From the NCBI RefSeq assembly GCF_044324875.1, contig NZ_CP172185.1: 64,000 nucleotides of DNA. One strand, 5' to 3'. Positions 1 to 64,000 of this stretch are shown here, one piece after another. This DNA comes from Escherichia coli (GTDB taxonomy: Bacteria; Pseudomonadota; Gammaproteobacteria; Enterobacterales; Enterobacteriaceae). The translations under genes were made by a program, and so were the position numbers. Positions within the stretch are counted from its first letter, which is position 1. Each line of letters opens with the position of its first letter. The notes beneath the pieces are model-generated. The model searched no databases. It saw nothing but the letters and a program-made list of their open reading frames with translations, and was not told the DNA's origin.

Positions 1-768
1 GATGGCTATCTGTGCCACGCTGGCATTCCTTTCGGCTCCCATTTTTTTCATGGCGGCGGTTAGTCTTTCTATCTGCGGCAGTACTGCGTTATAACTTTCG
101 GCCCGGCCACTCCCGGCAGGCATGGGATGATTTGAATCATAACGACCACTGAGCGCGCCTTGCTCCAGGACCATGTAAGCAAAGAACGTGATGTTATTTT
201 GTCGGCAATAATCAAGGATCCCGGCCTCTTCAGAAGCGCGATAGAGCAGGCTGTAGTGATTTTGTACTGCACTGAGGGAATAACCGGAAGCGTTAAGGAT
301 TTCATTGGCGCGTCTGATTTGTGCCAGATTGTGGTTGGAAACACCTACGCGTTTTACCTTACCGCTTTGTAAAAGTGGGATCAATCCTGGCGTCCATTTT
401 TCGACGTCGAGGGGATTATGGATCCAGTAGATATCAATCGCGTCCACGCCCAAGCGCCCAAGGCTGGCCTCAAGCATATCGCTGACAGGCTGCGCAGACT
501 GCTTGTCCGCAATCTGCGGCGTGAATTTGGTGGATAAAATTATGTTCTCGCGAGGAAACTGACGGACTAATGCTCCCAGCGCAGTCTCGGAACTCCCCAT
601 ACCATATACTGCTGCGGTATCCCAGAGATTGAGGCCCTTACTCATGGCCGCAGTGAACACTTCTGCCATCTGAGTATCAGAAAGATGATTACCAAAGACG
701 GTGTCGCCGCCGGCAAAGCCTGTGCCCCAGGACCATGTACCTAGTGCGACTGGAGGTAGTGTTTTCAT
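1..768 (-). CDS. Aldo-keto reductase family oxidoreductase, 3' end beyond window edge
   Basis: Hand translation of the minus strand from ATG at 768 gives MKTLPPVALGTWSWGTGFAGGDTVFGNHLSDTQMAEVFTAAMSKGLNLWDTAAVYGMGSSETALG... open to position 1 (about 256 codons, no stop). AGGAG ribosome-binding site upstream. Absent from ORF track because it is truncated by the window edge. Confidence 0.75.
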   Translation of the reverse strand, partial: MKTLPPVALGTWSWGTGFAGGDTVFGNHLSDTQMAEVFTAAMSKGLNLWDTAAVYGMGSSETALGALVRQFPRENIILSTKFTPQIADKQSAQPVSDMLEASLGRLGVDAIDIYWIHNPLDVEKWTPGLIPLLQSGKVKRVGVSNHNLAQIRRANEILNASGYSLSAVQNHYSLLYRASEEAGILDYCRQNNITFFAYMVLEQGALSGRYDSNHPMPAGSGRAESYNAVLPQIERLTAAMKKMGAERNASVAQIAI

Positions 769-829
769 ATTCAGCTCCTGAAAAAAGGCCGGATCGTGGC
801 TGACTTAAACCGGCCAAGTAAGGAATTAA

Positions 830-1519
830 TTAAGCTGTCCGGCGGAGTGCATTTAACAGCGCCACACCAACCCCATGTGCTGAAGCGGGATTCTGCCCCG
901 TGATAAGGCGATCGTCGGTAACCACGTTTTCAGACCAGTTTGGAGCTTCATGATAAAGCGCACCATGCTCGCGAAGTGCGGTTTCAAGCAGGAAGGGAAC
1001 CACATCTGTTGTGTGAACTTCTTCCTCTTCCTTGTTGGTAAAGGCCGCCACATTTTTCCCTTTTATCAGGTATTCGCCGCTACTGAGTTTTGCGTCAACC
1101 AATGCCGCAGGCCCGTGGCAGACGGCTGAGACAATCCCATCACTTTCATACACTTCGCGGATAATACGCTGGGCATCCTGATTATCACGGAAATCCCACA
1201 TGGTCCCATGACCACCTGCAAAGAAAACTGCGCTGTAATCGGCACCTTTCAGCTCGGATAACGCAGGTGTTGTTGCCAGGCGCTGCTGAAAATCGGTTTC
1301 GTTCCAGTACCAGGCGTTAACAGGGTCGCTGAGGTTAAATCCATCCACCGGTGGCTGCCCCCCGCGAATACTGGCTATTGTTGTTTTTATTCCGGCATCT
1401 TCCAGTACTTTCAGCGGATGAGTCAGCTCGGCCAGGAAAAAACCGGTTGGTACACCGGATGCGCCTTTAATCGGATGGCTGGAAACGACACATAGCACTG
1501 GTTTATATGCAGGTTTCAT
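830..1519 (-). CDS. DJ-1/PfpI superfamily protein (class I glutamine amidotransferase-like; putative amidase/glyoxalase/hydratase)
   Basis: ORF 830..1531; start moved to ATG at 1519 (MKPAYKPV...) which has a GAGGA ribosome-binding site. Contains the nucleophile-elbow motif AVCHGP typical of DJ-1/PfpI proteins; ~229 aa. Confidence 0.75.
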   Translation of the reverse strand: MKPAYKPVLCVVSSHPIKGASGVPTGFFLAELTHPLKVLEDAGIKTTIASIRGGQPPVDGFNLSDPVNAWYWNETDFQQRLATTPALSELKGADYSAVFFAGGHGTMWDFRDNQDAQRIIREVYESDGIVSAVCHGPAALVDAKLSSGEYLIKGKNVAAFTNKEEEEVHTTDVVPFLLETALREHGALYHEAPNWSENVVTDDRLITGQNPASAHGVGVALLNALRRTA

Positions 1520-1527
1520 ATCGGTCC

Positions 1528-1839
1528 TCACTCTTTATTTTTAAATTCATCGGCGAAGAGATTTTCCCAGTTAATAAAGGAGCCAAGCGGTATACACTCG
1601 AAGCTTAGTAAGCCTGCTTTTGCCAACGGGAATTCGGCCATAACGTTCATCGCTTCATCGACAGAGTCACATTCAAGAAAAATAGCGACGCCAGGTCTGT
1701 CCTGACGGAAGTAGATGTCGCGGATGAAGCCTGATTTATACAATCCCCAGGCGTGCAGAGCTTCAGCGTTGAGGTGCGGAGCATATTTCTCCAGCGATGC
1801 TACAGGGGCAGGGATATCCAGACATAAAATTCGCATCAT
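1528..1839 (-). CDS. Small conserved protein of unknown function, first gene of the operon
   Basis: 103-aa ORF with AGGAG ribosome-binding site; its stop overlaps the alternative GTG start of the DJ-1 ORF (GTGA). Family assignment not possible by eye. Confidence 0.55.
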   Translation of the reverse strand: MMRILCLDIPAPVASLEKYAPHLNAEALHAWGLYKSGFIRDIYFRQDRPGVAIFLECDSVDEAMNVMAEFPLAKAGLLSFECIPLGSFINWENLFADEFKNKE

Positions 1840-1975
1840 AGTCTCCTGAACTCAGGTCGTAGTAGAAAGAGACTAAAGTATAAGAGGCGTATTTCAGGAA
1901 GATTAGAGGGTCATTGACTTAAGCATTTTTAGACTGTACTTAATAATCAGGCGAGAATTGCTTTAGGAAAACATT

Positions 1976-2875
1976 ATGAATAACGCTCTTTATAACCAGA
2001 TTCGCATCTTCCAGAGCATTGCGCGGGAGGGCAATATTTCGGCAGCCGCAAGGAAACTGGAAATTACGCCTCCCTCCGTCAGCAATGCACTAAAGCTGCT
2101 GGAAGAGTATATCGGTCATCCGCTTTTTGTGCGTACGACCCGCCGTATAGAGCTGACGGAAACCGGTCAATTATTGCTGGAACAGACCGCTGCGGCGGTG
2201 GAGTCGCTGGAAAACTCACTTGAAAGCATTCGCGACCAGCATCAGGAGCCCTCAGGGATGGTGCGAATTACGCTCTCGCGTTTTGCCTACCTGTTAATTC
2301 TTAAGCCTGCGATGGCAGAATTCTGTCAGCAATATCCGGGTATACAGTTAGAAATTTCGGTCTACGACGGTACCGTGAATATCATCAAAGAGCGTTTTGA
2401 TCTGGGGATCCGTTTTGGCGATATTCTTGAGGGAGGGGTGGTGGCCCGACCGTTAATGAAACCGTTTCGTGAAGGATTATATGCATCCTCAGCGTATCTC
2501 TCCCGACATGGAACGCCTGAAGTGCCGGCAGATCTCTGTCATCACCAGCTGATTGGTTACCGTTTTATCACCAACAACCGCATCCTTCCGCTGCTCCTGA
2601 ACGATCGCGGTGAGCAGTTGACCGTTGAGATGCCGGGGCAGTTAATCAGCAACGATATTGACGTTATGGCAGACGGGATCCGTAACGGGCTGGGAATTGG
2701 GCGCTTGTTTGAGCCTGTCTGGCAGTTACAGCCGGACAGGGAGCGCTTTATTCCGGTGATGGAGAGCTACTGGAAAACCTACCCGCCAGTGTATCTCTAT
2801 TACCCCAAAAACGCGGGTAAAACGAAAAGAGTGAAGGCCCTGATTGATTTTCTGATATCCACTACGGGGCGATAA
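1976..2875 (+). CDS. LysR-family transcriptional regulator, divergent from the small-protein/DJ-1/AKR operon
   Basis: 299 aa; N-terminal helix-turn-helix region (IFQSIAREGNISAAARKLEITPPSVSNALKLLEEYIGHPLF) and LysR-type co-inducer domain; divergent arrangement typical of LysR regulators. Confidence 0.85.
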   Translation: MNNALYNQIRIFQSIAREGNISAAARKLEITPPSVSNALKLLEEYIGHPLFVRTTRRIELTETGQLLLEQTAAAVESLENSLESIRDQHQEPSGMVRITLSRFAYLLILKPAMAEFCQQYPGIQLEISVYDGTVNIIKERFDLGIRFGDILEGGVVARPLMKPFREGLYASSAYLSRHGTPEVPADLCHHQLIGYRFITNNRILPLLLNDRGEQLTVEMPGQLISNDIDVMADGIRNGLGIGRLFEPVWQLQPDRERFIPVMESYWKTYPPVYLYYPKNAGKTKRVKALIDFLISTTGR

Positions 2876-3166
2876 AGACGATAACGCCTCGTTCGGTATG
2901 GAGATGCATCGAATGGCATTGTGAGTTTTTTTTCACAGATGGGCGTAATCGTCAGTGGATTTTACATACAAGGATAGCGCCCACATACTGACATCATTAA
3001 TTAACGTTGGGTGAGGTTTACCGGGGGGAGGGGAAAGCGAACCAGGAGATGGAGGTGGCCAATCTGGTACGAACCGCCGCGTAGCTTGCACGGCAAAAGC
3101 TGCTGACTGATTCATCAGTTAAGCTACTGAAAGAGCGGAACACATGAACTTAAGAACAAACCCACC

Positions 3167-3197
<31 letters not shown>

Positions 3198-3273
3198 ATA
3201 TAAACCAAGGGAGAATCCAGTCGTTGGCGGTCATGATTGTCCTGCTCATTAACAACGACCAAAACCCCATATC

Positions 3274-4458
3274 TTACTTAATACCGTATTCTCGGCTTAA
3301 CCGGCCGTGCAACCTCAACACATTGGTTTCAACTGCCGTCACCACGTTCTCCGGAAAATCTGTCGGTAATGAAGTCTTCACGTTATCCAGTGCTGCCGGA
3401 ATCATTCTGGCAAAGTCACTCAGGATTTCATGCATCTGCACTTCCGGAAATTTCAGCAACTTTGCTGTCGCCAGAAAATGTCGCGGATAAATTTTATCGA
3501 TTGCCGTTTTTTTGCCTTTGGATGCGTTAAGCCCCATTGCCAGTTTGAACCACTGGAACACCTGAAACTTCATAAAATCATAGCGATCTTTCAGCGCCTC
3601 GCTGGACCCCATCAAAAAAGCCATGATCCGCGCGATGCCTGGGCCTCCATCTGATTCATATTTCACCGATGAAGTTAAACCGAATGTCTGACACATATCC
3701 TCCTGTGGCAAGCGAAGTAAAACCGTTCGCTCAGCATTCCAACGCCTGTCAAAACGTTCGACCGCTAACGCGCGCACATTCCCCGCTTTAATGATTTCTG
3801 CGTCCGGCACATTCAACCCAAGTTCTTTCGCCAGCAGCAGACAGTAATACTCATTATCAACGCTTTGGCTGAGATCGAGCGTCGCATTGGGCTGCCTGAT
3901 TTCGCCAATCGGTAATTTAATGATGTGCGTCGTCGGCGTTATTCCTTTCGGAATGCACCAGTCATTGCCTATTCTGAGCAGCGCTGTCTTCTCCTGCGCG
4001 CCAGCAACCGAGATGCGAAAGTCATTTTCTTCTCTAATCATGCCCAGAGGGATATCTGCTTTATAAGCCGTTAATACTTCTTCAAGTCTGGCTTCAGTAA
4101 GCTTTTCCCATGCCATTATCGGATGCGTTACGGTTTCGTCTTCGGGTATTAACGTCACGGCACCAACGCTGTCTCGCCCTATTTCTGACAATAAATCAAA
4201 CGGTTGTCTGGATTTGGCATGATAACGTTTAACGATCCGGTCACGTACAATCGGGCTATCGGGTAACAGATTATCGAAGAAGTTAAATACGGCATCAGAG
4301 GTGATATTCCCCCTCTGCAATGGCAGCGAAAGTGACAACGGTCTGGCATAACGGCTGGCTAACCACTCCGGTGCATACTTAAAGGTGTGCGCGCCGTTGG
4401 CTAACTTCGTTAACTCGCCTACCCGCTGGTTGTTCATCCAAGTGACAAGTTTAGGCAT
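3274..4458 (-). CDS. hipA: HipA serine/threonine kinase toxin homolog with in-frame internal deletion of ~46 residues (catalytic core missing)
   Basis: N-terminus MPKLVTWMNNQRVGELTKLANGAHTFKYAPEWLASRYARPL and C-terminus LRLHGRLSREYG.K match HipA. Product is 394 aa versus 440 aa for K-12 HipA. At the junction ...KFQVFQW-FK-LAMGLNASKGKK the segment recalled as LIGATDGHAKNFSVF...GIHISDL is absent. Start reassigned from ORF-track 4515 to ATG at 4458. Confidence 0.85.
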   Translation of the reverse strand: MPKLVTWMNNQRVGELTKLANGAHTFKYAPEWLASRYARPLSLSLPLQRGNITSDAVFNFFDNLLPDSPIVRDRIVKRYHAKSRQPFDLLSEIGRDSVGAVTLIPEDETVTHPIMAWEKLTEARLEEVLTAYKADIPLGMIREENDFRISVAGAQEKTALLRIGNDWCIPKGITPTTHIIKLPIGEIRQPNATLDLSQSVDNEYYCLLLAKELGLNVPDAEIIKAGNVRALAVERFDRRWNAERTVLLRLPQEDMCQTFGLTSSVKYESDGGPGIARIMAFLMGSSEALKDRYDFMKFQVFQWFKLAMGLNASKGKKTAIDKIYPRHFLATAKLLKFPEVQMHEILSDFARMIPAALDNVKTSLPTDFPENVVTAVETNVLRLHGRLSREYGIK

Positions 4459-4724
4459 TACCACTCCAGATCTTGCTGTTCTGTTGATTCTGGCGAGGCA
4501 TTTTTCGCGTCGCATAGCGTCATTGAGAGTTCAAGCGACTGTAAAATCTTAAAAAATGTCGTGAGCGTGGTATTGTCAGGGTTGTTTTCGAAATTGGAAA
4601 TTGTCGCCTGCTTAATACCGATTTTTTTCGCCAGCTCGCTCTGCGTCCAGCCATTTTGCTGACGAACCAGTTTCATTGCATTCGCTAATTGCGTTGGGTT
4701 ATAGATCTTCTGAAAGCTCATCAT
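4458..4724 (-). CDS. hipB: HipB antitoxin / HTH-XRE transcriptional repressor
   Basis: 88 aa MMSFQKIYNPTQLANAMKLVRQQNGWTQSELAKKIGIKQATISNFENNPDNTTLTTFFKILQSLELSMTLCDAKNASPESTEQQDLEW; stop overlaps the hipA ATG by 1 nt as in the known hipBA operon. Confidence 0.9.
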   Translation of the reverse strand: MMSFQKIYNPTQLANAMKLVRQQNGWTQSELAKKIGIKQATISNFENNPDNTTLTTFFKILQSLELSMTLCDAKNASPESTEQQDLEW

Positions 4725-4745
4725 GTCATACGTCCACAGCATATT

Positions 4746-4859
4746 TATCCGCTCAAGGGGATATTATCAGTTTTATCCTTTAGTGGGGATAAAGTCAATC
4801 AGGAAACACATCTTATCCGCTGTACGGGATAAACGCTGCGATATCCTCGATCGCGGATA
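4746..4859 (-). promoter_or_regulatory. hipBA promoter-operator region with four HipB operators (TATCC-N8-GGATA)
   Basis: Four exact copies of TATCC-N8-GGATA at 4746..4763, 4774..4791, 4814..4831 and 4842..4859, immediately upstream of hipB. Confidence 0.8.
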
Positions 4860-4907
4860 AAAGGAAGGCTTAAGCCGCATGCCATCTCGACATGCGGCTT
4901 ATACGGT

Positions 4908-7900
4908 TTACCAGCTATATTTCACTCCCAGCATGCCCTGAGTATCGCTATAGCCTTTATCACCTAGTTGCACACCGACATTCCCCCACAGGCTAAGGTT
5001 GTTATTTACTTTCGCCTCAACCCCGGTACGTACTTCACCGAGATTACGCGCACCATCACGGCTTACGGTTTGACCATTCATCTTCACTGCGTAGACTTTG
5101 CTGTTGTTGATCCAGTTCGCTTCAATGTAAGGCTGGAACTCACGCTGTTTACCATCGTCACGCTGGTGATGGCTGTTCAGGTAGGTTTTCACCCCAAGTC
5201 GCGTTTGCACGTTTCCGTCGCCTTCCGTTTCAATGCGTGTTCCGTCTTTCCGGGTATGGTCAGAATCTTTCACACCCATCCAGGTGATTTGTACCTGTGG
5301 CTGGACGTACCAGGTATTCAGCGTCCCTTCGCTGCCGCTAAAAGTTCCCGCTTCAAAGGTATACCCACCCTCAACAGAGGCCGTCACACCGCGAGAATCA
5401 TAGTCGTCAGCAGAACGGTTATCGGAACTGACGCTGTTATCAAACCAGTTATACAGCGCCCAGCTGTCAACATAAGCGCCGGTCTTATTCGCATCGTTCT
5501 GATACCAGGTCGCGTACAGTCCTGCGCTGTAACCGCTGATGCGCCCATCCGATTTATAACCCACACGATTACTCTGAGTATTACTGTGCTGATTGGCGTA
5601 GCCTGCCATCACGCCAAGATGCCAGCGATCCTGCGCGTTGCTACTCCACTGCGCCAAATCGCCTCCTAGCTGCAATACATAGCGGTTAGCCTGAGTATTT
5701 AGCTGGCCGTCACCGGTCCTGAAACGTTCGTGCCCCCCGACATGACGCATCCACATACTGCTTGCCGAACCCTGAGAATGCAGTGAATCTGTATACTGCG
5801 GCTCACCCAGACGGTCGTGTAAGCGATGGCTAAACAGCGAGTTGGCTGCGGCAATGTTGCTGATATAGCTTCCGGCCTCCGGGCGATAAACTGATGGGCC
5901 TTCCGGATCCACAACAGGGGGATTATTGATGGGATCGGGTGTATCCGGTGGCGTTACGCCTTCCCATTTACTGGTCAGATACCAGTTTTTCTCGTCATTC
6001 CCCTTCCCTTTAGCCAGCGTGTAGACGTAAGCCCCAGCTTCGACAGTTCCGGTGGTCAGCGCGAAGTTACCTGCAGAATTACCGCCAACCTCAATGAGTT
6101 CAATACCGTTGACCGTTTGTGCACCGACGCCGCCAATGTTATCAACCCGAACGCGAGTGTTCCCTTGGGTATCGCCTTTCACGTTCATCTTATCGGTGGG
6201 CGAATTATCGCCGCCCAGCGTCGCGTTGAACGTCATCAGGCCATTGTTTCCATTATAGTTACCGTTAACGGTCAGTACATTCCCCGGTTTCCCCCCTTCG
6301 CTGTTCATTTGAACCGTGCCACCATTCTCCAGGTTACCGCCGACAGTGGTTTTAGCGACACGCAGTGTCCCCCCTGGCATAACGTTCACATCACCTGCAG
6401 TGGTGACATTTCCCGACATCACACCGCTGTTATGGATATTAATGTGCTGACTTGCCATATTAATGGCAGAGTCGGAACCGAAAGCAATTTCACCACCCAC
6501 GATATCCGTCGTACCCTGATACGCCGCGGAATCGTTGTTAAGAGTCAGGATCCCGGTACCCAGTTTTGTCACATCACCGCTACCGCTGATACTGTGCGTC
6601 ATCGCCCAGCTACGCTCAGTGGAGATGGTGAGCAGGCCATTATTGATAACGGAAGCATCACCCAGGTTTTTCTGATCGTTGACGCTGAGCGCGCTGCCTG
6701 TATCAATGTTGAATTGCCCCACAAAGCGGCTATTATCGCCATCCAGCTCTACATCTGTCCTGGCGGTTGCGCTCACGATACCCTTCCCGCTTATGCTATT
6801 ACGCAGTTCTCCAGTCACGTTTTTTAGCGTTAACAGACCGTCATTGGCAATATTTCCTCTGCCTAACCCCTGCGTATTATCGAGGCTGACTTCCGCATTT
6901 GGGCTAATGCTGGTTAACGCATTGTAGCGTGCATTAAGCCCCTCGATAGCCAGTGTTCCCCCTGTAACATTCAGGTTTCCGCCACCTGTCAGTTCACCCT
7001 GACTGATCCCACCTTTATTTACCGTGAGCGCCCCCTCTTTGAACAAAACAGTCGAACCCATCTGCCCGGTGAATGTCTCTACCGTCTGCGTCGATCCATT
7101 AAGATCGACGATGGCCGCGTTGCTGATGTTCAGTTCCCGGGTGTTGCCAAGTGCACCATCCGCATCGGTACGTAATGTCCCCATCTGAACGTAGGTTGCC
7201 CCCTGATAGTCGTTCTGACCGTTGGAAAGCGAAACCTGTCGTACCGTATTGATTGCCAGATCCCCTTCACCACCGATTTTTGCCGACATATCGGCTGTTG
7301 CGCCATAGGCTCCGCCATGTTCGGCTAACGTCAGCTTTTGCCCACCATGGATGTTCAGCGCTTTCAGCCCATAGTTAACGTACAAACCATCACCTGGTGC
7401 GGTCGTGAGGCGGAATCCATAATCACCCTCGGCGACCACTGTTCCGTTTTGTGCAATGTGTAACTTTTTGTCCGCTTCCACCGCGTCGCCCTGTAAATCA
7501 CGTAACGTTAATGAGCCACCCGATCCAATAACCGTTTGCGCCTTCACCAGTTGAACGCCGACATGGCTATCATCGTGTTCCAGCAAATTGAGCGTCGTCA
7601 GAGGGTTATTCGCCATGGGATCATTCCACGGTTTAGGCACGTCGATAAGCACGTCGCCCATCCCGTTTACCTGATAGTTACGGCCTTTCCAGGTGTAGTC
7701 ACCCGTGCCGACAACCAGCGTATCGACGCTGATATATCCCTCCGCAAGCGTCGCAGCAGGTATATCCGTATCGAAAGTGAGCGTACCGCCATTCATGGCT
7801 AGTCCACCAATGGATTGCTCTCCCACTTTTACCGATGTGGTATTTTCACTGTCAGACTGAAGCATCGCGTGAGTAAGCGCAGCGGTGTTGTCGCGTTCCA

Positions 7901-9723
7901 GTGTGAAGGTACTGTCTTTCAGTTGGGCAACACCGGCGAATTCAGTTCCTGTTGCATGGGTAAAGCCAAACATTTTGTCGGAGGATGACAGCTGCACTCG
8001 CATCAAGCCATCGCCTTTGAGCGCATTGGTCAGCGTGTAATCTCCTGCACTGTTCGTTGATGCGAGAATGTCGAGCGTACCGGGGCTTGCAATGGTTACT
8101 TCACTCGAACCCATGCCTGTTACCCCATCTGCCGTATGTGACGCAATAGTCAGGAGGCCGTCATTGACCAGCGTTTTACCACTATAAGTATTCCCTGCAT
8201 TGAACACCGTATGGCCTGCATCATGCATCACTTTTCCGTCTTTATCGTCACCCGTAATCAGCATATCGACCTGGTAGCCGGCATCACTGTTATTAGTATG
8301 ATTAAAGACAAAAACGCCTTCGCCAAGACCAAACTCCACTTTCGTCGCATTGGTGATAAACCCGGCATCTGCCGCCGCCTCACCGTGAGCAGCACCAATG
8401 TTTAGCGTTCCTACAGCAGGTTCAAAAACACCTAAGTAAACTTCTCCACCTTCGACATTCAACGTGCCGTTATTCGTCAGGGTTAACGTACCCGTGCCTG
8501 TCGTCCCTACGTTCATATTGAATGTTTCAAGAAGAGAGTTCTGCCCATCCACCCGCACGTCGCCCTTACTTTTGTCATTGAGAGCTATTTGTGTATCACG
8601 CGCTTTAACTATACCTCCGGTGGTAATATTCAGTTCACCCGTGCCTAATACACCGACCTGTAGCAATTGGGCGTTAGTAGATGACGTTTTTAAATTCCAG
8701 AGACTATCCGTTGAAATATTAACTATCCCCTTACCGGAGGCATTTCCTCCGATAAATCCATAGCCCGTTGAATTAAGAGTGGCACCATTACTGACATTTA
8801 CGATGCCGCTACCAAAATTACCGACATTGATACCTACAGTATCGAACGATGATGTCGCATCCATCAGGTTCAGTGTGCCGATACCGCTTGCTTTATCGCC
8901 CAAAAAAGTAATATTTTGCGATACGAACTTACCGCCATCGCTGATATTGAGGTTTCCGACACCCGCAACACCAATGGTGGTATAGACATTCTTATTGACC
9001 TCCCACATCCCCCCCGTGGTGATGCTGACATTCCCGACGCCGGTTTCTCCATAACCGAGTGAGCTTCCTCCGTTGCTGACAACAAGCCCCTCATTACTGA
9101 TATTCATTTCGCCGTGGCCGTCATAACCAAGATTAGTTCCGAGATTAGTGATAACGGAGTTCTTATCCTTAATAGTAATGTTGCCTGTGCCTGTTTCTTT
9201 CATCCCCGCAGTGATAATTCCCGAATCTACTTTTCCTTCACTCGAGACATTAAGTTCACCGTCGCCAGCATCACCGATATAGATATAGCGGAAAGCTTCG
9301 CCCGTTCCGAGGAAATTCCAATGCCCTTTATCGGTCACGTTGACGACACCGTGGGACCCGTCCTGAACGCCCACAAATGAATATTCTTTGTTATTAATCA
9401 GTCCATTATTGGAAATATTGACTTTGCCATTACCGAAATATCCATTATAGAGTCTGCGTACCGTGATAACAGAGTCTTGATCCTGCACATTCAGGGTTCC
9501 GATACCGGTGGCATTGCCACCGATAATCGTATTTTCAGCCGTAATCAGCCCCCCCTCGCGAATAGTCGCTTCCCCCGTGCCTTGATTGCCAATTTGAAAT
9601 TCAATTGAGGAATCATTATTTTTTATTAGCCACTCGCCACCCTTTTCAACGACAACCTTACCATTGCTGTTCGCCTGATATCCTACAATGGCGACGATTG
9701 AACTCGTGACGTAACCCTTATCC
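4908..9723 (-). pseudogene. yneO: Autotransporter adhesin (YdeK/YneO-like) truncated at its 5' end by IS1; no signal peptide
   Basis: 1609-aa ORF whose first 5 codons lie inside the IS1 end (TTG start at 9737). Gly/Asn/Thr-rich repetitive passenger and a C-terminal beta-barrel ending ...GMLGVKYSW. N-terminus MAASPDKGYVTSS... has no signal peptide. Symbol given by synteny (between hipB and lsrK). Confidence 0.8.
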
Positions 9724-9778
9724 GGTGATGCTGCCAACTTACTGATTTAGTGTATGATGGTGTTTTTGAGGTGCTCCA

Positions 9779-10054
9779 GTGGCTTCTGTTTCTATCAGCT
9801 GTCCCTCCTGTTCAGCTACTGACGGGGTGGTGCGTAACGGCAAAAGCACCGCCGGACATCAGCGCTATCTCTGCTCTCACTGCCGTAAAACATGGCAACT
9901 GCAGTTCACTTACACCGCTTCTCAACCCGGTACGCACCAGAAAATCATTGATATGGCCATGAATGGCGTTGGATGCCGGGCAACTGCCCGCATTATGGGC
10001 GTTGGCCTCAACACGATTTTACGTCACTTAAAAAACTCAGGCCGCAGTCGGTAA
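9779..10054 (+). CDS. insA: IS1 InsA
   Basis: 91 aa [51 protein letters not shown]... Confidence 0.95.
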
Positions 10055-10476
10055 CCTCGCGCATACAGCCGGGCAGTGACGTCATCGTCTGCGCGGAAAT
10101 GGACGAACAGTGGGGCTATGTCGGGGCTAAATCGCGCCAGCGCTGGCTGTTTTACGCGTATGACAGGCTCCGGAAGACGGTTGTTGCGCACGTATTCGGT
10201 GAACGCACTATGGCGACGCTGGGGCGTCTTATGAGCCTGCTGTCACCCTTTGACGTGGTGATATGGATGACGGATGGCTGGCCACTGTATGAATCCCGCC
10301 TGAAGGGAAAGCTGCACGTAATCAGCAAGCGATATACGCAGCGAATTGAGCGGCATAACCTGAATCTGAGGCAGCACCTGGCACGGCTGGGACGGAAGTC
10401 GCTGTCGTTCTCAAAATCGGTGGAGCTGCATGACAAAGTCATCGGGCATTATCTGAACATAAAACACTATCAATAA
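9973..10476 (+). CDS. insB: IS1 InsB (transposase made as InsAB' by -1 frameshift)
   Basis: 167-aa ORF overlapping insA in the -1 frame; the A-run frameshift site TTAAAAAACTC lies in the overlap. Confidence 0.9.
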
Positions 10477-10729
10477 GTTGGAGTCATTACCGAAAATTAC
10501 CATCATCATATTTAACAAAGAATAGCACTAATTGCTAAAAAAAGAAGTTTATTAAACCCCTTTTTCATCCATTAATGCCTTTAGGAATATTCGATATAAA
10601 ATAAGGGTTATGCTTAATGCTTTAAGAAAAATAGCAATTTCCCCTTGAATATATTACGGGCGATGGAACGATGAATCTGCAAGCTGGCATTTAACAAACC
10701 AGCTCTAAAAGAAGGGAAATAAGAATACT

Positions 10730-10764
10730 CAAAAAACAGCCACGGTCATCATGATGTGGCTGTC
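10730..10764 (-). terminator. Putative Rho-independent terminator downstream of lsrK
   Basis: Minus-strand hairpin CAGCCAC...GTGGCTG followed by a T-run (GTTTTTTG), just 3' of the lsrK stop. Confidence 0.5.
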
Positions 10765-10771
10765 AATGAAA

Positions 10772-12364
10772 CTATAACCCAGGCGCTTTCCATAACGACG
10801 TCGTCAGTCCATGATCAACCAGCCCCAGCTGATCCTGATAAACTGCCTGCCACTTATCCCGTGAATCCTGATAAAGTTCATGCTTTTCCGGGTCTGGTGT
10901 GTGCGTCCGTTCCCAGCGAACCAGGCGTTCTCCGGTTTCTGCCATTGATGAAAAAATTCCGGCACCGACGCCAGCTGCAATGGCACATCCTAATGCGGTG
11001 GCTTCTTTGACCACCGGAATATTGACGGGTAATCCCGAGACATCAGCGAGAATTTGACTCCATAATTTCCCTTTTGAACCTCCGCCTGCAAAGACTAACG
11101 ATGAAGGATGAATATTCGAGAAATCAGCGATTTGTTGCAAATTACACGCTGATACAATCGCCGCATTTTCTTCCAGCGCACGGAACAACGTCGCTTTGTT
11201 ACATTTATCCGGATCAATAGACAAATTAATAAAGGAAGGCGCAGCGTGATACCAGGTTTTAAAGCGCATTCTGTCGGAGAATATCGGCATTACGCCCCAC
11301 GACCCAGGCGGCACCCGACTTGCCATCTCTTCCAGCAGCGTATAGGTGTCGATGCCTAAACGTTCGGCAATCAGTTTTTCTTCGGCACAGAAAGCATCGC
11401 GGAACCAGCGCATGGTGAGTCCGGTAAAAAAGCTTATAGATTCAGCTTGTACCATGCCAGGAATAACATGAGGATTAACGCGCACGTTCATTTCTGGGTC
11501 TGTCACCGGCGCGGCTAAGTTTACAACTTGCTGCCAGAATGTGCCGCCAAGAACAGCGGTTTGTGCCGGACGCACAACGCCTAACCCCAGGCAACCAAGT
11601 TGCACGTCGCCTCCTCCAACGACCACCGGAGTGCCCGCCTTCAGACCGCAGAGTTCCGCCGCTTGTGAACTTACCACGCCCAGCAATGTGCCGGTTTCTT
11701 TGACAGGAGAAAGAATATCGGCCCGCAGTCCGGCCATATCCAGCAATGCAGGTTTCCAGTCACGGGTGGTTAGGTCAAGAAGTCCCGTGGTGCCAGCGTT
11801 AGAGGGATCCACCGCCAGTTCGCCGCTGAGCATATAGGCCAGCCAGTCGCTGATCATGGTGATGGTCGACGCCTGTCGGTAGATATCAGAACGATGGTGC
11901 GCCAGCCAAAGTAATCTGGGAATAGCGCTTAAAGCCAGCGTTTGTCCGGTGGCGCGATAAACTTCGTTTTCAAAGGTATTGTTGTGCAGTTCTTTAAGTT
12001 CGCTAACTTCGCGCGCCGCTCTGGCATCCACATTGGCGCAGGCCCAGATCGGTGTTCCTTCATTGTTATATAAAACAATGCCTTCGCGCATCGAACATGC
12101 CGAAACGGCAGCGATATACTCCGGGGCTATGCCGGCGTTGTGCAGCGCCTGGCGCATACACTCACACGCCAGTTGCCAGTTTTTGTTGAGATCAAATTCC
12201 ATAGAACCAGGAACGTCCGGTACTGCCAGATGCCGCCACTCCGCCTGTCCCACTGCTATTTGATTGCCTTCCAGGTCGAATATCACAGCCCGAATACTTC
12301 CGGTGCCTGCATCCAGCGCCATCAGGTAGTACTTTGATTCTGAAGGGGTAAAGAGTCGAGCCAT
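10772..12364 (-). CDS. lsrK: Autoinducer-2 kinase
   Basis: 530 aa, FGGY carbohydrate-kinase fold, N-terminus [35 protein letters not shown]; synteny with lsrR and lsrACDBFG. Confidence 0.95.
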
Positions 12365-12442
12365 TAGATTATCCTCGGCTTATGCGTTCTGTCTGTTCCT
12401 CTATACGTTCTCCATCATTCCCGGTAATAAGGTCATGCAAAT

Positions 12443-13396
12443 TTAAATACGTAAAATCGCCGCTGCTGTGTCCTGATCGGTAACCAGTGCGTTGATATAG
12501 CCGCCTTTCATTGCAGCGGCAATGGCTTCGGCTTTATTTTCTCCCCCTGCCACACCAACCCGGACGGGAATGGTCTTCAGCGCGCTTAAAGGTAAGCCAA
12601 TCAGTTCGTTATGTATTTTAATATCCGTGACAACGTCACCTTTTGCATCAAAAAAGTAGCCTAAAATGTCGCCAACCGCCCCTTTTCGACCAATCATTAA
12701 CTGTTCGCCCTGGCTGATATAGCCGGAGCGAATGATTGTTGCGTCGTCTTGTTGACTCACAGCCCCAATGCCGACAATCGCCACATCCGCTGCTTGCGCG
12801 GCTAGCAGAACGTCTTTGACGCAATTTTCATTTTTTAGCGTACGGGCAATGTCAGCGGAGGATGCCCGCAACGGAGCCGGAATAATATTCACACTGCACG
12901 CCGCGTTAAGCTGCCCGATACCCGTCATATAAGAACCGACGCCACCGGAGAGCGTGACCAGGCGAATTTGCTGTGACGAAATAAAACCACTTAAGCGTTG
13001 CAGCGTATTCATGGTTGCCTCGCCAAAACCAATCGCCAGCATCTGTTGTGGTTGAAGTAAACTCATCAACATATGCGCCGCGCCTATCCCCAGTCGCCCG
13101 CCGACATCAGCATCCGCAAGCCCAGGGATCACCCGGACATGTTGTAGCGAAAACTGACGACGTAATTGTGTTTCATATTCCAGACAGCCTTCAAAGCGAG
13201 AATTAATCTGCACGCGAATAATGCCGGACTGATGCCCTTTCTCCAGTAATCGCGACACTTTCAAACGGGTCAGCCCGAGACGATCGCTGATCTCGCTCTG
13301 GGTCAGCCCGTCGTGGTAGTAAAACCACGCGATCCGCGCGACCTGTTCTTCTTCACACATTCCCTGTTCTGAAATTGCCGAATCGTTGATTGTCAT
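12443..13396 (-). CDS. lsrR: lsr operon repressor (SorC family)
   Basis: 317 aa; N-terminal HTH ([31 protein letters not shown]) plus sugar-phosphate-binding domain. Confidence 0.95.
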
Positions 13397-13644
13397 AATT
13401 CATTCTTCACTTTGAACATATTTAAATCTTTAATGCAATTGTTCAGTTCTTGCGCATTTATATCTGTGATAGCAACCACAGTTTGACTCTACGAGCATGA
13501 ACAAACGCAACCGTGAAAATCAAAATAGCATAAATTGTGATCTATTCGTCGGAAATATATGCAATGCCCGCCTAAGGTTATGAACAAATTAAAAGCAAAA
13601 ATACATTTGTTCAAAACTCACCTGCAAAACTGAACGGGGGAAAT
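13397..13644. promoter_or_regulatory. lsrR–lsrA divergent promoter region with a CRP-like site
   Basis: 248-bp AT-rich intergenic region between divergent lsrR and lsrA; TGTGATAGCAACCACA at 13465..13480 resembles the CRP consensus TGTGA-N6-TCACA. LsrR operator positions not resolved. Confidence 0.5.
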
Positions 13645-15180
13645 ATGCAAACGAGTGATACCCGCGCGTTACCGCTACTTTGCGCCCGCTCGGTTTATAA
13701 ACAGTATTCAGGGGTTAATGTCCTGAAAGGCATCGATTTTACGTTGCACCAGGGGGAGGTCCACGCCCTGCTCGGCGGCAATGGTGCCGGTAAATCGACG
13801 TTAATGAAGATTATTGCCGGTATTACCCCTGCTGATAGCGGTACGCTTGAGATTGGGGGCAACAACTACACCAGATTAACGCCAGTTCATGCTCATCAGC
13901 TGGGCATTTATCTCGTTCCCCAGGAACCGCTGCTTTTTCCAAGCCTGTCGATAAAAGAAAACATCCTGTTTGGTCTGGCAAAAAAACAACTCTCCATACA
14001 GAAAATGAATAACTTGCTGGTGGCGCTGGGCTGCCAGTTTGATCTGCATAGTCTGGCAGGATCGCTGGATGTCGCCGATCGCCAAATGGTGGAAATCCTC
14101 CGTGGGCTGATGCGCGACTCGCAGATTCTGATCCTCGATGAACCTACCGCCTCGCTTACCCCTGCGGAAACCGAACGCTTGTTTAGTCGCTTGCGGGAGC
14201 TGCTTGCTACTGGCGTGGGTATTGTTTTTATCTCGCATAAGCTGCCGGAAATTCGCCAGATTGCCGATCGGATTAGCGTGATGCGCGACGGAACTATCGC
14301 CTTAAGCGGCAAAACCATCGAACTGTCTACCGACGACATTATTCAGGCCATCACGCCAGCGTTACGGGAAAAATCGCTCTCTGCCAGCCAAAAATTATGG
14401 CTGGAGTTACCTGGCAACCGCCCACAACATGCCGCCGGAACGCCGGTGCTGACACTGGAAAACCTGACCGGCGAAGGTTTTATGAATGTCAGCCTGACGC
14501 TTAATGCCGGAGAAATTCTGGGGCTGGCTGGGCTGGTGGGGGCCGGACGCACAGAACTGGCCGAGACGCTCTATGGTCTGCGTACTTTGCGTGGCGGACG
14601 CATTATGCTGAATGGTAAAGAGATCAATAAATTATCCACTGGAGAACGTTTACTGCGCGGTCTGGTTTATCTGCCGGAAGATCGCCAGTCATCCGGACTG
14701 AATCTCGATGCTTCGCTGGCCTGGAATGTCTGCGCCCTTACTCATAACCTTCGTGGATTCTGGGCGAAAACCGCGAAAGATAACGCCACACTGGAACGTT
14801 ATCGTCGGGCGCTGAATATTAAATTTAACCAACCGGAACAAGCTGCGCGGACCTTATCCGGCGGCAACCAGCAAAAAATCCTGATTGCCAAATGTCTGGA
14901 AGCCTCGCCGCAAGTATTGATTGTCGATGAGCCGACGCGCGGCGTGGATGTCTCAGCCCGTAATGATATCTACCAGCTGTTGCGCAGCATCGCCGCACAG
15001 AATGTGGCAGTGCTGCTTATCTCCTCTGATCTGGAAGAGATCGAACTGATGGCAGATCGCGTATATGTGATGCATCAGGGCGAAATTGCCCACTCTGCAC
15101 TGACCGGACGCGATATTAATGTCGAGACCATTATGTGCGTTGCCTTCGGCGATAGTCAGCGTCAGGAGGCGTCATGCTGA
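13645..15180 (+). CDS. lsrA: AI-2 ABC transporter ATP-binding protein (two ATPase domains)
   Basis: 511 aa; Walker A motifs GGNGAGKST and GLVGAGRTE, signature LSGGNQQK. Confidence 0.95.
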
Positions 15181-16202
15181 AATTTATTCAGAACAACCGT
15201 GAAATCACGGCACTGCTGGCGGTGGTGCTGCTGTTTGTATTACCCGGTTTTCTCGACCGCCAGTATTTAAGTGTGCAAACGCTGACCATGGTTTATAGCA
15301 GCGCGCAAATCCTGATCCTGCTGGCAATGGGCGCGACGCTGGTAATGCTTACGCGCAATATTGATGTATCAGTGGGTTCGATTACCGGAATGTGCGCGGT
15401 GCTGTTGGGGATGTTACTGAACGCAGGATATTCACTACCTGTTGCCTGTGTCGCGACTTTACTGCTTGGTTTGCTCGCGGGATTTTTCAACGGTGTCCTG
15501 GTCGCGTGGCTAAAGATCCCTGCCATTGTTGCCACCCTTGGCACGTTAGGGTTGTACAGAGGCATCATGTTGCTGTGGACTGGCGGCAAATGGATTGAAG
15601 GGTTACCCGCCGAACTGAAACAGCTCTCCGCACCGCTGCTGTTTGGCGTTTCCGCGATTGGTTGGTTGACGATAATTCTGGTGGCATTTATGGCCTGGCT
15701 GCTGGCAAAGACGGCGTTTGGACGCAGTTTTTATGTCACGGGCGATAATTTACAGGGCGCTCGTCAACTGGGCGTTCGTACGGAAGCCATTCGCATTGTG
15801 GCATTTTCGTTGAACGGCTGCATGGCGGCACTGGCGGGAATTGTGTTTGCTTCGCAGATTGGTTTTATCCCCAACCAGACCGGTACCGGGCTGGAGATGA
15901 AAGCAATTGCAGCCTGCGTGCTGGGCGGCATTAGTTTGCTCGGCGGTTCCGGCGCGATCATCGGTGCGGTATTAGGCGCATGGTTCCTGACGCAGATCGA
16001 TAGCGTACTGGTGCTGTTGCGCATTCCGGCATGGTGGAACGATTTTATCGCGGGCCTCGTGCTGCTGGCGGTGCTGGTGTTTGATGGACGCCTGCGTTGT
16101 GCGCTGGAACGTAATCTGCGGCGGCAAAAATATGCCCGCTTTATGATGCCACCGCCATCCGTTAAACCCGCTTCGTTAGGTAAAAAACGGGAGGCCGCAT
16201 AA
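15174..16202 (+). CDS. lsrC: AI-2 ABC transporter permease
   Basis: 342 aa polytopic membrane protein; overlaps lsrA by 7 nt. Confidence 0.95.
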
Positions 16203-17194
16203 TGCGTATTCGCTACGGTTGGGAACTGGCTCTTGCCGCACTGCTCGTTATTGAGATTGTCGCATTTGGTGCAATTAACCCGCGGATGTTAGATCTCAAT
16301 ATGTTGCTGTTCAGCACCAGTGACTTTATCTGCATTGGCATTGTCGCCCTACCGCTGACGATGGTGATTGTCAGTGGCGGGATCGATATTTCGTTTGGTT
16401 CGACCATCGGCCTCTGCGCCATTGCATTGGGCGTACTGTTTCAAAGTGGTGTGCCGATGCCGCTGGCGATTCTCCTGACCTTACTGCTCGGCGCATTGTG
16501 CGGGCTGATCAACGCCGGATTAATTATCTATACCAAAGTTAACCCGCTGGTGATTACGCTTGGCACGCTGTATCTGTTTGCCGGAAGCGCCCTGCTGCTT
16601 TCCGGGATGGCCGGAGCGACGGGGTACGAAGGTATTGGTGGATTCCCGATGGCGTTTACAGATTTCGCTAACCTGGATGTGCTGGGACTCCCTGTTCCGC
16701 TGATTATCTTCCTGATATGTCTCCTCGTTTTCTGGCTCTGGCTGCATAAAACCCATGCCGGACGTAACGTGTTTTTAATTGGGCAAAGCCCGCGTGTGGC
16801 GGTTTATAGCGCGATTCCAGTTAACCGCACCTTGTGTGCGCTCTATGCCATGACGGGGCTGGCGTCTGCGGTCGCCGCTGTGCTGCTGGTATCGTATTTT
16901 GGTTCAGCACGTTCCGATCTCGGTGCGTCGTTTCTGATGCCCGCCATCACCGCCGTAGTGCTCGGCGGTGCCAATATTTATGGTGGTTCTGGTTCCATTA
17001 TCGGCACCGCCATTGCGGTTTTATTAGTGGGATATTTGCAACAAGGTTTGCAAATGGCAGGAGTGCCAAATCAGGTGTCCAGCGCCCTTTCCGGTGCGCT
17101 ACTTATCGTCGTTGTCGTAGGTCGTTCCGTTAGCCTGCATCGCCAGCAAATTAAAGAGTGGCTGGCGCGTCGGGCCAATAACCCATTGCCATAA
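16202..17194 (+). CDS. lsrD: AI-2 ABC transporter permease
   Basis: 330 aa polytopic membrane protein; 1-nt overlap with lsrC. Confidence 0.95.
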
Positions 17195-17205
17195 AGGATA
17201 TCTTC

Positions 17206-18228
17206 ATGACACTTCATCGCTTTAAGAAAATCGCCTTACTTAGCGCGCTTGGCATTGCCGTAATCTCTATGAATGTGCAGGCGGCAGAGCGTATTGCATT
17301 TATTCCCAAACTGGTTGGCGTAGGATTTTTTACCAGCGGTGGCAACGGCGCACAACAAGCGGGTAAAGAGCTGGGCGTTGATGTGACCTACGACGGGCCG
17401 ACAGAACCCAGTGTTTCTGGTCAGGTACAGTTGATTAATAACTTCGTCAATCAGGGGTATAACGCCATTATCGTTTCTGCGGTTTCGCCTGATGGCTTGT
17501 GTCCGGCACTGAAACGCGCCATGCAACGTGGTGTGAGAGTGCTGACCTGGGACTCTGATACCAAACCGGAGTGCCGCTCTTACTACATTAATCAGGGAAC
17601 GCCCGCCCAGTTGGGAGGTATGTTGGTGGATATGGCGGCGCGTCAGGTGAATAAAGACAAAGCCAAAGTCGCGTTTTTCTACTCAAGCCCCACCGTTACG
17701 GACCAAAACCAGTGGGTGAAAGAAGCGAAAGCGAAAATCGCCAAAGAGCATCCTGGCTGGGAAATTGTCACTACGCAGTTTGGCTATAACGATGCCACTA
17801 AATCGTTACAAACCGCAGAAGGAATATTAAAAGCGTATAGCGATCTCGACGCCATTATCGCCCCCGATGCCAACGCCCTGCCCGCTGCCGCACAAGCCGC
17901 AGAAAACCTGAAAAATGACAAAGTTGCGATTGTCGGATTCAGTACGCCAAATGTGATGCGCCCGTATGTAGAGCGCGGCACGGTGAAAGAATTTGGCCTG
18001 TGGGATGTGGTTCAGCAAGGCAAAATTTCAGTTTATGTCGCGGATGCATTATTGAAAAAAGGATCAATGAAAACGGGCGACAAGCTGGATATTCAGGGCG
18101 TAGGTCAGGTGGAAGTCTCGCCAAACAGCGTTCAGGGCTATGACTACGAAGCGGATGGTAATGGCATCGTACTGTTACCGGAGCGCGTGATATTCAACAA
18201 AGAGAATATCGGCAAATACGATTTCTGA
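17206..18228 (+). CDS. lsrB: AI-2 periplasmic binding protein
   Basis: 340 aa with signal peptide [26 protein letters not shown]. Confidence 0.95.
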
Positions 18229-18254
18229 TGTGCATTACTTAACCGGAGTACGTT

Positions 18255-19130
18255 ATGGCAGATTTAGACGATATTAAAGATGGTAAAGATTTTCGTACCG
18301 ATCAACCGCAACAAAATATCCCTTTTACCCTGAAAGGTTGCGGTGCACTGGATTGGGGAATGCAGTCACGCTTATCGCGGATATTTAATCCGAAAACGGG
18401 TAAAACCGTGATGCTGGCCTTTGATCATGGTTATTTTCAGGGGCCGACTACCGGACTTGAACGCATTGATATAAATATCGCCCCGCTGTTTGAACATGCC
18501 GATGTATTAATGTGTACGCGCGGCATTTTGCGCAGCGTAGTCCCCCCGGCGACCAATAAGCCGGTGGTACTACGGGCGTCAGGTGCAAACTCTATTCTGG
18601 CGGAATTAAGTAATGAAGCCGTGGCGTTATCGATGGATGATGCCGTGCGCCTGAACAGTTGCGCGGTGGCGGCGCAGGTTTATATCGGCAGCGAATATGA
18701 ACATCAGTCGATCAAAAATATTATTCAGCTGGTCGATGCCGGAATGAAAGTGGGAATGCCGACCATGGCCGTGACAGGCGTGGGCAAAGATATGGTGCGC
18801 GATCAGCGCTATTTCTCGCTCGCGACTCGAATCGCCGCTGAAATGGGGGCGCAAATTATCAAAACCTATTATGTCGATAAAGGTTTTGAACGGATTGTTG
18901 CCGGATGTCCGGTACCCATTGTTATTGCTGGCGGTAAAAAGTTACCGGAGCGCGAAGCGCTGGAAATGTGCTGGCAGGCTATCGATCAGGGCGCTTCTGG
19001 TGTGGATATGGGGCGTAATATTTTCCAGTCTGAACATCCGGTGGCGATGATGAAAGCCGTACAGGCGGTGGTACACCATAACGAAACGGCTGATCGGGCA
19101 TATGAACTCTATCTGAGTGAAAAACAGTAA
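18255..19130 (+). CDS. lsrF: 3-hydroxy-5-phosphonooxypentane-2,4-dione thiolase (class I aldolase fold)
   Basis: 291 aa; operon position after lsrB. Confidence 0.9.
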
Positions 19131-19153
19131 CTGCGGATTTAAGGAGAAGAATT

Positions 19154-19444
19154 ATGCACGTCACACTGGTTGAAATTAACGTTCATGAAGACAAAGTTGA
19201 CGAGTTTATCGAGGTCTTTCGCCAGAACCACCTGGGCTCGGTACAGGAAGAAGGCAATTTGCGCTTCGATGTCTTACAGGACCCTGAAGTGAATTCGCGC
19301 TTTTATATCTACGAAGCCTATAAAGATGAAGACGCAGTGGCATTCCATAAAACCACGCCCCATTACAAAACCTGTGTCGCGAAACTGGAATCTTTAATGA
19401 CCGGGCCGCGTAAAAAACGTCTGTTCAATGGGTTGATGCCGTGA
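19154..19444 (+). CDS. lsrG: Phospho-AI-2 (P-DPD) isomerase
   Basis: 96 aa [29 protein letters not shown]...; last gene of the lsr operon. Confidence 0.9.
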
Positions 19445-19500
19445 GGCGAATTTATCAGTTTTATCTACACTAGGGGTAACGCGCTGACGGGAGTAAATAA

Positions 19501-20259
19501 ATGTCTGACTGGAACCCCTCTTTATATCTGCACTTTGCCGCTGAACGATCGCGTCCGGCGGTGGAGCTGCTTGCCAGAGTGCCGCTGGAGAATATCAAAT
19601 ACGTTGCCGATCTTGGCTGTGGCCCAGGTATCAGCACCGCCCTGCTGCATCAACGTTGGCCTGCGGCCAGGATAACAGGCATCGACTCGTCTCCGGCGAT
19701 GATTGCCGAAGCGCGCAGTGCTTTGCCAGACTGCCAGTTTGTGGAAGCAGATATCCGCAACTGGCAACCGGAACAGACACTGGATCTGATTTTCGCTAAT
19801 GCCTCACTGCAATGGCTGCCCGACCACTACGAATTGTTCCCTCATCTGGTTTCTTTACTTAATTCGCATGGTGTGTTGGCAGTACAGATGCCAGATAACT
19901 GGCTAGAGCCAACCCATGTGCTCATGCGCGAAGTCGCCTGGGAACAAAATTATCCGGATCGCGGGCGTGAGCCGCTGGCTGGCGTTCATGCTTACTACGA
20001 TATTTTGAGCGAAGCCGGATGTGAGGTCGATATCTGGCGAACCACCTACTATCACCAGATGCCGTCGCACCAGGCGATTATCGATTGGGTGACCGCCACT
20101 GGATTACGTCCGTGGTTACAGGATCTGACCGAGAGCGAACAGCAGCATTTTCTTACGCGCTACCATCAGATGCTGGAAGAGCAGTATCCACTGCAAGAGA
20201 ACGGACAGATACTGCTGGCATTTCCGCGTCTGTTTATTGTTGCCCGGCGTACGGAGTAA
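19501..20259 (+). CDS. tam: trans-Aconitate 2-methyltransferase
   Basis: 252 aa; SAM-binding motif VADLGCGPG. Confidence 0.9.
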
Positions 20260-20262
20260 ATA

Positions 20263-21177
20263 TTACCTCAGCTGGTAATGACGATCGGGAAGAATTTTTG
20301 CCGGAATTTCTGCTTCATCGTTCATCTGTAACAGGTCAATTTCAATAGCGTTGCAGATAGCATCCAGCGGTAAATCATTGTTTTCAGTACCGAAGGGATC
20401 TTCCAGTTCTTCCGCCAGACAATCCAGCGAAATAAAAGTGTAGGAAATCAGCACAGAGATAAAAGGCGTCATGTAATGCAGATCCACGACCAGCGCGAAC
20501 GGCAGCATGATACAAAACAGATAAACGGTACGATGCAAAATCAGGGTGTAGGCAAAGGGAATTGGCGTATAGGCAATGCGCTCGCAGCCTGCCAGAACCG
20601 CTGAAATATCATTAAGCCGATCGTTGAGGCTAATAAACAGGATATCTGAAAGCTGTCCATTGCGTCGCTGAACCGCCAACCACTCCCCCATTATCAACAA
20701 AATACGGTTAGCTGGAGTGTTTGAAGCCAGTACACGCTGAAGATCTTCAGTCTTGAGATAATGTGCCAGCACTTCCGCCTGTGGTTGTTTGCGTAATGTC
20801 ATGCGTAAACAGTGGGCGAAGGCGATTTGCAGCCGGGCAAACTCCCTTACACTTGCCGAATCCGGCAATGTCGTTTTTACCTCGCGCAGTAACGACCGTG
20901 AGGCAATCATCAACTGCCCCCAAAGTTTTCGCGCTTCAACGTAACGGGCGTACCCGGCATTATTACGAAAACCAAGAAAAATGGCGATGGCGACACCGAG
21001 AATGCTGAAAGGTGCGAGGGTGAATTTAATGCCCAAATGCGTGTACCAGGGCAGCATGAAAATAACAGCGATAGAAAAGAGAAAATTGAGTAGTAAGCGC
21101 GAGGATATCTTGGATAATACTGAACCGTGCCAGACAAAAATACGGCGCAGCCAGTGTTGTTGTGGACGAACAATCAT
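20263..21177 (-). CDS. yneE: Bestrophin-like membrane protein (UPF0187)
   Basis: ORF 20263..21228; start trimmed to internal Met (MIVRPQQHWLRRIFVWHGSVL) to give the 304-aa K-12 length. Confidence 0.8.
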   Translation of the reverse strand: MIVRPQQHWLRRIFVWHGSVLSKISSRLLLNFLFSIAVIFMLPWYTHLGIKFTLAPFSILGVAIAIFLGFRNNAGYARYVEARKLWGQLMIASRSLLREVKTTLPDSASVREFARLQIAFAHCLRMTLRKQPQAEVLAHYLKTEDLQRVLASNTPANRILLIMGEWLAVQRRNGQLSDILFISLNDRLNDISAVLAGCERIAYTPIPFAYTLILHRTVYLFCIMLPFALVVDLHYMTPFISVLISYTFISLDCLAEELEDPFGTENNDLPLDAICNAIEIDLLQMNDEAEIPAKILPDRHYQLR

Positions 21178-21345
21178 GGTTATCTTCAGGCGTGGAAAAG
21201 TCGCCCTATTAAACGTGATTACGATCACATTCTCAAGACGCTACGTACAAATTATCTACAAGCTTACAACATTTACAGGTGTGGCATATGGCACCCGTTA
21301 ATGATAAAGGCACATAGGATGTTGTAACTAATATAGTGAAATAAG

Positions 21346-21366
21346 AAACCCGGTCGAAACCGGGTT
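21346..21366 (-). terminator. Putative terminator downstream of uxaB
   Basis: Hairpin AACCCGGT-CGAA-ACCGGGTT followed on the minus strand by a T-rich stretch. Confidence 0.5.
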
Positions 21367-21373
21367 CAGAGTA

Positions 21374-22825
21374 TTAGCACAACGGACGTACAGCTTCGCG
21401 CATTCCTTTTTCGAGAATCACATCCAGGTCATTAGCCACCTGCTCGACCAGACCAGGCACTTGCGTCAGGTCCTGCTCCCAGTGGTCTTTTTCTGCCAAC
21501 ACAATCGCTACCAGTTCCTGGGTACCGATAACACGGTCACGATGCTGGCTCCAGAGTTGCTGATAACGTTCCAGCCAGTGTGCATCGTCCTGTACCGGAT
21601 ATGTTTCTCCATTACGCTCACCGCGATAAAACGCAATCAATGCCGCTAATGCGAAAGTCAGGCGCGCCGGAAGTGTGCCGTTTGCCTTCTGCCCTGCCAG
21701 CAGCTGCGGCAGGATACGGGTGCGGAACTTGGTCATACCGTTAAGCGCGATAGACAGCAGCTGATGCTTGATGTACGGATTACGGAAACGTCCGGTGACT
21801 GCACTGGCGAAAGATTCCAGTTCATCACGAGGCAAATCCAGTACCGGAATAATCTCTTCGTAGATGGCTTTTTCAACGAATGCACAAATTTCAGCATCGT
21901 TCATCGCTTCACCTACAGTATCCAGCCCTGCCTGGAACGCCACCGGCACCAGCGCCGTGTGTGCACCGTTGAGGATTGCCACTTTGCGCTCTTTATACGG
22001 TTTAATATCGTCAACAATCAGCACGTTGAGCGGATATTTGTCCAGACGCAGCTCAGTCGCTAAGGATTTCGGCCCCTGAATCACAAACAGGTAAAAGTGT
22101 TCAGCGGTGTCGAGGAAACCATCGTGATAACCCAGTTCTTCTTCCAGTTTAGCCACTTCATCACGCGGATAGCCGGTAACGATACGGTCCACCAGCGTAG
22201 AACAGAAGCTGTTAGCCTGATCCAGCCATTGAATAAATGCTTCTGGTAGTGCCCACTCTTGCGCGTAGCGCAGCACCAGTTCACGCAGTGCATCGCCGTT
22301 ATAGTCGATCAGTTCACATGGGATGATGATCCAACCTTTATCCTGCGCTCCGTTGAAATGGCTAAAACGTTCGAACAGCAGACGGGTCAGTTTTGCCGGA
22401 TAACTTACCGCTGGCGCGTCATCGAATTTATCGCCCGCATGGTAGCTGATACCCGCTTCGGTGGTGTTAGAGAAAACAAAGCGCATTTCCGGGTTGTGCG
22501 CCAGTTTCAGGAATTCATCGTATTCACTGTAGACGCTGATTTCACGATTAACAGAGCGAATCAGACGCGCGTCGCTGACCGCTTCCCCCTTCTCGTTCAG
22601 ACCACGGATAATGGTGGTGTACAGACCATCCTGCGTGCTCAGTGACGGCGGGAATGAAGTTTCAATCGGACGAACAACGACCACGCCAGAATTCAGATCG
22701 GTGTGCTCATTCAGGAGATCGATTTGCCAGTCAACAAAGGCGCGCAGGAAGTTACCTTCACCAAACTGAATGATACGTTCTGGATACTTTGCACCGGGAA
22801 AATCGCGACGATTTAGTGTTTTCAC
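21374..22825 (-). CDS. uxaB: Altronate oxidoreductase (tagaturonate reductase)
   Basis: 483 aa, N-terminus [39 protein letters not shown]. Confidence 0.95.
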
Positions 22826-23051
22826 AATGGGTTCCCTTCTGATTAGTCATACAACCTGTTTGAATTGGTACGACAGGTTAGCAAACTTTAATACGCCGAA
22901 CCCCTGTTTTGATCAACTCCTGATGATTAATGAGCAGTTTTATGAGAAAAGTGTGGCGCGGATCATGGTTTAATCGAGGAAACAGGCCTTTTCTTGGATC
23001 ATAAAGTGGTAGAACACATTGCATTTAAATCGCTCTGAGTAAATAAAGATG

Positions 23052-24470
23052 TCAGACAACTTCCTCACCGTAACGCATAGTGCTGGTACGGTTGCGCCCA
23101 TCTTTCTTCGAGCGATACAGACACGTATCGGCTTCGACCATCAATTTATTAAAGTCATCGGTCAGCGTTCGGTACGATGCGCATCCACTACCGACGCCAA
23201 TACTTACCGTGAGATAAAGCGTTTTTTGTTGCCAGGTGAACGGTTGCAATTCAACGCCTTTACGGATTTTTTCCGCCATTAGCAAACCATCGACAGGATT
23301 CACCGACGGCACTGCAACAGCAAATTCTTCGCCGCCCATTCGCGCCACCAGCCCCTTATCACCGACAATCTTCTGAATATGCTGGGCAAACACGCTTAAC
23401 ACTTTATCGCCACATTCATGTCCATAGTTATCGTTAATGCTTTTGAAATAGTCGATATCAAGCAGCATGACAGTCAGATGTTGTGTCTGTTTCAGCGATG
23501 GACTTTTCAGCGCCTCATAAAGACCGGACCGTGAGTAAACCTGAGTCAGAAAATCAAAGTCGGCTCGCAGCGCAACTTGCTTCATTAGCGAATTGATCGC
23601 TGCCACGCTAAAAGAAACCATAATTGGGCATATCGCCATCGTGGCAATACCGAGACGTGCGGAGAACATTTGCGGAATGGAGAACGGCGAACCGACCGAG
23701 ATATCAATCACTGAATTTGCCACCAGTACGATTTCCACCGCACCGGTGACAAAGGTCAACAGACATGTTACCTGCGGCGTATAGCGCACTGCACACCAGA
23801 TTAATGCAGGCAGCGGGAACGCCAGACTCCCCGCTCCGCCAATGACTACCGAGGCAATAACCGACACAATAAGCGCGATAGCGGGCATCATCTGTTCTGC
23901 TTTAAAGCGCGGCAGCACTCCAGGAATTGCCAACGTCAGCATACAAGGCACGATCAACACGCCCGTTGAGAATTGCTCACTGAACCAGTCGGCAAGCAAA
24001 GGCCAGAAATCCAGACTATCAATACTGACCGAACCAATCGCCCCGACAATAGCGCATAATAATGCGGCAATCAGACAGTAATTAAATAGCCGTAAGGCAC
24101 TTACTGGCTCATACTTATTTTTCCCCAGACGCTTATCCCGCGCGACCAGTAAGGCGACGGTAACAATAAACATCATATTGGAGAAATTGATAGCCAGTGA
24201 AACCAGCCCCCATTCGGTGGTTATGGCATCATAAACCAGCATTGCCACATAACTGATCGCATAGTAATGCAGTCGATTAAGCCAGACATAGCGGGCAAAC
24301 ACCCCCGCCATTACGCCATTCAGCGGCCAGAAAAGAGAAAGTTCGTGAACCAGCCGTAACTCTGCACCAATAAAATAGAACAGCGTGGTTAGCGCAAAAA
24401 TAGCGATGCTATTACGTAGCAGATGACCTTCCTGGAACAAACGGAAAGTTGAAATGGGCTGTACATGCAT
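23052..24470 (-). CDS. dgcF: Membrane-anchored diguanylate cyclase (N-terminal multi-helix sensor domain + GGDEF)
   Basis: 472 aa; hydrophobic N-terminal half, then GGDEF domain with RMGGEEFAV. Exact start uncertain. Confidence 0.85.
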   Translation of the reverse strand: MHVQPISTFRLFQEGHLLRNSIAIFALTTLFYFIGAELRLVHELSLFWPLNGVMAGVFARYVWLNRLHYYAISYVAMLVYDAITTEWGLVSLAINFSNMMFIVTVALLVARDKRLGKNKYEPVSALRLFNYCLIAALLCAIVGAIGSVSIDSLDFWPLLADWFSEQFSTGVLIVPCMLTLAIPGVLPRFKAEQMMPAIALIVSVIASVVIGGAGSLAFPLPALIWCAVRYTPQVTCLLTFVTGAVEIVLVANSVIDISVGSPFSIPQMFSARLGIATMAICPIMVSFSVAAINSLMKQVALRADFDFLTQVYSRSGLYEALKSPSLKQTQHLTVMLLDIDYFKSINDNYGHECGDKVLSVFAQHIQKIVGDKGLVARMGGEEFAVAVPSVNPVDGLLMAEKIRKGVELQPFTWQQKTLYLTVSIGVGSGCASYRTLTDDFNKLMVEADTCLYRSKKDGRNRTSTMRYGEEVV

Positions 24471-24608
24471 TAATTATCTGTCCATACAATTGCGGGTGGC
24501 AATTATCTCAACGTAATAAGTAAATTCTTATAAAGGATAGCATGTTCGCTGACAGCGGCGGCAAATAAAGATATCCTGGGAATGCTATTTTATCGTTTTC
24601 CGCGATTA

Positions 24609-24968
24609 TCATGGCTGATTCATCTGTATAACCAACCAGTGATAGATTACCGCCACGATATAACGTTGTTGTTCCTCGCTTAACGAAACACCCTGCGGAA
24701 TGTTATGCCACTTAGCCAGACAACCGCGACAACAGGTTGCAGTGGCGTGCTGAGCGATAAACACCGGATGCCCGCGCATGGGGGTTTGCTTACCGTCGTT
24801 AGCCGGTAATGCCGGAGCAAGACGTTTAGCGACAAAATCCGCCGCATGTTGTTCGATGACTGGCGCGCCTTTCTCCAGACAATACTGACGCTCTTTCACA
24901 CCCAAACGAAAGCGAGAGCGAAATTTTGAACGGGATAAACGCGCGAAGAGTGGATCGAGAGACTGCAT
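24609..24968 (-). CDS. yneG: DUF4186 protein
   Basis: 119 aa, immediately downstream of glsB in the same orientation. Confidence 0.85.
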   Translation of the reverse strand: MQSLDPLFARLSRSKFRSRFRLGVKERQYCLEKGAPVIEQHAADFVAKRLAPALPANDGKQTPMRGHPVFIAQHATATCCRGCLAKWHNIPQGVSLSEEQQRYIVAVIYHWLVIQMNQP

Positions 24969-25894
24969 TAATAAACCGAACGCCCTAATTGTTTCGTCAA
25001 TTGTTCAAGGACAGCAATGCCCGCAAGCGAGTTACCGGCATCATCCAGTTCCGGGCTCCAGACTGCGATGGCCATTTCATGCGGAACAATCGCCACAATA
25101 CCGCCACCAACGCCAGATTTTGCCGGTAGTCCCACCCGCCAGGCAAACTCCCCCGCGTTCTGGTACATACCACTGGTCGCCATCAGCGCATTAATTTGCC
25201 GCGCCTGCATCGGCGTCACCACGGGTTCATCAATATGAATAGCTTTCCCCTGATTAGCCAGAAAGACAAACGTCCGGGCCAGCTCTACACAGCTCATTTT
25301 CAGAGCGCAGTAATGAAAGTAGTTTTGCAGAACGGTTGTCACATCATGATGGAAATTGCCAAACGACTTCATCAGCCAGGCGATAGCCGCATTTCGCGCG
25401 GAATGTTCAAATTCGGAACGCGCTACCACCGTATCGTATGAAATATCAGACACACCGCTTAAGCCGCGCACGACTTCCAGCATACGTTGCCGAGGAGCGC
25501 TTAATCGCCCTTGCAACATATCGCAGACCACCAGCGCACCGGCATTAATAAACGGATTACGCGGAATACCCTGCTCCATTTCCAGTTGCACTAAAGAATT
25601 GAACGGTGATCCAGACGGATCTTTGCCGACGCGTTGCCAGATTTCCTCTTCGGAGTAATGACGCATGGCGACAACGAGACTCAGCACTTTGGAAATAGAC
25701 TGAATGGAAAAACGTTCTTGTGCATCTCCGGCCTGAAAAAGCTGTCCGTCAACTGTACAGATAGCAATGCCCAGCCGGGAACCGTCTACCGTAGCCAGCG
25801 CCGGAATATAATCCGCGACTTTACCCTGACCAATGAGCGGCCGCACTTGCCGCAAGATGTTTTCTAAAATTGCATTATCCATGGCGACTGCCAC
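24968..25894 (-). CDS. glsB: Glutaminase 2
   Basis: 308 aa, serine-beta-lactamase-like glutaminase fold, N-terminus [34 protein letters not shown]. Confidence 0.95.
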
Positions 25895-25957
25895 TTTCTA
25901 CTCCTGGACCGCAGGTCTGAAAAGACCTGCGAGTATATCAGAGCTGAATATGTAGCG

Positions 25958-27346
25958 TCAGATCCGGTCTTTCCACACCGTCTGGATATTACAGAATTCG
26001 TGTAAGCCGAAATGGGAAAGCTCACGACCAAAGCCACTCTTCTTCACGCCACCAAAGGCCACTCGCGCGTCGCTGGCACAATAACCATTGATAAACACCC
26101 CACCGCATTCCAGACGTGCCGCCATCTGTCTGGCCTGTGTTTCGTCGGTGGTGAAAATGGTCGCTGAAAGGCCGAACTCACTATCATTAGCCAGTTCCAG
26201 CGCATGTTCTGCATCTTTCGCAATGGTGATTGCCGCAACGGGGCCAAACATTTCTTCCCGAAACGCGGTCATTTCTGGGGTAACATTCGCCAGAACCGTT
26301 GGCGGATAGTAGTTACCTGCCCCAGCCATCTTTTCCCCGCCCAGTAACAAACGCGCACCCTGCGCCAGGGTTTTCTCCACCTGATGATGCAGCTCATCAC
26401 GTAAATCAAAACGAGCCATTGGTCCGAGAGTGTTCTCTTCGTCACGGGGATCGCCCATTTTCAAGGCTGCCGCAGCTGCCACAAAACGTTCGGTAAATGC
26501 CGAAGCAATTCCCTCTTCGATAATAAAGCGTTTTGCAGCTGCACAAACCTGTCCGGTATTCTGATAACGTCCGGCTACCGCCGCTTTAACCGCCAGTTCC
26601 AGATCGGCATCGTTAAGCACAATAAATGGATCCGAACCGCCCAGTTCCAGTACGCATTTTTTCAGTGCCGCTCCAGCCTGTGCGCCAATAGCCGCTCCCG
26701 CACGAACACTTCCGGTCACCGTGACAGCAGCAATGCGCGAGTCTTTAATCATCTGACTGACGCCGTCGTTGTCGGCATTCAGCCAGCCATATACGCCTTG
26801 TGGGATACCCGCATCTTTAAACACCTGGGCAATGAGCTGTGCACAGCCCATCACATTCGGCGCATGTTTAAGTAAGTAGCCGTTACCTGCAAGAATGATG
26901 GGAACCGCGCCACGCATCACCTGCCATAACGGAAAATTCCACGGCATAATCGCCAGAATTGTCCCCAACGGTCGATACTCAATAACTGCCTGCTGATTTT
27001 CCACCAGCGTAGGTTCCGCCTTCAGCATTGCCGGACCATGTTCTGCATACCAGTCACACAAATTCGCCGATTTCGCCACTTCAGCGCGCGCTTGGTTGAT
27101 TGGTTTGCCCATTTCACGGGTGATCATTTGCGCCATTTCTTCGCTACGGACACGCAGAGCCTTACCGATATCACGCAGTTTTTCAGCACGATAATCTATA
27201 TTTGTCTCGCGCCAGTCGCGAAAGCCTGCTGCCGCCAGCTGAAGTGCGTTTTCGATATCATCAGCGCCAGCCCACGGCAGCACAGAAAGTTGTTCACCGG
27301 TGGCAGGATTTATCGAAATTGCATGAGTTTCCGGAGTAATGGTCAT
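25958..27346 (-). CDS. sad: NAD-dependent succinate-semialdehyde dehydrogenase
   Basis: Aldehyde dehydrogenase family with catalytic-Cys region ([12 protein letters not shown]); start trimmed to MTITPETH to give 462 aa. Confidence 0.9.
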
Positions 27347-27446
27347 CGGGGTATCTCCTTTATGAGTCATTGTATGAAGATACGCAGATTTACTCTTGCT
27401 TTAAAATGAATAATATTAAGCCACTTATTCACGAATCGAGAATATT

Positions 27447-28322
27447 ATGGATCTGACCCAACTGGAGATGTTCAACGCGGTTGCCGAAGCTGGCAGCATA
27501 ACCCAGGCTGCAGCAAAAGTGCATCGCGTGCCGTCGAATCTCACTACCCGTCTACGCCAGCTGGAAACAGAACTGGGGGTTGATCTGTTTATTCGCGAGA
27601 ATCAGCGTTTACGTCTCTCTCCTGCCGGGCATAACTTTTTACGCTATAGCCAACAAATTCTCGCGTTAGTGGATGAAGCGCGGAGCGTTGTCGCTGGCGA
27701 TGAGCCGCAAGGTTTATTTTCTCTTGGTTCGCTGGAAAGCACCGCTGCAGTGCGCATTCCGGCCACGCTGGCGGAATTTAACCGTCGTTATCCCAAAATT
27801 CAGTTTTCACTTTCCACCGGCCCTTCCGGCACTATGCTGGAAGGTGTGCTGGAGGGAAAACTGAATGCAGCGTTTATTGATGGGCCCATTAACCATACTG
27901 CCATTGACGGGATACCGGTGTACCGCGAGGAGCTGATGATCGTCACGCCACAAGGACATGCGCCAGTAACCCGCGCCAGTCAGGTTAATGGCAGTAACAT
28001 TTATGCCTTCCGCGCCAATTGTTCGTATCGTCGCCACTTCGAGAGCTGGTTTCATGCTGACGGTGCCGCTCCGGGAACTATCCATGAGATGGAGTCTTAT
28101 CACGGAATGTTGGCCTGTGTGGTCGCAGGAGCAGGTATTGCGCTTATTCCGCGCTCTATGCTGGAAAGTATGCCGGGGCATCACCAGGTTGAAGCGTGGC
28201 CGTTAGCTGAGCAATGGCGTTGGTTAACAACCTGGCTGGTCTGGCGTCGCGGTGCGAAAACGCGTCCGCTTGAGGCATTTATTCAACTACTGGATGTGTC
28301 TGACTCGGCAAAACAGAGTTAG
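27447..28322 (+). CDS. yneJ: LysR-family regulator, divergent from sad
   Basis: 291 aa with N-terminal HTH ([32 protein letters not shown]). Confidence 0.9.
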
Positions 28323-28405
28323 CAATGAGCTATTTTTGATAGTTCTTGCGGCTAATATGCTCTATATAGTGATGCTCCGATGACTTATGACTATATGGGG
28401 CAAAT

Positions 28406-29521
28406 ATGGTTACGCCAGTAAGCATCAGCAATTACATATCTCTTCCTTATGATTTTCCCGTTCGTAATATTGCACCTCAGGTAAAAGAAGTTTTAAAGGA
28501 TTTTATTGATGCGCTAAGTACAATAATATGTGATGAAGAGTGGCGTACGTCTTTAAACATCAGCTCAGCCACAAAAAAGATATTTAATAACCTTGATAAC
28601 TTATCATATATTCAGAGAACCTCTTTCCGGGGTAACGACACGCTATACAATGAAAAAGTTCAATTTAAACTCACTTATCCTGCCAGGAATGGAAGACACA
28701 AAGAAAATATTGAATTTCAGGTAGTAATAAATTTAAGCCCTATTTATTTAGATAATTTCCGCCATGATGGGGAAATTAATATTTTTTGCGCTCCCAACCC
28801 AAAGCCTGTCACTATGGGGCGCGTATTTCAGACTGGCGTCGAGCGTGTGCTCTTTCTGTTTCTGAATGACTTTATAGAACAATTTCCAATGATCAACCCT
28901 GGCGTTCCTATCAAAAGAGCGCATACGCCACATATTGAACCCCTGCATCCGGATCACCATACCGCTGCAGATTACTTACGCCAGTTTGATTTGCTTGTCC
29001 TGAATTTTATCTCTCGCGGTAATTTTGTCATACTCCCCCGATTATGGAATAACTCTGAGGTTCACAGATGGTTCGGGAATAAAGAACCTAACTTGCTCAC
29101 CGCTATTCTCGACATAACGGACAGCGAATTAAAAGAGGATTTATTGCAAAGCCTGATGGATTCACTAGGTTCTAACAAACATGTACTACCCGAAGTCTGC
29201 ATCTGCTTTTTATCCCTTTTAACAGAACAAGATTTTCCACATTTTCAGGACTTGTTTTTATTTTTCGCCAATATGTTATTGCACTATCACCAATTTATGA
29301 ATCCCAATGAAAGTGATTTGATTGACGTGTTGATGCCAGCATCATTAAGTGATGATAAAATTATCAAACATATGGCGCGCAGGACCCTCAAACTTTTTGT
29401 AAAAAATGAAACGCCGCCAAAAGTTACTCACGAAGACCTGGTGAAAAACAGGCCTCGCTCCCCTGTCAGATCACCTATACCCGCAACCGCCAAAACGCCA
29501 GACCTCCCTGAACGTCATTAA
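28406..29521 (+). CDS. yneK: Uncharacterised protein YneK; markedly AT-rich gene
   Basis: 371-aa ORF with no recognisable motifs; visibly lower GC than neighbours. Confidence 0.8.
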   Translation: MVTPVSISNYISLPYDFPVRNIAPQVKEVLKDFIDALSTIICDEEWRTSLNISSATKKIFNNLDNLSYIQRTSFRGNDTLYNEKVQFKLTYPARNGRHKENIEFQVVINLSPIYLDNFRHDGEINIFCAPNPKPVTMGRVFQTGVERVLFLFLNDFIEQFPMINPGVPIKRAHTPHIEPLHPDHHTAADYLRQFDLLVLNFISRGNFVILPRLWNNSEVHRWFGNKEPNLLTAILDITDSELKEDLLQSLMDSLGSNKHVLPEVCICFLSLLTEQDFPHFQDLFLFFANMLLHYHQFMNPNESDLIDVLMPASLSDDKIIKHMARRTLKLFVKNETPPKVTHEDLVKNRPRSPVRSPIPATAKTPDLPERH

Positions 29522-29670
29522 ACCGTGATGTTACCGACTCTCTGACGCGGAACAGAATCAGCGTCAGAGAAACGGAAAACGCGATCCAGATCACAAATGC
29601 ATTGTATTCACATCATTAACCGTTTTAAGATCATTTCATCACTTTTTCGCAACTCACCCGATAATCTGTT

Positions 29671-30861
29671 ATGACAACAAACACTGTTTCCCGCAAAGTG
29701 GCGTGGCTACGGGTCGTTACGCTGGCAGTCGCCGCCTTCATCTTCAACACCACCGAATTTGTCCCTGTTGGCCTGCTCTCTGACATTGCGCAAAGTTTTC
29801 ACATGCAAACCGCTCAGGTCGGCATCATGTTGACGATTTATGCATGGGTAGTGGCGCTAATGTCATTGCCTTTTATGTTAATGACCAGTCAGGTTGAACG
29901 GCGCAAATTACTGATCTGCCTGTTTGTGGTGTTTATTGCCAGCCACGTACTGTCGTTTTTGTCGTGGAGCTTTACCGTTCTGGTGATCAGTCGCATTGGT
30001 GTGGCTTTTGCACATGCGATTTTCTGGTCGATTACGGCGTCTCTGGCGATCCGTATGGCTCCGGCCGGGAAGCGAGCGCAGGCATTGAGTTTAATTGCCA
30101 CCGGTACAGCACTGGCAATGGTATTAGGTTTACCTCTCGGGCGCATTGTGGGGCAGTATTTTGGCTGGCGAATGACCTTCTTCGCGATTGGTATCGGGGC
30201 GTTTATTACCCTTTTGTGCCTGATTAAGTTACTTCCCTTACTGCCCAGTGAGCATTCCGGTTCGCTGAAAAGCCTACCGCTATTATTCCGCCGCCCGGCA
30301 TTGATGAGCATTTATTTGTTAACTGTGGTGGTTGTCACCGCCCATTACACGGCATACAGCTATATCGAGCCTTTTGTGCAAAACATTGCGGGATTCAGCG
30401 CCAACTTTGCCACGGCATTACTGTTATTACTCGGTGGTGCGGGCATTATTGGCAGCGTGATTTTCGGTAAACTGGGTAATCAGTATGCGTCTGCGTTGGT
30501 AAGTACGGCGATTGCGCTGTTGCTGGTGTGCCTGGCACTGCTGCTACCTGCGGCGAACAGTGAAATACACCTCGGGGTGCTGAGTATTTTCTGGGGGATA
30601 GCGATGATGATCATCGGGCTTGGTATGCAGGTTAAAGTGCTGGCGCTGGCACCAGATGCTACCGACGTCGCGATGGCGCTATTCTCTGGGATATTTAATA
30701 TTGGAATCGGCGCGGGTGCGTTGGTAGGTAATCAGGTCAGTCTGCACTGGTCAATGTCGATGATTGGTTATGTGGGCGCGGTGCCTGCTTTTGCCGCGTT
30801 AATATGGTCAATCATCATTTTCCGCCGCTGGCCAGTGACACTCGAAGAACAGACGCAATAG
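29671..30861 (+). CDS. ydeA: MFS sugar efflux transporter
   Basis: 396 aa, 12-TM MFS architecture. Confidence 0.9.
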
Positions 30862-30864
30862 TTG

Positions 30865-30887
30865 AAAGGCCCATTCGGGCCTTTTTT
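30865..30887 (+). terminator. Rho-independent terminator after ydeA
   Basis: Hairpin AGGCCC-ATTC-GGGCCT followed by TTTTTT. Confidence 0.6.
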
Positions 30888-31551
30888 AGTGGTACGTTTT
30901 AATGATTTCCAGGATGCCGTTAATAATAAACTGCACCCCCATACATACCAGCAGGAATCCCATCAGACGGGAGATCGCTTCAATGCCCCCCTTACCCACC
31001 AGCCGCATAATTGCGCCAGAGCTGCGTAGACTTCCCCACAAAATAACCGCCACCAGGAAAAAGATCAGCGGCGGCGCAACCATCAGTACCCAATCAGCAA
31101 AGGTTGAACTCTGACGCACTGTGGACGCCGAGCTAATAATCATCGCTATGGTTCCCGGACCGGCGGTACTTGGCATTGCCAGTGGTACAAAAGCAATATT
31201 GGCGCTGGGTTCATCTTCCAGCTCTTCCGACTTGCTTTTCGCTTCCGGTGAATCAATTGCTTTCTGTTGCGGAAAGAGCATTCGAAAACCGATAAACGCG
31301 ACGATTAAGCCGCCTGCAATTCGCAGACCGGGAATCGAAATGCCAAATGTATCCATCACCAGTTGCCCGGCGTAATACGCCACCATCATGATGGCAAAGA
31401 CGTACACCGAGGCCATCAACGACTGACGATTACGTTCGGCACTGTTCATGTTGCCTGCCAGGCCAAGAAATAACGCGACAGTTGTTAATGGGTTAGCTAA
31501 CGGTAGTAACACCACCAGCCCCAGGCCAATTGCTTTAAATAAATCTAACAT
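30886..31551 (-). CDS. marC: MarC-family inner-membrane protein
   Basis: 221 aa membrane protein divergent from marRAB. Confidence 0.9.
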
Positions 31552-31663
31552 TGGTGGTTGTTATCCTGTGTATCTGGGTTATCAGCGAAAAGTATAAGGG
31601 GTAAACAACGATAAAGTGTCACTCTTTAGCTAGCCTTGCATCGCACTGACCAAAACTTGAACC

Positions 31664-31760
31664 GATTTAGCAAAACGTGGCATCGGTCAATTCATTCATT
31701 TGACTTATACTTGCCTGGGCAATATTATCCCCTGCAACTAATTACTTGCCAGGGCAACTA
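31664..31760 (+). promoter_or_regulatory. marO: marRAB promoter/operator with marbox and two MarR sites
   Basis: Marbox-like GATTTAGCAAAACGTGGCATCGGTC at 31664..31688; -35 TTGACT at 31700..31705; two near-identical MarR-site repeats TACTTGCCTGGGCAATA and TACTTGCCAGGGCAACTA overlapping the -10 region and ribosome-binding site. Confidence 0.8.
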
Positions 31761-31762
31761 AT

Positions 31763-32197
31763 GTGAAAAGTACCAGCGATCTGTTCAATGAAATTATTCC
31801 ATTGGGTCGCTTAATCCATATGGTTAATCAGAAGAAAGATCGCCTGCTTAACGAGTATCTGTCTCCGCTGGATATTACCGCGGCACAGTTTAAGGTGCTC
31901 TGCTCTATCCGCTGCGCGGCGTGTATTACTCCGGTTGAACTGAAAAAAGTGTTATCGGTCGACCTGGGGGCGCTGACCCGTATGCTGGATCGCCTGGTCT
32001 GTAAAGGCTGGGTGGAAAGGTTGCCGAACCCGAATGACAAGCGCGGCGTACTGGTAAAACTTACCACCAGCGGCGCGGCAATATGTGAACAATGCCATCA
32101 ATTAGTTGGCCAGGACCTGCACCAAGAATTAACAAAAAACCTGACGGCGGACGAAGTGGCAACACTTGAGCATTTGCTTAAGAAAGTCCTGCCGTAA
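31763..32197 (+). CDS. marR: Multiple antibiotic resistance repressor
   Basis: 144 aa from GTG start: [144 protein letters not shown]. Confidence 0.95.
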
Positions 32198-32216
32198 ACA
32201 AAAAAGAGGTATGACG

Positions 32217-32600
32217 ATGTCCAGACGCAATACTGACGCTATTACCATTCATAGCATTTTGGACTGGATCGAGGACAACCTGGAATCGCCACTGTCACTG
32301 GAGAAAGTGTCAGAGCGTTCGGGTTACTCTAAATGGCACCTGCAACGGATGTTTAAAAAAGAAACCGGTCATTCATTAGGCCAATACATCCGCAGCCGTA
32401 AGATGACGGAAATCGCGCAAAAGCTGAAGGAAAGTAACGAGCCGATACTCTATCTGGCAGAACGATATGGCTTCGAGTCGCAACAAACTCTGACCCGAAC
32501 CTTCAAAAATTACTTTGATGTTCCGCCGCATAAATACCGGATGACCAATATGCAGGGCGAATCGCGCTTTTTACATCCATTAAATCATTACAACAGCTAG
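32217..32600 (+). CDS. marA: AraC/XylS-family transcriptional activator
   Basis: Start trimmed from ORF-track 32166 to [31 protein letters not shown]... giving 127 aa. Confidence 0.95.
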
Positions 32601-32631
32601 TTGATAACGTGACAACGTCACTGAGGCAATC

Positions 32632-32850
32632 ATGAAACCACTTTTATCCGCAATTGCAGCTGCGCTTATTCTCTTTTCCGCGCAGGGCGTTGCGGAACAA
32701 ACCACGCAGCAGGTTGTTACTTCCTGTGCCAATGTCGTGGTTGTTCCCCCATCGCATGAACAACCACCGTTTGATTTAAATCACATGGGTACTGGCAGTG
32801 ATAAGTCGGATGCGCTCGGCGTGCCCTATTATAATCAACACGCTATGTAG
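32632..32850 (+). CDS. marB: MarB periplasmic small protein
   Basis: 72 aa with signal peptide MKPLLSAIAAALILFSAQGVA. Confidence 0.9.
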   Translation: MKPLLSAIAAALILFSAQGVAEQTTQQVVTSCANVVVVPPSHEQPPFDLNHMGTGSDKSDALGVPYYNQHAM

Positions 32851-32880
32851 TTTGTTCTGGCCCCGACATATCGGGGCTTA

Positions 32881-33780
32881 TTAACTTCCCACTTTTACCG
32901 CTTTACGCCACCGCAAGCCAAATACATTGATATACAGCCCGGTCATAATGAGCACCGCACCGAAAAATTGCAGACCCGTTAAGCGTTCATCCAGCAATAG
33001 TGCCGCACTTGCCAGTCCTACTACGGGCACCAGTAACGATAACGGTGCAACCCGCCAGGTTTCATAGCGTCCCAGTAACGTCCCCCAGATCCCATAACCA
33101 ACAATTGTCGCCACAAACGCCAGATACATCAGAGACAAGATGGTGGTCATATCGATAGTGACCAGACTGTGAATCATGGTTGCGGAACCATCGAGAATCA
33201 GCGAGGCAACAAAGAAGGGAATGATTGGGATTAATGCGCTCCAGATTACCAGCGACATCACCGCCGGACGCGTTGAGTGCGACATGATCTTTTTATTGAA
33301 GATGTTGCCACACGCCCAACTAAATGCTGCCGCCAGGGTCAACATAAAGCCGAGCATCGCCACATGCTGACCGTTCAGACTATCTTCGATTAACACCAGT
33401 ACGCCAAAAATCGCTAAGGCGATCCCCGCCAATTGTTTGCCATGCAGTCGCTCACCGAAAGTAAACGCGCCAAGCACGATAGTAAAAAACGCCTGTGCCT
33501 GTAACACCAACGAAGCCAGACCAGCAGGCATACCGAAGTTAATGGCACAAAAAAGAAAAGCAAACTGCGCAAAACTGATGGTTAATCCATACCCCAGCAG
33601 CAAATTCAGTGGTACTTTCGGTCGTGCGACAAAAAAGATAGCCGGAAAAGCAACCAGCATAAAGCGCAAACCGGCCAGCATCAGCGGTGGCATGTTATGA
33701 AGCCCCACTTTGATGACCACAAAATTTAGCCCCCATACGACCACTACCAGTAGCGCCAACACCCCATCTTTTCGCGACAT
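32881..33780 (-). CDS. eamA: Cysteine/O-acetylserine exporter (DMT family)
   Basis: Start trimmed to MSRKDGVLALLVVVVWGLNFVVIKVG giving 299 aa; two EamA repeats. Confidence 0.9.
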   Translation of the reverse strand: MSRKDGVLALLVVVVWGLNFVVIKVGLHNMPPLMLAGLRFMLVAFPAIFFVARPKVPLNLLLGYGLTISFAQFAFLFCAINFGMPAGLASLVLQAQAFFTIVLGAFTFGERLHGKQLAGIALAIFGVLVLIEDSLNGQHVAMLGFMLTLAAAFSWACGNIFNKKIMSHSTRPAVMSLVIWSALIPIIPFFVASLILDGSATMIHSLVTIDMTTILSLMYLAFVATIVGYGIWGTLLGRYETWRVAPLSLLVPVVGLASAALLLDERLTGLQFFGAVLIMTGLYINVFGLRWRKAVKVGS

Positions 33781-33974
33781 TCTACCGCCTCTGAATTTCA
33801 TCTTTTGTAAGCAATCAACTTAGCTGAATTTACTTTTCTTTAACAGTTGATTCGTTAGTCACCCTTTACGACGGCATTAATGCGCAAATAAGTCGCTATA
33901 CTTCGGATTTTTGCCATGCTATTTCTTTACATCTCTAAAACAAAACATAACGAAACGCACTGCCGGACAGACAA

Positions 33975-35162
33975 ATGAACTTATCCCTACGACGCTCTAC
34001 CAGCGCCCTTCTTGCCTCGTCGTTGTTATTAACCATCGGACGCGGCGCTACGCTGCCGTTTATGACCATTTACTTGAGTCGCCAGTACAGCCTGAGTGTC
34101 GATCTAATCGGTTATGCGATGACAATTGCGCTCACTATTGGCGTCGTTTTTAGCCTCGGTTTTGGTATCCTGGCGGATAAGTTCGACAAGAAACGCTATA
34201 TGTTACTGGCAATTACCGCCTTCGCCTGCGGTTTTATTGCCATTCCTTTAGTGAATAACGTGACGCTGGTGGTGCTCTTTTTTGCCCTCATTAACTGCGC
34301 CTATTCCGTTTTTGCTACTGTGTTGAAAGCCTGGTTTGCCGACAATCTTTCGTCCACCAGCAAAACGAAAATCTTCTCAATCAACTACACCATGCTCAAC
34401 ATTGGCTGGACCATCGGTCCGCCGCTCGGCACGCTGTTGGTGATGCAGAGCATCAATCTGCCCTTTTGGCTGGCAGCTATCTGTTCCGCGTTTCCCATGC
34501 TTTTCATTCAAATTTGGGTAAAGCGCAGCGAGAAAATCATCGCCACGGAAACAGCCAGTGCCTGGTCGCCGAAAGTTTTATTACAAGATAAAGCACTGTT
34601 GTGGTTTACCTGCTCTGGCTTTCTGGCTTCTTTTGTTAGCGGCGCATTTGCTTCATGCATTTCACAATATGTGATGGTGATTGCTGATGGGGATTTTGCC
34701 GAAAAGGTGGTCGCGGTTGTTCTTCCAGTGAATGCTGCCATGGTAGTTACGTTGCAATATTCCGTGGGCCGGCGACTTAACCCGGCTAACATCCGCACGC
34801 TGATGACAGCAGGCACCCTCTGTTTCGTCATCGGTCTGGTCGGTTTTATTTTTTCCGGCAACAGCCTGCTATTGTGGGGTATGTCAGCTGCGGTATTTAC
34901 TGTCGGTGAAATCATTTATGCGCCGGGCGAGTATATGTTGATTGACCATATTGCGCCGCCAGGAATGAAAGCCAGCTATTTTTCCGCTCAGTCTTTAGGC
35001 TGGCTTGGTGCGGCGATTAACCCATTAGTGAGTGGCATAGTGCTAACCAACCTGCCGCCTTCCTCGCTGTTTATCATCTTAGCGTTGGTGATCATTGCTG
35101 CGTGGGTGCTGATGTTAAAAGGAATTCGTGCAAGACCGTGGGGGCAGCCCGCGCTTTGTTGA
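33975..35162 (+). CDS. ydeE: MFS transporter (dipeptide exporter family)
   Basis: 395 aa, 12-TM MFS. Confidence 0.9.
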   Translation: MNLSLRRSTSALLASSLLLTIGRGATLPFMTIYLSRQYSLSVDLIGYAMTIALTIGVVFSLGFGILADKFDKKRYMLLAITAFACGFIAIPLVNNVTLVVLFFALINCAYSVFATVLKAWFADNLSSTSKTKIFSINYTMLNIGWTIGPPLGTLLVMQSINLPFWLAAICSAFPMLFIQIWVKRSEKIIATETASAWSPKVLLQDKALLWFTCSGFLASFVSGAFASCISQYVMVIADGDFAEKVVAVVLPVNAAMVVTLQYSVGRRLNPANIRTLMTAGTLCFVIGLVGFIFSGNSLLLWGMSAAVFTVGEIIYAPGEYMLIDHIAPPGMKASYFSAQSLGWLGAAINPLVSGIVLTNLPPSSLFIILALVIIAAWVLMLKGIRARPWGQPALC

Positions 35163-35288
35163 TTTAAGTCGAACACAATAAAAATTTAATTCAGCCTTCG
35201 TTTAGGTTACCTCTGCTAATATCTTTCTCATTGAGATGAAAATTAAGGTAAGCGAGGAAACACACCACACCATAAACGGAGGCAAATA

Positions 35289-35384
35289 ATGCTGGGTAAT
35301 ATGAATGTTTTTATGGCCGTACTGGGAATAATTTTATTTTCTGGTTTTCTGGCCGCGTATTTCAGCCACAAATGGGATGACTAA
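35289..35384 (+). CDS. mgtS: 31-aa small membrane protein MgtS
   Basis: Not in ORF track (under 60 aa). ATG at 35289 encodes MLGNMNVFMAVLGIILFSGFLAAYFSHKWDD, matching the known small protein. Confidence 0.85.
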   Translation: MLGNMNVFMAVLGIILFSGFLAAYFSHKWDD

Positions 35385-35411
35385 TGAACGGAGATAATCC
35401 CTCACCTAACC

Positions 35412-35450
35412 GGCCCCTTGTTACAGTTGTGTACAAGGGGCCTGATTTTT
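35412..35450 (+). terminator. Rho-independent terminator after mgtS
   Basis: Stem GGCCCCTT...AAGGGGCC followed by a T-rich tract. Confidence 0.5.
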
Positions 35451-35451
35451 A

Positions 35452-35560
35452 TGACGGCAAAAAAAAACCGCCAGTAAACCGGCGGTGAATGCTTGCATGG
35501 ATAGATTTGTGTTTTGCTTTTACGCTAACAGGCATTTTCCTGCACTGATAACGGATCGTT
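35452..35560 (-). ncRNA. mgrR: Candidate small RNA (MgrR-like) in the mgtS–dgcZ intergenic region; boundaries approximate
   Basis: On the minus strand a GC hairpin (CCGCC...GGCGG) is followed by nine T's at about 35452..35486, i.e. a strong terminator about 120–150 nt downstream of the dgcZ stop. K-12 has the sRNA MgrR in this intergenic region; its sequence was not recalled, so strand and coordinates are inferred. Confidence 0.3.
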
Positions 35561-35602
35561 GACACAGTAGCATCAGTTTTCTCAATGAATGTTAAACGGA
35601 GC

Positions 35603-36493
35603 TTAAACTCGGTTAATCACATTTTGTTCGTCAATAAACATACAGCGATTTCTTCCGGTTTGCTTACCCTCATACATTGCCCGGTCCGCTCTTCCAATGA
35701 CCACATCCAGAGGTTCTTCAGGAAATGCGCGACTCACACCTGCAGTCACGGTAATGTTGATATGCCCTTCAGAATGTGTGATGGCATGGTTATCGACTAA
35801 CTGGCAAATTCTGATACCTGCACGACATGCTTCTTCATCATTAGCCGCTTTGACAATAATGATAAATTCTTCGCCACCGTAGCGATAAACCGTTTCGTAA
35901 TCGCGCGTCCAACTGGCTAAGTAAGTTGCCAGGGTGCGTAATACTACATCGCCGATTAAATGCCCGTAGGTATCATTAACCAATTTAAATCGGTCAATAT
36001 CCAACAACATTAAATAAAGATTCAGAGGCTCAGCGTTGCGTAACTGATGATCAAAGGATTCATCAAGAACCCGACGACCCGGCAATCCCGTCAAAACATC
36101 CATATTGCTACGGATCGTCAGCAAATAAATTTTGTAATCGGTTAATGCCGCAGTAAAAGAAAGCAACCCTTCCTGAAAGGCGTCGAAATGCGCGTCCTGC
36201 CAGTGATTTTCAACAATAGCCAACATTAATTCCCGACCACAGTTATGCATATGTTGATGGGCAGAATCCATTAGCCGAACGTAAGGTAATTCATCGTTAT
36301 CGAGTGGTCCCAGATGATCAATCCACCGACCAAACTGGCACAGTCCATAAGAATGGTTATCCGTTATTTCTGGCTTACTGGCATCTCTCGCGACCACGCT
36401 GTGAAACATACTCACCAGCCACTGGTAGTGGGCATCGATAGCCTTATTGAGATTTAACAAGATGGCATCAATTTCCGTTGTCTTCTTGATCAT
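35603..36493 (-). CDS. dgcZ: Zinc-sensing diguanylate cyclase
   Basis: Start trimmed to MIKKTTEIDAILLNLNKAIDAHYQWLV giving 296 aa; GGDEF domain with RYGGEEF. Confidence 0.9.
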   Translation of the reverse strand: MIKKTTEIDAILLNLNKAIDAHYQWLVSMFHSVVARDASKPEITDNHSYGLCQFGRWIDHLGPLDNDELPYVRLMDSAHQHMHNCGRELMLAIVENHWQDAHFDAFQEGLLSFTAALTDYKIYLLTIRSNMDVLTGLPGRRVLDESFDHQLRNAEPLNLYLMLLDIDRFKLVNDTYGHLIGDVVLRTLATYLASWTRDYETVYRYGGEEFIIIVKAANDEEACRAGIRICQLVDNHAITHSEGHINITVTAGVSRAFPEEPLDVVIGRADRAMYEGKQTGRNRCMFIDEQNVINRV

Positions 36494-36747
36494 TGCCACT
36501 CCTTTTTCACAGTTCCTTGTGCGCGCTATTCTAACGAGAGAAAAGCAAAATTACGTCAATATTTTCATAGAAATCCGAAGTTATGAGTCATCTCTGAGAT
36601 AACATTGTGATTTGAAACAAAATCAGCAGATAAAAAAGTGTTTAATTCTGTAAATTAAGCCTGCATTATCGCAATTAAAAGGATGACAAATAGCATAAAC
36701 CAATACCCTAATGGCCCAGTAGTTCAGGCCATCAGGCTCATTTATTT

Positions 36748-37140
36748 TTATTTCTGCAAATGAGTGACCCGAACGACGGCCGGCGCGCTTTTCTTATCCA
36801 GACTGCCGCTAATGTTGATCATCTGGTCCGGCTGAACTTCTCGTCCATCAAAGACTGCCGCAGGAATAACAACATTAATTTCACCGCTCTTATCGCGAAA
36901 AACGTAACGGTTCTCTCCTTTGTGAGAAATCAAATTACCGCGTAGTGAAACCGAAGCGCCATCATGCATGGTTTTTGCGAAATCTACGGTCATTTTTTTT
37001 GCATCATCGGTTCCGCGATAGCCATCTTCTATTGCATGAGGCGGCGGTGGCGCTGCATCCTGTTTTAAACCGCCCTGGTCATCTGCCAACGCATAAGGCA
37101 TGACAAGAAAACTTGCTAATACAATGGCCTGAAATTTCAT
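36748..37140 (-). CDS. ydeI: Periplasmic OB-fold (YgiW/BOF family) stress protein
   Basis: 130 aa with signal peptide [19 protein letters not shown]. Confidence 0.9.
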
Positions 37141-37385
37141 ACTGACTCCTTAATTGCGTTTGGTTTGACTTATTAAGTCTGGTTGCTATTTTTATAATTG
37201 ACAAATAAGAATACTGCCAATTGTTATAAGGCATTTAAAATCAGGCAACTAGCTGTCAAATATTAAGAGAATTTAACTCACTAAAGTAAGAAGAAGATTA
37301 AAGAGTCTTAAACATATTTCAGAACAATCAGATTTATAAATTTGAAAATTATTATAACGGAAGGGTATACAAAAAAAGTAATTTT

Positions 37386-37460
37386 GCTGGCGACTGCGAA
37401 ACGGCATTCGCATTAGCGGTGAAGTTTGCCCCCACCCAGCTGCTGCAATTACTGCTCTAA
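37386..37460 (+). pseudogene. ydeJ: Possible 3'-terminal remnant of ydeJ (CinA-like) after an AT-rich replacement
   Basis: No ORF of 60 aa or more between ydeI and dcp. GC-rich ~75 bp ending in TAA (...AGDCETAFALAVKFAPTQLLQLLL*) follows ~240 bp of very AT-rich sequence with an abrupt composition shift near 37385. ydeJ identity is by position only. Confidence 0.3.
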
Positions 37461-37504
37461 CCAGGCTGGCCTGGCGATATCTCCAGGCCAGCCATTGGTG
37501 GTGT

Positions 37505-39550
37505 TTATATGTTCAAGCCACGATGTTGCAGCATCGGCATAATCTGAGGTGCCTTACCGCGCCATTGTCGATACAGGCGTTCCAGATCTTCGCTGTTACC
37601 TCTGGAAAGAATCGCCTCGCGAAAACGCCGCCCATTTTCACGCGTTAATCCGCCCTGCTCAACAAACCACTGGTAACCATCATCGGCCAACATTTGCGTC
37701 CACAGATAAGCGTAATAACCTGCGGCATATCCGCCACCAAAAATATGGGCGAAATAACTGCTGCGATAGCGTGGCGGTATAGCGGGAAGATCCATATTTT
37801 CTGCCACCAGCGCCCGCAATTCGAAATCATCGACATCCTGCATTGCTTCGTTTTCTTCCAGGCAATGCCAGCGCATATCGAGAAGTGCGGCGCTAAGCAG
37901 TTCGCTCATCTCATACCCTTTATTGAACAGGCTGGCATTACGCATTTTCTGTTGCAGTTCGTCAGGCATTGCTGCCCCGCTCTGATAATGCCGGGCGTAG
38001 CGAGCGAATACCTGCGGATGCGTTGCCCAGTGTTCGTTGATTTGCGACGGAAATTCGACAAAATCACGCGGCGTGTTGGTGCCGGAAAGTGTGGCATAAC
38101 GCTGGCGGGCAAAGAGGCCGTGCAACGTATGACCAAATTCATGGAATAAGGTTATGACATCATCCCAGAGTAACAACGCAGGCTCACCGGCAGCGGGTTT
38201 CTGATAATTGCAGACGTTATAAATTACCGGATGCGTTTCATTAAGCGTTGATTGCTCAACAAAATTGCCCATCCATGCACCGCCGCTTTTTGAATCACGG
38301 GCGAAGAAATCACCGTAAAATAACGCCAGCCCCACGCCATTATGATCAAAAATTTCCCATACACGAACGTCAGGATGGTAGACAGGAATATCAAAACGTT
38401 CGACAAACTTAATACCGAAGAGCTGATTCGCGGTCCAGAATACACCTTCATTCAACACCGTGTTTAATTCAAAATATGGCTTGAGCTGCGATTCATCGAG
38501 ATCGAATTTCTCACGTCTTACCTGCTCGGCATAAAATGCCCAGTCCCACGGCTGCGCGCTAAACCCGCCCTGCTGCTTATCGATAACCGCCTGTATGGAG
38601 GCTAATTCATCGCTCGCACGTTGACGCGCCGCTGGAACAATTTCCCGCATAAAGTTGAGTGCTGCTTCTGGCGTTTTTGCCATCTGATCGGCGATTTTCC
38701 ATGCGGCATAATGAGGGAAACCAAGCAGTTTCGCCTGCTGCGCGCGGATCTCCACCAGACGTTGAATGATAGCGCGGGTATCATTGGCATCATTTTTTTC
38801 CGCTCGCGTCCAGCCCGCAGTGAACAGTTTTTCACGCGTCGCGCGATCGCGCAGTTCAGCAAGCGCTGGTTGCTGGGTGGTATTCAGCAACGGAATCAGC
38901 CATTTGTTATCCAGACCTTTCTCGCGAGCCGCCTCTGCCGCCAGCGCAATCTCTTGCTCACTCATTCCTGCCAGCTGCGCGAAATCGTTCACAACCAGAC
39001 CGCCGGATTTATTTGCTGCCAGTAACCGCTGGTTAAACTGGCTGGTCAGGGTCGCAGCTTCTGTATTCAGGACTTTTAATTTTGCTTTATCAGCTTGTGC
39101 AAGTTTGGCTCCGGCAAGGACAAAACGTTGATGAATGACCTCCACCAGGCGGATGGATTCACTATCAAGTCCCAGGGATTCACGGCGTTGCCAGACAGCA
39201 TCTACCCGCGCGAATAATTCACCGTTCAGATAGATATCATTAGCCAGTTCCGCCAGTTCAGCGGAAAACTGTTCATCAAGACGCTGTAATTCATCATTAG
39301 TATGCGCCGCAGTCATCGCAAAAAAGACGCTGGTAACGCGGGTAAGTAATTCTCCGCTTTGTTCCAGTGCCAGAATAGTATTGTTGAAATCAGGTGTTTG
39401 CGGGTTAAGCGCGATGGCAGCAATTTCTGCCCGCTTTTGCTGCATTCCCTCATCGAATGCCGGGCGATAGTGATGATTGGCAATTTGATCAAAATGGGGA
39501 GCCAGATACGGCAGTGTGCTTTGCACAAGGAAAGGATTCATTGTTGTCAT
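37505..39550 (-). CDS. dcp: Dipeptidyl carboxypeptidase II (M3 zinc metallopeptidase)
   Basis: Start trimmed to MTTMNPFLVQ giving 681 aa; HEXXH motif HEFGH. Confidence 0.95.
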   Translation of the reverse strand: MTTMNPFLVQSTLPYLAPHFDQIANHHYRPAFDEGMQQKRAEIAAIALNPQTPDFNNTILALEQSGELLTRVTSVFFAMTAAHTNDELQRLDEQFSAELAELANDIYLNGELFARVDAVWQRRESLGLDSESIRLVEVIHQRFVLAGAKLAQADKAKLKVLNTEAATLTSQFNQRLLAANKSGGLVVNDFAQLAGMSEQEIALAAEAAREKGLDNKWLIPLLNTTQQPALAELRDRATREKLFTAGWTRAEKNDANDTRAIIQRLVEIRAQQAKLLGFPHYAAWKIADQMAKTPEAALNFMREIVPAARQRASDELASIQAVIDKQQGGFSAQPWDWAFYAEQVRREKFDLDESQLKPYFELNTVLNEGVFWTANQLFGIKFVERFDIPVYHPDVRVWEIFDHNGVGLALFYGDFFARDSKSGGAWMGNFVEQSTLNETHPVIYNVCNYQKPAAGEPALLLWDDVITLFHEFGHTLHGLFARQRYATLSGTNTPRDFVEFPSQINEHWATHPQVFARYARHYQSGAAMPDELQQKMRNASLFNKGYEMSELLSAALLDMRWHCLEENEAMQDVDDFELRALVAENMDLPAIPPRYRSSYFAHIFGGGYAAGYYAYLWTQMLADDGYQWFVEQGGLTRENGRRFREAILSRGNSEDLERLYRQWRGKAPQIMPMLQHRGLNI

Positions 39551-39686
39551 TTTCTTCTCCTGAACGCGAGGTGTTCCATAGCGTAGGCTTACTGATAACG
39601 GAGTGCAATCTTGCAAACCAGTATTACCCGCTCTTAAGCATCACGTGCTATGTTATTGACACACAAAAGCGTTGAGGAACAGTGAG

Positions 39687-40433
39687 ATGATCGTTTTAGT
39701 AACTGGAGCAACGGCAGGTTTTGGTGAATGCATTACTCGTCGTTTTATTCAACAAGGGCATAAAGTTATCGCCACTGGCCGTCGCCAGGAGCGGTTGCAG
39801 GAGTTAAAAGACGAACTGGGAGATAATCTTTATATCGCCCAACTGGACGTTCGCAACCGCGCCGCTATTGAAGAGATGCTGGCATCGCTTCCTGCCGAGT
39901 GGAGCAATATTGATATCCTGGTAAATAATGCCGGCCTGGCGTTGGGCATGGAGCCTGCGCATAAAGCCAGCGTTGAAGACTGGGAAACGATGATTGATAC
40001 CAACAATAAAGGCCTGGTATATATGACGCGCGCCGTCTTACCGGGTATGGTTGAACGTAATCATGGTCATATTATTAACATTGGCTCAACGGCAGGTAGC
40101 TGGCCGTATGCCGGTGGTAACGTTTACGGTGCGACGAAAGCGTTTGTTCGTCAGTTTAGCCTGAATCTGCGTACGGACCTGCATGGTACGGCGGTGCGCG
40201 TCACCGACATCGAACCGGGTCTGGTGGGTGGCACCGAGTTTTCCAATGTCCGCTTTAAAGGCGATGACGGTAAAGCGGAAAAAACCTATCAAAATACCGT
40301 TGCATTGACGCCAGAAGATGTCAGCGAAGCCGTCTGGTGGGTATCAACGCTGCCTGCTCACGTTAATATCAATACCCTGGAAATGATGCCGGTTACCCAA
40401 AGCTATGCCGGACTGAATGTCCACCGTCAGTAA
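39687..40433 (+). CDS. ydfG: NADP-dependent 3-hydroxy acid dehydrogenase (SDR family)
   Basis: Start trimmed to MIVLVTGATAGFGE giving 248 aa; SDR glycine-rich motif. Confidence 0.9.
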   Translation: MIVLVTGATAGFGECITRRFIQQGHKVIATGRRQERLQELKDELGDNLYIAQLDVRNRAAIEEMLASLPAEWSNIDILVNNAGLALGMEPAHKASVEDWETMIDTNNKGLVYMTRAVLPGMVERNHGHIINIGSTAGSWPYAGGNVYGATKAFVRQFSLNLRTDLHGTAVRVTDIEPGLVGGTEFSNVRFKGDDGKAEKTYQNTVALTPEDVSEAVWWVSTLPAHVNINTLEMMPVTQSYAGLNVHRQ

Positions 40434-40521
40434 TTTTTATACCCGGCGTAACTGCCGGGTTATTGCTTGTCACAAAAAAGTGGTAGACTCATGCAGTTAA
40501 CTCACTCACAAGCAAGAACGA

Positions 40522-41208
40522 ATGACCGTCGAAACGCAACTTAATCCCACACAGCCTGTCAATCAGCAGATTTATCGTATTCTTCGTCGCGACATTGTCC
40601 ATTGCCTGATTGCACCAGGCACACCGTTGTCGGAAAAAGAAGTTTCTGTTCGTTTCAATGTGTCACGCCAGCCGGTTCGTGAAGCCTTTATTAAACTGGC
40701 GGAAAACGGCCTGATTCAAATTCGTCCGCAGCGTGGCAGCTACGTCAACAAAATTTCCATGGCCCAGGTGCGCAACGGCAGTTTTATCCGTCAGGCCATT
40801 GAGTGCGCGGTGGCGCGTCGGGCGGCGAGCATGATTACCGAAAGCCAGTGCTACCAACTGGAACAAAATCTTCACCAGCAACGCATTGCCATTGAGCGCA
40901 AGCAACTGGATGATTTTTTTGAACTTGATGACAACTTCCATCAACTCCTGACGCAGATTGCCGACTGTCAACTGGCGTGGGATACCATTGAGAACCTGAA
41001 AGCGACCGTTGATCGCGTGCGCTATATGAGTTTCGACCACGTTTCTCCACCAGAAATGCTGTTACGCCAGCATCTTGAGATTTTCTCTGCCCTGCAAAAA
41101 CGTGATGGCGATGCGGTAGAACGTGCAATGACGCAACATTTGCAGGAAATCAGCGAATCCGTGCGCCAGATCCGCCAGGAAAACAGCGACTGGTTTAGCG
41201 AAGAGTAA
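40522..41208 (+). CDS. ydfH: GntR/FadR-family transcriptional regulator
   Basis: 228 aa with N-terminal GntR HTH and FCD domain. Confidence 0.9.
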
Positions 41209-41384
41209 TTCATTTCCTCTCATCCCATTCGGGGTGAGAGTCTCTCCCCCCGCCTTATGGCTCATGCATGCATCAAAAAAGATGTGAGCTTGATCAAAAA
41301 CAAAAAATATTTCACTCGACAGGAGTATTTATATTGCGCCCGTTACGTGGGCTTCGACTGTAAATCAGAAAGGAGAAAACACCT

Positions 41385-41588
41385 ATGACGACCTACGATC
41401 GTAACCGTAACGCAATCACCACTGGCAGCCGTGTTATGGTTAGCGGCACCGGTCACACTGGCAAGATCCTGTCGATTGATACTGAAGGTCTGACCGCTGA
41501 GCAAATCCGCCGCGGAAAAACCGTAGTTGTTGAAGGTTGTGAAGAGAAACTGGCACCTCTGGACCTGATTCGTCTCGGCATGAACTAA
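41385..41588 (+). CDS. ydfZ: Small selenium-binding protein YdfZ
   Basis: 67 aa [67 protein letters not shown]. Confidence 0.9.
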
Positions 41589-41594
41589 GCGTGT

Positions 41595-41625
41595 GAATGC
41601 CGCCGATGGCGGCATTGCTTTTTTT
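41595..41625. terminator. Terminator between convergent ydfZ and ydfI
   Basis: Hairpin AATGCCGCC-GATG-GCGGCATT followed by TTTTTTT on the + strand. Confidence 0.55.
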
Positions 41626-43084
41626 ACTTCACGGAATATTTCGCAACGGTCGCTTTCGCACCATGCGCTAATAAAGACAAGTACGCTTCCGTCACTTTTG
41701 CAGTAAACAAGCTATTGTCTGGCAAATCATCACCAAAGATCGCCTTAATCGCCAGCAATGACTGGACGCGCGCTTTCCCTTCGGCACTACTTTGTACAGC
41801 CTTCTGAATAACAGGTAACAGTGGGTCACTGCTTTCTATCGGATTTCCCTGTTCATCAACACCACCGACATAACGCATCCAACCTGCGACGCCCAGCGCC
41901 AGCAGATCGAACTTGCTGTCATGCGCCAGATGCCAGCGAACAGAATCCAACATCCGCTGTGGCAATTTCTGGCTGCCATCCATCGCAATCTGCCAGGTTC
42001 GATGACGTAGCGCCGGGTTGCTATAGCGTTCAATTAATCGGTTAGCGTAATCTTGCAAATCAACGCCCTGCACTTTCAACGTCGGCGCTTGTTCCTGCAA
42101 CATCAAGGCATACGCTGCATGACGATAATGTTCATCTTCCATGCAGTCATTAATGTGCTGATATCCGGCAAGATACCCCAGATACGCCAGGAATGAATGA
42201 CTGCCGTTGAGCATGCGCAACTTCATCTCTTCATAAGGCAGCACATCACTAACCAGTTCGGCTCCCGCTTTTTCCCATTCCGGACGTCCGGCAACAAAGT
42301 TATCTTCTATTACCCACTGGCGGAAAGGTTCACAGGCAACGCCAGCAGGATCGCGCACACCGGTAAGTTGTTCGATTTTCGCCAGCGTATCCTCTGTCAC
42401 TGCGGGCACAATACGGTCCACCATTGTTGATGGGAAAGTCACGTTTACTTCGATCCATTGTGCCAGTTTTACATCAACAGCTTGCGCGTAGGAAGTGACA
42501 ACGTCACGCATAACATGACCGTTTTCTGGCATGTTGTCACATGACATGACGGTAAATGCGGGAAGTCCTGCCGCTTTACGGCGAGCCAGCGCCTCAACAA
42601 TCACCCCTGTTGCAGTTTTCGGCTGGTGGGGATTTTGCACGTCGGCAGCGACCATCGGGTGATCGAGCATTAACTGTCCGGTCGCCGGAGAGTGGAAATA
42701 CCCTTTTTCGGTGATTGTCAGAGAGACAATCGCGATTTGCGGTTCACACATCGCAGCCAACACGGTTTCTAAGCCATCTATCTGTACGTGCAAGGCTTTT
42801 TTAACGACGCCAACGACGCGAGCCGTCCACGCATCGGCCGACATTTCCGCAACGGTATAAAGATTATCTTGCTGTTGTAAATCGGCAATTTGCTGTTCGC
42901 CGCCGATTAAATTGACCTCATAATATCCCCAATCACTGAAATGTTTTGTAGCAAGAATATCGGCATACACGCCCTGATGCGCACGGTGAAATGCGCCAAA
43001 GCCTAAATGAACAATTCTTGGGGCCAAGTTATTACGATCATAAACAGGGAGCGTCGCTTTTGCTGATAACAAATTATTTCCCAT
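41624..43084 (-). CDS. ydfI: Mannitol dehydrogenase-family oxidoreductase
   Basis: 486 aa, long-chain mannitol dehydrogenase family. Confidence 0.9.
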
Positions 43085-43173
43085 AACAATTCCTTAAATT
43101 TAAATATGGCAAGCTGCATGTTTTGTTATATGAATAAAAAATCCCCTCTCCGGTAAGAGAAGGGATGGAGGAT

Positions 43174-44541
43174 TTACAGACTTCTTGAAGGTTGCGCAGC
43201 TGTTACAACACGCGGTTGATCTTCCGCGGCATCTTCCAGTGCACTTAAATCACGGTCTCTCACTTCTGGCATTTTCAGCGCAGAGATTAAACCAATCACT
43301 GAATATGCCATGATCATAATGGCGATCGGATACCAGGATTCCGTCATGGTGCAGAAAATACCCGCCAGGATAGGACCAAAACCGGAAGCGATAAGACCAC
43401 CAATTTCTTTAGAAATCGCCATCCGGGTAAAGCGGTTTTTACAGCCGAACATTTCTGCCATGGTAATGTTTTCCAGAGCAAATAATCCCAGCACCGCACA
43501 GTTATGAATCACAATCAGTGCAACCATAATGGTGCTCGGGGCATAGCTTTTATCTACGATGATAGAAAGCATTGGCCACGCCAGCACAATCGCAGAGGTA
43601 TTCATAATAATATACGGGATCCGGCGACCTATTTTATCGGATAACCAACCAAGGAACGGAATGGTCATAAAGCCGAGAATCGAACTGATCATCAATGCAT
43701 CTGTTGGAATTGCTTTGTTAAACAATAACGTCTGCACTAAATAGCCTGCAAGGAAAGTCTGAATTAAACCGGAGTTACCAGCCTGACCAAAACGCAGCCC
43801 TGTTGCCAGCCAGAAGGATTTGCTCTGGAACATGCTACCAGCAGGTGCAGGTTTTGCTGTCGGTTGGTTGCTGTCGTTAACCTTCTCAAAGACCGGGCTT
43901 TCTTTCAGATTCATACGCAACCAGATAGCAAAGACCATCACGACAACGCTCGCCAGGAACGGTATACGCCATCCCCACGCAAGCAGTTCCTCTTTACTGA
44001 GAATGAAGAACATAAAGGCCCAGATTGCCGTTGCGCTCAAGGTTCCGCAGTTAGTCCCCATAGCAACAAATGAGGAGATAATTCCGCGCTTACCTTTTGG
44101 TGCATATTCCGCCAGCATCGTGCCGGCACCGGAAATTTCCGCGCCTGCCCCCAGCCCCTGAATAATACGCAGCGTCACCAGCAAAATTGGCGCAAACACA
44201 CCAATTTGTGCATAGGTCGGCAGCACACCAATTAAGGTAGTACAGATCCCCATCATAGTGATGGTAATAAAGAGCACTTTTTTACGCCCGATTCTGTCGC
44301 CCATTTTGCCGAAAATAAATGCTCCGACAATACGCGCCACATAACCTGCACCGTAGGTTCCCATTGCCAGAATTAACGCCATTGCCGTTGATGATTCAGG
44401 AAAAAATATTTCATGAAACACTAACGCTGCGCCGAGCGAATATAACTGGAAATCCATAAATTCAAGCGCAGTGCCCAGCCATCCCGATACTGCTGCTTTC
44501 ACCAAATCCTTAGTGCTTCTTTCGTGTTTTTCTATTGTCAT
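43174..44541 (-). CDS. ydfJ: MFS metabolite:H+ symporter, intact
   Basis: 455-aa uninterrupted 12-TM MFS ORF (MTIEKHERSTKDLVKAAVSGWLGTALEFMDF...). Confidence 0.85.
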   Translation of the reverse strand: MTIEKHERSTKDLVKAAVSGWLGTALEFMDFQLYSLGAALVFHEIFFPESSTAMALILAMGTYGAGYVARIVGAFIFGKMGDRIGRKKVLFITITMMGICTTLIGVLPTYAQIGVFAPILLVTLRIIQGLGAGAEISGAGTMLAEYAPKGKRGIISSFVAMGTNCGTLSATAIWAFMFFILSKEELLAWGWRIPFLASVVVMVFAIWLRMNLKESPVFEKVNDSNQPTAKPAPAGSMFQSKSFWLATGLRFGQAGNSGLIQTFLAGYLVQTLLFNKAIPTDALMISSILGFMTIPFLGWLSDKIGRRIPYIIMNTSAIVLAWPMLSIIVDKSYAPSTIMVALIVIHNCAVLGLFALENITMAEMFGCKNRFTRMAISKEIGGLIASGFGPILAGIFCTMTESWYPIAIMIMAYSVIGLISALKMPEVRDRDLSALEDAAEDQPRVVTAAQPSRSL

Positions 44542-44598
44542 AATGGTTATCTCTAAAAAAGAGGTAAGATGCGTACTACTTACTCGCCGTTATTGGTA

Positions 44599-64000: not shown

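What the first reader, a model, noticed from the sequence alone, without database searches (positions are those of the whole stretch)
1..2875. LysR-regulated three-gene operon (small protein – DJ-1/PfpI – aldo-keto reductase) adjacent to hipA, not at this locus in K-12
Three tightly coupled minus-strand genes (overlap GTGA between genes 1 and 2; strong ribosome-binding sites) are divergently paired with a LysR regulator. A Cys-containing DJ-1/PfpI enzyme next to an NAD(P)H-dependent aldo-keto reductase suggests a two-step detoxification of a reactive carbonyl or electrophile (for example glyoxal-like or isonitrile-like compounds), with the 103-aa protein as an accessory component. By my recollection K-12 has ydeS/ydeT/yneL fimbrial and AraC pseudogenes on this side of hipA, so this is strain-variable content whose inducer and substrate are unknown.
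Basis: inference. Interest (0 to 1): 0.6.

Follow-up and report, generated by a model that had tools for sequence, protein, structure and literature searches.

The report
LysR-controlled quinone/electrophile detoxification gene island
The genes are real, but they are the window-truncated end of a roughly 7.8 kb accessory redox/detoxification operon carried by about 8% of E. coli, and its most conserved gene is an uncharacterised small protein of the muconolactone-isomerase/YciI type, not the DJ-1 or aldo-keto reductase genes.

Summary
The gene layout is confirmed. On the minus strand lie an aldo-keto reductase (AKR, cut by base 1), an Hsp31-type DJ-1 protein and a 102-aa protein ("P99"). A LysR-type regulator is divergent from them. 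K-12 lacks all of it.

"Three-gene operon" is a window-edge artefact. In near-identical genomes the operon continues through a broken amidohydrolase, a KefF-like quinone reductase, a second AKR, and periplasmic double-ABM and double-CMD proteins. This 7,762-bp island sits between yneL and hipA in about 445 of 5,426 complete E. coli genomes.

P99 is the signature gene, not an accessory. It has no Pfam, NCBIfam or PDB sequence match. Its confident model resembles ClcF, YciI and TftG. Databases label it "superoxide dismutase" with no support I could trace.

Across 80 species, P99 has:
- a divergent LysR in 77
- a flavin quinone reductase in 60
- DJ-1 in 51
- a hydroxybenzoate-decarboxylase-like amidohydrolase in 39
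- the AKR ortholog in only 10

The best reading is a LysR-activated module for quinone or phenolic electrophile detoxification, partly decayed in E. coli. The substrate is unknown. I found no literature on it. Interest is moderate.

The parts
1..768 (-). Aldo-keto reductase AKR1. The window holds codons 1-256 of 315; the gene runs off the window start.
   Evidence: Translation. The full 315-aa CDS is WP_000854797 in strain C4. The best PDB match is IolS, 1pyf, E 4e-32, with D50/Y55/K81/H117 aligned to the AKR tetrad region. It scores below the cut-off for every NCBIfam equivalog; YdjG methylglyoxal reductase scores 117 against a cut-off of 550.
830..1519 (-). Hsp31/Glx3-type DJ-1/PfpI protein, 229 aa. 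An alternative GTG start at 1531 would overlap the upstream stop codon.
   Evidence: Pfam PF01965, E 2.9e-15. PDB matches: 4p5p E 1.5e-48, 1u9c, yeast Hsp31 1qvv E 4e-29, Candida Glx3 4lru E 1.3e-27. C134/H135/E165 align with yeast Hsp31 C138/H139/E170.
1528..1836 (-). P99: a 102-aa protein of an uncharacterised family in the muconolactone-isomerase/YCII clan. It is the signature gene of the module.
1837..1975 (.). Divergent control region.
   Evidence: Alignment of 12 Enterobacterales intergenic regions (A2) gives these conserved elements:
- a conserved 34-bp block at 1914-1947 containing a TTAAG-N15-CTTAA dyad
- CTAATC at 1901-1906
- an invariant TATACT (-10-like) at 1877-1882
- an SD GGAGA at 1842-1846
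The simple sigma-70 consensus scan found no strong promoter here, as expected for an activator-dependent promoter. Assigning these elements to LysR binding is inference.
1976..2875 (+). LysR-type transcriptional regulator, 299 aa, divergent from P99.
   Evidence: NCBIfam LysR-type hits; the best is YafC at 163 bits, below its 470 cut-off. PDB LysR-type regulators 3mz1 and 3hhg. A divergent LysR gene lies upstream of P99 in 77 of 80 species loci.
2876..3168 (.). Non-coding right end of the island. The flanking 7-bp direct-repeat copy ATTTAAC is at 3169-3175.
   Evidence: K-12 homology resumes at window ~3166-3169. ATTTAAC flanks both island ends in C4 (L001 7400-7406 and 15169-15175) and occurs once in K-12. 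No tRNA or Rfam feature was found.

Best explanation
The finding is the regulator-proximal end of a roughly 7.8 kb accessory operon. A LysR-type activator probably switches it on in response to a quinone, hydroquinone or phenolic electrophile, and the operon detoxifies that compound.

Proposed steps, all inferred:
1. FMN quinone reductases (KefF-like in enterics, WrbA-like elsewhere) reduce the quinone by two electrons.
2. P99, a cofactor-independent enzyme of the muconolactone-isomerase/YciI/TftG type, probably a dimer, carries out a proton-shift (tautomerisation, isomerisation or elimination) on the resulting cyclic enol or enone.
3. The Cys-His-Glu DJ-1 enzyme and, where it is intact, the hydroxybenzoate-decarboxylase-like amidohydrolase process the product or remove adducts.
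4. The AKRs reduce the carbonyl products that are released.
5. The periplasmic ABM and CMD proteins act on the same class of compound outside the cytoplasm.

The E. coli copy is a partly decayed version. Its amidohydrolase is broken, and DUF1330 and a second flavoprotein are deleted. It is related to versions found in plant- and soil-associated Enterobacterales and on an Enterobacter mori plasmid.

Shown: gene content, fold, synteny, purifying selection and distribution. Inferred: inducer, substrate, reaction order and single-transcript status.
For: Co-conservation in 80 species:
- divergent LysR in 77
- WrbA-like or Flavodoxin_2 reductase on the same strand in 60
- DJ-1 in 51
- Amidohydro_2 in 39
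- only 4 loci have neither a reductase nor DJ-1

Other support:
- The WrbA-like assignment rests, and the KefF-like assignment.
- P99's fold is closest to ClcF, YciI and TftG, with a weak direct profile hit to TftG. Distant relatives hit Pfam MIase and YCII.
- A 50%-identical relative keeps the order P99, DJ-1, Amidohydro_2, ABM. Beside it lies a LysR, Flavodoxin_2, YCII unit.
- The amidohydrolase is closest to LigW and to gamma-resorcylate, 2,3-dihydroxybenzoate and salicylate decarboxylases.
- The DJ-1 catalytic triad is intact.
- dN/dS is 0.04-0.19.
- The intergenic region carries a conserved footprint.
- A plasmid-borne copy exists.

From established knowledge, not tested here: KefF, MdaB and WrbA are quinone reductases; MdaB and YgiN (an ABM protein) form a quinone redox cycle in E. 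coli; TftG dehydrochlorinates a hydroxyhydroquinone; dienelactone-hydrolase-type MhqD belongs to the Firmicute quinone regulons.
Against: - There is no experimental datum for any gene of the module, and I found no literature on it.
- All the enzyme families involved are broad. None of the proteins reaches an NCBIfam equivalog cut-off.
- P99's catalytic residues could not be mapped onto those of TftG or muconolactone isomerase.
- In E. coli the amidohydrolase, a core member elsewhere, is a pseudogene, so the E. coli pathway may be incomplete or repurposed.
- The promoter scan found no consensus promoter.
- Operon status rests on spacing only.
- The plant and soil bias of the carrier taxa fits a catabolic role equally well.
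Confidence: 0.5

Rival explanations
1. This is the first reader's model: a two-step detoxification of reactive carbonyls. DJ-1 acts as glyoxalase III on glyoxal or methylglyoxal, the AKR reduces the dicarbonyl or aldehyde, and the small protein is an accessory.
For: The DJ-1 protein belongs to the Hsp31/Glx3 clade, whose characterised members are glyoxalase III enzymes, and it has an intact Cys-His-Glu triad. The best NCBIfam hit of both AKRs is the YdjG methylglyoxal reductase. The genes are adjacent and tightly spaced.
Against: - The AKR scores are far below the cut-off (117 and 124 against 550).
- The AKR1 ortholog accompanies P99 in only 10 of 80 species.
- This model does not explain the consistently linked quinone reductases, the decarboxylase-like amidohydrolase, or the ABM and CMD proteins.
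- P99 is the most constrained gene, not an accessory.
Confidence: 0.2
2. The module is a peripheral catabolic or funnelling pathway for a plant-derived phenolic acid or an unsaturated lactone. It would proceed by decarboxylation, isomerisation, hydrolysis and reduction, and would serve nutrition rather than defence.
For: Several of the families have members in aromatic or lactone catabolism:
- the amidohydrolase resembles hydroxybenzoate decarboxylases
- the P99 fold is that of muconolactone isomerase and ClcF
- CMD (carboxymuconolactone-decarboxylase family) and dienelactone-hydrolase neighbours occur
LysR-type regulators typically control aromatic pathways. The carriers are mostly soil and plant bacteria.
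Against: - None of the inspected loci carries a ring-cleavage dioxygenase, a CoA-transferase or thiolase, or a dedicated transporter.
- Gene content is modular and variable, which is typical of stress regulons.
- Half of the E. coli proteins are periplasmic ABM and CMD proteins.
- The E. coli copy has lost the decarboxylase.
Confidence: 0.15
3. P99 is a new kind of superoxide dismutase, as the database name says, and the operon is an oxidative-stress or redox-cycling defence.
For: PGAP and TrEMBL call many family members 'superoxide dismutase'. The association with quinone reductases would fit protection against semiquinone-derived superoxide. Nearly invariant Cys5, His28 and several acidic residues could in principle bind a metal.
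Against: - There is no match to any Pfam family at E<=10, so none to the Fe/Mn, Cu/Zn or Ni superoxide dismutase families.
- No NCBIfam superoxide dismutase model hits, even at E<=10. The weak hits are to YciI-like and muconolactone isomerase models.
- The same sequences are named 'hypothetical protein' in other records.
- No paper was found.
- The fold is that of cofactor-free isomerases.
- Across the wider family only E55 is invariant.
Confidence: 0.05
4. In E. coli the island is a decaying remnant with no current function.
For: - The amidohydrolase has a 354-bp deletion and a frameshift. A further 952 bp, carrying DUF1330 and a second flavoprotein, are deleted relative to Rahnella. The amidohydrolase lesion is also present in a second E. 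coli strain, U1.
- Some genomes carry truncated LysR genes or partial islands.
- 92% of complete genomes lack the island.
Against: - Seven genes remain intact, with dN/dS of 0.04-0.19 against Rahnella.
- 488 of 491 carriers keep the region at >=99% identity, with the four window genes annotated as intact.
- The control-region footprint is conserved.
Confidence: 0.1

Closest known systems
TftG (5-chloro-2-hydroxyhydroquinone dehydrochlorinase, YCII family), ClcF and muconolactone isomerase
   Different: Structure-aligned sequence identity is only 15-19%. P99 itself is below every Pfam and NCBIfam threshold. The His-Asp dyad of YciI and the catalytic residues of muconolactone isomerase were not mapped. 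No dioxygenase or maleylacetate reductase pathway lies nearby.
Yeast Hsp31, Candida Glx3 and E. coli HchA (glutathione-independent glyoxalase III, DJ-1 superfamily)
   Same: The window DJ-1 protein is about 230 aa, has the same 'short Hsp31' architecture, and has its Cys-His-Glu triad aligned residue for residue.
   Different: It is not an HchA ortholog (67 bits against a 365 cut-off). It always sits downstream of P99 under a LysR gene. Its activity is untested.
MdaB-YgiN quinone redox cycle, KefF and WrbA of E. coli K-12
   Same: A flavin NAD(P)H:quinone reductase is paired with a small dimeric alpha+beta-barrel protein. The island itself encodes a KefF-like reductase and ABM ('quinol monooxygenase'-type) domains.
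Quinone and electrophile stress regulons (B. subtilis and S. aureus MhqR, YodB and QsrR; E. coli YhaJ, NemR and YqhC)
   Same: The logic matches: one regulator controls a modular set of quinone reductases, carboxylesterase or dienelactone-hydrolase-type hydrolases, and aldehyde reductases. YhaJ is a LysR-type regulator that senses hydroquinones. This comparison is from my own knowledge and was not tested here.
   Different: The regulators are not orthologous; the best NCBIfam hit is YafC, below its cut-off. The P99, DJ-1 and Amidohydro_2 core is not part of any of those regulons.

Membership tests
DJ-1/PfpI superfamily, Hsp31/Glx3 class | PF01965 domain match | tested here: met
   E 2.9e-15 over residues 27-220.
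DJ-1/PfpI superfamily, Hsp31/Glx3 class | Nucleophile Cys followed by His, plus an acidic third residue (Cys-His-Glu triad) | tested here: met
   C134, H135 and E165 align with yeast Hsp31 C138, H139 and E170.
DJ-1/PfpI superfamily, Hsp31/Glx3 class | Glyoxalase III activity (methylglyoxal to lactate without glutathione) | not testable with these tools
   Needs an enzyme assay. It is not an HchA equivalog (67 bits against a 365 cut-off).
Isonitrile hydratase (InhA) clade of DJ-1 | Closest relatives are isonitrile hydratases | tested here: not met
   The 58 PDB sequence matches are of the Hsp31, Glx3, HchA, PfpI and DJ-1 types. None is named isonitrile hydratase.
Aldo-keto reductase superfamily | Catalytic tetrad Asp-Tyr-Lys-His in the (alpha/beta)8 barrel | tested here: met
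   D50, Y55, K81 and H117 lie in the motifs WDTA, AVYG, STKF and WIHNP, aligned to IolS 1pyf. Orthologs carry PF00248.
Aldo-keto reductase superfamily | Membership of a named equivalog (YdjG, DkgA/B, YghZ or Tas) | tested here: not met
   All scores are far below the curated cut-offs.
LysR-type transcriptional regulator with a divergent target operon | N-terminal HTH_1 domain plus a LysR substrate-binding domain, about 300 aa | tested here: met
   There are 58 NCBIfam LysR-type hits covering residues 6-295. Orthologs carry PF00126 and PF03466.
LysR-type transcriptional regulator with a divergent target operon | Divergent orientation conserved across taxa | tested here: met
   77 of 80 loci.
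LysR-type transcriptional regulator with a divergent target operon | T-N11-A-type dyad binding site in the intergenic region, and regulator-dependent transcription | tested here: inconclusive
   A conserved 34-bp block contains a TTAAG-N15-CTTAA dyad. The spacing is not the classic T-N11-A, and binding was not tested.
Muconolactone isomerase / YCII clan (dimeric alpha+beta barrel) | Ferredoxin-like beta-alpha-beta-beta-alpha-beta fold of about 100 aa | tested here: met
Muconolactone isomerase / YCII clan (dimeric alpha+beta barrel) | Significant match to PF02426 (MIase) or PF03795 (YCII) | tested here: not met
   P99 has no Pfam hit at E<=10. Among 53 relatives with 29-50% identity, 25 hit MIase and 10 hit YCII at E<=0.001. 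P99 is therefore a divergent sister group of the clan, not a member of either Pfam family as defined.
Muconolactone isomerase / YCII clan (dimeric alpha+beta barrel) | Family catalytic residues (YciI His-Asp dyad; the muconolactone isomerase active site) | not tested
   No residue-level structural superposition was available. The family-wide conserved residues are E25, W30, R39, D46 and E55.
Superoxide dismutases (Fe/Mn, Cu/Zn, Ni) | Sequence match to a known superoxide dismutase family | tested here: not met
   No Pfam hit at E<=10. No NCBIfam superoxide dismutase model hits at E<=10. No PDB superoxide dismutase hit.
Mobile genomic island | Integrase or transposase, a tRNA or att site, or compositional deviation | tested here: not met
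   There are no mobility genes in the island in C4 and no tRNA. GC content is about 0.47-0.53, similar to the hipA-side flank and higher than the fimbrial/yneL flank at about 0.39-0.43. Only a 7-bp direct repeat flanks it. Near-identical clusters in other genera and on a plasmid still indicate horizontal spread.

The most novel reading that the evidence does not exclude
P99 founds a widespread, unrecognised enzyme family: 1,440 clusters at 50% identity, with cytoplasmic, secreted and tandem-fused forms. It branches between muconolactone isomerase and YciI. It would catalyse a cofactor-free proton-shift on hydroquinone- or quinone-derived intermediates. Together with a quinone reductase, an Hsp31-type DJ-1 protein and a hydroxybenzoate-decarboxylase-like amidohydrolase, it would form a previously undescribed LysR-controlled pathway for quinone or phenolic detoxification. 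That pathway would be conserved from Enterobacterales to rhizobia, Burkholderia, Pseudomonas and myxobacteria. The current 'superoxide dismutase' annotation of thousands of database entries would then be wrong.
Probability: 0.35. Interest if true: 0.6.

Novelty: new variant of a known kind. Interest (0 to 1): 0.4.

Why it matters
- It corrects the unit of analysis. The conserved module is LysR, a quinone reductase, P99, DJ-1 and an amidohydrolase. It is not the small protein, DJ-1 and AKR.
- It flags a large protein family that carries a probably unfounded 'superoxide dismutase' name in public databases and has no Pfam or NCBIfam model.
- It gives bacterial Hsp31-type DJ-1 proteins, whose physiological substrates are debated, a conserved genomic context that can be tested directly.
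- For E. coli it defines a lineage-restricted, partly decayed accessory locus beside hipBA. The locus could affect tolerance to dietary or plant quinones and phenolics.
- It is not a new kind of system. It fits the familiar pattern of regulator-controlled, modular electrophile-stress operons.

Tried and rejected
- **Literature.** Seven full-text searches found nothing on this module. They used gene-family combinations, RefSeq accessions, the SOD/YciI/MIase link, and WrbA with DJ-1 and LysR.
- **Direct family assignment of P99.** Pfam, NCBIfam and PDB sequence searches were all negative. Only the fold and transitive homology worked.
- **Origin of the 'superoxide dismutase' name.** I could not trace it. 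It is not an NCBIfam HMM.
- **Internal terminator between DJ-1 and AKR1.** The hairpin GGCCGG...CCGGCC followed by a T-run folds no better than shuffled sequence (z -1.17). Rejected.
- **Sigma-70 promoter scan of the intergenic region.** Nothing above chance.
- **RNA elements and tRNA at the island end.** None found.
- **Mobile-element explanation.** There are no mobility genes. Homology to other genera stops at the coding limits, so the 7-bp repeat and short imperfect terminal inverted repeats may be E. coli-specific or chance.
- **Fusion ('Rosetta stone') evidence linking P99 to DJ-1 or to reductases.** Only tandem P99-P99 fusions and signal-peptide forms were found.
- **Model strains.** E. 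coli 042 lacks the island. The UMN026 record was not available.
- **Isonitrile hydratase idea.** Rejected on DJ-1 subfamily grounds.


Full report
**Observation**

ORF listing and sequence reading confirm three co-directional minus-strand genes and a divergent regulator:
- an aldo-keto reductase (AKR) whose first 256 codons occupy 1..768 and which runs off the window start
- a DJ-1/PfpI gene at 830..1519
- a small gene at 1528..1836
- a divergent LysR-type gene at 1976..2875

AGGAG or GAGG motifs lie 6 nt before each ATG. RefSeq and the orthologs use the ATG at 1519, which leaves an 8-nt spacer. The Serratia orthologs overlap by 4 nt, so tight coupling is real either way. All homologs of the small protein begin MRILCLD or MK-LCLD. 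The second ATG (1836) is therefore the likely start, giving 102 aa. I call this protein P99.

**Real extent of the locus**

A megablast of window 1-3270 found 443 of 5,426 complete E. coli genomes that cover at least 80% of it, the best at 99.9% identity. Using only island-specific DNA (1-3150), 491 genomes match, 445 of them over at least 80% of the query and 488 at >=99% identity.

In strain C4 the same strand continues to the left of the window with:
- the rest of the AKR (315 aa)
- three fragments of an amidohydrolase
- a 190-aa Flavodoxin_2 NAD(P)H oxidoreductase (best hit KefF, 149 bits, below its cut-off)
- a second AKR (339 aa)
- a 241-aa double-ABM protein with a signal peptide
- a 267-aa double-CMD (carboxymuconolactone-decarboxylase family) protein with a signal peptide
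- the yneL AraC-type fragment and the yde fimbrial genes

K-12 has yneL and then hipA directly. Alignment places the indel at L001 7407-15168, which is 7,762 bp. It is flanked by a 7-bp direct repeat, ATTTAAC, present once in K-12. The right-hand copy is at window 3169-3175. So 'three-gene operon' is an artefact of the window edge.

**The proteins in the window**

- *DJ-1.* It matches PF01965. Its closest solved relatives are 4p5p, 1u9c, yeast Hsp31 and Candida Glx3. C134, H135 and E165 align with the yeast Hsp31 triad C138, H139 and E170. It is not an HchA ortholog, and no isonitrile hydratase is among its matches.
- *AKR.* It aligns best with IolS, with D50, Y55, K81 and H117 in the tetrad motifs. 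It is far below every named equivalog cut-off.
- *Regulator.* It is a generic LysR-type regulator. The best hit is YafC, below its cut-off.
- *P99.* It has no Pfam hit even at E<=10, no NCBIfam hit and no meaningful PDB sequence hit.

**What P99 is**

Homologs are abundant and strongly conserved. Identity is 60-70% in Alpha-, Beta- and Gammaproteobacteria and in a myxobacterium. A profile search of 1.84 billion representatives found 1,440 clusters at E<=1e-3.

Among 53 relatives with 29-50% identity, 25 match Pfam MIase and 10 match YCII at E<=0.001. P99 therefore belongs to a divergent branch of the muconolactone-isomerase/YCII clan. Tandem-duplicated and signal-peptide forms exist. The duplicated forms fit a dimeric barrel. 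Family-wide conserved residues are E25, W30, R39, D46 and E55.

PGAP and TrEMBL name many members 'superoxide dismutase' and others 'hypothetical protein'. I found no model, structure or paper behind that name.

**Genomic context across species**

A scan of one genome per species returned 80 loci. tblastn with the island proteins gave these counts:

| Neighbour of P99 | Loci out of 80 |
|---|---|
| Divergent LysR gene within 2.2 kb upstream | 77 |
| WrbA-like or Flavodoxin_2 quinone reductase, same strand | 60 |
| DJ-1 downstream, same strand | 51 |
| Amidohydro_2 | 39 |
| Any AKR | 26 |
| AKR1 ortholog | 10 |
| Neither a reductase nor DJ-1 | 4 (two of these are short contigs) |

The WrbA-like assignment rests.

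The usual non-enteric arrangement is a divergent LysR gene, then a WrbA-like gene, P99, DJ-1 and Amidohydro_2, sometimes with a dienelactone-hydrolase-type gene. A 50%-identical relative keeps the order P99, DJ-1, Amidohydro_2, ABM and lies next to a LysR, Flavodoxin_2, YCII unit.

The intact amidohydrolase is closest to 3nur, to LigW, and to gamma-resorcylate, 2,3-dihydroxybenzoate and salicylate decarboxylases.

It is not met for LysR, P99 and DJ-1. The AKR, however, is peripheral.

**Regulation**

Aligning the intergenic regions of 12 Enterobacterales shows:
- a conserved 34-bp block (window 1914-1947) with a TTAAG-N15-CTTAA dyad
- a conserved CTAATC (1901-1906)
- an invariant TATACT (1877-1882)
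- the Shine-Dalgarno sequence

A plain consensus scan finds no strong sigma-70 promoter. That pattern fits an activator-dependent promoter, but binding is inferred. A hairpin between DJ-1 and the AKR is no better than shuffled sequence.

**Evolution**

The E. coli cluster is about 91% identical at the DNA level to one in Rahnella rivi, and 84-90% identical to those in Pantoea, Rouxiella, Raoultella and Pectobacterium. Homology ends at the coding limits. A 213-kb Enterobacter mori plasmid carries an expanded version at 90% identity.

Relative to Rahnella, E. coli has a 354-bp deletion and a frameshift in the amidohydrolase. It also has a 952-bp deletion that removes DUF1330 and a second flavoprotein. 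The amidohydrolase lesion is seen in a second strain.

The remaining genes show dN/dS of 0.04 (P99) to 0.19. GC content is unremarkable. No mobility genes, tRNA or Rfam elements are present.

**Interpretation**

The most economical reading is a LysR-activated, modular detoxification operon aimed at quinone, hydroquinone or phenolic electrophiles. Quinone reductases would provide two-electron reduction. P99 would provide a cofactor-free proton-shift step of the TftG or muconolactone-isomerase kind. The DJ-1 and amidohydrolase enzymes would process products or adducts. The AKRs would reduce released carbonyls. This rests on family chemistry and synteny, not on experiment, and I put it at about 0.5.

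The rivals are:
- a peripheral catabolic route, about 0.15
- decay without function in E. coli, about 0.1
- a true superoxide dismutase, about 0.05

**Verdict**

It is wrong on the unit and on which gene matters.

The locus is an ordinary kind of system, a regulator-controlled redox and detoxification island. It has one feature that is open: a large, misnamed, uncharacterised small-protein family with a well-conserved partnership. Interest is moderate.

Noticed in passing
window 3274-4458, junction at ~3548: hipA carries an in-frame 138-bp (46-codon) deletion relative to K-12 and strain C4. The product reads ...FQVFQW|KLAMGLN.... From my recollection of the K-12 HipA sequence, the lost segment LIGATDGHAKNF...HISDL holds the catalytic-loop residues, so the kinase is probably dead. 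A 57-bp query spanning the junction matched none of 5,426 complete genomes. The 12 best-ranked matches listed for a 201-bp junction query all align in two pieces spanning 339 bp. The deletion may be strain-specific or an assembly artefact.
   Followed up: partly
window 4908-10328: The AidA/ECSE_1600-family autotransporter downstream of hipB (yneO, a pseudogene in K-12) gives an ORF of only 1,609 aa ending at 9737. The C4 ortholog is 1,806 aa. This suggests an internal stop or frameshift near 9740 in this strain.
   Followed up: no
window 3169-3175 and L001 7400-7406 / 15169-15175: The 7,762-bp island is flanked by a 7-bp direct repeat, ATTTAAC, with a single copy in K-12. By eye, the island termini are also imperfect inverted repeats over about 12 bp (..ATTCTGGGTTTG / CAAACCCACCAT..). 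This could be a target-site duplication or a microhomology deletion scar. No mobility gene is present.
   Followed up: partly
L001 11042-11733 and 9284 (left of the window): In E. coli the amidohydrolase is a pseudogene, with a 354-bp deletion and a frameshift. This gene is a core member of the module in other species. A further 952 bp carrying DUF1330 and a signal-peptide Flavodoxin_2 gene are missing relative to Rahnella rivi.
   Followed up: yes
window 1528-1836 and database homologs: Thousands of database entries of this family are named 'superoxide dismutase' by PGAP and TrEMBL, while identical or near-identical sequences elsewhere are 'hypothetical protein'. No superoxide dismutase family, HMM, structure or paper supports the name.
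   Followed up: partly
L001 7638-9182; L009 13962-14972: The double-ABM, double-CMD and DUF1330 proteins and one Flavodoxin_2-like protein of the cluster carry N-terminal signal-peptide-like sequences. Part of the module is therefore predicted to work in the periplasm. This is unusual for ABM 'quinol monooxygenase'-type and flavodoxin-like proteins.
   Followed up: no
L089 (Enterobacter mori plasmid pHS08-091, NZ_CP071064.1): A 213-kb plasmid carries an expanded version of the cluster at about 90% DNA identity. It has an added alkene reductase, a second LysR gene, three more AKRs and an SMP-30 lactonase.
   Followed up: partly
L001 2206-6535 vs L002 (K-12): Strain C4 (and 042) keep an intact usher, chaperone and fimA in the yde fimbrial operon. 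K-12 has a deletion there that leaves the truncated ydeT. The yneL end-points also differ between strains. The whole yde-yneL-hipA interval is therefore a hotspot of deletions.
   Followed up: no

Follow-up and report, generated by a model that had tools for sequence, protein, structure and literature searches.

A recent in-frame deletion of the kinase core of HipA, with hipB and its operators retained, in a lineage of Escherichia coli

The hipA gene in the 64,000-nucleotide stretch of Escherichia coli DNA analyzed here (contig NZ_CP172185.1; herein the window) has lost 138 bp in frame, and with them the segment that carries the catalytic and Mg2+-binding residues of the HipA kinase. The antitoxin gene hipB and the four HipB operators upstream of it are retained. 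We conclude that this is very probably a recent, lineage-fixed, kinase-dead loss-of-function allele of hipA, in a hipBA module that has entered the first stage of toxin-first decay.

Table 1. Features of the hipBA locus in the window
Feature	Position in window	Strand	Description
hipA deletion allele	3274..4458	minus	394 aa + stop
Deletion junction	3547..3549	minus	hybrid codon TTC (Phe) connecting HipA W303 to K351
hipB	4458..4724	minus	88 aa + stop; same as hipB of the closest relatives with intact hipA
HipB operator TATCC-N8-GGATA	4746-4763		perfect
HipB operator TATCC-N8-GGATA	4774-4791		perfect
HipB operator TATCC-N8-GGATA	4814-4831		perfect
HipB operator TATCC-N8-GGATA	4842-4859		perfect

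Results

A Single Gap in hipA Covers the Catalytic Segment

The coordinates of the locus are collected in Table 1; the start ATG of hipA shares one nucleotide with the hipB stop codon (TAATG, at 4458). When the 394-aa product was compared with Protein Data Bank (PDB) chains using phmmer (3DNT and others, 440 aa), its residues 1 through 303 aligned with HipA residues 1 through 303 and its residues 305 through 394 with HipA residues 351 through 440. Alignment of the window DNA to the intact hipA of strain C4 leaves one 138-bp gap, the flanks of which are 100% identical. The sequence reads CAGTGGT up to the deletion point and TCAAACTG beyond it, giving the junction peptide ...FQVFQW-F-KLAMGLN; the microhomology at the junction is 1 nt, a T at window position 3548 that could belong to either side. 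In the protein, one Phe stands where L304 through L350 (47 aa) had been, so that 46 aa net are lost. The missing block, LIGATDGHAKNFSVFIQAGGSYRLTPFYDIISAFPVLGGAGIHISD(L), contains D309, N314, and D332; no other stretch of HipA is as conserved in an alignment of 15 orthologs.

The N-terminal Couple_hipA domain is present (PF13657 and TIGR03071 match residues 4 through 103), and the P-loop with S150 and the ATP-binding K181 are kept, as judged from the ortholog alignment. The match to Pfam HipA_C (PF07804) ends at the junction, covering model positions 1 through 131 of 213 at 105 bits, versus positions 1 through 211 at 175 bits for the intact protein. The deletion product has neither the catalytic loop nor the Mg-binding Asp, and the segment adjoining them is gone as well.

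A first-pass annotation of this DNA had described a product of 394 aa against 440 aa with both termini matching, and codons TGG TTC AAA at the junction (window 3552..3544). The phmmer alignment to HipA of known structure bears out the lengths and termini, as well as the K-12 sequence and residue numbering that it used, and the position and hand translation of the three codons are correct. The annotation had also placed Asp309 and Asp332 within the lost block; the alignments indeed show a single in-frame 138-bp gap that takes out both.

The Deletion Product Is Predicted to Be Kinase-Dead

The HipA toxin acts through glutamyl-tRNA synthetase, which it phosphorylates (PMC10627512). Loss of the catalytic loop (D309, N314), the following β-hairpin, the Mg-binding D332, and the adjoining segment would leave a product unable to phosphorylate GltX or itself and hence non-toxic, a prediction that draws on the point-mutant literature. 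According to PMC3376134, which cites Correia 2006, HipA no longer causes growth arrest or tolerance when it carries either D309Q (catalytic) or D332Q (Mg2+ site). Because either substitution by itself abolishes toxicity in that account, that the product is kinase-dead and non-toxic is a strong inference. To the first-pass annotation the module looked naturally detoxified, with a product that may retain HipB-binding or regulatory roles. The structural part of this reading stands, the deletion being single and in frame with D309 and D332 gone and hipB and the operators intact; detoxification carries over from the point mutants as a prediction, and the retained role is speculative.

hipB and Its Operators Are Retained

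HipB matches the equivalog model NCBIfam NF007271 from end to end (residues 1 through 88; 184 bits, cutoff 79), and the four perfect operators compare with 0.07 expected by chance. The regulatory region is that of strain C4, which has an intact hipA, but for one spacer base: window position 4847 is T (plus strand) versus G in C4, CB6837, and K-12. This position lies in the N8 spacer of the promoter-distal operator, adjoining the GGATA half-site, and the change is common to all assemblies with the hipA deletion and private to their lineage. The preservation of hipB (88 aa, 1-nt overlap) and of the four operators noted at first pass is confirmed, with this base as the one caveat. The hip promoter was not among the hits of a consensus promoter scan.

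HipB by itself binds the O1O2 operators with a Kd of 0.6 nM (PMC3376134). As hipB, promoter, and operators are intact and HipB alone binds at sub-nanomolar Kd, autorepression of the operon should persist; that is, HipB should still repress its own promoter in the deletion lineage.

hipA Lesions Are Common and Recurrent in E. coli

Loss of hipA function is frequent in E. coli and has arisen repeatedly. Full-length hipA (≥80% coverage) is found in 4,549 of 5,426 complete genomes, leaving about one in six without it, and the forms seen, with L016 (NZ_LR778152.1) among the examples, are an O157:H7-type gene without its first 254 nt, losses of the C terminus, and remnants of 40 to 60 nt. A protein search with the 394-aa allele, from which the best 120 clusters were taken, returned 85 clusters of E. 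coli HipA in which one internal stretch is deleted in frame; among these best 120 clusters there are ∼76 distinct in-frame deletions of 22 to 131 aa, spread over residues 87 through 374. Eight other deletion alleles were checked at the DNA level, and each sits at this locus next to an intact 88-aa hipB; one of the eight, EC21, carries a 627-bp hipA deletion in a complete genome.

Other kinds of lesion accompany the deletions. Frameshifts of ±1 occur at an A6 run at hipA nt ∼935 through 940 (CAT GCA AAA AAC, encoding H311-A312-K313-N314), within the stretch deleted in the window, and are represented by clusters P0101 (1,326 member sequences), P0089, P0095, and P0098. In-frame internal tandem duplications (P0002 through P0005) give products of 495 to 677 aa; P0005, for example, follows HipA as far as residue 331 and resumes from about residue 171. 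The proteins found also include some in which the HipA_C domain is joined to LsrK or DgcF domains (P0148, P0202, P0245, P0249, and others), along with many DgcF-GlsB and LsrK-autotransporter fusions. All these fusion proteins look like the outcome of larger deletions by which neighboring genes of the region were joined in frame.

In the same database and at comparable score cutoffs, the number of distinct in-frame deletions of 20 to 90 aa is 63 for hipA, 15 for dgcF, and 14 for lsrK, which is about four times as many for hipA as for these neighboring, non-essential control genes. As the protein search scores in-frame alleles best, the share of in-frame events relative to the neutral one third is not readable from these counts. 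The fourfold excess could reflect more than neutral decay, for instance selection that favors detoxification or the keeping of a scaffold.

Selection for detoxification would make the window allele one of many convergent events, each favored for removing a costly toxin, for example where HipB is limiting. The deletion counts speak for it, as do the many other lesion types at hipA and the smaller number of distinct full-length sequences in the main clusters (∼6,900 for hipA versus ∼9,800 for dgcF). The same excess is expected, however, if loss of hipA is neutral and the control genes are under purifying selection; moreover, hipB and the promoter are as in relatives that keep an intact hipA, bar the one operator-spacer SNP, and most E. 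coli retain the full-length gene. We therefore consider positive selection possible but rather unlikely, and prefer loss of function by toxin-first decay. The in-frame outcome would most simply reflect a one-in-three chance together with the fact that in-frame alleles stay visible as full-length open reading frames.

A Retained Role for the Truncated Product Is Improbable

A kinase-dead HipA might instead be kept as a functional partner of HipB, one that still folds and binds HipB as well as operator DNA, protects HipB against Lon, and makes autorepression tighter, so that the in-frame outcome itself was selected. Several observations would fit. The N-terminal domain (1 through 303) and the C-terminal helices (351 through 440) are untouched, and in the Shewanella complex it is the C-terminal helices that contact HipB and DNA. 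In E. coli, HipB makes contact with the N as well as the C domain of HipA, and bound HipA keeps Lon away from HipB (PMC3376134, PMC4150777). An intact 88-aa hipB accompanies the deletion at nine of nine loci examined, the window included, and in-frame deletions are in excess in hipA over the control genes.

Against such a role, the other deletions are scattered over HipA, some losing most of the N-terminal domain, and no common scaffold is kept. Frameshift alleles that lose the whole C terminus are at least as common, P0101 alone accounting for its 1,326 sequences, and the loss of 46 core residues from the kinase fold is likely to be destabilizing. AlphaFold2 gave a pLDDT of 57.4 for the deletion product and 59.6 for the intact control, both of low confidence and from shallow alignments of 15 to 16 sequences; these models speak neither for nor against a folded product. 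On this balance we regard a retained HipB partner as improbable, and toxin-first decay remains our reading of the allele.

Two further possible signals of selection were considered and set aside. The sparing of the first ∼86 and last ∼66 HipA residues by the deletions was rejected as scaffold evidence: both control genes show the same sparing, which marks it as a clustering artifact that likely arises because the main 90% clusters take in proteins whose deletion is close to an end. Selection on structural modules found no support either, as the deletion hotspots fall in helices or strands as often as in loops (mapped on the low-confidence AlphaFold2 model of intact HipA).

Deletion Breakpoints Cluster in hipA

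Coincident pairs of deletion endpoints in hipA number 177, against 98.7 ± 10.6 expected, a count that no simulation out of 2,000 attained; the range used for the null is slightly too wide, and with a tighter range we estimate that ∼123 would be expected, which leaves a clear excess. The same test detected no endpoint clustering in the control genes dgcF and lsrK. The hipA breakpoints cluster at residues ∼110, 187, 213, 222, 235, 297, 318, and 350.

Individual alleles bring this to nucleotide precision. P0038 (residues 267 through 349 deleted, 44 contigs) has exactly the same right breakpoint as the window, between hipA nt 1048 and 1049, and the same hybrid Phe codon. The two are independent events, because their left breakpoints and their hipA backgrounds differ. 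Six right ends verified in DNA fall within nt 1049 through 1056, four of these alleles having been picked for their clustering at the protein level, and three alleles break at nt 953/954. Throughout the alleles checked in DNA, the microhomology is 0 to 3 nt.

These data raise a broader scenario, in which hipA is a hotspot at which internal rearrangements recur rather than a gene in passive decay, owing to a specific break or template-switch mechanism, to selection for in-frame gutting of the kinase with hipB kept, or to both, and in which the window allele is the most successful product, its protein perhaps still a partner of HipB. Taken as a whole, we give this scenario little credence.

For the window allele itself, one illegitimate-recombination event at 1 nt of microhomology would have taken out the 138 bp, and its right end appears to fall at one of the recurrent hipA breakpoints. 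Slippage between direct repeats was ruled out, as the repeats of the region lie 106 to 109 bp apart rather than 138 and the junction homology is 1 nt. The right arm of an 8-nt inverted repeat (AGATCGCT / AGCGATCT) ends exactly at the right breakpoint; we build no mechanism from this repeat.

The Allele Is Real, Young, and Fixed in a Clonal Lineage

The exact 394-aa protein occurs on at least 131 contigs (247 index blocks) from NCBI and Logan (SRA-derived) assemblies, one of these contigs being 5.75 Mb long, and is present in NCBI nr (EHS0460984.1, EII4854300.1, EIQ9232874.1, EIX4563823.1) and in UniParc. Two examples, L002 and L003, one of them an NCBI assembly and the other a Logan assembly, have identical junction DNA. 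Among the clusters listed it is the most widely sampled in-frame hipA deletion (131 contigs versus 44 or fewer for any other); this wide sampling fits a neutral allele carried by a successful clone and is not proof of neutrality.

The survey for the same junction that had been proposed at first pass, carried out with a 50-nt probe centered on the junction, gave 0 hits in 5,426 complete RefSeq E. coli genomes, yet at least 131 contigs encode the identical protein; every sampled genome that covers the whole query matches its flanks as two pieces 138 bp apart. A sequencing or assembly artifact, which the absence from complete genomes might suggest, has practically no standing given the same protein on these contigs, independently made Logan assemblies and the 5.75-Mb contig included, the identical junction DNA of L002 and L003, and the want of any repeat able to cause collapse (microhomology 1 nt). 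Because identical protein and junction recur in independent NCBI and Logan assemblies, the deletion is a genuine allele. It is real, and it is fixed in a clonal lineage.

Over 25 kb, the nearest complete genomes are CB6837 and ECA64, at 99.9% identity; both are Shiga-toxin-producing strains of ST663, O77g:H18, phylogroup D (PMC13248637). CB6837, ECA64, and C4 encode intact HipA (WP_001125443.1), and the 138 bp are the only difference from the window hipA: outside the gap there are 0 mismatches to hipA of C4 or CB6837, and the neighboring genes are the same (autotransporter, LysR regulator). That the locus has the same place in the chromosome, with hipB upstream and overlapping by 1 nt, and is near-identical to intact hipA outside the gap points to orthology with the hipBA locus by descent. 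As the junction is absent from the 5,426 complete genomes and the nearest relatives have an intact hipA, the deletion is young. One derivative of the allele, P0008, has acquired an additional N-terminal lesion.

The Autotransporter Gene Next to hipB Is Also Disrupted

In the same lineage, the neighboring autotransporter gene has decayed by two independent lesions, one of which may be a repeat collapse. In the window, a complete IS1 (9724-10491, 768 bp; its InsB ORF, 9973-10476, matches NCBIfam transpos_IS1) stands in place of 845 bp that are present in CB6837 (L004 9863-10707). The lost segment comprises the 5' end of the ECSE_1600-family autotransporter gene adjoining hipB, together with the region upstream of it, and window 4908-9724 is consequently a headless autotransporter remnant. 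The sister short-read assemblies L002 and L003, which have the same hipA allele, keep the 5' end of this gene. They lack 518 bp inside it (window 5349-5866), with the frame shifted and a short AG(C)TTCC homology at the junction; those 518 bp are present in the window and in complete genomes. Either the autotransporter was inactivated a second time, independently, or the 518-bp gap is a repeat collapse.

Discussion

Implications of the Allele and of the Wider Pattern

If the product is inactive, as predicted, this lineage would be a natural hipA-null background with hipB intact, and HipA-dependent persistence, including the hipA7-type route to high persistence, is predicted to be unavailable to this strain. 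The allele itself is previously undescribed but ordinary, natural loss of toxin function in toxin-antitoxin (TA) modules being already known; as toxin-first decay is already established, a single allele adds little. Our literature searches returned nothing specific on this deletion or on natural in-frame hipA deletions. The more interesting lead is the wider pattern of dozens of in-frame hipA deletions, clustered breakpoints, and A6 frameshifts in catalytic-loop codons, which we did not find described in the literature searched. Confirmed by a phylogeny-aware census, this pattern could offer a quantitative handle on the cost and dispensability of HipA in nature, and on a short-homology-independent deletion mechanism in E. 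coli.

Comparison with Known Systems

The closest known system is the K-12 HipBA type II TA module (PDB: 3DNT/3DNV for the Ser/Thr kinase toxin HipA; the antitoxin and repressor HipB is of the Xre family), with which the window shares the locus, the gene order, the 88-aa hipB with its 1-nt overlap, and the four operators. HipA residues 1 through 303 and 351 through 440 are collinear with the K-12 protein and about 98 to 99% identical to it; the window allele differs in being without residues 304 through 350 (D309, N314, D332), and is predicted to be kinase-dead and non-toxic.

Engineered HipA D309Q and D332Q (Correia 2006, as cited in PMC3376134) lose the same two catalytic residues. These mutants keep their fold and have been used in binding and structural work, whereas the window product lacks 46 core residues, so that its folding and its binding to HipB cannot be assumed. 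The other natural hipA lesions (the O157:H7-type 5' truncation, the A6 frameshifts, P0038, and EC21) affect the same gene with the same predicted consequence; they differ from the window allele in left breakpoint and in hipA background, and so arose independently.

Chromosomal TA modules in E. coli decay via inactive-toxin mutants (by drift), deletions, and nonsense mutations (PMC7167474). The toxin-first decay of ccdO157 (Mine et al. 2009), as summarized in that review, offers the nearest precedent: there too the toxin is inactivated with antitoxin and regulatory sites intact, in a lineage-specific manner and at a conserved position. The two cases differ in toxin family, and the window lesion is one in-frame deletion with no further decay except in the derivative P0008. 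With a toxin that is predicted to be inactive, an intact antitoxin gene and operators, restriction to one lineage, and an intact hipA in close relatives, the window locus would represent the same course of toxin-first decay.

Follow-up and report, generated by a model that had tools for sequence, protein, structure and literature searches.

An adhesin gene of Escherichia coli truncated at an IS1 element: a probable adjacent deletion with its precursor in a sister isolate

How does the gene for a large surface protein come to begin inside an insertion sequence? In the window – the whole stretch of 64,000 nucleotides of Escherichia coli DNA analysed here – an open reading frame of 1609 aa (4908-9737, minus strand) starts with TTG GCA GCA TCA CC/G GAT AAG. 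Because this start reads TTG GCA GCA TCA CC, its first 14 nt (9724-9737, minus strand) are recognizable as the reverse complement of the left end of IS1, which provides what looks like the start codon and, with it, 4 2/3 codons in all. The crossing at 9723/9724 and the IS1 origin of the TTG, both proposed by an earlier sequence-only reading, are thus correct. What remains (4908-9723, minus strand) begins at the third base of codon 202 and ends with the stop codon, carries passenger repeats and a C-terminal beta-barrel, and is the remnant of a type Va autotransporter of the ECSE_1600 family (yneO locus).

Type Va autotransporters comprise a repeat-rich passenger and a C-terminal translocator, a beta-barrel of 12 strands, and both are present in the window frame: TIGR01414 (barrel) matches residues 1149-1609, TIGR04393 repeats occur in seven stretches, and the Pfam families Pertactin, AC_1 and Autotransporter match the identical product. 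Assignment to the yneO/ydeK family, made at first from the letters only, is supported by the position of the locus between hipB and lsrK and by the NCBIfam profile NF011422 (ECSE_1600 family), whose cut-off of 2335 is exceeded with a score of 3695.9 bits. Residues 6-1609, however, cover profile positions 203-1806 only. Positions 1-202 are missing, and Pfam finds neither ESPR nor any other match within residues 1-300 of the frame: the signal peptide that had been described as absent is indeed absent. The public record (WP_395762482.1 / XJR43014.1) nevertheless annotates the 1609-aa frame as a normal CDS, 'ECSE_1600 family autotransporter'.

If the family ordinarily began at this point, nothing would need explaining. 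Full-length homologues are instead 1806 aa long and begin with an ESPR signal peptide; no full-length homologue starting at the position of the IS1 junction was found. In the intact protein of the lineage ESPR occupies residues 1-47 (E = 7e-15), that is, within the deleted segment. The size of the missing 5' segment, which the sequence-only reading had left to an alignment with full-length genes, was obtained from E. coli ECA64, whose intact 1806-aa gene aligns with 3 mismatches and no gaps over 6177 nt. Relative to this IS-free genome 846 bp are absent: 241 nt upstream of the gene and 605 coding nt, which encode residues 1-202 and with them the ESPR signal peptide. The remaining 1604 codons are undamaged.

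The element at the junction is a complete, IS1A-like IS1 of 768 bp (9724-10491, plus strand), identified from its end matches, the terminal inverted repeat at either end and the undamaged InsA/InsAB' frame (9779-10476). Members of the IS1 family are ~768 bp long, with imperfect terminal inverted repeats of ~23 bp (GGTGATGCTGCCAACTTACTGAT and GGTAATGACTCCAACTTATTGAT), and encode insA (91 aa, a zinc-ribbon protein) and an overlapping insB', from which InsAB' arises by programmed frameshifting. Here both ends were read directly, and the insA frame (9779-10054) and the overlapping insB' frame (9973-10476) are both intact. The IS1 of E. coli LF3-1 (L001), described in RefSeq as 'IS1-like element IS1A family transposase' with programmed frameshift, differs by 3 mismatches (99.6% over a 771-nt alignment), and PF03811 (Zn_ribbon_InsA) matches an IS1 fragment, identical to the window IS1, in a sister isolate (L014, below). 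A search of the window with IS1 end sequences gave matches at 9724-9788 and 10447-10491 (both plus strand) and at a second copy (48448-49215, minus strand), and nowhere else.

A simple IS1 insertion carries a target-site duplication (TSD) of 8-9 bp on either side. The second copy, just after speG, is such an insertion and provides an internal control: CACAATAG stands on both sides as an 8-bp direct repeat. The two copies are identical at 768 of 768 positions, from which it follows that IS1 is active in this genome. Around the first copy re-inspection of both flanks found no repeat, in agreement with the earlier description: CCCTTATCC (9715-9723) stands to its left and GAAAATTAC (10492-10500) to its right, and the two are without similarity. 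Inversion between the oppositely oriented copies was considered as a cause of the loss and rejected, the flanks of the first copy being collinear with one locus in IS-free genomes; that the second copy has a TSD of its own further rules it out.

Comparison with IS-free sequence shows where each flank comes from. CCCTTATCC occurs once in the IS-free gene, there followed by GTAATATT, and GAAAATTAC is present as a single copy, reading CAATAAGAAAATTACCATC. Beyond the element the window (10492-15645) corresponds to 11871-17024 of the related record L003, with which the leftover lsrK-adhesin intergenic DNA distal to the deletion (10501-10771) is collinear. The upstream neighbour lsrK (autoinducer-2 kinase; 10772-12364, minus strand), placed from the ORF list and syntenic annotation, is intact and co-directional with the adhesin gene. 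Elsewhere in the neighbourhood a 413-aa ORF overlapping hipA has no exact protein record; the true HipA, of 394 aa, is on record.

These comparisons bear on two trivial accounts: that the element is a simple insertion whose TSD has decayed, or that a collapsed IS1 joins unrelated contig ends in a faulty assembly. IS copies are a classic cause of misassembly, which makes the latter a generic possibility. Yet the 846 bp found in all IS-free relatives are absent here, and the structure is therefore not a simple insertion; nor do CCCTTATCC and GAAAATTAC share any similarity. Both IS1 flanks derive from one locus in the same orientation, and the left junction recurs in independent short-read assemblies (the L008 contig, three samples), so that it is not an artefact of the window assembly. 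The missing 846 bp and the L008 junction together refute both accounts, to which we attach almost no credence.

If the deletion grew out of an IS1 already resident upstream, then relatives should exist in which that element precedes an intact gene. Such a relative is L014 (GCA_027920925.1; the contig occurs in four samples), which shows 100% identity with window 1908-9724 and with nt 1-128 of IS1. Its adhesin gene is intact, encoding all 1806 aa, and 250 nt ahead of the ATG stands this IS1, oriented as in the window; the left end of the element borders on GTAATTTTCTTATTG, with gcatcacc followed by gtaattttcttattg across the junction. The left flank in L014 is thus GAAAATTAC, the very 9 bp found at the right end of IS1 in the window, which identifies GAAAATTAC as the original target duplication. 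The first copy accordingly has no direct repeat because a later deletion removed the left copy of GAAAATTAC, which the precursor retains. The sister isolates L014, L008 and L009 show 0 SNPs relative to the window across 7.8-9.4 kb; IS-free sisters exist as well (L010-L013). Zero differences over 7817 nt from a sister with the intact gene also confirm that the frame is otherwise undamaged; the claim that the event is recent is supported by the zero substitutions relative to the sisters.

A second isolate suggests that the same IS1 end may have been used more than once. L009 is 100% identical to window 1-9395 and has an IS1 end joined at 9395 (codon 312), 328 bp deeper in the gene; as in L008, the IS1 terminus is kept to its last base. 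Both L014 and L009 are draft contigs that end inside IS1: the right junction is observed in the window and inferred for these two (in L014 the right end would adjoin GAAAATTACCATC). The L009 junction may also be an independent simple IS1 insertion at 9395, since its right junction is unseen. Taken together, L014, L009 and the window support, at the level of sequence, the signature expected of deletions extending from one fixed IS end. Neither window junction occurs exactly in any of 5426 complete E. coli genomes; where a match had full coverage, it was put together from separate segments or involved another IS1 variant, offset by 4 bp.

The reading that we favour, with a probability of about 0.7, is that IS1 inserted upstream of the gene and that its transposase then promoted an adjacent deletion, leaving a null remnant of the adhesin. 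The first step, documented by L014, was an insertion in an ancestor of the clone: IS1 entered the AT-rich DNA between lsrK and the adhesin gene, 241-250 nt before the start codon, and duplicated GAAAATTAC while the gene still encoded an intact 1806-aa ECSE_1600-family autotransporter. In the second, the outcome of which is seen in the window, the left end of the resident IS1 was joined to CCCTTATCC at codon 202 inside the gene, CCCTTATCC being the target attacked and hence the deletion endpoint. The 855 bp lost comprise 605 coding nt, 241 bp upstream and the left duplication copy. The agent would probably be IS1 transposase, working intramolecularly (replicative transposition within one DNA molecule, or adjacent deletion). 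The element itself remained where it was together with its right flank, the surviving copy of the TSD, and is therefore now without a direct repeat. An adjacent deletion predicts a complete IS, a deletion that starts exactly at the IS terminus and no TSD, all of which are observed; together with the absent 846 bp and a precursor that has the IS1 at the same site and in the same orientation beside an intact gene (0 differences over 7817 + 128 nt), these support the suggestion of an IS1-mediated adjacent deletion in place of a simple insertion.

The same structure could be reached in two steps, by a second IS1 inserting at codon ~202 in the orientation of the upstream element and RecA-dependent recombination then removing the interval together with one IS1. 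The product would be identical to that observed – one IS1, flanks from two insertions, no TSD – and the sequence fits both routes. Where TSDs are missing, the literature invokes adjacent deletions or, as the other common cause, recombination between IS elements (PMC11708052). The identity of the two window copies attests to active IS1, and the adhesin gene and its upstream region have been hit repeatedly: in LF3-1 by an IS1 with an 8-bp TSD (GAGTCCTC) 69 bp away, in 2018-02-2CC (L002) by one with TSD ATTATCATC offset by 4 bp, and in 46 of 5426 complete genomes the 5' flank is separated from lsrK by an IS1. To account for the endpoints of both window/L008 and L009, however, this route needs two same-orientation insertions and two recombinations within a 0-SNP clone. 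The N-terminal fragments predicted for two-IS1 intermediates, six in all for a TSD of 8, 9 or 10 bp at both endpoints, have no exact record among ~15 billion proteins, which is a weak negative. We thus consider recombination between two insertions an unlikely origin.

The adjacent deletion has well-known counterparts. Deletions in the gal region described by Reif & Saedler in 1975 are reportedly the classic IS1-promoted adjacent deletions, and Turlan & Chandler (1995) are said to have worked out aspects of the mechanism. IS-mediated adjacent deletion is transposase-dependent and RecA-independent. The window shares with such deletions (general pattern in PMC11708052) an intact resident IS, a deletion that departs from the exact IS terminus, an unchanged opposite flank, no TSD, a precursor with the IS already in place and, should the L009 junction also be a deletion, more than one endpoint at the same IS end. 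In the long-term evolution experiment each IS-associated deletion was preceded by an IS at its site, and it was common for the deletions to become larger with time (PMC11708052). Compared with laboratory selections, the IS-free state, the precursor and two apparent endpoints are here found in natural isolates of one clone; otherwise the events are of the same kind. The insertions in LF3-1 and 2018-02-2CC have the same IS1 orientation and lie within 69 bp and 4 bp of the two window junctions, but unlike the window they carry 8- or 9-bp TSDs and their flanking DNA is complete; the element in 2018-02-2CC is a divergent IS1 variant. E. coli K-12 yneO (formerly ydeK/ydeU), an AIDA-I-type protein gene of the same NF011422 family at the same hipB-lsrK locus, is inactive too, there through a frameshift or an internal stop as opposed to an IS1-associated 5' deletion; in an MG1655 derivative the locus is a frameshifted pseudogene. 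Among the papers listed by literature searches on protein and gene names, the matches were unrelated and none was a functional study of this ECSE_1600-family (yneO) autotransporter.

A further question concerns the fate of the remnant. It lacks the DNA upstream with the ribosome-binding site, the start codon, ESPR and some ~140 residues at the beginning of the mature passenger; it would not be exported by the Sec pathway and would be a functionally null allele, and the 1609-aa frame with its TTG start would be an accident of reading frame accepted by annotation pipelines. The sequence-only reading held that both the 5' coding region and the promoter had been removed: the coding loss stands (605 nt), while removal of the promoter is presumptive, because a consensus scan of the native upstream region located none. 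It also allowed for outward transcription from IS1, an idea that lacks sequence support, since the same kind of scan found no minus-strand promoter-like site at the junction. Were transcripts arising in IS1, or reading through it, to express the truncated gene nonetheless, the product might be a passenger-barrel fragment in the cytoplasm with a residual or new role. The 4.8-kb frame is fully open; lsrK is co-directional, so that read-through across IS1 is conceivable; and the IS1 terminus on the minus strand is TTGGCA, IS1 ends being able to donate -35 elements to fusion promoters, as they do at other loci (PMC9330008). Against this, besides the missing promoter-like site, no -10-like hexamer can be read 16-18 nt after TTGGCA, and the TTG has no Shine-Dalgarno sequence, the bases upstream of it, AATCAGTAAG, containing no match. 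The open frame is explained by recency (0 substitutions relative to the sisters) and does not require selection. A type Va autotransporter without a signal peptide is not known to reach the outer membrane. An expressed fragment with a role is thus very improbable and, since neither an outward promoter nor a ribosome-binding site was found, the truncated allele is most probably null, with expression probably lost.

Listed publicly as an ordinary autotransporter, the signal-less frame would lead virulence and adhesin inventories to count a dead gene. The biology itself is familiar: IS1 adjacent deletion is a textbook route of gene loss, and nothing changes for IS1 or for autotransporters. Within this near-SNP-free clone the same 5.4-kb adhesin gene shows at least four independent null alleles – the IS1 deletion to codon 202, the IS1 junction at codon 312, a CAA to TAA change at codon 471 and a 524-bp frameshift deletion – plus one upstream IS1 insertion. 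Recurrent selection to lose or silence a surface protein, with the upstream IS1 as a ready-made generator of deletions, is a doubtful explanation; if it were true, the recurrent loss could reflect, for example, targeting of the adhesin by phages or the immune system. Alternatively, the gene may be decaying neutrally as a large target for mutation. For teaching, the clone offers a clean natural series of a resident IS eroding its neighbourhood, from the IS-free state through IS1 upstream to two apparent deletion endpoints, and the junctions might serve as sub-typing markers for the lineage.

The first 14 nt of the 1609-aa reading frame (4908-9737, minus strand), TTG GCA GCA TCA CC, match the IS1 left terminus read in reverse complement, and G GAT AAG follows them; the TTG start, as the sequence-only reading had stated, lies within IS1. 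The frame belongs to NF011422, the ECSE_1600 family autotransporter of NCBIfam (3696 bits; cut-off 2335), and aligns only from residues 6-1609 to profile positions 203-1806, with the passenger repeats still in place and TIGR01414 matching the C-terminal barrel. It is located between hipB and lsrK; at this position an MG1655 derivative carries a family member that a frameshift has turned into a pseudogene, K-12 yneO (formerly ydeK/ydeU). The 5' region of the locus and its upstream DNA (1284-nt query) are present in 4130 of 5426 complete E. coli genomes, the nearest being ECA64 and CB6837 (99.9% identity), both O77g strains (PMC13248637, PMC13188871) with an intact gene of 1806 codons.

Alignment to the full-length ECA64 gene defines the loss. 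Window 3548-9724 corresponds to positions 4849-11025 of the ECA64 locus (3 mismatches, 0 gaps), and window 10492-15645 to positions 11871-17024. Because the G at 9724 both begins IS1 and continues the adhesin gene, the match at this base is coincidental and positions 11025-11870 of the ECA64 locus are therefore missing: 846 bp, of which 605 nt are coding (all of codons 1-201 plus two bases of codon 202) and 241 nt precede the ATG. The deletion of the 5' coding region proposed earlier is thus borne out. Lost with it are the ESPR signal peptide, the start codon and the ribosome-binding site, along with the 241 bp of upstream DNA nearest the gene. The missing N-terminus (MNRIYRVIWN...) matches Pfam ESPR over residues 1-47 (E = 7e-15), and the window frame has no Pfam match within its first 300 residues, in keeping with the claim that it has no signal peptide. 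With the cleavage site placed by eye near residue 62, the mature passenger is shortened by about 140 residues.

An exact-match search of the whole window found each IS1 end sequence twice: at 9724-9788 and 10447-10491 (plus strand; copy 1), and at 49151-49215 and 48448-48492 (minus strand; copy 2). Since both of its ends are matched, copy 1 is a complete 768-bp IS1 (9724-10491), with insA (9779-10054) and insB' (9973-10476) intact. Copy 2, identical to copy 1 at 768/768 positions, lies right after the speG stop codon, ahead of ynfC, and is a simple insertion between two CACAATAG (an 8-bp duplication). Copy 1 is flanked by the 9-mers CCCTTATCC and GAAAATTAC, which show no repeat, as had been claimed; because the identical copy 2 has its duplication, this absence is a genuine peculiarity of copy 1. 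That the two copies do not differ suggests that IS1 has been active recently in this genome. Absence of a target-site duplication arises from adjacent deletions or from recombination between IS copies (PMC11708052). Inversion between the two window copies is ruled out, both flanks of copy 1 being collinear with ECA64, and misassembly of the junction is ruled out by independent short-read contigs.

Evidence for an adjacent deletion now exceeds that available to the sequence-only reading: a precursor is found among natural isolates, together with a probable second endpoint. Sister isolates of the window clone were found in public assemblies through the exact 394-aa HipA protein; further exact look-ups used the reconstructed full-length protein, the 1609-aa product and two variants of it shortened at the start. 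Sister contigs differ from the window by no more than one substitution across the shared 7-9.7 kb. Three (L011-L013) are IS-free at the locus and have an intact adhesin gene. In L014 (GCA_027920925.1; contig in 4 samples) IS1 lies upstream of the gene: the contig opens with 128 nt of IS1 left end (100% identity to the window IS1), the terminal ...gcatcacc is joined to gtaattttcttattg... (in window plus orientation, CAATAAGAAAATTAC followed by IS1), and the intact 1806-aa gene begins 250 nt beyond. The left flank of this IS1 is the same 9-mer as the right flank of the window IS1, and is present as a single copy in IS-free genomes; taken together, these two flanks reconstruct an ordinary IS1 insertion that duplicated the 9 bp GAAAATTAC. 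L008 (SRR31072984; contig in 3 samples) has a junction identical to that of the window, and in L009 (SRR31121307; 2 samples) the IS1 end is joined to window position 9395, in codon 312, 328 bp deeper. At both junctions the IS1 terminus is kept to its last base.

IS1 adjacent deletion is a standard mechanism, known since the 1970s. The starting state would be a resident IS1 upstream of an intact adhesin gene, as in L014; transposase would then move the left end of this element into the adjacent gene, deleting 855 bp in the window lineage and, if the right junction is that of the window, 1183 bp in the L009 lineage. Given the precursor, the probable second endpoint and the complete termini, direct intramolecular transposition by the resident element (a classical adjacent deletion) is the best reading of the window junction, with a probability of roughly 0.7; the earlier proposal of an adjacent deletion in place of a simple insertion is thereby supported. 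Homologous recombination between the resident IS1 and a second copy inserted in the same orientation would give an identical product, and yet it would be required twice in a clone without substitutions and is thus less parsimonious. The N-terminal fragment proteins predicted for its intermediates (8-, 9- and 10-bp duplications, both endpoints) were absent from public proteins by exact look-up, which counts slightly against it, and we consider this route unlikely. That an IS1-associated deletion arose from an L014-type precursor, whichever the route, is very likely. In the long-term evolution experiment all IS-associated deletions were preceded by an IS at the same site, and they were often enlarged over time (PMC11708052). 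The window case is a standard one of a known mechanism, in a gene often found as a pseudogene.

Outward transcription from IS1, raised earlier as a means of expressing the remnant, found no backing: there is no sigma-70-like site on the minus strand at or near the junction. Nor does the sequence ahead of the TTG, AATCAGTAAG, contain a Shine-Dalgarno match. IS1 ends can supply the -35 element of fusion promoters at other loci (PMC9330008); here the terminus reads TTGGCA, and no -10-like hexamer lies 16-18 nt after it. Read-through across IS1 from the co-directional lsrK is possible. Even if translated, a type Va autotransporter that lacks its signal peptide has no means of crossing the inner membrane, and for this reason the allele is regarded, from its sequence, as null. 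Of the 5' coding sequence and promoter said to have been removed, the former is gone; loss of the latter we can only infer, since a consensus scan of the native upstream region gave no candidate. The window shows 0 differences from sisters with an intact gene, which upholds the view that the rest of the frame is intact and the event recent, and it is because of this recency that the 4.8-kb frame is still open. The observed junction of the adhesin with IS1 was confirmed in all details. The source record, on a 5.75-Mb contig, lists the IS1-started frame as a normal CDS, 'ECSE_1600 family autotransporter' (WP_395762482.1 / XJR43014.1), with no pseudogene mark; this is an annotation error and deserves a flag.

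IS1 repeatedly strikes this spot, being found between the adhesin 5' part and lsrK in 46 of 5426 complete genomes. In LF3-1 an IS1 lies 69 bp from the window left junction (8-bp duplication GAGTCCTC), and in 2018-02-2CC (NZ_AP021896.1) a divergent IS1 at 2295-3075 of the locus L002 (left end GGTAATGCTGCC..., 9-bp duplication ATTATCATC) lies in the same orientation 4 bp from the upstream site of the window lineage; this offset suggests that the AT-rich spacer between lsrK and the adhesin gene is a local hot spot for IS1. The gene is often inactivated by other means: a frameshift in K-12, an internal stop in LF3-1 and an IS3-family element in 2018-02-2CC. Among IS-free sisters, L010 has a CAA to TAA nonsense change at codon 471 (L010 position 1677, window 8918) and L005-L007 a barrel-proximal 524-bp frameshift deletion (window 5345-5868) with AG microhomology at its bounds. 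That one clone has several null alleles of independent origin may reflect selection against the adhesin, or else a large mutational target with no such selection; because hipA and, in L012 and L015, a LysR-type regulator gene also carry deletions in some sisters, general decay is favored.

The deletion in the regulator gene (window 1976-2875) removes 570 bp, equivalent to window 2176-2745, and leaves a 108-aa product. Window hipA (3277-4458, minus strand) has an in-frame deletion of 138 bp (46 codons) relative to ECA64, with its breakpoint near 3548, and encodes 394 rather than 440 aa; hipB beside it is intact. The 394-aa variant is common to all sister isolates, and the public collection lists the exact protein in 246 blocks.

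Follow-up and report, generated by a model that had tools for sequence, protein, structure and literature searches.

We analyzed 64,000 nucleotides of Escherichia coli DNA (the window), which include the repressor gene lsrR, the adjacent lsrK, and, on the other strand, the lsrACDBFG operon for uptake of AI-2 (Table 1). An earlier reading from the sequence alone (the first-pass annotation) had named the two divergent genes as lsrR and lsrA and put 248 bp between them; the NCBIfam equivalog models, the annotation of E. coli 042, and the coordinates all bear this out. In E. coli 042, the identical stretch carries the same gene annotation, lsrR included. The 248-bp control region is 100% identical to that of E. 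coli 042 and of some other strains, and has six single-base differences from K-12 MG1655. Among 5426 complete genomes of E. coli, 4178 contain it. The Shine-Dalgarno sequence of lsrA, CGGGGG here, is CGGAGG in other genera. Farther along the window, exact colinearity with E. coli 042 is lost from about 35,467 onward, and about 45,000-64,000 corresponds to a lambdoid prophage in that strain (tail, capsid, and Lom-family genes).

Table 1. Genes and regulatory features at the lsr locus (positions are those of the window).
Feature	Position	Strand	Description
lsrK	10772-12364	minus	NCBIfam equivalog match far over the cut-off
lsrR, repressor, first gene of lsrRK	12443..13396	minus	NCBIfam NF011947 equivalog, 619.6 bits versus a cut-off of 486
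lsrR-lsrA divergent control region	13397..13644		248 bp between the two start codons
lsrR-proximal LsrR operator	13413..13445		TGAACA-N21-TGTTCA; 33 bp; perfect inverted arms
Candidate lsrR -10, AACAAT	13438..13443	minus	Predicted start near 13431
CRP site, CRPII in the literature	13465..13480		TGTGA-TAGCAA-CCACA; center 13472.5; 22-mer 13462-13483
Central conserved element, an LsrR-arm-like half-site	13498..13522		TGAAC-N15-nnTCA; midway between the CRP boxes
Second CRP box, CRPI in the literature	13536..13551		TGTGA-TCTATT-CGTCG; center 13543.5; 22-mer 13533-13554
Candidate lsrA -10, TAAGGT	13573..13578	plus	Predicted start near 13585
lsrA-proximal LsrR operator	13581..13613		TGAACA-N21-TGTTCA; 33 bp; perfect arms
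lsrA Shine-Dalgarno sequence, CGGGGG	13635..13640	plus	Conserved; 5 nt before the lsrA start codon
lsrA, first gene of lsrACDBFG	13645..15180	plus	NCBIfam NF011967 equivalog, 950.4 bits; annotation in E. coli 042
lsrA, C, D, B, F, G (lsrACDBFG)	13645-19444	plus	NCBIfam equivalog matches far over the cut-offs

The first-pass annotation had also reported a near-consensus CRP site in the control region, matching 9 of 10 half-site bases, and considered it consistent with catabolite control. The coordinates and the count are right: TGTGATAGCAACCACA occupies 13465-13480 and has a single mismatch to TGTGA-N6-TCACA (its right half is CCACA). The match to this palindromic consensus lies within a 22-bp, A/T-flanked site. 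With at most one mismatch allowed, the pattern occurs five times in the 64 kb, as compared to 1.99 expected from shuffled sequences. We also scored the window with an approximate, symmetrised weight matrix, for which 17 classical CRP sites served as the training set. The 22-mer that contains the site scores 11.85, which is within the range of the training sites and ranks 4th among 63,979 positions.

The same matrix gives high scores to several sites elsewhere in the window. Its best 22-mer is AAACGCGATCCAGATCACAAAT (29577-29598, score 17.3), about 83 bp upstream of ydeA, which encodes an L-arabinose exporter of the MFS family. A near-palindromic CRP-like sequence, AAACGTGATTACGATCACATTC (21211-21232, score 15.1), lies between yneE and uxaB, 34 bp upstream of the annotated start of yneE. 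The 22-mer AGATGTGAGCTTGATCAAAAAC (41280-41301), upstream of ydfZ, also has a CRP score of 15.1, and its right half, ATCAA, looks FNR-type; ydfZ is activated by FNR.

A scan of reference genomes for LsrR yielded 26 loci, from which we took the lsrR-lsrA intergenic regions. Outside of Buttiauxella, the length is nearly fixed (248-251 bp), and an alignment of the 20 distinct sequences needs very few gaps. The lineages compared were Escherichia, Citrobacter, Kluyvera, Superficieibacter, Serratia, Mangrovibacter, Edwardsiella, and one uncultured enterobacterium, and mean identities were computed over nine genus-level representatives. For the left half-site of the CRP box at 13465 (TGTGA), the mean identity is 1.00, and for the right half-site (CCACA), it is 0.93; for the 6-bp spacer, it is 0.44, and for the DNA beside the box, 0.44-0.63. 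In other words, the half-sites that CRP would contact are conserved across the orthologous regions and the spacer is not, a pattern of substitution that is classically expected where a regulator binds as a dimer. Of the 20 regions from outside Buttiauxella, 17 have this site as their best matrix match and three have it as their second best, and in all 20 it lies at -172.5 to -175.5 from the lsrA ATG.

Could the match be a chance resemblance without any function? One-mismatch matches do arise randomly, about two per 64 kb, but for any one stretch of 248 bp the expected number is only about 0.008. A chance match would also not account for conserved half-sites around a free spacer at a fixed position in nine lineages, and the literature marks the site as a CRP box. 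We consider this explanation to be effectively refuted. Judging from its sequence and conservation, 13465-13480 is very probably a functional CRP site.

That CRP controls the lsr system has been known since 2005, and in lists derived from RegulonDB, lsrRK and lsrACDBFG each appear as targets of CRP and LsrR. In the map of Hauk et al. 2016 (PMC5137460), the p-lsrR boxes come first, followed by CRPII, then CRPI, then the p-lsrA boxes, and CRPI is "very close" to TGTGCAAT, which is at 13558-13565 in the window. Given this order and the proximity of CRPI to TGTGCAAT, the site at 13465 is CRPII and a second box, at 13536, is CRPI; the published order matches ours. Godrie et al. 2026 (bioRxiv 10.64898/2026.06.09.730415) reported that deletion of crp abolishes the activity of Plsr, even in an lsrR mutant, and in their model CRP activates both lsrA and lsrR. 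Their Table S4 lists the K-12 version of CRPII as the top FIMO match for E. coli (score 16.9, p = 8.7e-7), at distances of 70 bp to lsrR and 178 bp to lsrA, and ranks the 13536 box second (p = 3.8e-5). Thus, the CRPII site is already known from published lsr maps and is the top match in a 2026 preprint. Genomic SELEX with CRP recovers the lsrA region, at a resolution that does not separate the individual boxes. A literature search using the site sequences returned nothing relevant. Overall, conservation, motif scans, published maps, crp genetics, and SELEX support the original suggestion of catabolite control.

The first-pass annotation did not include CRPI. Within this box (TGTGATCTATTCGTCG), GTGATC is invariant in the 20 sequences. 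In E. coli, its right half has essentially no resemblance to the consensus, and the matrix score is 3.5, versus 7-10 in several other genera. By its geometry (see below), CRPI has the most suitable position for direct activation of the AI-2 uptake operon. The strong box probably lies farther from the uptake promoter than CRPI does.

A third CRP-like sequence, at 13408-13429 (TTTGAACAT), scores weakly (6.9 with our matrix; published FIMO p = 7.3e-5). We rejected it as a CRP site because it is simply an arm of the lsrR-side LsrR operator. Published tallies of "up to 3" CRP sites may be too high on account of it. The Mangrovibacter counterpart of this sequence reads CTGTGAACA and has a matrix score of 12-13.

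The LsrR operators, which could not be resolved by eye in the first-pass annotation, are resolved with the alignment. The inverted repeat TGAACA-N21-TGTTCA has two perfect copies, one at each of the divergent promoters, and these are the only matches in the 64 kb (0.22 expected with at most one mismatch). The arms of both copies are invariant across genera. The lsrR-side copy overlaps boxes that were defined experimentally: it holds the published p-lsrR-box motifs AACAAT (13438-13443) and AAGATTTAA (13422-13430), both on the minus strand, and it falls in the published interval of -237 to -197, counted from the lsrA ATG. From the start of one operator to the start of the other is 168 bp, or about 16 helical turns. 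In 12 of 14 selected clones, the mutations that raised expression in the lsrA direction were located at or close to the distant operator on the lsrR side (PMC5137460). Because most of these up-mutations map to the distant operator, the two operators seem to cooperate, possibly by looping.

Midway between the CRP boxes is another conserved element. Its first nine bases, ATGAACAAA, are those of the left arm of the lsrA-side operator, and its TGAACA has a mean identity of 0.94, as compared to 0.44-0.53 for the flanks. In the lsr literature examined, we found no mention of this element. A speculative view, which we rate as rather unlikely, is that the region is a pseudo-symmetric nucleoprotein unit, with two outward-facing class II CRP promoters, operators that are in phase, and an LsrR-like half-site at the center of symmetry. 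The central element could then anchor an LsrR tetramer or a loop and so couple bending by CRP to looping by LsrR.

Which promoters do the two CRP boxes serve? A scan for consensus promoters and terminators (13350-13700) found nothing, including no sigma-70 consensus promoter, and an Rfam scan (13200-13800) gave just one sub-threshold snoRNA match, which is meaningless, and no RNA element. The promoter scan is uninformative for activator-dependent promoters, and an empty result is as expected if these have poor -35 elements. We considered -10 hexamers by their distance from the CRP boxes. AACAAT begins (13443, minus strand) 29.5 bp away from the center of CRPII, and TAAGGT begins (13573) at the same distance, 29.5 bp, from that of CRPI. 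With the hexamers at -12 to -7, each CRP box would be centered at -41.5, as in class II promoters. The sequences at -35 are CAGATA and CGGAAA. There is no usable -35 element, and the CRP site would overlap this position, as is typical of class II promoters.

The second and sixth bases (A and T) of both hexamers are kept in nine of nine lineages. For TAAGGT, which is outside of the operator, the conservation of the pattern TAnnnT in all nine counts as independent evidence. AACAAT lies within the LsrR operator, so its conservation is confounded and gives no independent support for a role as a -10 element. Within each half of the region, there are no alignment gaps between the CRP box, the hexamer, and the operator in any lineage. 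In contrast, the distance between the centers of CRPII and CRPI, which is 71 bp in Escherichia, drifts to 70 and 69 bp in other lineages. A drifting distance between the boxes, combined with gap-free halves, is easier to reconcile with two independent promoter modules than with a single, cooperative pair of CRP sites. For the same reason, we dropped the idea that CRPII and CRPI are held in helical phase with each other.

In Buttiauxella, the 29.5-bp spacing is not reproduced on the lsrR side, which we set aside because this lineage has no lsrR-side operator. On the lsrA side, counting by hand again gives 29.5 bp, to TACGCT. In Buttiauxella sp. A111, the lsrR-lsrA region is 317 bp, versus 195 bp in other Buttiauxella, and the extra length is a 123-bp insertion between the CRP-like boxes. 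The insertion is presumably an ERIC repeat (it matches the ERIC2 primer at 21 of 22 bases and the ERIC1R primer at 19 of 22). Another unusual case is Izhakiella australiensis, whose lsr intergenic region, at the end of a contig, is 91-93% identical to that of Citrobacter and 58% identical to that of E. coli. These identities suggest either horizontal transfer or a contaminant contig in the assembly.

Published transcript ends bear on the lsrR promoter. The supplement of Kim 2012 gives a 5' end for lsrR at window position 13403 (minus strand; three reads), 7 nt from the start codon. This end is 28 nt from the predicted start at 13431 and disagrees with the class II model. It has no -10 hexamer at a workable distance and lies downstream of a conserved GTGAAG block, and we think that it is probably a processed end or noise. 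The same supplement lists no start for lsrA and no start in Klebsiella, and Mendoza-Vargas 2009 lists an lsrR primer only.

The other candidate -10 hexamers are inside the operators and would imply class I positions, of -61.5 to -64.5 for lsrR and of -70.5 for lsrA (TACATT). On the lsrR side, CRPII could then be a true CRP site that acts as a class I activator, with AAATAT or TATGTT (13423-13415, minus strand) as the -10 element and transcription beginning at around 13408-13411. In this case too, the LsrR operator would span -35 to about -2, TATGTT or AATGTT keeps the A and T at the second and sixth positions in nine of nine lineages, and the sole reported 5' end of lsrR, at 13403, is nearer to 13408-13411 than to 13431. 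But AAATAT, which is the hexamer that gives exactly -61.5, keeps these two bases in just four of nine lineages, and TATGTT implies -64.5, which is outside of the usual helical register. The reported end rests on three reads, is 12 nt past TATGTT, and follows the GTGAAG block, and the candidate -35 elements are poor or mis-spaced. We regard class I activation of lsrR as possible but doubtful.

Another potential role for CRPII is as a distal upstream site that mainly serves the lsrA promoter, acting in tandem with CRPI (a class III arrangement). CRPII is the region's best match to the consensus, the lsr operon is not expressed without crp, and both boxes are present on the reporter fragments that have been published (-307 to +92). 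However, CRPII is just 70 bp from the start codon of lsrR, as compared to about 172 bp from that of lsrA, and its distance upstream of the start predicted for lsrA would be about 112 bp. This is beyond the positions at which CRP usually makes productive contact with the alpha-CTD of RNA polymerase. The spacing evidence also counts against a tandem arrangement: the distance between the boxes varies while the distances within each half do not. We consider the tandem arrangement to be unlikely.

Finally, CRPII could be chiefly architectural, so that bending of the DNA by CRP aids or hinders an LsrR loop without contact between CRP and RNA polymerase. LsrR is a tetramer, the operators are separated by about 16 helical turns, and the up-mutations in the distant operator imply that the operators cooperate. 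But crp is still needed in a strain that lacks lsrR, so CRP must do more than counteract LsrR, and the exact -41.5 geometry would have to be a coincidence at both promoters. We view a chiefly architectural role as very unlikely.

The best explanation, which we believe to be probable, is that CRPII is genuine and that the region contains two back-to-back class II CRP promoters, each under its own LsrR operator. For the class II, lsrR-proximal assignment of CRPII, our confidence ranges from about even to slightly better. In this model, once preferred sugars are exhausted, cAMP-CRP would bind CRPII and the half-site box CRPI. CRPII with AACAAT would drive lsrRK leftward, and CRPI with TAAGGT would drive the AI-2 uptake operon rightward, both as class II promoters. 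A 33-bp operator would overlap each promoter, beginning at about -14 or -4 and ending at about +19 or +29, and LsrR would block RNA polymerase until phospho-AI-2 releases it. An operator over each promoter would explain both repression and autorepression.

The value of this analysis is mostly in annotation, and one product that could be useful is a base-level map of the lsr control region. It also offers a proposal that could be useful: the strong CRP box would serve lsrRK, and the uptake operon would rely on a half-site box. If true, this arrangement would shape how the feed-forward loop of CRP and LsrR responds to cAMP, and it would be relevant to the engineering of lsr promoters for autoinduction.

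The closest known system is the lsrR-lsrA region of E. coli K-12 (Hauk 2016, PMC5137460), which is the same locus with the same length and order of elements. Both pairs of CRP half-sites and both pairs of LsrR operator arms are identical to those in the window, and none of the six differences from MG1655 touches a half-site or an operator arm. One difference is in the spacer of CRPII (A in the window, G in K-12), another is at 13598 in the central spacer of the lsrA-side operator, and a third is at 13559 (A in the window, G in K-12), within the TGTGCAAT box to which published up-mutations map.

The promoters that are regulated by CytR (deoP2, cdd, and nupG) resemble the lsr region in having two CRP boxes with a repressor-type element in between. 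Their tandem CRP sites are roughly 52-53 bp apart. We rejected this architecture for lsr because its CRP boxes are 69-71 bp apart and because the central TGAACA resembles an LsrR arm and not the CytR octamer. A link to CytR had been proposed for the lsr region by Hauk et al. 2016 (PMC5137460). Their up-mutations at 13561 (G->A) and 13562 (C->T) turn TGCAAT (13560-13565) into TACAAT or TGTAAT. From the sequence changes, a simpler reading than the authors' CytR site is that these mutations create better -10 hexamers.

The sugar operons deo (DeoR) and gal (GalR) also combine a specific repressor, which is freed by a phosphorylated or sugar ligand, with activation by CRP, and they too have two operators that are an integral number of helical turns apart. 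LsrR differs from DeoR and GalR in being a SorC-type regulator with unusually long, 33-bp operators, and looping in the lsr region is putative.

As for the promoters themselves, galP1 and melR are class II promoters with CRP centered at -41.5. The predicted lsr promoters would be like class II promoters in that the CRP box is 29.5 bp upstream of the first base of a candidate -10 hexamer and there is no recognizable -35 element. Unlike galP1 or melR, the lsr region has two such predicted units back to back, 71 bp apart from center to center, and each is under a repressor operator.

Follow-up and report, generated by a model that had tools for sequence, protein, structure and literature searches.

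Escherichia coli dgcF very probably encodes a 472-residue inner-membrane diguanylate cyclase of which the 315-residue K-12 form is a deletion remnant

The window analysed here, 64,000 nucleotides of Escherichia coli DNA, carries at 23052..24470 on the minus strand an open reading frame for dgcF (yneF) that begins with ATG and specifies 472 aa plus a stop codon. Over this region the DNA matches that of E. coli 042 (NC_017626.1) at 100% identity, and RefSeq annotates there the identical 1419-nt CDS (EC042_RS08745 / WP_000558440.1, "sensor domain-containing diguanylate cyclase"), flanked by yneG and uxaB. The order glsB-yneG-dgcF-uxaB-yneE is the same in 042, J53 and MG1655, and by locus and near-identity to the named gene the reading frame is assigned to the DgcF/YneF orthologous group. 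NCBIfam offers no DgcF-specific model; its matches are at the level of the GGDEF domain only, with no equivalog at cut-off. The sequence upstream reads GGACAGATAATTA-ATG, and because an in-frame TAA lies two codons 5' of the ATG, 472 aa is the maximum dgcF product. The initial annotation of this DNA had named the gene dgcF and given it the full 472 aa without stating the strand, and the reading frame, the ATG and the 1419-nt RefSeq CDS all agree with it; the annotation of strain 042 already stands at 472 aa and needs no fix. The features discussed below are as follows.

23052..24470, minus strand: dgcF CDS, from the ORF list and RefSeq identity
24468..24470, minus strand: ATG start codon, M1 in 12/12 aligned sequences
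23583..24470, minus strand: predicted N-terminal membrane domain, residues 1-296, from hydropathy and AlphaFold2
23559..23678, minus strand: continuous predicted helix, residues 265-304 (TM10 and linker), from AlphaFold2
23088..23564, minus strand: GGDEF catalytic domain, residues 303-461, from Pfam and TIGR00254
23322..23336, minus strand: GGEEF A-site motif, residues 379-383, intact
23352..23363, minus strand: position of the would-be RxxD I-site, residues 370-373, reading GDKG
24038..24535, minus strand: 498-bp segment deleted in K-12-type genomes, from alignment and anchored comparison
23997..23999, minus strand: TTG codon 158, the counterpart of the 315-aa MG1655 start, inside predicted TM6
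24471..24608, minus strand: yneG-dgcF intergenic region, 138 bp, presumed to bear the promoter

The catalytic domain is readily recognized. Residues 303-461 match Pfam GGDEF (PF00990) over the full profile (1-161) with E = 4.5e-41 and 140.7 bits against a cut-off of 23.8, and TIGR00254 is matched with E = 4.5e-38 and 130.6 bits against a cut-off of 37.4. The GGEEF motif is intact and invariant in the orthologues; it lies within the stretch RMGGEEFAV (residues 377-385) ahead of which the initial annotation had placed a hydrophobic N-terminal domain, an arrangement confirmed here. The RxxD I-site, which stands five residues before GG(D/E)EF, is absent, the corresponding residues being GDKG, and by its motifs DgcF is placed outside the feedback-inhibited PleD/WspR-type subclass of GGDEF proteins. 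The same conclusion, that DgcF/YneF has no I-site, was reached previously (PMC3484386, Table 1; PMC4287979). Shigella DgcF was shown by LC-MS/MS to raise c-di-GMP, a rise abolished in a GG-to-AA mutant (PMC11327459).

A shorter form of the protein is annotated in MG1655, where b1522 (dgcF, NP_416039.1) comprises 948 nt and 315 aa. The initial annotation had drawn attention to annotations of about this length, which do exist, and had ascribed them to the choice of start codon. Comparison of the DNA refutes that explanation. K-12-type records give a two-piece match to the dgcF query that covers only 68% of it, and alignment, an anchored comparison and direct reading place the missing DNA at window positions 24038..24535, a segment of 498 bp that consists of 65 bp upstream of the gene, the ATG with codons 1-144, and 1 nt more. 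At the junction GCTATC is joined directly to TTGGTTCGG; the breakpoint is unique, and no microhomology was found at it. The downstream 986 bp of the K-12 gene, corresponding to residues 145-472 and including the entire GGDEF domain, are about 98.7% identical to the intact gene. The MG1655 CDS begins at a TTG that is codon 158 of the intact gene, inside predicted TM6. The expectation that the short form omits the membrane domain is correct for TM1-5, which are gone, but not for roughly TM6-TM10, which are kept. PGAP calls the deletion alleles in J53 and ATCC 8739 pseudogenes ("incomplete; missing N-terminus"). As judged from these alignments, the 315-aa K-12 "DgcF" is the remnant of a single 498-bp deletion.

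If the 472-aa and 315-aa forms were instead the same DNA annotated with different start codons, this would suit the existence of the 315-aa CDS of MG1655, whose TTG also occurs in frame here as codon 158. However, K-12-type DNA lacks the very 498 bp that hold the ATG and 144 codons, a probe for the junction and a probe for the deleted segment sort 5412 genomes into classes of 1216 and 4196, each of the three intact alleles inspected carries an annotation of 472 aa, and the deletion had already been published (PMC4287979); the probability left to a mere difference in start codons is negligible. The alleles of 042, KE40 and O157:H7 PA20 are each annotated with 1419 nt, and no annotation conflict over the dgcF start was found in these three intact-allele records; there is thus no start-codon dispute for the intact gene.

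That a deletion separates the two forms is not new. The 5' deletion of dgcF in K-12 was reported by Richter et al. in 2014 (PMC4287979), and Sarenko et al. in 2017 (PMC5635695) described the same deletion, found K-12 to contain no DgcF protein and worked with the allele of strain 55989 instead; both the 472-aa form and the K-12 deletion are already known, in the literature and in RefSeq. Gone with the deletion are DNA close to the promoter, the region for ribosome binding, the start codon and TM1 through most of TM5, and this loss accounts for the silence of dgcF in K-12. Full-length orthologues of 472-482 aa are found in E. fergusonii, Citrobacter, Enterobacter and Lelliottia, and since the outgroup genera carry the full-length gene, the long form is ancestral and the short form derived.

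These relationships matter for the reading of experiments in K-12. A biosensor study of 2025 (PMC11757272) reported that the 315-aa K-12 DgcF is active when overexpressed and that an E224A mutant is inactive. In that work dgcF was amplified from MG1655 and was modelled or assayed as "DgcF"; residue E224 of the construct is E381 of the full-length protein. The study unknowingly used the 5'-deleted fragment without TM1-5. Caution is called for more generally: b1522 of K-12 is a promoter-less, 5'-deleted remnant and not a mis-started gene, MG1655-based experiments study a fragment that lacks TM1-5, and the phenotypes of K-12 dgcF knock-outs should be read with care.

The distribution of the two alleles was determined with a junction probe of 44 nt, taking 22 + 22 nt across the K-12 junction, such that the megablast word must span the junction. 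The 44-mer is present in 1216 of 5426 complete E. coli genomes (1212 of the 1216 at >= 99% identity) and the 498-bp segment in 4196 of the same 5426; the two classes total 5412 genomes, compared with 5414 that have any match to dgcF. Many of the genomes with the deletion come from outside the laboratory (pig, dog, duck, donkey, chicken meat and humans), and ATCC 8739 and NCTC86 have it too. With an identical junction throughout its carriers, the deletion allele is best read as one event. Occurring naturally in 22% of complete genomes, the allele with the 5' deletion is widespread and is not K-12-specific as phrased in PMC5635695. The intact gene is found in about three quarters of complete E. 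coli genomes and in the pathogens EAEC, EHEC, UPEC and Shigella; the identity of intact DgcF over 4187 genomes is 97.7-100%.

Several other arrangements of the locus were encountered. Of the matches to dgcF and to the 498-bp segment at its 5' end, five are on records that are typed as plasmids. Strain LI60C3 (NZ_CP136900.1; locus L003, 3131-4521) carries a second, different deletion, in which the first 795 nt or so of dgcF run into a truncated tam; this deletion removes the 3' end of dgcF, uxaB and yneE, hipBA follows directly, and both remnants are PGAP pseudogenes. Two predicted proteins, P0003 of 514 aa and P0008 of 460 aa, contain the full DgcF N-domain (98-99% identity over 100% of a 300-aa query) with a HipA_C Pfam domain in place of GGDEF, and are apparently the products of deletions that fused dgcF to hipA in some E. 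coli assemblies.

Within the intact allele, the assignment of the start codon draws on conservation. In an alignment of 12 sequences from Escherichia, Citrobacter, Enterobacter and Lelliottia the M1 column is invariant; 11 of the 12 orthologues begin at M1 and the twelfth has a 24-aa upstream extension. Conservation among the orthologues begins at F9, with F9, F12, L18, R19 and N20 invariant and TM1 highly conserved, and in distant family members (25-40% identity) the aligned part begins at about residue 17-20. The only candidate starts before that point are ATG1 and TTG11. The ATG at 24470 is, on this evidence, very probably the true dgcF start.

A start farther inside the gene, at TTG11, ATG54 or later, would yield a protein shorter than 472 aa. 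It would accord with the weak Shine-Dalgarno-like sequence of ATG1, a GGA at -13..-11, with the poor conservation of residues 2-8 and with the low model confidence of residues 1-8 (pLDDT < 50). Against it, M1 occupies the same column in 12/12 sequences, followed by the invariant residues from F9 to N20, and TM1 (17-37), modelled at pLDDT >= 90, is conserved across the family, including G35 and R39. A start at M54 would lose TM1 together with the conserved W48-P49-x-N51 motif and leave an odd number of helices, while TTG11 has no Shine-Dalgarno-like sequence and lies downstream of the conserved F9. An internal start is, on balance, very improbable, and ATG 24470 is retained as the start. The weak Shine-Dalgarno sequence at ATG1 agrees with the very weak expression described in PMC4287979, in which lacZ fusion data showed dgcF expression to be weak and largely RpoS-dependent.

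The 138-bp yneG-dgcF intergenic region, whose gene-proximal 65 bp are missing in K-12, was also scanned for promoter and terminator signals. The one consensus-like sigma-70 site, the best in the scan, stops 3 nt short of the ATG and so does not make a plausible dgcF promoter, and no terminator-like site was found in the scan of the dgcF upstream region. A mini-ORF, ATG GAC AGA TAA, occupies window positions 24478-24489 on the minus strand in the dgcF frame; it overlaps the Shine-Dalgarno-like GGA and ends with the same TAA that stands two codons ahead of the dgcF ATG. This four-codon reading frame is probably meaningless.

The region ahead of the catalytic domain is strongly hydrophobic, with a mean Kyte-Doolittle hydropathy of +1.00 for residues 1-295 compared with -0.23 for residues 296-472. 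AlphaFold2, run with an 81-sequence alignment, modelled the full-length protein with a mean pLDDT of 91.5 and a pTM of 0.84, and the N-domain alone with a pLDDT of 91.5 and a pTM of 0.90. Transmembrane prediction had been proposed as a check in the initial annotation, and the model gives 10 helices within residues 17-296, at 17-37, 49-60, 67-84, 89-114, 122-147, 155-179, 191-210, 213-229, 232-251 and 265-296, the last of which runs unbroken to residue 304, into the GGDEF domain. If the N-terminus is placed on the inside, the loops count 8 K+R inside and 1 outside, and this positive-inside count with N-in topology fits a cytoplasmic GGDEF domain. Residues 1-296 are thus predicted to form ten TM helices in an N-in/C-in topology. 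In the label "membrane-sensor" that had been attached to the gene, the membrane part stands, as a polytopic N-domain, and the word "sensor" is a presumption about what that domain does.

The N-domain is the more conserved half of the protein between genera (72-89%, compared with 65-79% for GGDEF). Across an 81-member family of about 27-43% identity, invariant or near-invariant residues within the helices include N98, W162, P282, W48-P49, N51, D81, R60 and G211-G212-x-G214. An internal duplication of the 10-TM domain was considered and rejected, as the profile, halved four ways, gave hhalign probabilities of <= 0.5%.

The class of this domain is not apparent from its own sequence. The DgcF N-domain gives no match to Pfam MASE1 (PF05231) even at E <= 10, and so falls below the gathering score of 29.8 bits; the sole match in the Pfam scan of the N-domain at that level was a spurious one to SAYSvFN (E = 0.2). 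A phmmer search of the full library returned 408 representatives of the N-domain at E <= 1e-3, most of them 460-490 aa long. Most homologues consist of the N-domain followed by GGDEF; P0187, P0257 and P0267 are hybrid histidine kinases. Pfam MASE1 is matched by 51 of the 81 family members (E <= 0.01, best E = 3.2e-11), and when 10 distant members were scanned singly, all seven MASE1 matches obtained were below cut-off (16-27 bits). Comparison of the family profile with residues 1-330 of DgcE gave 37.8 bits in HMMER and 91.8% in hhalign (E = 7.4e-7), with columns 12-240 aligned to 12-233, or about 220 residues; nine unrelated polytopic membrane proteins served as controls and gave hhalign values of <= 3.4%. 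From these profile comparisons we conclude that the DgcF N-domain is to be regarded as a divergent MASE1-class domain. The N-terminus of UhpB (MG1655, L006 13635-15137), which we take to be another MASE1 domain, gave no match to the DgcF-N family profile (hhalign 0.2%), and the present definition of MASE1 may cover a heterogeneous set. In the literature MASE1 denotes an integral membrane input domain of about 300 aa and 8-10 TM helices at the N-terminus; DgcE requires it for activity, the GTPase RdcA makes contact with it there, and its role in DgcE is partly one of membrane localisation (PMC6510439).

These data suggest a scheme for the action of the intact protein. Like other GGDEF enzymes, DgcF would dimerise to join two GTPs, and the conformation of the membrane domain, or its contacts with a partner, would set the alignment of the two GGDEF domains by way of the TM10-linker helix (residues 265-304), the presumed signal-transmission element. 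Without an I-site, the output would be free of product inhibition. Overexpression of Shigella DgcF results in constitutively high c-di-GMP (PMC11327459), and because overexpressed DgcF, both that of Shigella and the K-12 fragment, is active without added stimulus, control by the N-domain is putative only.

The N-domain could instead be a mere membrane anchor or localisation module that receives no signal, with expression level as the sole determinant of output. The lack of any known ligand or partner for DgcF, the constitutively high c-di-GMP given by overexpressed Shigella DgcF (PMC11327459), the catalytic activity of the overexpressed K-12 fragment without TM1-5 (PMC11757272) and the partial role of the DgcE MASE1 domain in membrane localisation (PMC6510439) would all suit an anchor. 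Yet ten helices far exceed the needs of anchoring, the domain is better conserved between genera than the catalytic domain, polar, Pro, Gly and Trp residues inside the helices are conserved across the 81-member family, the same N-domain is re-used with histidine-kinase outputs, and the MASE1 domain of DgcE is directly targeted by RdcA (PMC6510439). We consider a pure anchor unlikely, and favor the scheme in which the membrane domain would govern the pairing of the GGDEF domains.

As to the nature of the signal, an S-component-like fold offers a testable idea for this MASE1-like domain. The membrane domain of DgcF might possess a six-helix ECF S-component-fold core that binds a small molecule in the bilayer, in the manner of a "transceptor" such as the 5TMR-LYT pyruvate sensors; by extension, the MASE1 class as a whole might contain such a core. 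Both proposals are tentative, the odds being against them. Bacterial receptors with the S-component fold have been described before, a study of 2024 having linked that fold to 5TMR-LYT receptors and MreD with MASE1 unmentioned (PMC11109136), and no paper was found that makes a link between MASE1 and S-components. The S-component reading rests, however, on a predicted structure, and several comparisons speak against it. Foldseek gave no match in the PDB (best E = 0.7), hhalign comparison with the 5TMR-LYT domains of BtsS and PyrS gave <= 0.2%, and no internal repeat is detectable in the 10-TM domain. No ECF or 5TMR Pfam matches occur among the 81 family members, and ECF S-components and 5TMR-LYT domains have six or seven helices whereas DgcF has ten. 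Some of these families are presumably placed by Pfam in one clan. If the idea were true, DgcF would sense a small molecule bound within the membrane, and the link between transporters and receptors, so far confined to 5TMR-LYT kinases and MreD, would reach the MASE1 inputs of c-di-GMP enzymes.

The data presented above have led us to a model in which the intact ancestral dgcF allele encodes, from the ATG at 24470, a 472-aa inner-membrane diguanylate cyclase and the K-12 form is its deletion remnant; we hold this model to be highly probable. Reported effects of dgcF in UPEC and Shigella concern biofilm, adherence, acid resistance and invasion. In UPEC CFT073, a delta-yneF mutant is defective in glycerol biofilm formation and in adherence to bladder cells, and is rescued by the heterologous diguanylate cyclase WspR (PMC3484386).

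Among known systems, K-12 DgcF differs from the intact gene in the loss of 498 bp and in an annotated TTG start within TM6. The closest parallel for the membrane domain is the MASE1 domain of DgcE. Both domains are N-terminal and about 300 aa long with 10 TM, both are rich in intramembrane Gly and Pro, and both are joined to GGDEF or histidine-kinase outputs. Unlike canonical MASE1 (PF05231), the DgcF sequence itself lies below any Pfam MASE1 reporting level. In DgcF the GGDEF domain directly follows the N-domain, whereas PAS domains intervene in DgcE, and no RdcA-like partner is known for DgcF. The full-length DgcF/YneF proteins of EAEC 55989, O104:H4, EHEC O157:H7, UPEC CFT073 and Shigella flexneri (S1698) are the same gene as that described here. 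Full-size YneF was characterized as having a hydrophobic N-domain of about 300 aa, an intact A-site and no I-site (PMC4287979), and the EAEC, EHEC, UPEC and Shigella proteins are encoded at the same yneG-uxaB locus with 472 aa, from which the gene of 042 differs in nothing substantive.

Follow-up and report, generated by a model that had tools for sequence, protein, structure and literature searches.

What does a strongly AT-rich gene with no recognised relatives represent in the middle of an Escherichia coli chromosome: a foreign insertion, a native gene of drifted composition, or a frame without function? The gene in question is yneK, which lies within a stretch of 64,000 nucleotides (hereafter the window) and which a first-pass annotation had described as an island of anomalous composition, of the kind that is often horizontally acquired and silenced by H-NS. 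The answer that we consider probable is that yneK is the cargo of a foreign 1.26-kb block inserted at the 3' end of ptrR, and that it is a genuine and dispensable gene that is silenced by H-NS/StpA.

28406 to 29521, + strand: yneK coding sequence, 371 aa, 43 kDa, pI 6.3, soluble

The 371-residue ORF named at first pass was borne out by the ORF listing of the window, in which a frame of 371 codons runs from ATG to stop, and by an end-to-end match to the NCBIfam equivalog NF033404 'YneK' (803.7 bits, with residues 1-371 on profile positions 1-371; the curated cutoff is 40 bits). RefSeq genomes annotate the same ORF as yneK. The window is E. coli chromosome, the region 27400-30900 being 100% identical to that of strain BEC1-S17-ESBL-09 and 95-99% identical to that of nearly all of 5,426 complete genomes. 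The local gene order is sad (reverse), ptrR, yneK and ydeA (all forward), marC (reverse) and marRAB (forward). The gene does not, as had been stated, lie between two regulators' targets, since its left neighbour, ptrR, is a regulator gene itself.

The compositional anomaly is pronounced. The GC content of yneK is 39.8%, as compared to 49.5% for the whole window, with values of 48, 32 and 39% at the first, second and third codon positions, respectively. In a sliding-window analysis, only 0.24% of 1116-bp segments of the 64 kb are as low in GC as yneK, and the minimum falls on the gene. When the annotated genes were mapped onto the window, yneK ranked last of the 51 intact ones both for GC (the others averaging 50.4 ± 2.9%; z = -3.6) and for GC3 (39.0% versus 52.5 ± 4.7%; z = -2.9), in agreement with the earlier remark that its GC is below that of all neighbours. 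The low GC also covers the non-coding parts on both sides of the ORF, such that the inserted block delimited below (28315-29572) has 40.1% GC, while the adjacent 5 kb to its left and right have 50.8% and 48.7%, respectively. The yneK of E. albertii is at 36.2%. The GC content of yneK thus displays no drift toward the host value despite the inferred age of the gene, an observation that we count against our own explanation.

Homology searches placed the gene within a single genus. A phmmer search of 1.84 billion representative proteins returned 47 hits, all of which are Escherichia-type fragments (Escherichia/Shigella) with at least 55% identity. The hits of low identity were considered as distant homologs and rejected, as they represent error-ridden copies or fragments of the E. 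coli gene: P0020 is a damaged E. coli allele, while P0005 is an allele of E. coli that has an in-frame deletion. When 5.8 billion clusters were searched through a word index, the single sequence and a profile both retrieved the same 22 Escherichia/Shigella clusters. Furthermore, tblastn identified no copy of yneK among 50,697 phage records and no genuine plasmid copy, the plasmid matches being mislabelled chromosomes or chromosome fragments. As far as these collections extend, yneK is an orphan without a homolog outside Escherichia.

In order to compare the locus between species, loci were anchored on YdeA and genes were then placed by tblastn. In E. coli and E. albertii, yneK is present at the same position and with the same junctions. 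In Salmonella arizonae and diarizonae and in two Citrobacter, ptrR adjoins ydeA across a spacer of 114-231 bp, and the spacer between these two genes measures 88-166 bp in E. whittamii, Escherichia sp. E1V33, 'E. coli' SCPM-O-B-8794 and Escherichia sp. MOD1-EC7003. These eight empty sites (two Salmonella, two Citrobacter and four non-coli Escherichia) therefore offer 88-231 bp of spacer with no yneK-like sequence, the final ~90 bp of each being the conserved upstream region of ydeA (29581-29670 in E. coli). Enterobacteriaceae RIT714 and C. sedlakii carry unrelated cargo in the ptrR-ydeA junction. Alignment of the junctions revealed no remnant of yneK at the empty sites of the non-coli Escherichia lineages, and the extra 62 nt of MOD1-EC7003 show no relationship to the yneK block, scoring 18-21 where shuffled sequences average 19-20. 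An orthologous junction that is empty in eight genomes, combined with the absence of homologs outside Escherichia, upholds the earlier suggestion of horizontal acquisition, and no donor or mobility signature was found. The comparison of filled and empty sites delimits the following elements:

28306 to 28314, + strand: left copy of an imperfect direct repeat (CGGCAAAAC), in the last codons of ptrR
28315 to 29572, no strand assigned: AT-rich inserted block carrying yneK, 1,258 bp, from the alignment of filled and empty junctions and tblastn
28323 to 28405, + strand: ptrR-yneK spacer, 83 bp, 37% GC, belonging to the insert and for the most part kept in E. albertii
29538 to 29571, + strand: stable stem-loop (CUCUGACGC...GCGUCAGAG), 17 nt past the yneK stop and without a U-tract
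29573 to 29580, + strand: right copy of the flanking direct repeat (CGGAAAAC), from the junction alignment
29581 to 29670, + strand: ancestral ydeA upstream region (GATCACAAA...TTTTAAGATCA...TTTTCGCAAC), which adjoins ptrR in all yneK-less species and was defined by alignment of the Escherichia, Salmonella and Citrobacter spacers

The empty site reads ...GCGGCAAAATGAGACATGGATCAC..., while the filled site reads ...TCGGCAAAAC, followed by the insert and then by CGGAAAACGCGATCCAGATCAC..., which places the insert from just within the end of ptrR, at its stop codon, to position 29572. The left repeat CGGCAAAAC corresponds to a lone GCGGCAAAATGAG at the empty sites, and in E. albertii both copies read CGACAAAACG. 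This imperfect flanking repeat of 8-10 bp looks like a target-site duplication; chance repeats of 9-10 nt are frequent in the AT-rich 1.5 kb around yneK, where they form 12 families. Since short repeats are this common by chance and terminal inverted repeats are lacking, we do not claim a transposition mechanism. A mobile-element origin was considered and set aside, given that there are no terminal inverted repeats and that the flanking direct repeat is not above chance. Indeed, no integrase, transposase, tRNA, IS or terminal inverted repeat marks the 1,258-bp block. The yneK promoter and 5' UTR presumably lie in the ptrR-yneK spacer. At the other end, the stem of the stem-loop is shared by E. 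albertii and every E. coli allele while the loop varies, and this structure is likely to be a 3'-end or terminator element of the inserted block; a terminator scan found no canonical terminator at the block, and no Rfam covariance model matched at E <= 1 on either strand of 27000-31000.

The distribution of the block leads to the question as to when it arrived. In a neighbour-joining tree of sad, ydeA and marC, E. albertii is basal and the yneK-less Escherichia lineages branch between E. albertii and E. coli, with MOD1-EC7003 as the sister of E. coli. Relative to E. albertii, the dS of yneK is 1.20, as compared to 0.955 for the concatenated flanking genes (0.82-1.30 for sad, ydeA and marC); among E. 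coli, the corresponding values are 0.129 for yneK and 0.087 for the flanking genes. Because the dS of yneK tracks that of its flanks, the block appears to have occupied the same site since about the time of the coli/albertii split, and these sequence comparisons support an insertion that predates the split. The AT-rich 1.26-kb block would then have entered at the 3' end of ptrR in the ancestor of E. coli and E. albertii and would have been inherited at the ptrR-ydeA site ever since. As the nested empty sites bear no remnant, a single ancient gain requires at least two clean losses; we favour this sequence of events, together with decay that is still under way in E. coli, as the reading of the patchy distribution.

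A rare and deeply divergent haplotype of yneK also exists in E. coli: 19 of the 5,426 genomes match it at 99% identity or more, while the class that follows reaches 87.5%. This haplotype covers the 3' half of ptrR together with yneK, and its dS of ~0.51-0.55, versus ~0.17 in its flanks, is at the level that separates E. coli from the non-coli Escherichia lineages. The pattern suggests that it either introgressed from an as yet unsampled Escherichia lineage with yneK or represents an old polymorphism. The minor haplotype demonstrates that recombination at this locus is real, and the four nested Escherichia lineages display pristine, Salmonella-like empty sites without remnants; both observations would also suit a scenario of lateral spread, in which a single Escherichia lineage first acquired the block, homologous recombination in the flanks later carried it between E. 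albertii and E. coli, and the yneK-less lineages never contained it. However, with a coli-albertii dS of yneK that equals or exceeds the flank value of 0.955, any such transfer would be about as old as the species split itself. Furthermore, E. coli and E. albertii share identical junctions, loss of yneK is directly observed in E. coli, and the divergence of the minor allele implies that yneK is, or formerly was, present in another Escherichia lineage. We consider lateral spread unlikely, and continue with a single ancient gain that was vertically inherited.

The decay of yneK within E. coli takes several forms, two of which map to the following positions:

28491 to 29446, no strand assigned: main segment lost in the common deletion allele; with a second short gap near the stop, ~1,004 bp in total
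28782 to 28787, + strand: T6 homopolymer, in which a T5 variant causes a frameshift with a stop at codon 153

The common deletion allele retains 85 bp of the 5' end of yneK, and its exact junction is present in 1,114 of the 5,426 complete genomes (20.5%), Nissle 1917 included; we take this Nissle 1917-type deletion lineage to be phylogroup B2. Copies with the T5 tract are flagged as 'frameshifted' by RefSeq, and the T5 45-mer occurs in 772 genomes (14%), as opposed to 3,085 (57%) for the in-frame T6 45-mer. Deletion and frameshift together affect yneK in at least 35% of the complete genomes of E. coli. A copy interrupted by IS1 was also seen (H24), and copies with in-frame deletions as well as truncated Shigella alleles occur. 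The gene is therefore accessory-like rather than core, and its placement in the core genome by the first-pass annotation does not strictly hold. Laboratory strains lacking yneK-ydeA-marC have been published; they are viable and even fare better under butanol stress, which the authors credit to marC. Since yneK has been lost in several Escherichia lineages and is deleted or frameshifted in many E. coli, it is dispensable.

Where the gene is retained, it is kept nearly silent under laboratory conditions, to judge from the RNA-seq data of Srinivasan et al. 2015 (PMC4288151; supplementary file 3, sheet hs-wt, in which negative values signify lower expression in the wild type). In this comparison of the wild type with an hns-stpA mutant, b1527 (yneK) exhibits a logFC of -5.65 (P = 1.3e-67). 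For b1526 (ptrR) the logFC is -2.12 (P 4.5e-13), about a 4-fold change, while that of b1528 (ydeA) is +0.47 and not significant, and that of b1525 (sad) is +0.79 (P 0.00086). As yneK rises ~50-fold with ydeA unchanged, the derepression is specific to the AT-rich block. The H-NS silencing suspected at first pass is thus supported as a strong, ~50-fold repression by H-NS/StpA, although an indirect effect is conceivable, as the strain is a Δhns ΔstpA double mutant. An H-NS filament over the AT-rich block may be what silences yneK. Within yneK, sequences close to the H-NS high-affinity motif reach ~3 times their density in the window as a whole, which is largely another expression of the AT-richness of the gene. 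As regards transcription of the gene, neither a sigma-70 consensus nor a sigma-54-like site was found in the ptrR-yneK spacer, and intragenic promoter-like sites in yneK are not in excess (5 found versus 4.6 expected). In published in-vitro gSELEX data, peaks for NtrC and the RpoH holoenzyme fall in the ptrR-yneK spacer, and the one for RpoS lies inside yneK.

Selection on the protein was assessed against two divergent sequences, at dS values of 0.5-1.3: the dN/dS of yneK is 0.17 versus E. albertii and 0.18 versus the minor E. coli allele. The neighbouring genes have dN/dS values of 0.005-0.06, and the dN of yneK is ~6 times that of its flanking genes. Constraint is unevenly distributed over four segments:

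28406 to 28825, + strand: N-terminal region, aa 1-140; dN/dS 0.10-0.17, AlphaFold2 pLDDT 30-55
28826 to 29050, + strand: central block, aa 141-215, the most constrained, with dN/dS 0.065 in both comparisons
29051 to 29425, + strand: predicted C-terminal all-helical domain, aa 216-340; dN/dS 0.22, resembling a generic helical repeat
29426 to 29518, + strand: proline-rich tail, aa 341-371, predicted to be disordered (pLDDT <40); dN/dS 0.25-0.72

For the N-terminal region, AlphaFold2 predicts, with low confidence, helices at residues 24-61 followed by a beta meander at 63-128. The central block, which contains ERVLFLFLNDFIEQFP and the His-rich stretch KRAHTPHIEPLxPDHH, displays invariant columns and received no confident structure prediction. 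Residues 216-340 form the fastest-diverging folded part, while the tail keeps RPRSPV...KTP...ERH, with R349-V354, K363-P365, R370 and H371 invariant. The full-length model, built from a 5-sequence alignment, has a mean pLDDT of 48.7; a model of aa 140-345 reached a pLDDT of 62.1 and a pTM of 0.66, in which reasonable confidence is confined to the helical domain at aa ~227-334. The description of YneK as an alpha/beta N-terminal part, a conserved His-rich core, a helical-repeat-like C-terminal domain and a conserved proline-rich tail is a tentative one.

Comparison with known families and folds was uninformative. YneK belongs to no Pfam family (the best match, CotH, has E = 0.12, under the cutoff), and no match was found in the PDB, by sequence or by profile, or in PHROGs, while NCBIfam yielded the YneK equivalog only. 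The PADLOC-DB defence models gave no hit for E. coli YneK; the ortholog from E. albertii matches the SAVED-TM model at only 14.5 bits (E = 0.0046), and the E. coli protein lacks this match. A Foldseek search of the full-length model against the PDB returned nothing at E <= 0.001, and Foldseek hits to CorA were dismissed, their TM-scores being around 0.1. YneK is also devoid of a hydrophobic segment, with a maximum 19-residue Kyte-Doolittle mean of 1.17. The initial impression that the protein has no recognisable catalytic or transmembrane motifs has thus been confirmed, structure prediction and remote-homology searches having produced a low-confidence model and no homolog outside Escherichia. 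Its function is still unassigned, as had been noted, given that searches of families, folds and the literature yielded no assignment.

The helical-repeat-like domain and the proline-rich tail nevertheless suggest an interaction with partner proteins, and YneK would bind such partners when silencing is relieved. This protein-binding role under silencing-relieving conditions is our best guess, and it is drawn from weak structural features. A bolder proposal, which we regard as quite improbable, is that YneK founds a new Escherichia-specific family with a condition-specific role, most interestingly as a eukaryote-facing or secreted protein. It would build on a polar N-terminus, a conserved core rich in His, a domain of helical-repeat type and the conserved SP/TP proline-rich tail. 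If it were true, loss of the gene in the deletion and frameshift lineages would be adaptive rather than neutral, and diversifying pressure on the protein would drive the exchange of divergent alleles between Escherichia species.

A related proposal is that YneK is a host-directed (type III secretion-like) effector or some other eukaryote-facing protein. EspF and Tir, cited here for comparison as non-LEE type III effectors, possess proline-rich regions, and YneK resembles them in its low GC, orphan-like sequence, proline-rich segment and polar N-terminus, which is a resemblance only. In contrast to these proteins, it exhibits no sequence homology or confident structural homology to effectors and no link to a prophage or pathogenicity island. 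Searches of Pfam and PHROG revealed no homology to an effector family, and the neighbours of yneK are ptrR, ydeA and marC/marRAB, with no effector-bearing prophage, island or secretion locus. An effector of this kind appears very unlikely.

That yneK encodes a protein at all might be doubted. A chance or decaying frame in silenced, AT-rich junk DNA would be in keeping with the absence of homologs, of a domain and of a confident fold, with the ~50-fold repressed expression, with the deleted or frameshifted copies in at least 35% of E. coli genomes, and with the lack of a validated phenotype. However, AT-rich DNA is rich in stop codons, and the frame of 371 codons is intact in E. coli, in the minor allele and in E. 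albertii at dS values of up to 1.2-1.3 and at 27% nucleotide divergence. Furthermore, dN/dS is 0.17, the constraint varies by domain (from 0.065 to 0.25 and above), and the central block and the tail motif are conserved. Because a dN/dS of 0.17 is combined with a long frame that is intact at high divergence, yneK is, by these comparative measures, a real protein-coding gene under purifying selection, and a non-functional frame is highly improbable.

The weakest alternative, de novo birth from local non-coding DNA or an old native gene of drifted composition, may be dismissed as barely credible: yneK is indeed confined to one genus and has no identifiable donor, and we count in its favour that PMC12315717 describes the origin of bacterial orphan genes as still debated, but the outgroup sites offer only the 88-231 bp of conserved ydeA upstream region with no yneK precursor, the low GC extends to each of the three codon positions and, to an equal degree, to the non-coding flanks of the block, and an old native gene would be left with no homolog anywhere else.

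Read as the cargo of an ancient insertion, yneK is an ordinary H-NS-silenced foreign orphan gene that is unusual for its length, its age, its lasting AT-richness and its clear constraint despite frequent loss. Xenogeneically silenced islands such as LEE, SPI-1 and similar elements consist of foreign, AT-rich DNA under the control of H-NS/StpA. The yneK block shares with them the repression by H-NS/StpA and a sharp compositional boundary with the flanking core genes, but differs in comprising only 1.26 kb and one gene, with no integrase, tRNA or IS signature and no known counter-silencer.

Daubin and Ochman reportedly treated the E. coli ORFans as a class in 2004. Like the E. coli ORFans of Yu & Stoltzfus 2012 (PMC3514957) and of a 2025 review in Genome Res (PMC12315717), yneK is AT-rich, fast-evolving, restricted to a narrow clade and variably present. 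ORFans are typically short and often strain-specific, whereas yneK encodes 371 aa, appears to be older than the coli/albertii split, is clearly under purifying selection, and has a putative domain structure. The bgl operon, as portrayed by Sankar et al. 2009 (PMC2646131), offers a further parallel, with an AT content above the genome average, strong repression by H-NS in laboratory conditions, lineage-specific decay in E. coli and long-term retention elsewhere. However, bgl is an operon of several genes whose biochemistry is known and which have homologs in many bacteria, while yneK is a lone gene that lacks homologs beyond Escherichia and has no activity or inducing condition to its name.

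What had been a vague 'AT-rich orphan' is now defined as a probable ancient 1.26-kb insertion with mapped boundaries, which is shown to be coding and of which aa 141-215 form the most constrained segment. Three natural loss-of-function states are common in the population, and experimenters are provided with isogenic natural variants, a way to derepress the gene (Δhns ΔstpA) and residues to target. The analysis reveals no new mechanism; rather, the locus would serve as a clean example for the origins of orphan genes and for AT-rich silencing that has lasted tens of millions of years.

The searchable literature contained no protein-level detection of YneK, and most mentions of the gene are incidental. 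Two are more specific: yneK was a putative, non-validated hit in a published screen for host factors of a CRISPR-associated transposase (CAST), and an uncorrected Scoary association, which its authors were unable to explain, links the gene to adherence to bovine recto-anal cells.

Among 5,426 E. coli genomes, a rare haplotype found in 19 of them, represented by strain 2017-02-2CC (comparison locus L023), carries a divergent version of the 3' half of ptrR together with yneK (window 27900-29500). Its dS of ~0.5 is at the level of divergence observed for non-coli lineages, and identity falls to 77-84% at 28,900-29,400. Divergence returns sharply to normal in the flanks, and the divergent stretch ends at the yneK stop codon. 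Directly 3' of this codon lies the following feature:

29538-29571, hairpin with a 9-bp stem, lacking a U-tract

All E. coli alleles and E. albertii retain the stem of this hairpin; its loop has diverged. The direct repeat around the yneK block (window 28306-28314 and 29573-29580) includes one species-specific base at which both copies are alike: this is G in E. coli (CGGCAAAAC and CGGAAAAC) and A in E. albertii, where the junctions of locus L016 carry CGACAAAACG at either side. That the two copies have this base in common could be coincidental, could result from gene conversion, or could be a vestige of how the block was inserted.

The ptrR-ydeA junction varies in content across the Enterobacteriaceae. 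It is occupied in Enterobacteriaceae RIT714 by a GNAT acetyltransferase gene and a PhzF-like gene (L017 3326-4824), and in Citrobacter sedlakii by a 4.7-kb set encoding an MFS transporter, a hydrolase, a LysR regulator and a PhzF-like protein (L012 299-4839).

Fusions of yneK with its neighbours were also encountered, each in a single assembly: PtrR-YneK ORFs (534, 388 and 253 aa) and one ORF of 411 aa that joins MarR to YneK (together P0002, P0006, P0019 and P0007 of the protein cluster search). These point to stop-codon loss or local deletions. One comparison contig, L007 (SMXE01000224.1), is labelled 'MAG: Caldithrix sp.' and is actually E. coli DNA, with 96-100% amino-acid identity to sad, ptrR, yneK, ydeA and marC of the window; the 'Caldithrix sp.' metagenome bin is therefore contaminated.

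The window holds a second AT-rich patch:

~36200-37320, 40.7% GC, comprising the 5' end of dgcZ, the dgcZ-ydeI spacer and ydeI

In K-12 RNA-seq data comparing wild type with hns-stpA (PMC4288151; negative logFC, lower in wild type), values of -6.9, -6.2 and -4.65 are reported for ydeI (b1536), ydeJ (b1537) and mgtS (b4599), respectively. ydeJ seems to be absent from the window, and the ydeI-dcp interval holds only a pseudogene fragment.

Elsewhere in the window, the speG-ynfC gap holds an IS1 copy (48448-49215), which the otherwise near-identical strain BEC1-S17-ESBL-09 lacks. Collinearity with the reference strain is lost in hipA at ~3548, the contiguous match covering nt 1-911 only, and the large ECSE_1600-type autotransporter (4908-9724) aligns to the reference partially and out of frame. 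Finally, ynfA (47042-47376) appears to be frameshifted in the window.

Follow-up and report, generated by a model that had tools for sequence, protein, structure and literature searches.

The 440-bp region between ydeE and dgcZ in this Escherichia coli genome is almost certainly best explained as two convergent PhoP-activated units, the mgtS mRNA on the plus strand and the small RNA MgrR on the minus strand, and these low-Mg2+ transcription units would occupy the intergenic region wholly. It is the known mgtS–mgtT/MgrR low-Mg2+ stress locus, the essentials of which are already annotated and published. Here, we read the region 35163-35602 of the window (the whole 64,000-nt stretch of DNA that was analysed) directly, with open reading frames (ORFs) listed down to 20 aa, and base the assignment on identity to annotated genes, family matches, the stability and covariation of hairpins, and the fact that both promoters are conserved. 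From the literature we take the dependence on PhoQP, the binding of Hfq, the targets, the stabilisation of MgtA, the translation of MgtT and the presence of RNase III-dependent double-stranded RNA (dsRNA) over mgrR.

The identity of the locus follows from the K-12 annotation, in which the genes of interest are placed as listed here; subtracting 1587357 from a K-12 coordinate gives the window coordinate.

K-12 MG1655 1622646..1622741, plus strand: mgtS
K-12 MG1655 1622741..1622845, plus strand: mgtT (b4775)
K-12 MG1655 1622817..1622914, minus strand: mgrR ncRNA (b4698)
K-12 MG1655 1622960..1623850, minus strand: dgcZ

Of 5426 complete E. coli genomes, 5416 contain a 601-nt query covering the locus, and the PGAP annotation beneath it names ydeE, mgtS, mgtT and dgcZ. 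K-12 and the window are collinear over 24536 to 37378, with an identity of about 97.7% over the collinear block, and the strain is not K-12. Alignment of the 471 nt at 35150..35620 reveals three SNPs relative to K-12. The one at 35183 is the only one upstream of the mgtS promoter. The second, at 35459, is an A here and a G in K-12; it extends the U tail of MgrR from eight to nine and, being the same SNP, also causes the E26K exchange in MgtT. The third, at 35554, gives a C instead of a U at nt 4 of MgrR, and this C is the Rfam consensus base. Further out, the window is no longer collinear with K-12 ahead of 24536 and past 44464 (the Qin prophage side), and it lacks 474 bp at about 37378..37381 (K-12-equivalent 37378..37854), which removes most of ydeJ. 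At the ydeE end, a terminator-like hairpin on the plus strand at 35137..35153, CGTGGGGGCAGCCCGCG followed by CTTTGTTGAT, overlaps the last ydeE codons and stop (35160..35162) and is probably the ydeE terminator.

For comparison across species, an 18-nt MgrR seed pattern was run once against 100,044 species genomes and returned 115 stretches, from which 100 unique sequences with an MgrR-like terminator (99 loci and the window) were assembled, leaving out loci too short to extract. A handful of the matches are chance or contamination, and the true MgrR loci belong to about 20 genera of the Enterobacteriaceae.

The plus strand carries the following features.

35189..35205, plus strand: PhoP-box-like direct repeat ATTCAG-ccttc-GTTTAG of mgtS, 11 nt upstream of the -10
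35217..35222, plus strand: mgtS -10 hexamer TAATAT, with TAnTAT conserved in the cross-genus alignment
35236..35289, plus strand: CDS58, a 17-aa upstream ORF MKIKVSEETHHTINGGK with a TAA stop that overlaps the mgtS ATG (TAATG)
35243..35257, plus strand: purine-rich element TAAGGTAAGnGAGG in the mgtS 5' UTR
35278..35282, plus strand: mgtS Shine-Dalgarno GGAGG, 6 nt before the ATG, with GGAG conserved across genera
35289..35384, plus strand: mgtS, encoding the 31-aa inner-membrane protein MgtS (YneM), MLGNMNVFMAVLGIILFSGFLAAYFSHKWDD
35384..35488, plus strand: mgtT, a 34-aa ORF (b4775 in K-12)
35412..35452, plus strand: mgtS intrinsic terminator, a stem-loop at 35412..35442 followed by the U tract UGAUUUUUAU at 35443..35452, within the mgtT ORF

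The 31-aa MgtS named in the initial annotation is an exact match. Its DNA is identical to K-12 mgtS, and the protein scores 80.6 bits against NCBIfam NF033842 (cut-off 35) and 88.2 bits against Pfam PF22865 (cut-off 27), in both cases over residues 1-31 of 31. Protein, ribosome binding site and promoter are thus those of the known gene, and 100% identity of the protein extends as far as Atlantibacter and several Citrobacter. MgtS stabilises the MgtA Mg2+ importer and raises intracellular Mg2+, according to the literature. The initial inventory of the locus was incomplete; mgtT, CDS58 and both promoters had been missed.

The half-sites of the mgtS PhoP box and their spacing are both conserved in the alignment of mgtS loci from about nine genera. 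A search for PhoP boxes had been proposed for the locus, and it proves positive for the mgtS as well as the mgrR promoter: both carry the arrangement (T/G)GTTTA-N5-(T/G)GTTTA about 11-12 bp before the -10 (11 nt in each case), with one degenerate half-site each, and both are conserved. From the -10 hexamer, we infer that mgtS transcription starts near 35229-35230. Earlier studies describe transcription of mgtS (yneM) as PhoQP-dependent, with PhoP-dependent mgrR and yneM fusions, and the convergent transcription of mgtS and mgrR as PhoPQ-dependent. The plus-strand PhoP-box promoter would drive a short mRNA on which three tandem small ORFs, CDS58 (17 aa), mgtS (31 aa) and mgtT (34 aa), are joined by TAATG overlaps.

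The leader of this mRNA contains both a short ORF and a conserved element. CDS58 is identical in sequence to the CDS58 of PIRT-Seq (PMC12350097, supplement file 5), where it gave a weak western signal. E. albertii and E. whittamii lack its start codon, and its frame differs in Citrobacter, so that CDS58 is, as judged from these alignments, an ORF of E. coli only. The purine-rich element is conserved across about nine genera whereas the surrounding ORF is not, and the missing ATG and differing frame also rule out CDS58 coding as the cause of the 5' UTR conservation. RNAalifold predicted no conserved base pairs in the mgtS 5' UTR, whose minimum free energy in E. coli is only -4.1 kcal/mol. Pairing of the element with a conserved 3' UTR stretch was likewise rejected (RNAduplex against shuffles, mean z of +0.6 over 32 loci). 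The two GGA motifs, one in the element and one in the Shine-Dalgarno, might form a CsrA or a standby site.

Where does the mgtS transcript end? A plus-strand stem-loop had been noted at 35412..35450, and we find it at 35412..35442 with its U tract reaching 35452. It folds with -22.6 kcal/mol, for a z of -3.3 relative to shuffled sequences. Across 32 unique orthologous loci from about nine genera all 9 of the 9 consensus pairs are kept, with compensatory changes on both sides in 7 of the 9 and none broken. The hairpin is present in all 32 non-Kluyvera sequences, always with the T run next on the plus strand, and on the minus strand the sequence that follows it reads GGUUAGGUGAGGG, with no U tract. 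A terminator scan of 35000..35800 gave two sites against 0.8 expected from shuffles, and missed this hairpin because of its bulge. On the covarying pairs and the invariant T run, the stem-loop is to be regarded as the mgtS terminator. The mgtS mRNA would end mostly there, inside mgtT.

The mgtT ORF runs through this terminator. Its start overlaps the mgtS stop by one base (the TAATG junction at 35382..35386), and it stops at 35488, 29 nt into MgrR on the opposite strand. The 34-aa product matches Pfam PF23498 with 92.2 bits (cut-off 27) over residues 1-34 of 34, and compared with MgtT of K-12 the ORF and the TAATG overlap are the same and only E26K differs. A simple picture in which transcription terminates at the hairpin cannot explain full-length MgtT. 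A transcript ending there has no mgtT stop codon, and full-length MgtT would therefore require read-through of the mgtS terminator.

Whether MgtT acts as a protein has to be weighed against how it varies. The gene was found by initiation-complex ribosome profiling and tagging and detected independently by PIRT-Seq (PMC12350097), and it is described as belonging to an mgtS-mgtT operon induced by low Mg2+ via PhoQP. The overlapping ATG is kept in all 32 loci that have the plus-strand hairpin, and the third codon positions are slightly more variable than the others (entropies of 0.64, 0.77 and 0.98 by codon position), a difference too small to tell coding from non-coding sequence. These points favour the reading that MgtT has a function of its own in the Mg2+ response, as a small protein acting in trans, which we nevertheless regard as rather unlikely. 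Across the 32 unique loci the ORF ranges from 7 to 83 aa, the C-termini are unrelated outside Escherichia, and the shared portion comprises only the first approximately six residues, M-N-x-D-N/S-P; conservation of MgtT as a protein beyond Escherichia was thus not found in these loci, in contrast to MgtS, which in the same loci is up to 100% identical. The family PF23498 would in effect be Escherichia-specific. The conserved middle of MgtT, the RPL...KGP segment, largely coincides with the terminator stem, whose covariation at the RNA level changes the amino acids, and the conserved TRATGA at the junction also provides mgtS with a tandem in-frame stop. According to the literature, no phenotype results from deleting or overexpressing mgtT. 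Taken together, MgtT is translated in E. coli and is probably not a conserved functional protein.

The terminators of mgtS and MgrR lie tail to tail, 6 nt apart, and published transcript data bear on what happens between them. At K-12 1622816, which is 35459 in the window, a read boundary that depends on RNase III has been mapped and attributed to sense/antisense pairing of yneM and mgrR transcripts, and a p19-captured dsRNA cluster has been reported over mgrR at U00096.2 1620782..1620946. The RNase III-dependent reads and the captured duplexes together mean that some convergent read-through occurs between the mgtS and mgrR units. Placed with an offset of +1976 between the genome versions, which is consistent with rydC, the cluster corresponds to window 35401..35565. 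Convergent genes with tail-to-tail terminators and RNase III-processed 3' overlaps, such as RyeA/SdsR and the small RNA loci of the p19 dsRNA set, are alike in this respect. The locus differs from the shared bidirectional-hairpin arrangement in that each unit has its own unidirectional terminator; Kluyvera alone has the MgrR hairpin serving both units.

In all 32 loci with the plus-strand hairpin, an mgtT-type mini-ORF ends at, inside or beyond the terminator stem. Possibly, then, the conserved feature after mgtS is not the MgtT protein but a cis-acting mini-ORF whose ribosome runs into the mgtS terminator, such that reinitiation at TAATG would melt the terminator and send transcription antisense over mgrR. 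We consider this improbable. If true, it would couple translation of mgtS to the level of MgrR via RNase III cleavage of the duplex.

The minus strand is organised as follows.

35608..35603, minus strand: third GTTTAA half-site, lying upstream at 11 bp from its neighbour and containing the last codon and stop of dgcZ
35598..35581, minus strand: mgrR PhoP box cGTTTAA-cattc-ATTGAG (GTTTAA-N5-ATTGAG, 35597..35581), 11 nt upstream of the -10
35572..35564, minus strand: mgrR extended -10 TGcTACTGT, with the annotated 5' end G35557 located 7 nt downstream
35557..35460, minus strand: MgrR small RNA, 98 nt (from K-12 annotation, alignment, Rfam and fold); the U tail can reach 35459 here
35553..35523, minus strand: MgrR 5' stem-loop, nt 5-35 (fold, Rfam structure line and probing in PMC6239178)
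35522..35506, minus strand: A-rich (ARN)n Hfq distal-face motif of MgrR, nt 36-52 (PMC6239178, sequence and conservation)
35503..35490, minus strand: MgrR seed UAUCCAUGCAAGCA, nt U55-A68 in the numbering of PMC6239178, identical to K-12
35486..35459, minus strand: MgrR intrinsic terminator, with the hairpin at 35486..35467, the nine-T run at 35467..35459 and an Hfq-binding U tail

The initial annotation had described a GC hairpin with a nine-T run on the minus strand at about 35452..35486 and had suggested that it ends a minus-strand transcript, naming as candidates the PhoP-regulated MgrR and the dgcZ 3' UTR. The hairpin and the T run are there, as located, and the first candidate is the right one: alignment with K-12 mgrR, the check put forward at the time, places the gene at 35460..35557 on the minus strand, the same position and strand, with one SNP within the RNA. 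Neighbours, seed, A-rich motif, terminator and PhoP-box promoter are likewise those of E. coli MgrR. Rfam RF01407 (STnc560), the sole Rfam family matched in the whole window, gives a full-length match at 35378..35591 on the minus strand (281.1 bits, E = 9e-66, gathering score 55). This 214-nt model is more than twice as long as the mature RNA, so that the boundaries of the match do not define the small RNA; the match also takes in the mgrR promoter, the terminator of mgtS and, in antisense, the mgtS stop. A match to Rfam Hrs13 was discarded as chance, at 16 bits where the gathering score is 52.

The RNA has the architecture of an Hfq-type small RNA, with a terminator and U tail, the ARN motif and a single-stranded seed at U55-A68, and both motif and seed are identical to those in PMC6239178. 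Its terminator hairpin has 8 pairs (6 of them G-C) and a 4-nt loop, folds with -14.4 kcal/mol (z = -3.4 against shuffles) and is at least 90% conserved in the 100 loci. For the use of its U tract in vivo, the annotated MgrR 3' end at 35460 and the RNase III-dependent boundary at 35459 give indirect evidence. MgrR is known to be Hfq-dependent and to repress eptB and ygdQ, with which the seed pairs (PMC6239178). A transcript of 98 nt would thus start from a promoter abutting the dgcZ stop and comprise, in order, the 5' stem-loop, the A-rich Hfq site, the seed and the terminator with its U tail.

The mgrR promoter is similarly well conserved. In the 100 sequences, CGTTTA at 35598..35593 is at least 90% conserved; in ATTGA at 35586..35582 the same level holds for the two T, and the A, G and A reach 60-80%; and in the extended -10 the TG at 35572..35571, the TA at 35569..35568 and the T at 35564 are again at least 90% conserved. 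An exact GTTTA-N6-GTTTA at 35608..35593, the sole one in the window (0.15 expected), was rejected as the mgrR PhoP box: the third half-site at 35603..35608, its upstream half, is Escherichia-specific in the 100-locus alignment, and the conserved box is the one at 35598..35581. A loose search for KGTTTA-N5-KGTTTA with two mismatches, which is uninformative alone, gave 17 matches in the window against 16 expected, one of them the MgrR terminator. The PhoP dependence of mgrR itself, and promoter fusions starting at MgrR +10, are reported in the literature.

The extent of the Rfam match raises the question of whether the plus-strand stem-loop might instead be the 3' part of a longer MgrR/STnc560 transcript of about 214 nt, rather than the mgtS terminator. 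The consensus structure of RF01407 takes in this hairpin, its minus-strand fold is equally good (-23.2 kcal/mol), and the published dsRNA reads extend to about 35401. We deem this very improbable: it is on the plus strand that a T run follows the stem-loop, without exception in the 32 loci, the RNA is annotated with a length of 98 nt, and a transcript in the minus-strand direction would meet MgrR's own terminator with its eight or nine U before it reached the stem-loop. Moreover, Kluyvera has MgrR and lacks the plus-strand hairpin. The stem-loop is thus better regarded as the terminator of mgtS.

That the minus-strand hairpin serves only as the terminator of dgcZ mRNA, as its 3' UTR and with no separate small RNA gene, is scarcely tenable, because, although the scan shows no terminator-like site between the dgcZ stop (35603) and the hairpin, the PhoP box and extended -10 situated 7 nt ahead of the 5' end annotated for MgrR are conserved in 100 loci, many of which have another upstream gene, and the RF01407 match, the K-12 ncRNA annotation and the published Northern blots and fusions all argue for a gene of its own. 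What survives of the dgcZ 3' UTR proposal is at most an additional use of the MgrR terminator: dgcZ has no terminator of its own, and its read-through transcripts therefore probably also end there.

How widely is the convergent arrangement shared? The genes mgtS and mgrR face each other in 37 representative unique loci, which belong to Escherichia, Salmonella, Citrobacter, Kosakonia, Phytobacter, Atlantibacter, Yokenella, Pluralibacter and Kluyvera. In five Kluyvera loci mgtS has neither a hairpin of its own nor the overlapping ATG, and between its stop, which abuts the MgrR terminator, and the match to the MgrR seed there are 34-58 nt (mostly 36-37 nt); mgtS must therefore use or cross the MgrR hairpin there, and the transcripts must overlap. 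In loci of Enterobacter, Klebsiella, Raoultella, Lelliottia, Leclercia and others, MgrR is present with its PhoP-box promoter; in those of the five named genera no mgtS was found within 360 nt of MgrR, and the upstream gene differs, in Klebsiella and Raoultella ending in ...ALVEKL*. In the genomes scanned, the pairing of mgtS with mgrR thus appears confined to part of the Enterobacteriaceae.

Some individual genomes stand out in the survey. Enterobacteriaceae bacterium RIT691 has two MgrR copies (1436..1453 and 3030..3047) 1.6 kb apart, each with an mgtS-type hairpin and together flanking two ORFs of 127 and 177 aa. The PhoP box is absent from the mgtS-adjacent copy and present in the other, and the arrangement looks like an insertion with target duplication. 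Outside the family, a metagenome-assembled genome labelled 'Caldithrix sp.' contains E. coli-like mgtS-mgrR DNA and 'Chryseobacterium sp. 18061' contains mgtS-mgrR DNA like that of Citrobacter sp. 18056; both are most likely assembly contamination.

In conclusion, the locus adds little for discovery, and its use lies in calibration, as a gene of less than 60 aa and a small RNA terminator were recovered from raw sequence. It is a textbook locus of the PhoQ/PhoP low-Mg2+ regulon, with MgtS as the stabiliser of the MgtA importer and MgrR as a regulator of LPS modification by way of eptB. Within it, mgtT is the ORF that crosses the terminator of its own operon into mgrR, a stretch that is not conserved as protein and over which dsRNA forms.

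Follow-up and report, generated by a model that had tools for sequence, protein, structure and literature searches.

An ancient 475-bp deletion probably underlies the ydeJ remnant between ydeI and dcp in Escherichia coli

The gene ydeJ of Escherichia coli K-12 (b1537; PF02464) is located between ydeI and dcp and encodes a single-domain CinA/PncC paralogue for which NMN deamidase activity was reported to be lacking (PMC3855486). The ydeJ promoter of Salmonella is sensitive to supercoiling, and the DNA of a ydeJ deletion mutant is more negatively supercoiled; the gene has been renamed rdsA (PMC7387798). The divergent spacer that separates ydeI from ydeJ measures 275 bp, and in K-12 the regulator RcdA was reported to bind this spacer and to affect the expression of ydeI (PMC3535384). 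The naming of the protein deserves a remark. The K-12 record describes YdeJ merely as a 'PF02464 family protein', and RefSeq/PGAP and NCBIfam NF002972 refer to the same CinA-fold protein as '2-oxo-tetronate isomerase'. That activity (EC 5.3.1.35, OtnI) has been assigned to b2739, a hydroxypyruvate-isomerase-like protein (PMC12506659; PMC12994016), and the product name given to YdeJ is probably a mislabel.

In the window analysed here (the whole 64-kb stretch of E. coli DNA, numbered from its first base), the gene order is dgcZ-ydeI-[remnant]-dcp-ydfG, which is that of K-12. The ydeI gene (36748-37140, minus strand) is intact in the list of open reading frames and encodes a 130-aa periplasmic BOF/OB-fold stress protein (Pfam PF04076 BOF, E 5e-40). 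The peptidyl-dipeptidase gene dcp (37505-39550, minus strand; 2,046 nt according to the RefSeq annotation of the colinear strain KK05-19) is also intact, with its stop codon at 37505-37507. Since ydeI ends at 37140 and the dcp stop codon starts at 37505, the interval between them is 37141-37504, that is 364 bp. An earlier reading made from the sequence alone (hereafter the sequence-only reading) had noted that no open reading frame of at least 60 aa lies here, and this is confirmed: the longest start-to-stop frame touching the interval is 51 aa long and overlaps ydeI, and the longest one wholly inside it has 46 aa. The abrupt switch from AT-rich to GC-rich DNA that was described at the same time is also real, with 26.5% GC across 37141-37385 (26.7% across 37141-37381; the earlier estimate was about 25%) and 57.9% GC across 37384-37504, compared with a mean of 49.5% for the 64-kb window. 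The coordinates given then were right to within a few bases.

We consider, with a probability of roughly 0.93, that this interval arose when 475 bp were lost from the ydeI-ydeJ-dcp region in a single ancient event. The check proposed by the sequence-only reading, an alignment of 37141-37504 with the K-12 ydeI-ydeJ-dcp region, shows a clean deletion of this length: when the window is aligned with the ydeJ-intact strains YY76-1, K-12 MG1655 and MB06022, there is one gap of 475 columns with homologous sequence on both sides, and the missing segment corresponds to positions 1,624,738-1,625,212 of NC_000913.3 by mapping of the breakpoints in K-12. This segment comprises 35 bp at the ydeJ-proximal end of the spacer and 440 nt of ydeJ itself, whose full length is 519 nt. 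The join, GTA[A]/TTTT (the slash marks the breakpoint), is at 37380-37382, with one ambiguous A that amounts to a microhomology of 1 nt. No filler DNA or extra bases are found at the junction in the alignments with ydeJ-intact strains, nor is there any remnant of an insertion sequence (IS), terminal inverted repeat or target-site duplication, native sequence being joined directly to native sequence. Because the two breakpoints share a single A, the junction sequence suggests an illegitimate, nearly blunt repair event rather than an IS- or repeat-mediated one. An IS-mediated deletion was considered and rejected in view of the 1-nt overlap and the lack of extra bases; at this locus IS1 occurs only in other strains.

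According to this scheme, the deletion would have removed 35 bp of spacer holding the ribosome-binding site and the start of ydeJ together with the first 440 nt of the gene, or 146 2/3 codons. It would have left behind an AT-rich spacer that still serves ydeI, a drifting and non-functional 79-nt 3' fragment of ydeJ, and the native hairpin between the two stop codons. The composition step coincides with the breakpoint at 37380-37382 and is not a chance feature; it is abrupt because AT-rich promoter DNA now abuts DNA of coding composition. The ancestral presence of ydeJ is suggested by the truncated but in-frame remnant and by published statements that Salmonella has ydeJ. Searches of a species-representative genome collection with a 25-mer of the junction and with a 26-mer of the hairpin/dcp-end region (the latter identical in every aligned allele except one) each returned 0 loci and give no outgroup information.

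The deletion also created a chimeric 24-codon frame across the junction, initiated by TTG (37342-37416, plus strand; MKIIITEGYTKKVILLATAKRHSH). It was rejected as a gene, having no obvious Shine-Dalgarno sequence and lying in the fastest-diverging segment of the locus.

The remnant itself (37382-37460, plus strand) occupies the syntenic site between ydeI and dcp, convergent with dcp, and its position and orientation are those of ydeJ in K-12. The sequence-only reading had held that ydeJ is missing here and that the GC-rich tail could be its surviving 3' end, and both statements are borne out. The frame at 37383-37460 translates to FAGDCETAFALAVKFAPTQLLQLLL* and runs in frame through the native ydeJ stop; the segment is 91.3% identical over 80 nt to nt 440-519 of K-12 ydeJ (blastn, E 3e-27). 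With K-12 YdeJ as the query, tblastn matches residues 147-163 (E 2.5e-4), and the remnant also matches positions 148-172 of the 175 positions of NF002972 (E 1e-4), scoring 22 bits against a cut-off of 201 bits. What is retained thus runs from the third base of codon 146 through codon 172 to the TAA stop, or approximately the last 26 codons. Homology to K-12 ydeJ extends over the remnant, its stop codon and the hairpin beyond it, whereas everything from the start codon to codon 146 is missing, as are 35 bp of upstream sequence, and 5 of 25 residues have changed; of the seven nucleotide substitutions in the remnant, five alter the amino acid.

No Pfam domain was found in the remnant, and a complete CinA domain (about 155 positions) with a start codon is absent; none can be made because the deletion took codons 1-146, start codon included, along with the 35 bp upstream. 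The remnant is therefore a pseudogene fragment and not a functional member of the ydeJ/CinA-PncC family (PF02464), and the predicted functional consequence is the loss of YdeJ, a CinA/PncC-fold protein. The fragment is common and already known to RefSeq, which annotates it as an 81-nt partial pseudogene (corresponding to 37380-37460 of the window) flagged 'incomplete; partial in the middle of a contig; missing N-terminus'. Annotated examples are ACZ0NF_RS22400 in the near-identical KK05-19 and L6L58_RS12700 in the more distant KOr019. These are the same feature as ours, that of KOr019 differing by a few substitutions. An intact ydeJ elsewhere in the genome had been named as an observation that would speak against the loss; no second ydeJ-like sequence was found elsewhere within the 64-kb window. 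Across a collection of 5,426 complete E. coli genomes, ydeJ yielded 4,344 matches in 4,332 genomes, with one match each among the listed genomes that have only the remnant.

The DNA to the left of the junction (37141-37381) tells the other half of the story. This block is colinear with the native divergent spacer between ydeI and ydeJ in ydeJ-intact strains; of the 275 bp of that spacer, about 240 are retained according to the alignments with K-12, YY76-1 and MB06022. The retained part would comprise the ydeI promoter and 5' region together with the upstream portion of the promoter region of ydeJ. The sequence-only reading had taken ydeJ to be replaced by some 240 bp of AT-rich DNA, possibly a deletion scar. 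In fact nothing was inserted, the K-12 spacer being AT-rich as well (28% GC), and since the block is colinear with the native spacer it is not a scar; the scar is the junction alone. Binding of H-NS, which had also been suggested, is plausible from AT-richness alone (26.7% GC) and stays putative. The spacer contains no exact match to the RcdA box TTGTnnACA; one RcdA-like site with a single mismatch (TTGTATACC, minus strand) is found at 37372, in the poorly conserved part next to the junction.

Conservation is very uneven along the locus. Identity to K-12 is 98.5% for ydeI, 98.0% for the 3' end of dcp and 96.7% for the spacer over 37141-37260 (about 97-98% with ydeJ-intact strains), but falls to 89.7% over the 70 bp at 37261-37330, to 83.0% over the 53 bp left of the junction (37331-37383) and to 90.9% for the ydeJ remnant. 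Expressed as substitutions, 23 of the 198 aligned bp at 37261-37460 differ from K-12, against 14 of the 789 bp of ydeI and the dcp 3' end (Fisher p 1e-8). The part of the spacer that serves ydeI stays conserved, and the YdeI protein WP_000671737.1 is found in KK05-19 and in ydeJ-intact strains alike. Relaxed constraint on an orphaned promoter/5' region and on a dead gene fragment predicts such an excess of change near the scar. Divergence reaches 17% locally, a somewhat high figure to which an old divergent haplotype could contribute beside drift.

The hairpin that follows the remnant had been reported as a perfect 11-bp stem, and it is indeed present, 2 bp to the left of the earlier estimate. 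It spans 37464-37493, with arms GGCTGGCCTGG at 37464-37474 and CCAGGCCAGCC at 37483-37493 and an 8-nt loop, and it falls within the 44-bp gap between the convergent stop codons of ydeJ and dcp. As RNA it folds at -29.2 kcal/mol on the plus strand and -28.8 kcal/mol on the minus strand (z -4.6 and -5.7), a stability that none of 200 shuffles reaches. K-12 has the hairpin too, its homologous copy folding at -25.9 and -24.9 kcal/mol. The comparison with K-12 thus points to a native inter-stop element, which probably acts as a two-way transcription stop. It resembles the intrinsic (Rho-independent) terminators of convergent genes in being a GC-rich perfect stem, stable on both strands, between two stops; it differs from them in that no canonical U-run follows, the tails 3' of the stem being AUUGGUGGUGUUUAU (plus) and UGGUUAGAG (minus), and termination is to be regarded as putative. 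A consensus terminator scan did not call the hairpin because there is no T-run after the stem.

Two quite different origins or roles for the AT-rich block have to be weighed against its being retained spacer next to a deletion. On composition alone one might take it for foreign DNA, horizontally acquired, silenced by H-NS and inserted in place of ydeJ: its GC content of 26.7% is far from the window mean of 49.5% and it ends in a sharp step. However, it lines up position by position with the spacer that ydeJ-intact strains have (97-98% identity in the ydeI-proximal half), the K-12 spacer is equally AT-rich (28.4% GC), the 1.2-kb region around it is matched in 5,418 of 5,426 E. coli genomes, and there are no extra bases at the junction. 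The alignments thus refute a horizontally acquired insertion, the spacer being colinear in the ydeJ-intact strains aligned, and we see next to no chance that such an origin is correct. The interval might instead harbor an unannotated small RNA, as had been proposed for the AT-rich block, or the orphaned ydeJ promoter might give rise to a short non-coding RNA that crosses the remnant and extends as far as the hairpin. Two sigma-70-like sites do survive on the plus strand upstream of the junction (37165-37192 and 37214-37241), with the strong hairpin some 270-300 nt downstream; the ydeJ promoter is active and supercoiling-sensitive in Salmonella (PMC7387798); and in Shigella flexneri the predicted small RNAs Ssr13 and Ssr37, which adjoin ydeJ, were positive by RT-PCR (PMC4782007), but that evidence is not strand-specific and is not mapped to the sequence of the window. 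The two promoter-like sites of the consensus scan match the expectation from shuffled sequence (2 observed against a shuffle mean of 2.4), and the same scan, whose hits overall occur at the shuffle rate, called no promoter on the minus strand for ydeI. Rfam 15 gives no match at E<=1 in 37141-37504, shuffled sequence folds as well as the AT-rich block does (z -0.18 and -0.12 on the two strands), and within the locus conservation is lowest in the remnant and in the 120 bp next to the junction, the opposite of what is expected of a functional RNA. On the Rfam result and the folding z-scores we rejected a small-RNA locus in the AT-rich block, and we regard a transcript of either kind as very unlikely. 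The preferred reading remains that of a retained native spacer abutting a deletion. The only Rfam match at E<=1 in 34500-38000 is STnc560 (MgrR), an Hfq-binding small RNA (35378-35591, minus strand; 281 bits, E 2e-65), which sits at the mgrR position between mgtS/mgtT and dgcZ, as in K-12.

The distribution of the deletion was assessed in the 5,426 complete genomes mentioned above, a biased sample that is rich in clinical isolates. The 5,418 matches to the 1.2-kb locus query fall into three arrangements. In the first, the match is split in two over a span of about 1,675 bp and ydeJ is annotated; the second is colinear with the window and has the partial pseudogene between ydeI and dcp; and in the third (ST131, ATCC 25922, VTB96929v) 58% of the query is covered. 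A ydeJ of at least 80% length is found in 3,607 of the 5,426 genomes (66%), and a 96-bp query spanning the junction is matched in one piece, at 95.8-100% identity, in 1,645 (30%), with about 170 genomes outside both counts. The third arrangement reflects a second deletion of 504 bp, which removes about 100 N-terminal codons of ydeI (some two-thirds of the gene) and about 200 bp of the spacer. It is carried by the ST131 strain 4433, by ATCC 25922 ('FDA strain Seattle 1946'), by VTB96929v and by many B2 strains. Because this deletion is nested on the ydeJ-deleted allele, both ydeI and ydeJ are pseudogenes in the double-deletion B2 strains; their ydeJ junction and remnant are identical to those of the window, which differs in having ydeI and the spacer intact. 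The single-deletion form seen in the window is estimated at about 512-678 genomes and the double-deletion form at about 967-1,133. These figures are brackets rather than counts, as clean counting is hampered by the joining of nearby pieces in BLAST and by its low-complexity filter, which masks A/T runs; a direct count of 1,123 double deletions obtained with an ST131 junction query was discarded, being contaminated by single-deletion genomes joined from two pieces.

The presence of more than one lesion raises the possibility that the locus is prone to deletions, a hot spot at which ydeJ was lost independently and recurrently across lineages, with the 504-bp deletion of B2 strains and the IS1 insertions of strain 07_3636 and NZ_OZ547571.1 as signs of instability. 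Against this, the junction string AAAAAAAGTAATTTTGCTGG is identical in the window, KK05-19, KOr019, ST131 4433, VTB96929v and ATCC 25922, and these six deletion alleles, which come from different backgrounds and are all of those examined, have derived substitutions in common on either side of the junction; the 96-bp junction query, moreover, is matched in one piece at 95.8-100% identity in as many as 1,645 genomes. Recurrent loss is hence very improbable. An identical junction combined with shared flanking substitutions indicates one ancestral event, so that the 475-bp deletion would have a single origin. Strain KOr019 combines the single deletion and intact ydeI with the B2-type haplotype of remnant and hairpin, and is thus intermediate between the single- and double-deletion forms. 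Decay then probably occurred in two steps, the 475-bp deletion coming first and many strains of phylogroup B2 gaining the 504-bp deletion later.

Several observations were made on individual strains. The IS1 events at the locus are independent ones: in 07_3636, IS1 stands in place of ydeI and the 5' part of dgcZ, with ydeJ intact, and in NZ_OZ547571.1 IS1 lies inside an otherwise window-like 1.2-kb region. The annotation of ATCC 25922 and VTB96929v further lists mgtT as frameshifted. The segment 28000-48000 of the window is 100% identical to four genomes whose sources are unrelated, namely to strain A10 from a wood-wren, to LSC52 and 2021CK-01784 from humans, and to BEC1-S17-ESBL-09; this 20-kb stretch is matched at >=99% by just 192 records of the collection.

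As a sequence feature the interval is minor: a common, annotated remnant beside a normal promoter spacer, fully explained and ordinary. Its value is modest and lies elsewhere. The junction and the nested 504-bp deletion provide clean single-origin markers for a lineage series from intact, to ydeJ deleted, to ydeJ and ydeI deleted. The natural absence of ydeJ concerns about 30% to a third of sequenced E. coli, including pandemic extraintestinal pathogenic (ExPEC) clones. Salmonella RdsA was reported to restrain negative supercoiling, and it is conceivable, if doubtful, that ydeJ-null lineages have a different supercoiling set-point. A related and likewise doubtful reading is that the orphaned, supercoiling-sensitive ydeJ promoter may fire into the 79-nt remnant and yield a non-coding RNA of about 270-300 nt ending at the hairpin. 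Given the link between rdsA and supercoiling in Salmonella, the ydeJ-deleted lineages are natural ydeJ/rdsA nulls and may offer a ready-made comparison; they make up about 30% of the E. coli sequenced, among them the B2 lineages ST131 and ST73, and most of them also lack ydeI.

Follow-up and report, generated by a model that had tools for sequence, protein, structure and literature searches.

Prophage insertion at the ydfJ locus

The cryptic prophage Qin of Escherichia coli K-12 is the closest described counterpart of the locus considered here, and has been placed at the 5′ end of ydfJ, where it removes the 28 N-terminal codons of the gene together with its promoter (Ramisetty & Sudhakari 2019, PMC6379469). 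The same study describes Rac, likewise a lambdoid cryptic prophage of K-12, whose site-specific insertion into the 5′ end of ttcA alters the N-terminus of the host protein. The gene, the core sequence, and the integrase all differ from those of the ydfJ site.

In the genomics of Shiga toxin-producing E. coli (STEC), ydfJ is known as a common prophage locus, which is also used by effector-carrying prophages, and the prophages found there take part in large chromosomal inversions, with ydfJ as one of the inversion end-points (PMC8112680, PMC8767318, PMC9997748). According to one of these papers, many E. coli, K-12 among them, have phages integrated at ydfJ, and the legend of its S7 Fig describes an att of 18-19 bp for the “PPydfJ” prophages, with the attB represented by the unoccupied ydfJ of the O104:H4 strain C227-11 (Nakamura et al. 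2021, PMC8112680). Both the insertion of Qin and the att of ydfJ are thus already published, and an empty ydfJ site is a known and ordinary strain polymorphism.

The DNA analysed here, referred to as the window, is a stretch of 64,000 nucleotides of E. coli (assembly GCF_044324875.1, contig NZ_CP172185.1). At the same locus as Qin in K-12 (NC_000913.3), and with the same core sequence, the window carries the uninterrupted version, which differs from K-12 in having no prophage, a YdfJ of 455 rather than 427 amino acids, and no separate ynfP. The locus is almost certainly the empty attB of the lambdoid phage family to which Qin, mEp460, and the PPydfJ prophages of STEC belong, with its core in codons 26-32 of ydfJ. 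As this attB is empty, ydfJ is whole and still lies 57 bp downstream of rspB, and the conserved gene cluster is kept.

Organization of the ydfJ–rspB locus

The ydfJ gene occupies positions 43174..44541 on the minus strand, as a single, uninterrupted, ATG-initiated open reading frame of 455 codons in the ORF listing for 40-49 kb, and is 100% identical to genes annotated as ydfJ in many RefSeq genomes of E. coli. Its product scores 462.9 bits against the NCBIfam model TIGR00883 (MHS), with a curated cutoff of 443.45, and residues 23-418 cover the profile from end to end (1-400 of 400), on which basis YdfJ is predicted to be a full-length member of the metabolite/H+ symporter (MHS) subfamily of the MFS transporters. 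The preliminary description had reported an intact MFS reading frame of 455 amino acids, separated from rspB by 57 bp, and both statements are borne out, given that the intercistronic spacer defined by the ends of the two reading frames, and read out directly from the sequence, extends over exactly 57 bp (44542..44598).

On the far side of this spacer, rspB (44599..45618, minus strand) encodes a Zn-dependent oxidoreductase that matches the equivalog model NF007489 over the entire profile (1-339 of 339) with 694.7 bits. Its start was taken from K-12, through coordinates mapped by blastn, which gives a protein of 339 amino acids, while the mechanical reading frame would reach a GTG at 45642. It is preceded by rspA (45630..46844, minus strand), which belongs to the ManD-type D-mannonate dehydratase family (742.9 bits against NF043051, cutoff 550) and is annotated in both strain M7424 and K-12. 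Downstream of ydfJ lies ydfI (41624..43084, minus strand), which encodes a dehydrogenase of the fructuronate-reductase family (648.7 bits against NF011611, cutoff 603), followed by rspR, or ydfH (40522..41208, plus strand), the GntR-family regulator of the cluster, which is collinear with the “repressor RspR” of K-12 and has matches in the GntR family. Strain M7424 is 100% identical to the window over 2.6 kb, as are many other RefSeq chromosomes of E. coli, and in its RefSeq annotation the genes ydfJ, rspB, and rspA are spaced as they are here.

Comparison with K-12 MG1655

In the RefSeq annotation of K-12 MG1655, the “cryptic prophage Qin” extends from 1632277 to 1652745, between ydfJ (b1543) and ynfP-rspB, and includes ydfK, pinQ, cspI/B/F, relBE, hokD, dicC/A/F/B, and an intQ pseudogene. 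Local blastn alignments show the window to be collinear with K-12 from 37381 to 44464, as far as K-12 position 1632291, and again from 44446 to 48447, starting at 1652743; as collinearity holds on both flanks, the window lacks exactly the 20.5-kb Qin. The statement in the preliminary description that Qin, with dicABC, relBE, and cspBFI, lies between the two genes in K-12 is thus confirmed by both the annotation and the alignment, which also locates the interruption within ydfJ, at 44446..44464, where the two collinear blocks overlap by 19 bp.

In K-12, ydfJ is truncated at its 5′ end by Qin, but it is not annotated as disrupted, contrary to the preliminary description, given that the current RefSeq record has no pseudogene flag, and presents instead a 427-amino-acid coding sequence (b1543), which overlaps the boundary of Qin at its 5′ end, together with the separate ynfP. 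On translation, the 36 amino acids of “ynfP” prove to be residues 1-31 of YdfJ followed by KSHAC, derived from the end of Qin, while the K-12 YdfJ starts at Met29, whose ATG falls inside the att core. In the O157:H7 strain JEONG-1266, the truncated ydfJ does carry a pseudogene flag from PGAP (“missing N-terminus”), and lies beside a lambda-like prophage with DUF1076 genes. For the purposes of annotation, the ydfJ of the window should be called an intact gene of 455 amino acids, and the K-12 “ynfP” and 427-amino-acid YdfJ should be regarded as the halves of a single gene split by Qin.

The att core and the region of strand exchange

The overlap between the collinear blocks, together with both Qin junctions, defines the unoccupied attB core of the Qin/mEp460-type lambdoid phages as the 19-bp sequence CTGGAAATCCATAAATTCA (44446..44464), which is present once in the window. 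On the coding strand of ydfJ it reads TGAATTTATGGATTTCCAG, and extends from the third base of the codon for Leu26 through Gln32 of YdfJ. The core is found at both of the Qin junctions of K-12, with one mismatch on one side and a one-base difference on the other, both phage-derived, and is also present at the rspB-side junction of an O145:H28 genome and the ydfJ-side junction of O157:H7. In the window, by contrast with these occupied loci, the two host flanks run into one another through the core, uninterrupted by DNA of phage origin. The size and location of these 19 bp, which were derived independently, agree with those given for the PPydfJ att in the legend of S7 Fig (PMC8112680).

The attB and the phage attP share an identical segment of 11 bp, GAAATCCATAA (44449..44459), and differ immediately beyond it, with T in attP as against G in attB on one side, and AA as against AAA on the other. 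When the junctions of K-12, O145:H28, and O157:H7 are compared, the ydfJ-side junction combines a host-type G with a phage-type AA, while the rspB-side junction combines a phage-type T with a host-type AAA. Because the flanking variants of attB and attP segregate in this way to opposite junctions, strand exchange is inferred to occur within the 11 bp at 44449..44459. According to the junction sequences, an integrating phage recombines its attP (TCTTGAAATCCATAA-TTCA) with the attB (ACTGGAAATCCATAAATTCA), with the crossover falling within the common GAAATCCATAA. The exchange would presumably be catalysed by a tyrosine integrase, as suggested by the annotation of the integrases and by standard lambdoid biology. 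Following integration, the first 31 codons of ydfJ remain behind rspB, as in the “ynfP” of K-12, and the other 427 codons are shifted approximately 20 kb or more from rspB.

Phage partners

The O145:H28 genome carries, at the same junction, a lambdoid prophage with an intact integrase of 431 amino acids, an excisionase, exo, and dicB. This integrase shares 95.8% identity with its counterparts in the sequenced phages mEp460_ev081, HannyBb, PhiR42_1, and Tritos. With the integrase of an Stx2a-converting phage it shares 94.5% identity across 85% of its length. In mEp460 and HannyBb, the genes run in the order exo-xis-int, a short gap, a ydfK-like gene, pin, and a tail-fibre assembly gene, an arrangement that is that of the two ends of Qin joined together.

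The attP of mEp460_ev081 and HannyBb, TCTTGAAATCCATAATTCA, lies approximately 35 bp downstream of int (3830..3848 of the compared segments), and the gap between int and the ydfK-like gene contains TCTTGAAATCCATAA-TTCA and then caggtgtttttt, which in K-12 directly adjoins ydfJ. Like the window, mEp460 (LR597641.1) and HannyBb (PP925841.1) contain GAAATCCATAA, which is located in the phages between int and ydfK/pin, alongside the cognate integrase. They differ from it in being the phage partners, where the window is the bacterial site, and their attP is shorter by one A (ATAA-TTCA), with a T for G on the other flank.

Occupancy of the site in E. coli

A query of 400 bp centred on the core was compared with 5426 complete genomes of E. 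coli, and found a match in 5374, of which 2006 (~37%) have an empty site, that is, the 400 bp are contiguous. A longer query, of 2.6 kb, covering ydfJ-rspB, is contiguous in 2010 complete genomes. In a spread sample of the non-contiguous genomes, nearly all break at the core (query positions 190/193 and 208), with a single exception, in which the match is limited to positions 321-400 of the query.

In about 12% of the sampled genome rows, including O157:H7 JEONG-1266, the ydfJ-side piece is the only one present, and the rspB-side piece is found nowhere. This suggests that the junction close to rspB was deleted or rearranged in these lineages, which would fit the inversions and deletions that have been published for the ydfJ prophage cluster.

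Arrangement in other Enterobacterales

The arrangement outside E. coli was assessed by scanning for the degenerate coding motif WLGTALEFMDFQ in a single genome of each species, a requirement that biases the sample of species, and by identifying the neighbouring genes in the loci listed through tblastn with the RspA, RspB, YdfJ, YdfI, and RspR of the window. Loci were kept when the identity of YdfJ was at least 70%, which drops the distant MHS paralogues of the Actinobacteria, and when the upstream sequence extended over 1.1 kb or more. The loci listed include no Escherichia or Salmonella, and come from genera such as Enterobacter, Citrobacter, Klebsiella, Pectobacterium, Serratia, Gilliamella, and Providencia.

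Of the 55 non-E. coli loci of the Enterobacterales kept among those listed, 51 have rspB immediately before ydfJ and in the same orientation, with gaps of 36-299 bp (median 61), and the 57-bp spacer of the window is typical of these values. Two of the four exceptions still have rspB and ydfJ adjacent to one another, with gaps of approximately 420 bp, and most of the loci listed run on into ydfI and the divergent rspR. Given the adjacency in 51 of the 55 outgroup loci listed, the arrangement in the window can be considered to be ancestral, so that the description of this locus as an unoccupied ancestral site holds, both in this respect and in the absence of Qin.

The 11-bp exchange segment is kept in approximately one third of the sampled ydfJ genes of the Enterobacterales, among the loci listed. 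The target chosen by the phages is the most conserved N-terminal motif of the MHS family (EFMDF), and, as a highly speculative extension, integration might be possible across genera through the 11-bp segment, where it is kept.

Alternative explanations for the empty site

The insertion of Qin in the spacer between rspB and ydfJ, with an att located there, would account for the interval that was chosen in the preliminary description to mark the empty site, a choice of coordinates that is the only point in its favour. The locus is indeed unoccupied, as claimed, but the insertion point lies 78-96 bp into the coding sequence of ydfJ, outside the spacer, and K-12 retains the entire 57 bp, together with the first 31 codons of ydfJ, next to rspB. 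The proposal that att-like repeats might be present in the spacer was not sustained either, given that a fuzzy search for the core over the whole window recovered no such sequence in the spacer, and matched only the true core (44445..44464) and a stretch of hipA (3562..3580), which was rejected as a chance resemblance, with two substitutions plus indels. An insertion in the spacer is thus refuted by the collinearity with K-12, the junction sequences, and the fuzzy search, and its probability is negligible. It is just as hard to credit that the adjacency of ydfJ and rspB is the product of a collapsed assembly or the imprecise deletion of a prophage, for which no supporting point was found, given that the reading frame of ydfJ is intact and of full length, the junction is identical to that of approximately 2000 independent complete genomes, and both the gene order and the length of the spacer agree with those of other genera.

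A more substantial alternative is that the emptiness is secondary, that is, that an ancestral prophage at ydfJ was lost through precise excision by Int and Xis, which regenerated the attB, in a reversion that only looks ancestral. The site is occupied in approximately 63% of the complete genomes of E. coli, there are resident prophages with functional int and xis, and a perfect attB is compatible with this history, because excision is scarless. Positive evidence of such an event is lacking, however, many of the residents are defective and unable to excise, as in the case of Qin, whose intQ is a pseudogene, and the site is empty in 30 of the 30 near-identical genomes (~100% over 2.6 kb) among the matches listed, which means that any loss of a prophage predates that group. 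A secondary origin of the empty attB is therefore considered to be rather improbable. Whatever its history, the site is empty, and the strain is therefore a potential recipient for phages of this type.

Transcription and role of the cluster

The cluster consists of the co-directional rspA-rspB-ydfJ-ydfI and the divergent rspR, and the products of the four co-directional genes all score above the curated cutoffs of their own NCBIfam models. These family assignments fit a unit for the uptake and catabolism of sugar acids. The role of the cluster is reportedly the catabolism of L-gulonate, a finding that is said to be that of Wichelecki and colleagues in Biochemistry in 2014.

A pattern scan of the 57-bp spacer found no promoter-like or terminator-like site, and its RNA fold is no better than that of shuffled sequences (z = +0.24). 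Between ydfJ and ydfI, beginning 8 nt past the ydfJ stop, the same type of scan identified a terminator-like hairpin with a U-run (43141..43166, minus strand), composed of an 11-pair stem followed by TTTTTATT. This hairpin is found in the minimum free energy fold, and the 101-nt region as a whole is weakly better than its shuffles (z = -1.1). It is a possible terminator or attenuator that would set ydfI apart from rspAB-ydfJ.

The ydfJ gene would normally be co-transcribed with rspAB, in which case a copy split by a prophage would lose its promoter, and the truncated YdfJ protein would probably be non-functional. The truncation of ydfJ and loss of its promoter published for Qin in K-12 agree with this reading (PMC6379469). 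While K-12 does not have the complete rspAB-ydfJI cluster, the strain of the window offers it intact for physiological study.

A far-reaching extension of these observations would be that prophages at the ydfJ attB create an on/off polymorphism, at the level of the population, in a pathway for the uptake of sugar acids, with its dedicated transporter being disconnected in approximately two thirds of E. coli and the full pathway kept in strains such as the present one, in which case excision-competent prophages could restore it reversibly, in a manner similar to “active lysogeny”. This is a highly speculative scenario, and one that is very unlikely to be correct.

Additional features of the window

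Two copies of IS1, each of 768 bp and 100% identical, are found in inverted orientation at 9724..10491 and 48448..49215, bracketing approximately 38 kb that include lsr, mar, and the rsp-ydfJ cluster. The copy located between the stop codons of speG and ynfC is flanked by a target duplication of approximately 8-9 bp (CACAATAG), and is missing in the otherwise 100% identical strain M7424. Its exact junction is contiguous in none of the 5,426 complete genomes, and an IS1 is present near speG/ynfC in four of them. The other copy replaces approximately 845 bp of the yneO region of K-12, and has no duplication.

The hipA gene (3274..4458, minus strand) has an in-frame deletion of 46 codons in comparison with K-12, corresponding to residues 303-348 of HipA, and the stretch that is missing holds the motifs GATDGHAKN and FYDIIS. 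The remainder is approximately 99% identical to K-12, and hipB is retained. We take these motifs to be the catalytic and Mg-binding loops of the kinase, and if this is right, the HipA of the window is probably a kinase-dead toxin.

The dgcF (yneF) gene (23052..24470, minus strand) is present as a reading frame of 472 amino acids, with a long N-terminal extension that is missing in K-12 and which, by eye, is putatively membrane-spanning. The additional DNA lies at 24038..24535, and as K-12 lacks 499 bp here, and has only 315 amino acids annotated, the K-12 dgcF is apparently truncated at its 5′ end. At 37378..37381, between ydeI and dcp, the ydeJ region of K-12 (~478 bp, 1624735..1625211) is missing, and M7424 has only a small annotated pseudogene fragment at this position.

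The first 3165 positions of the window (1..3165) have no counterpart in the collinear region of K-12, which has the ydeQRST fimbrial genes and yneL. They encode proteins of 233, 103, and 299 amino acids, of which the first and the last are, by eye, a putative DJ-1/PfpI-like protein and a putative LysR-type regulator. At the opposite end, the window departs from K-12, which has asr there, past the ynfM terminator (63440..64000), and this segment contains a minus-strand reading frame for a putative TnpA transposase of the IS200/IS605 type, as judged by eye from its translation.
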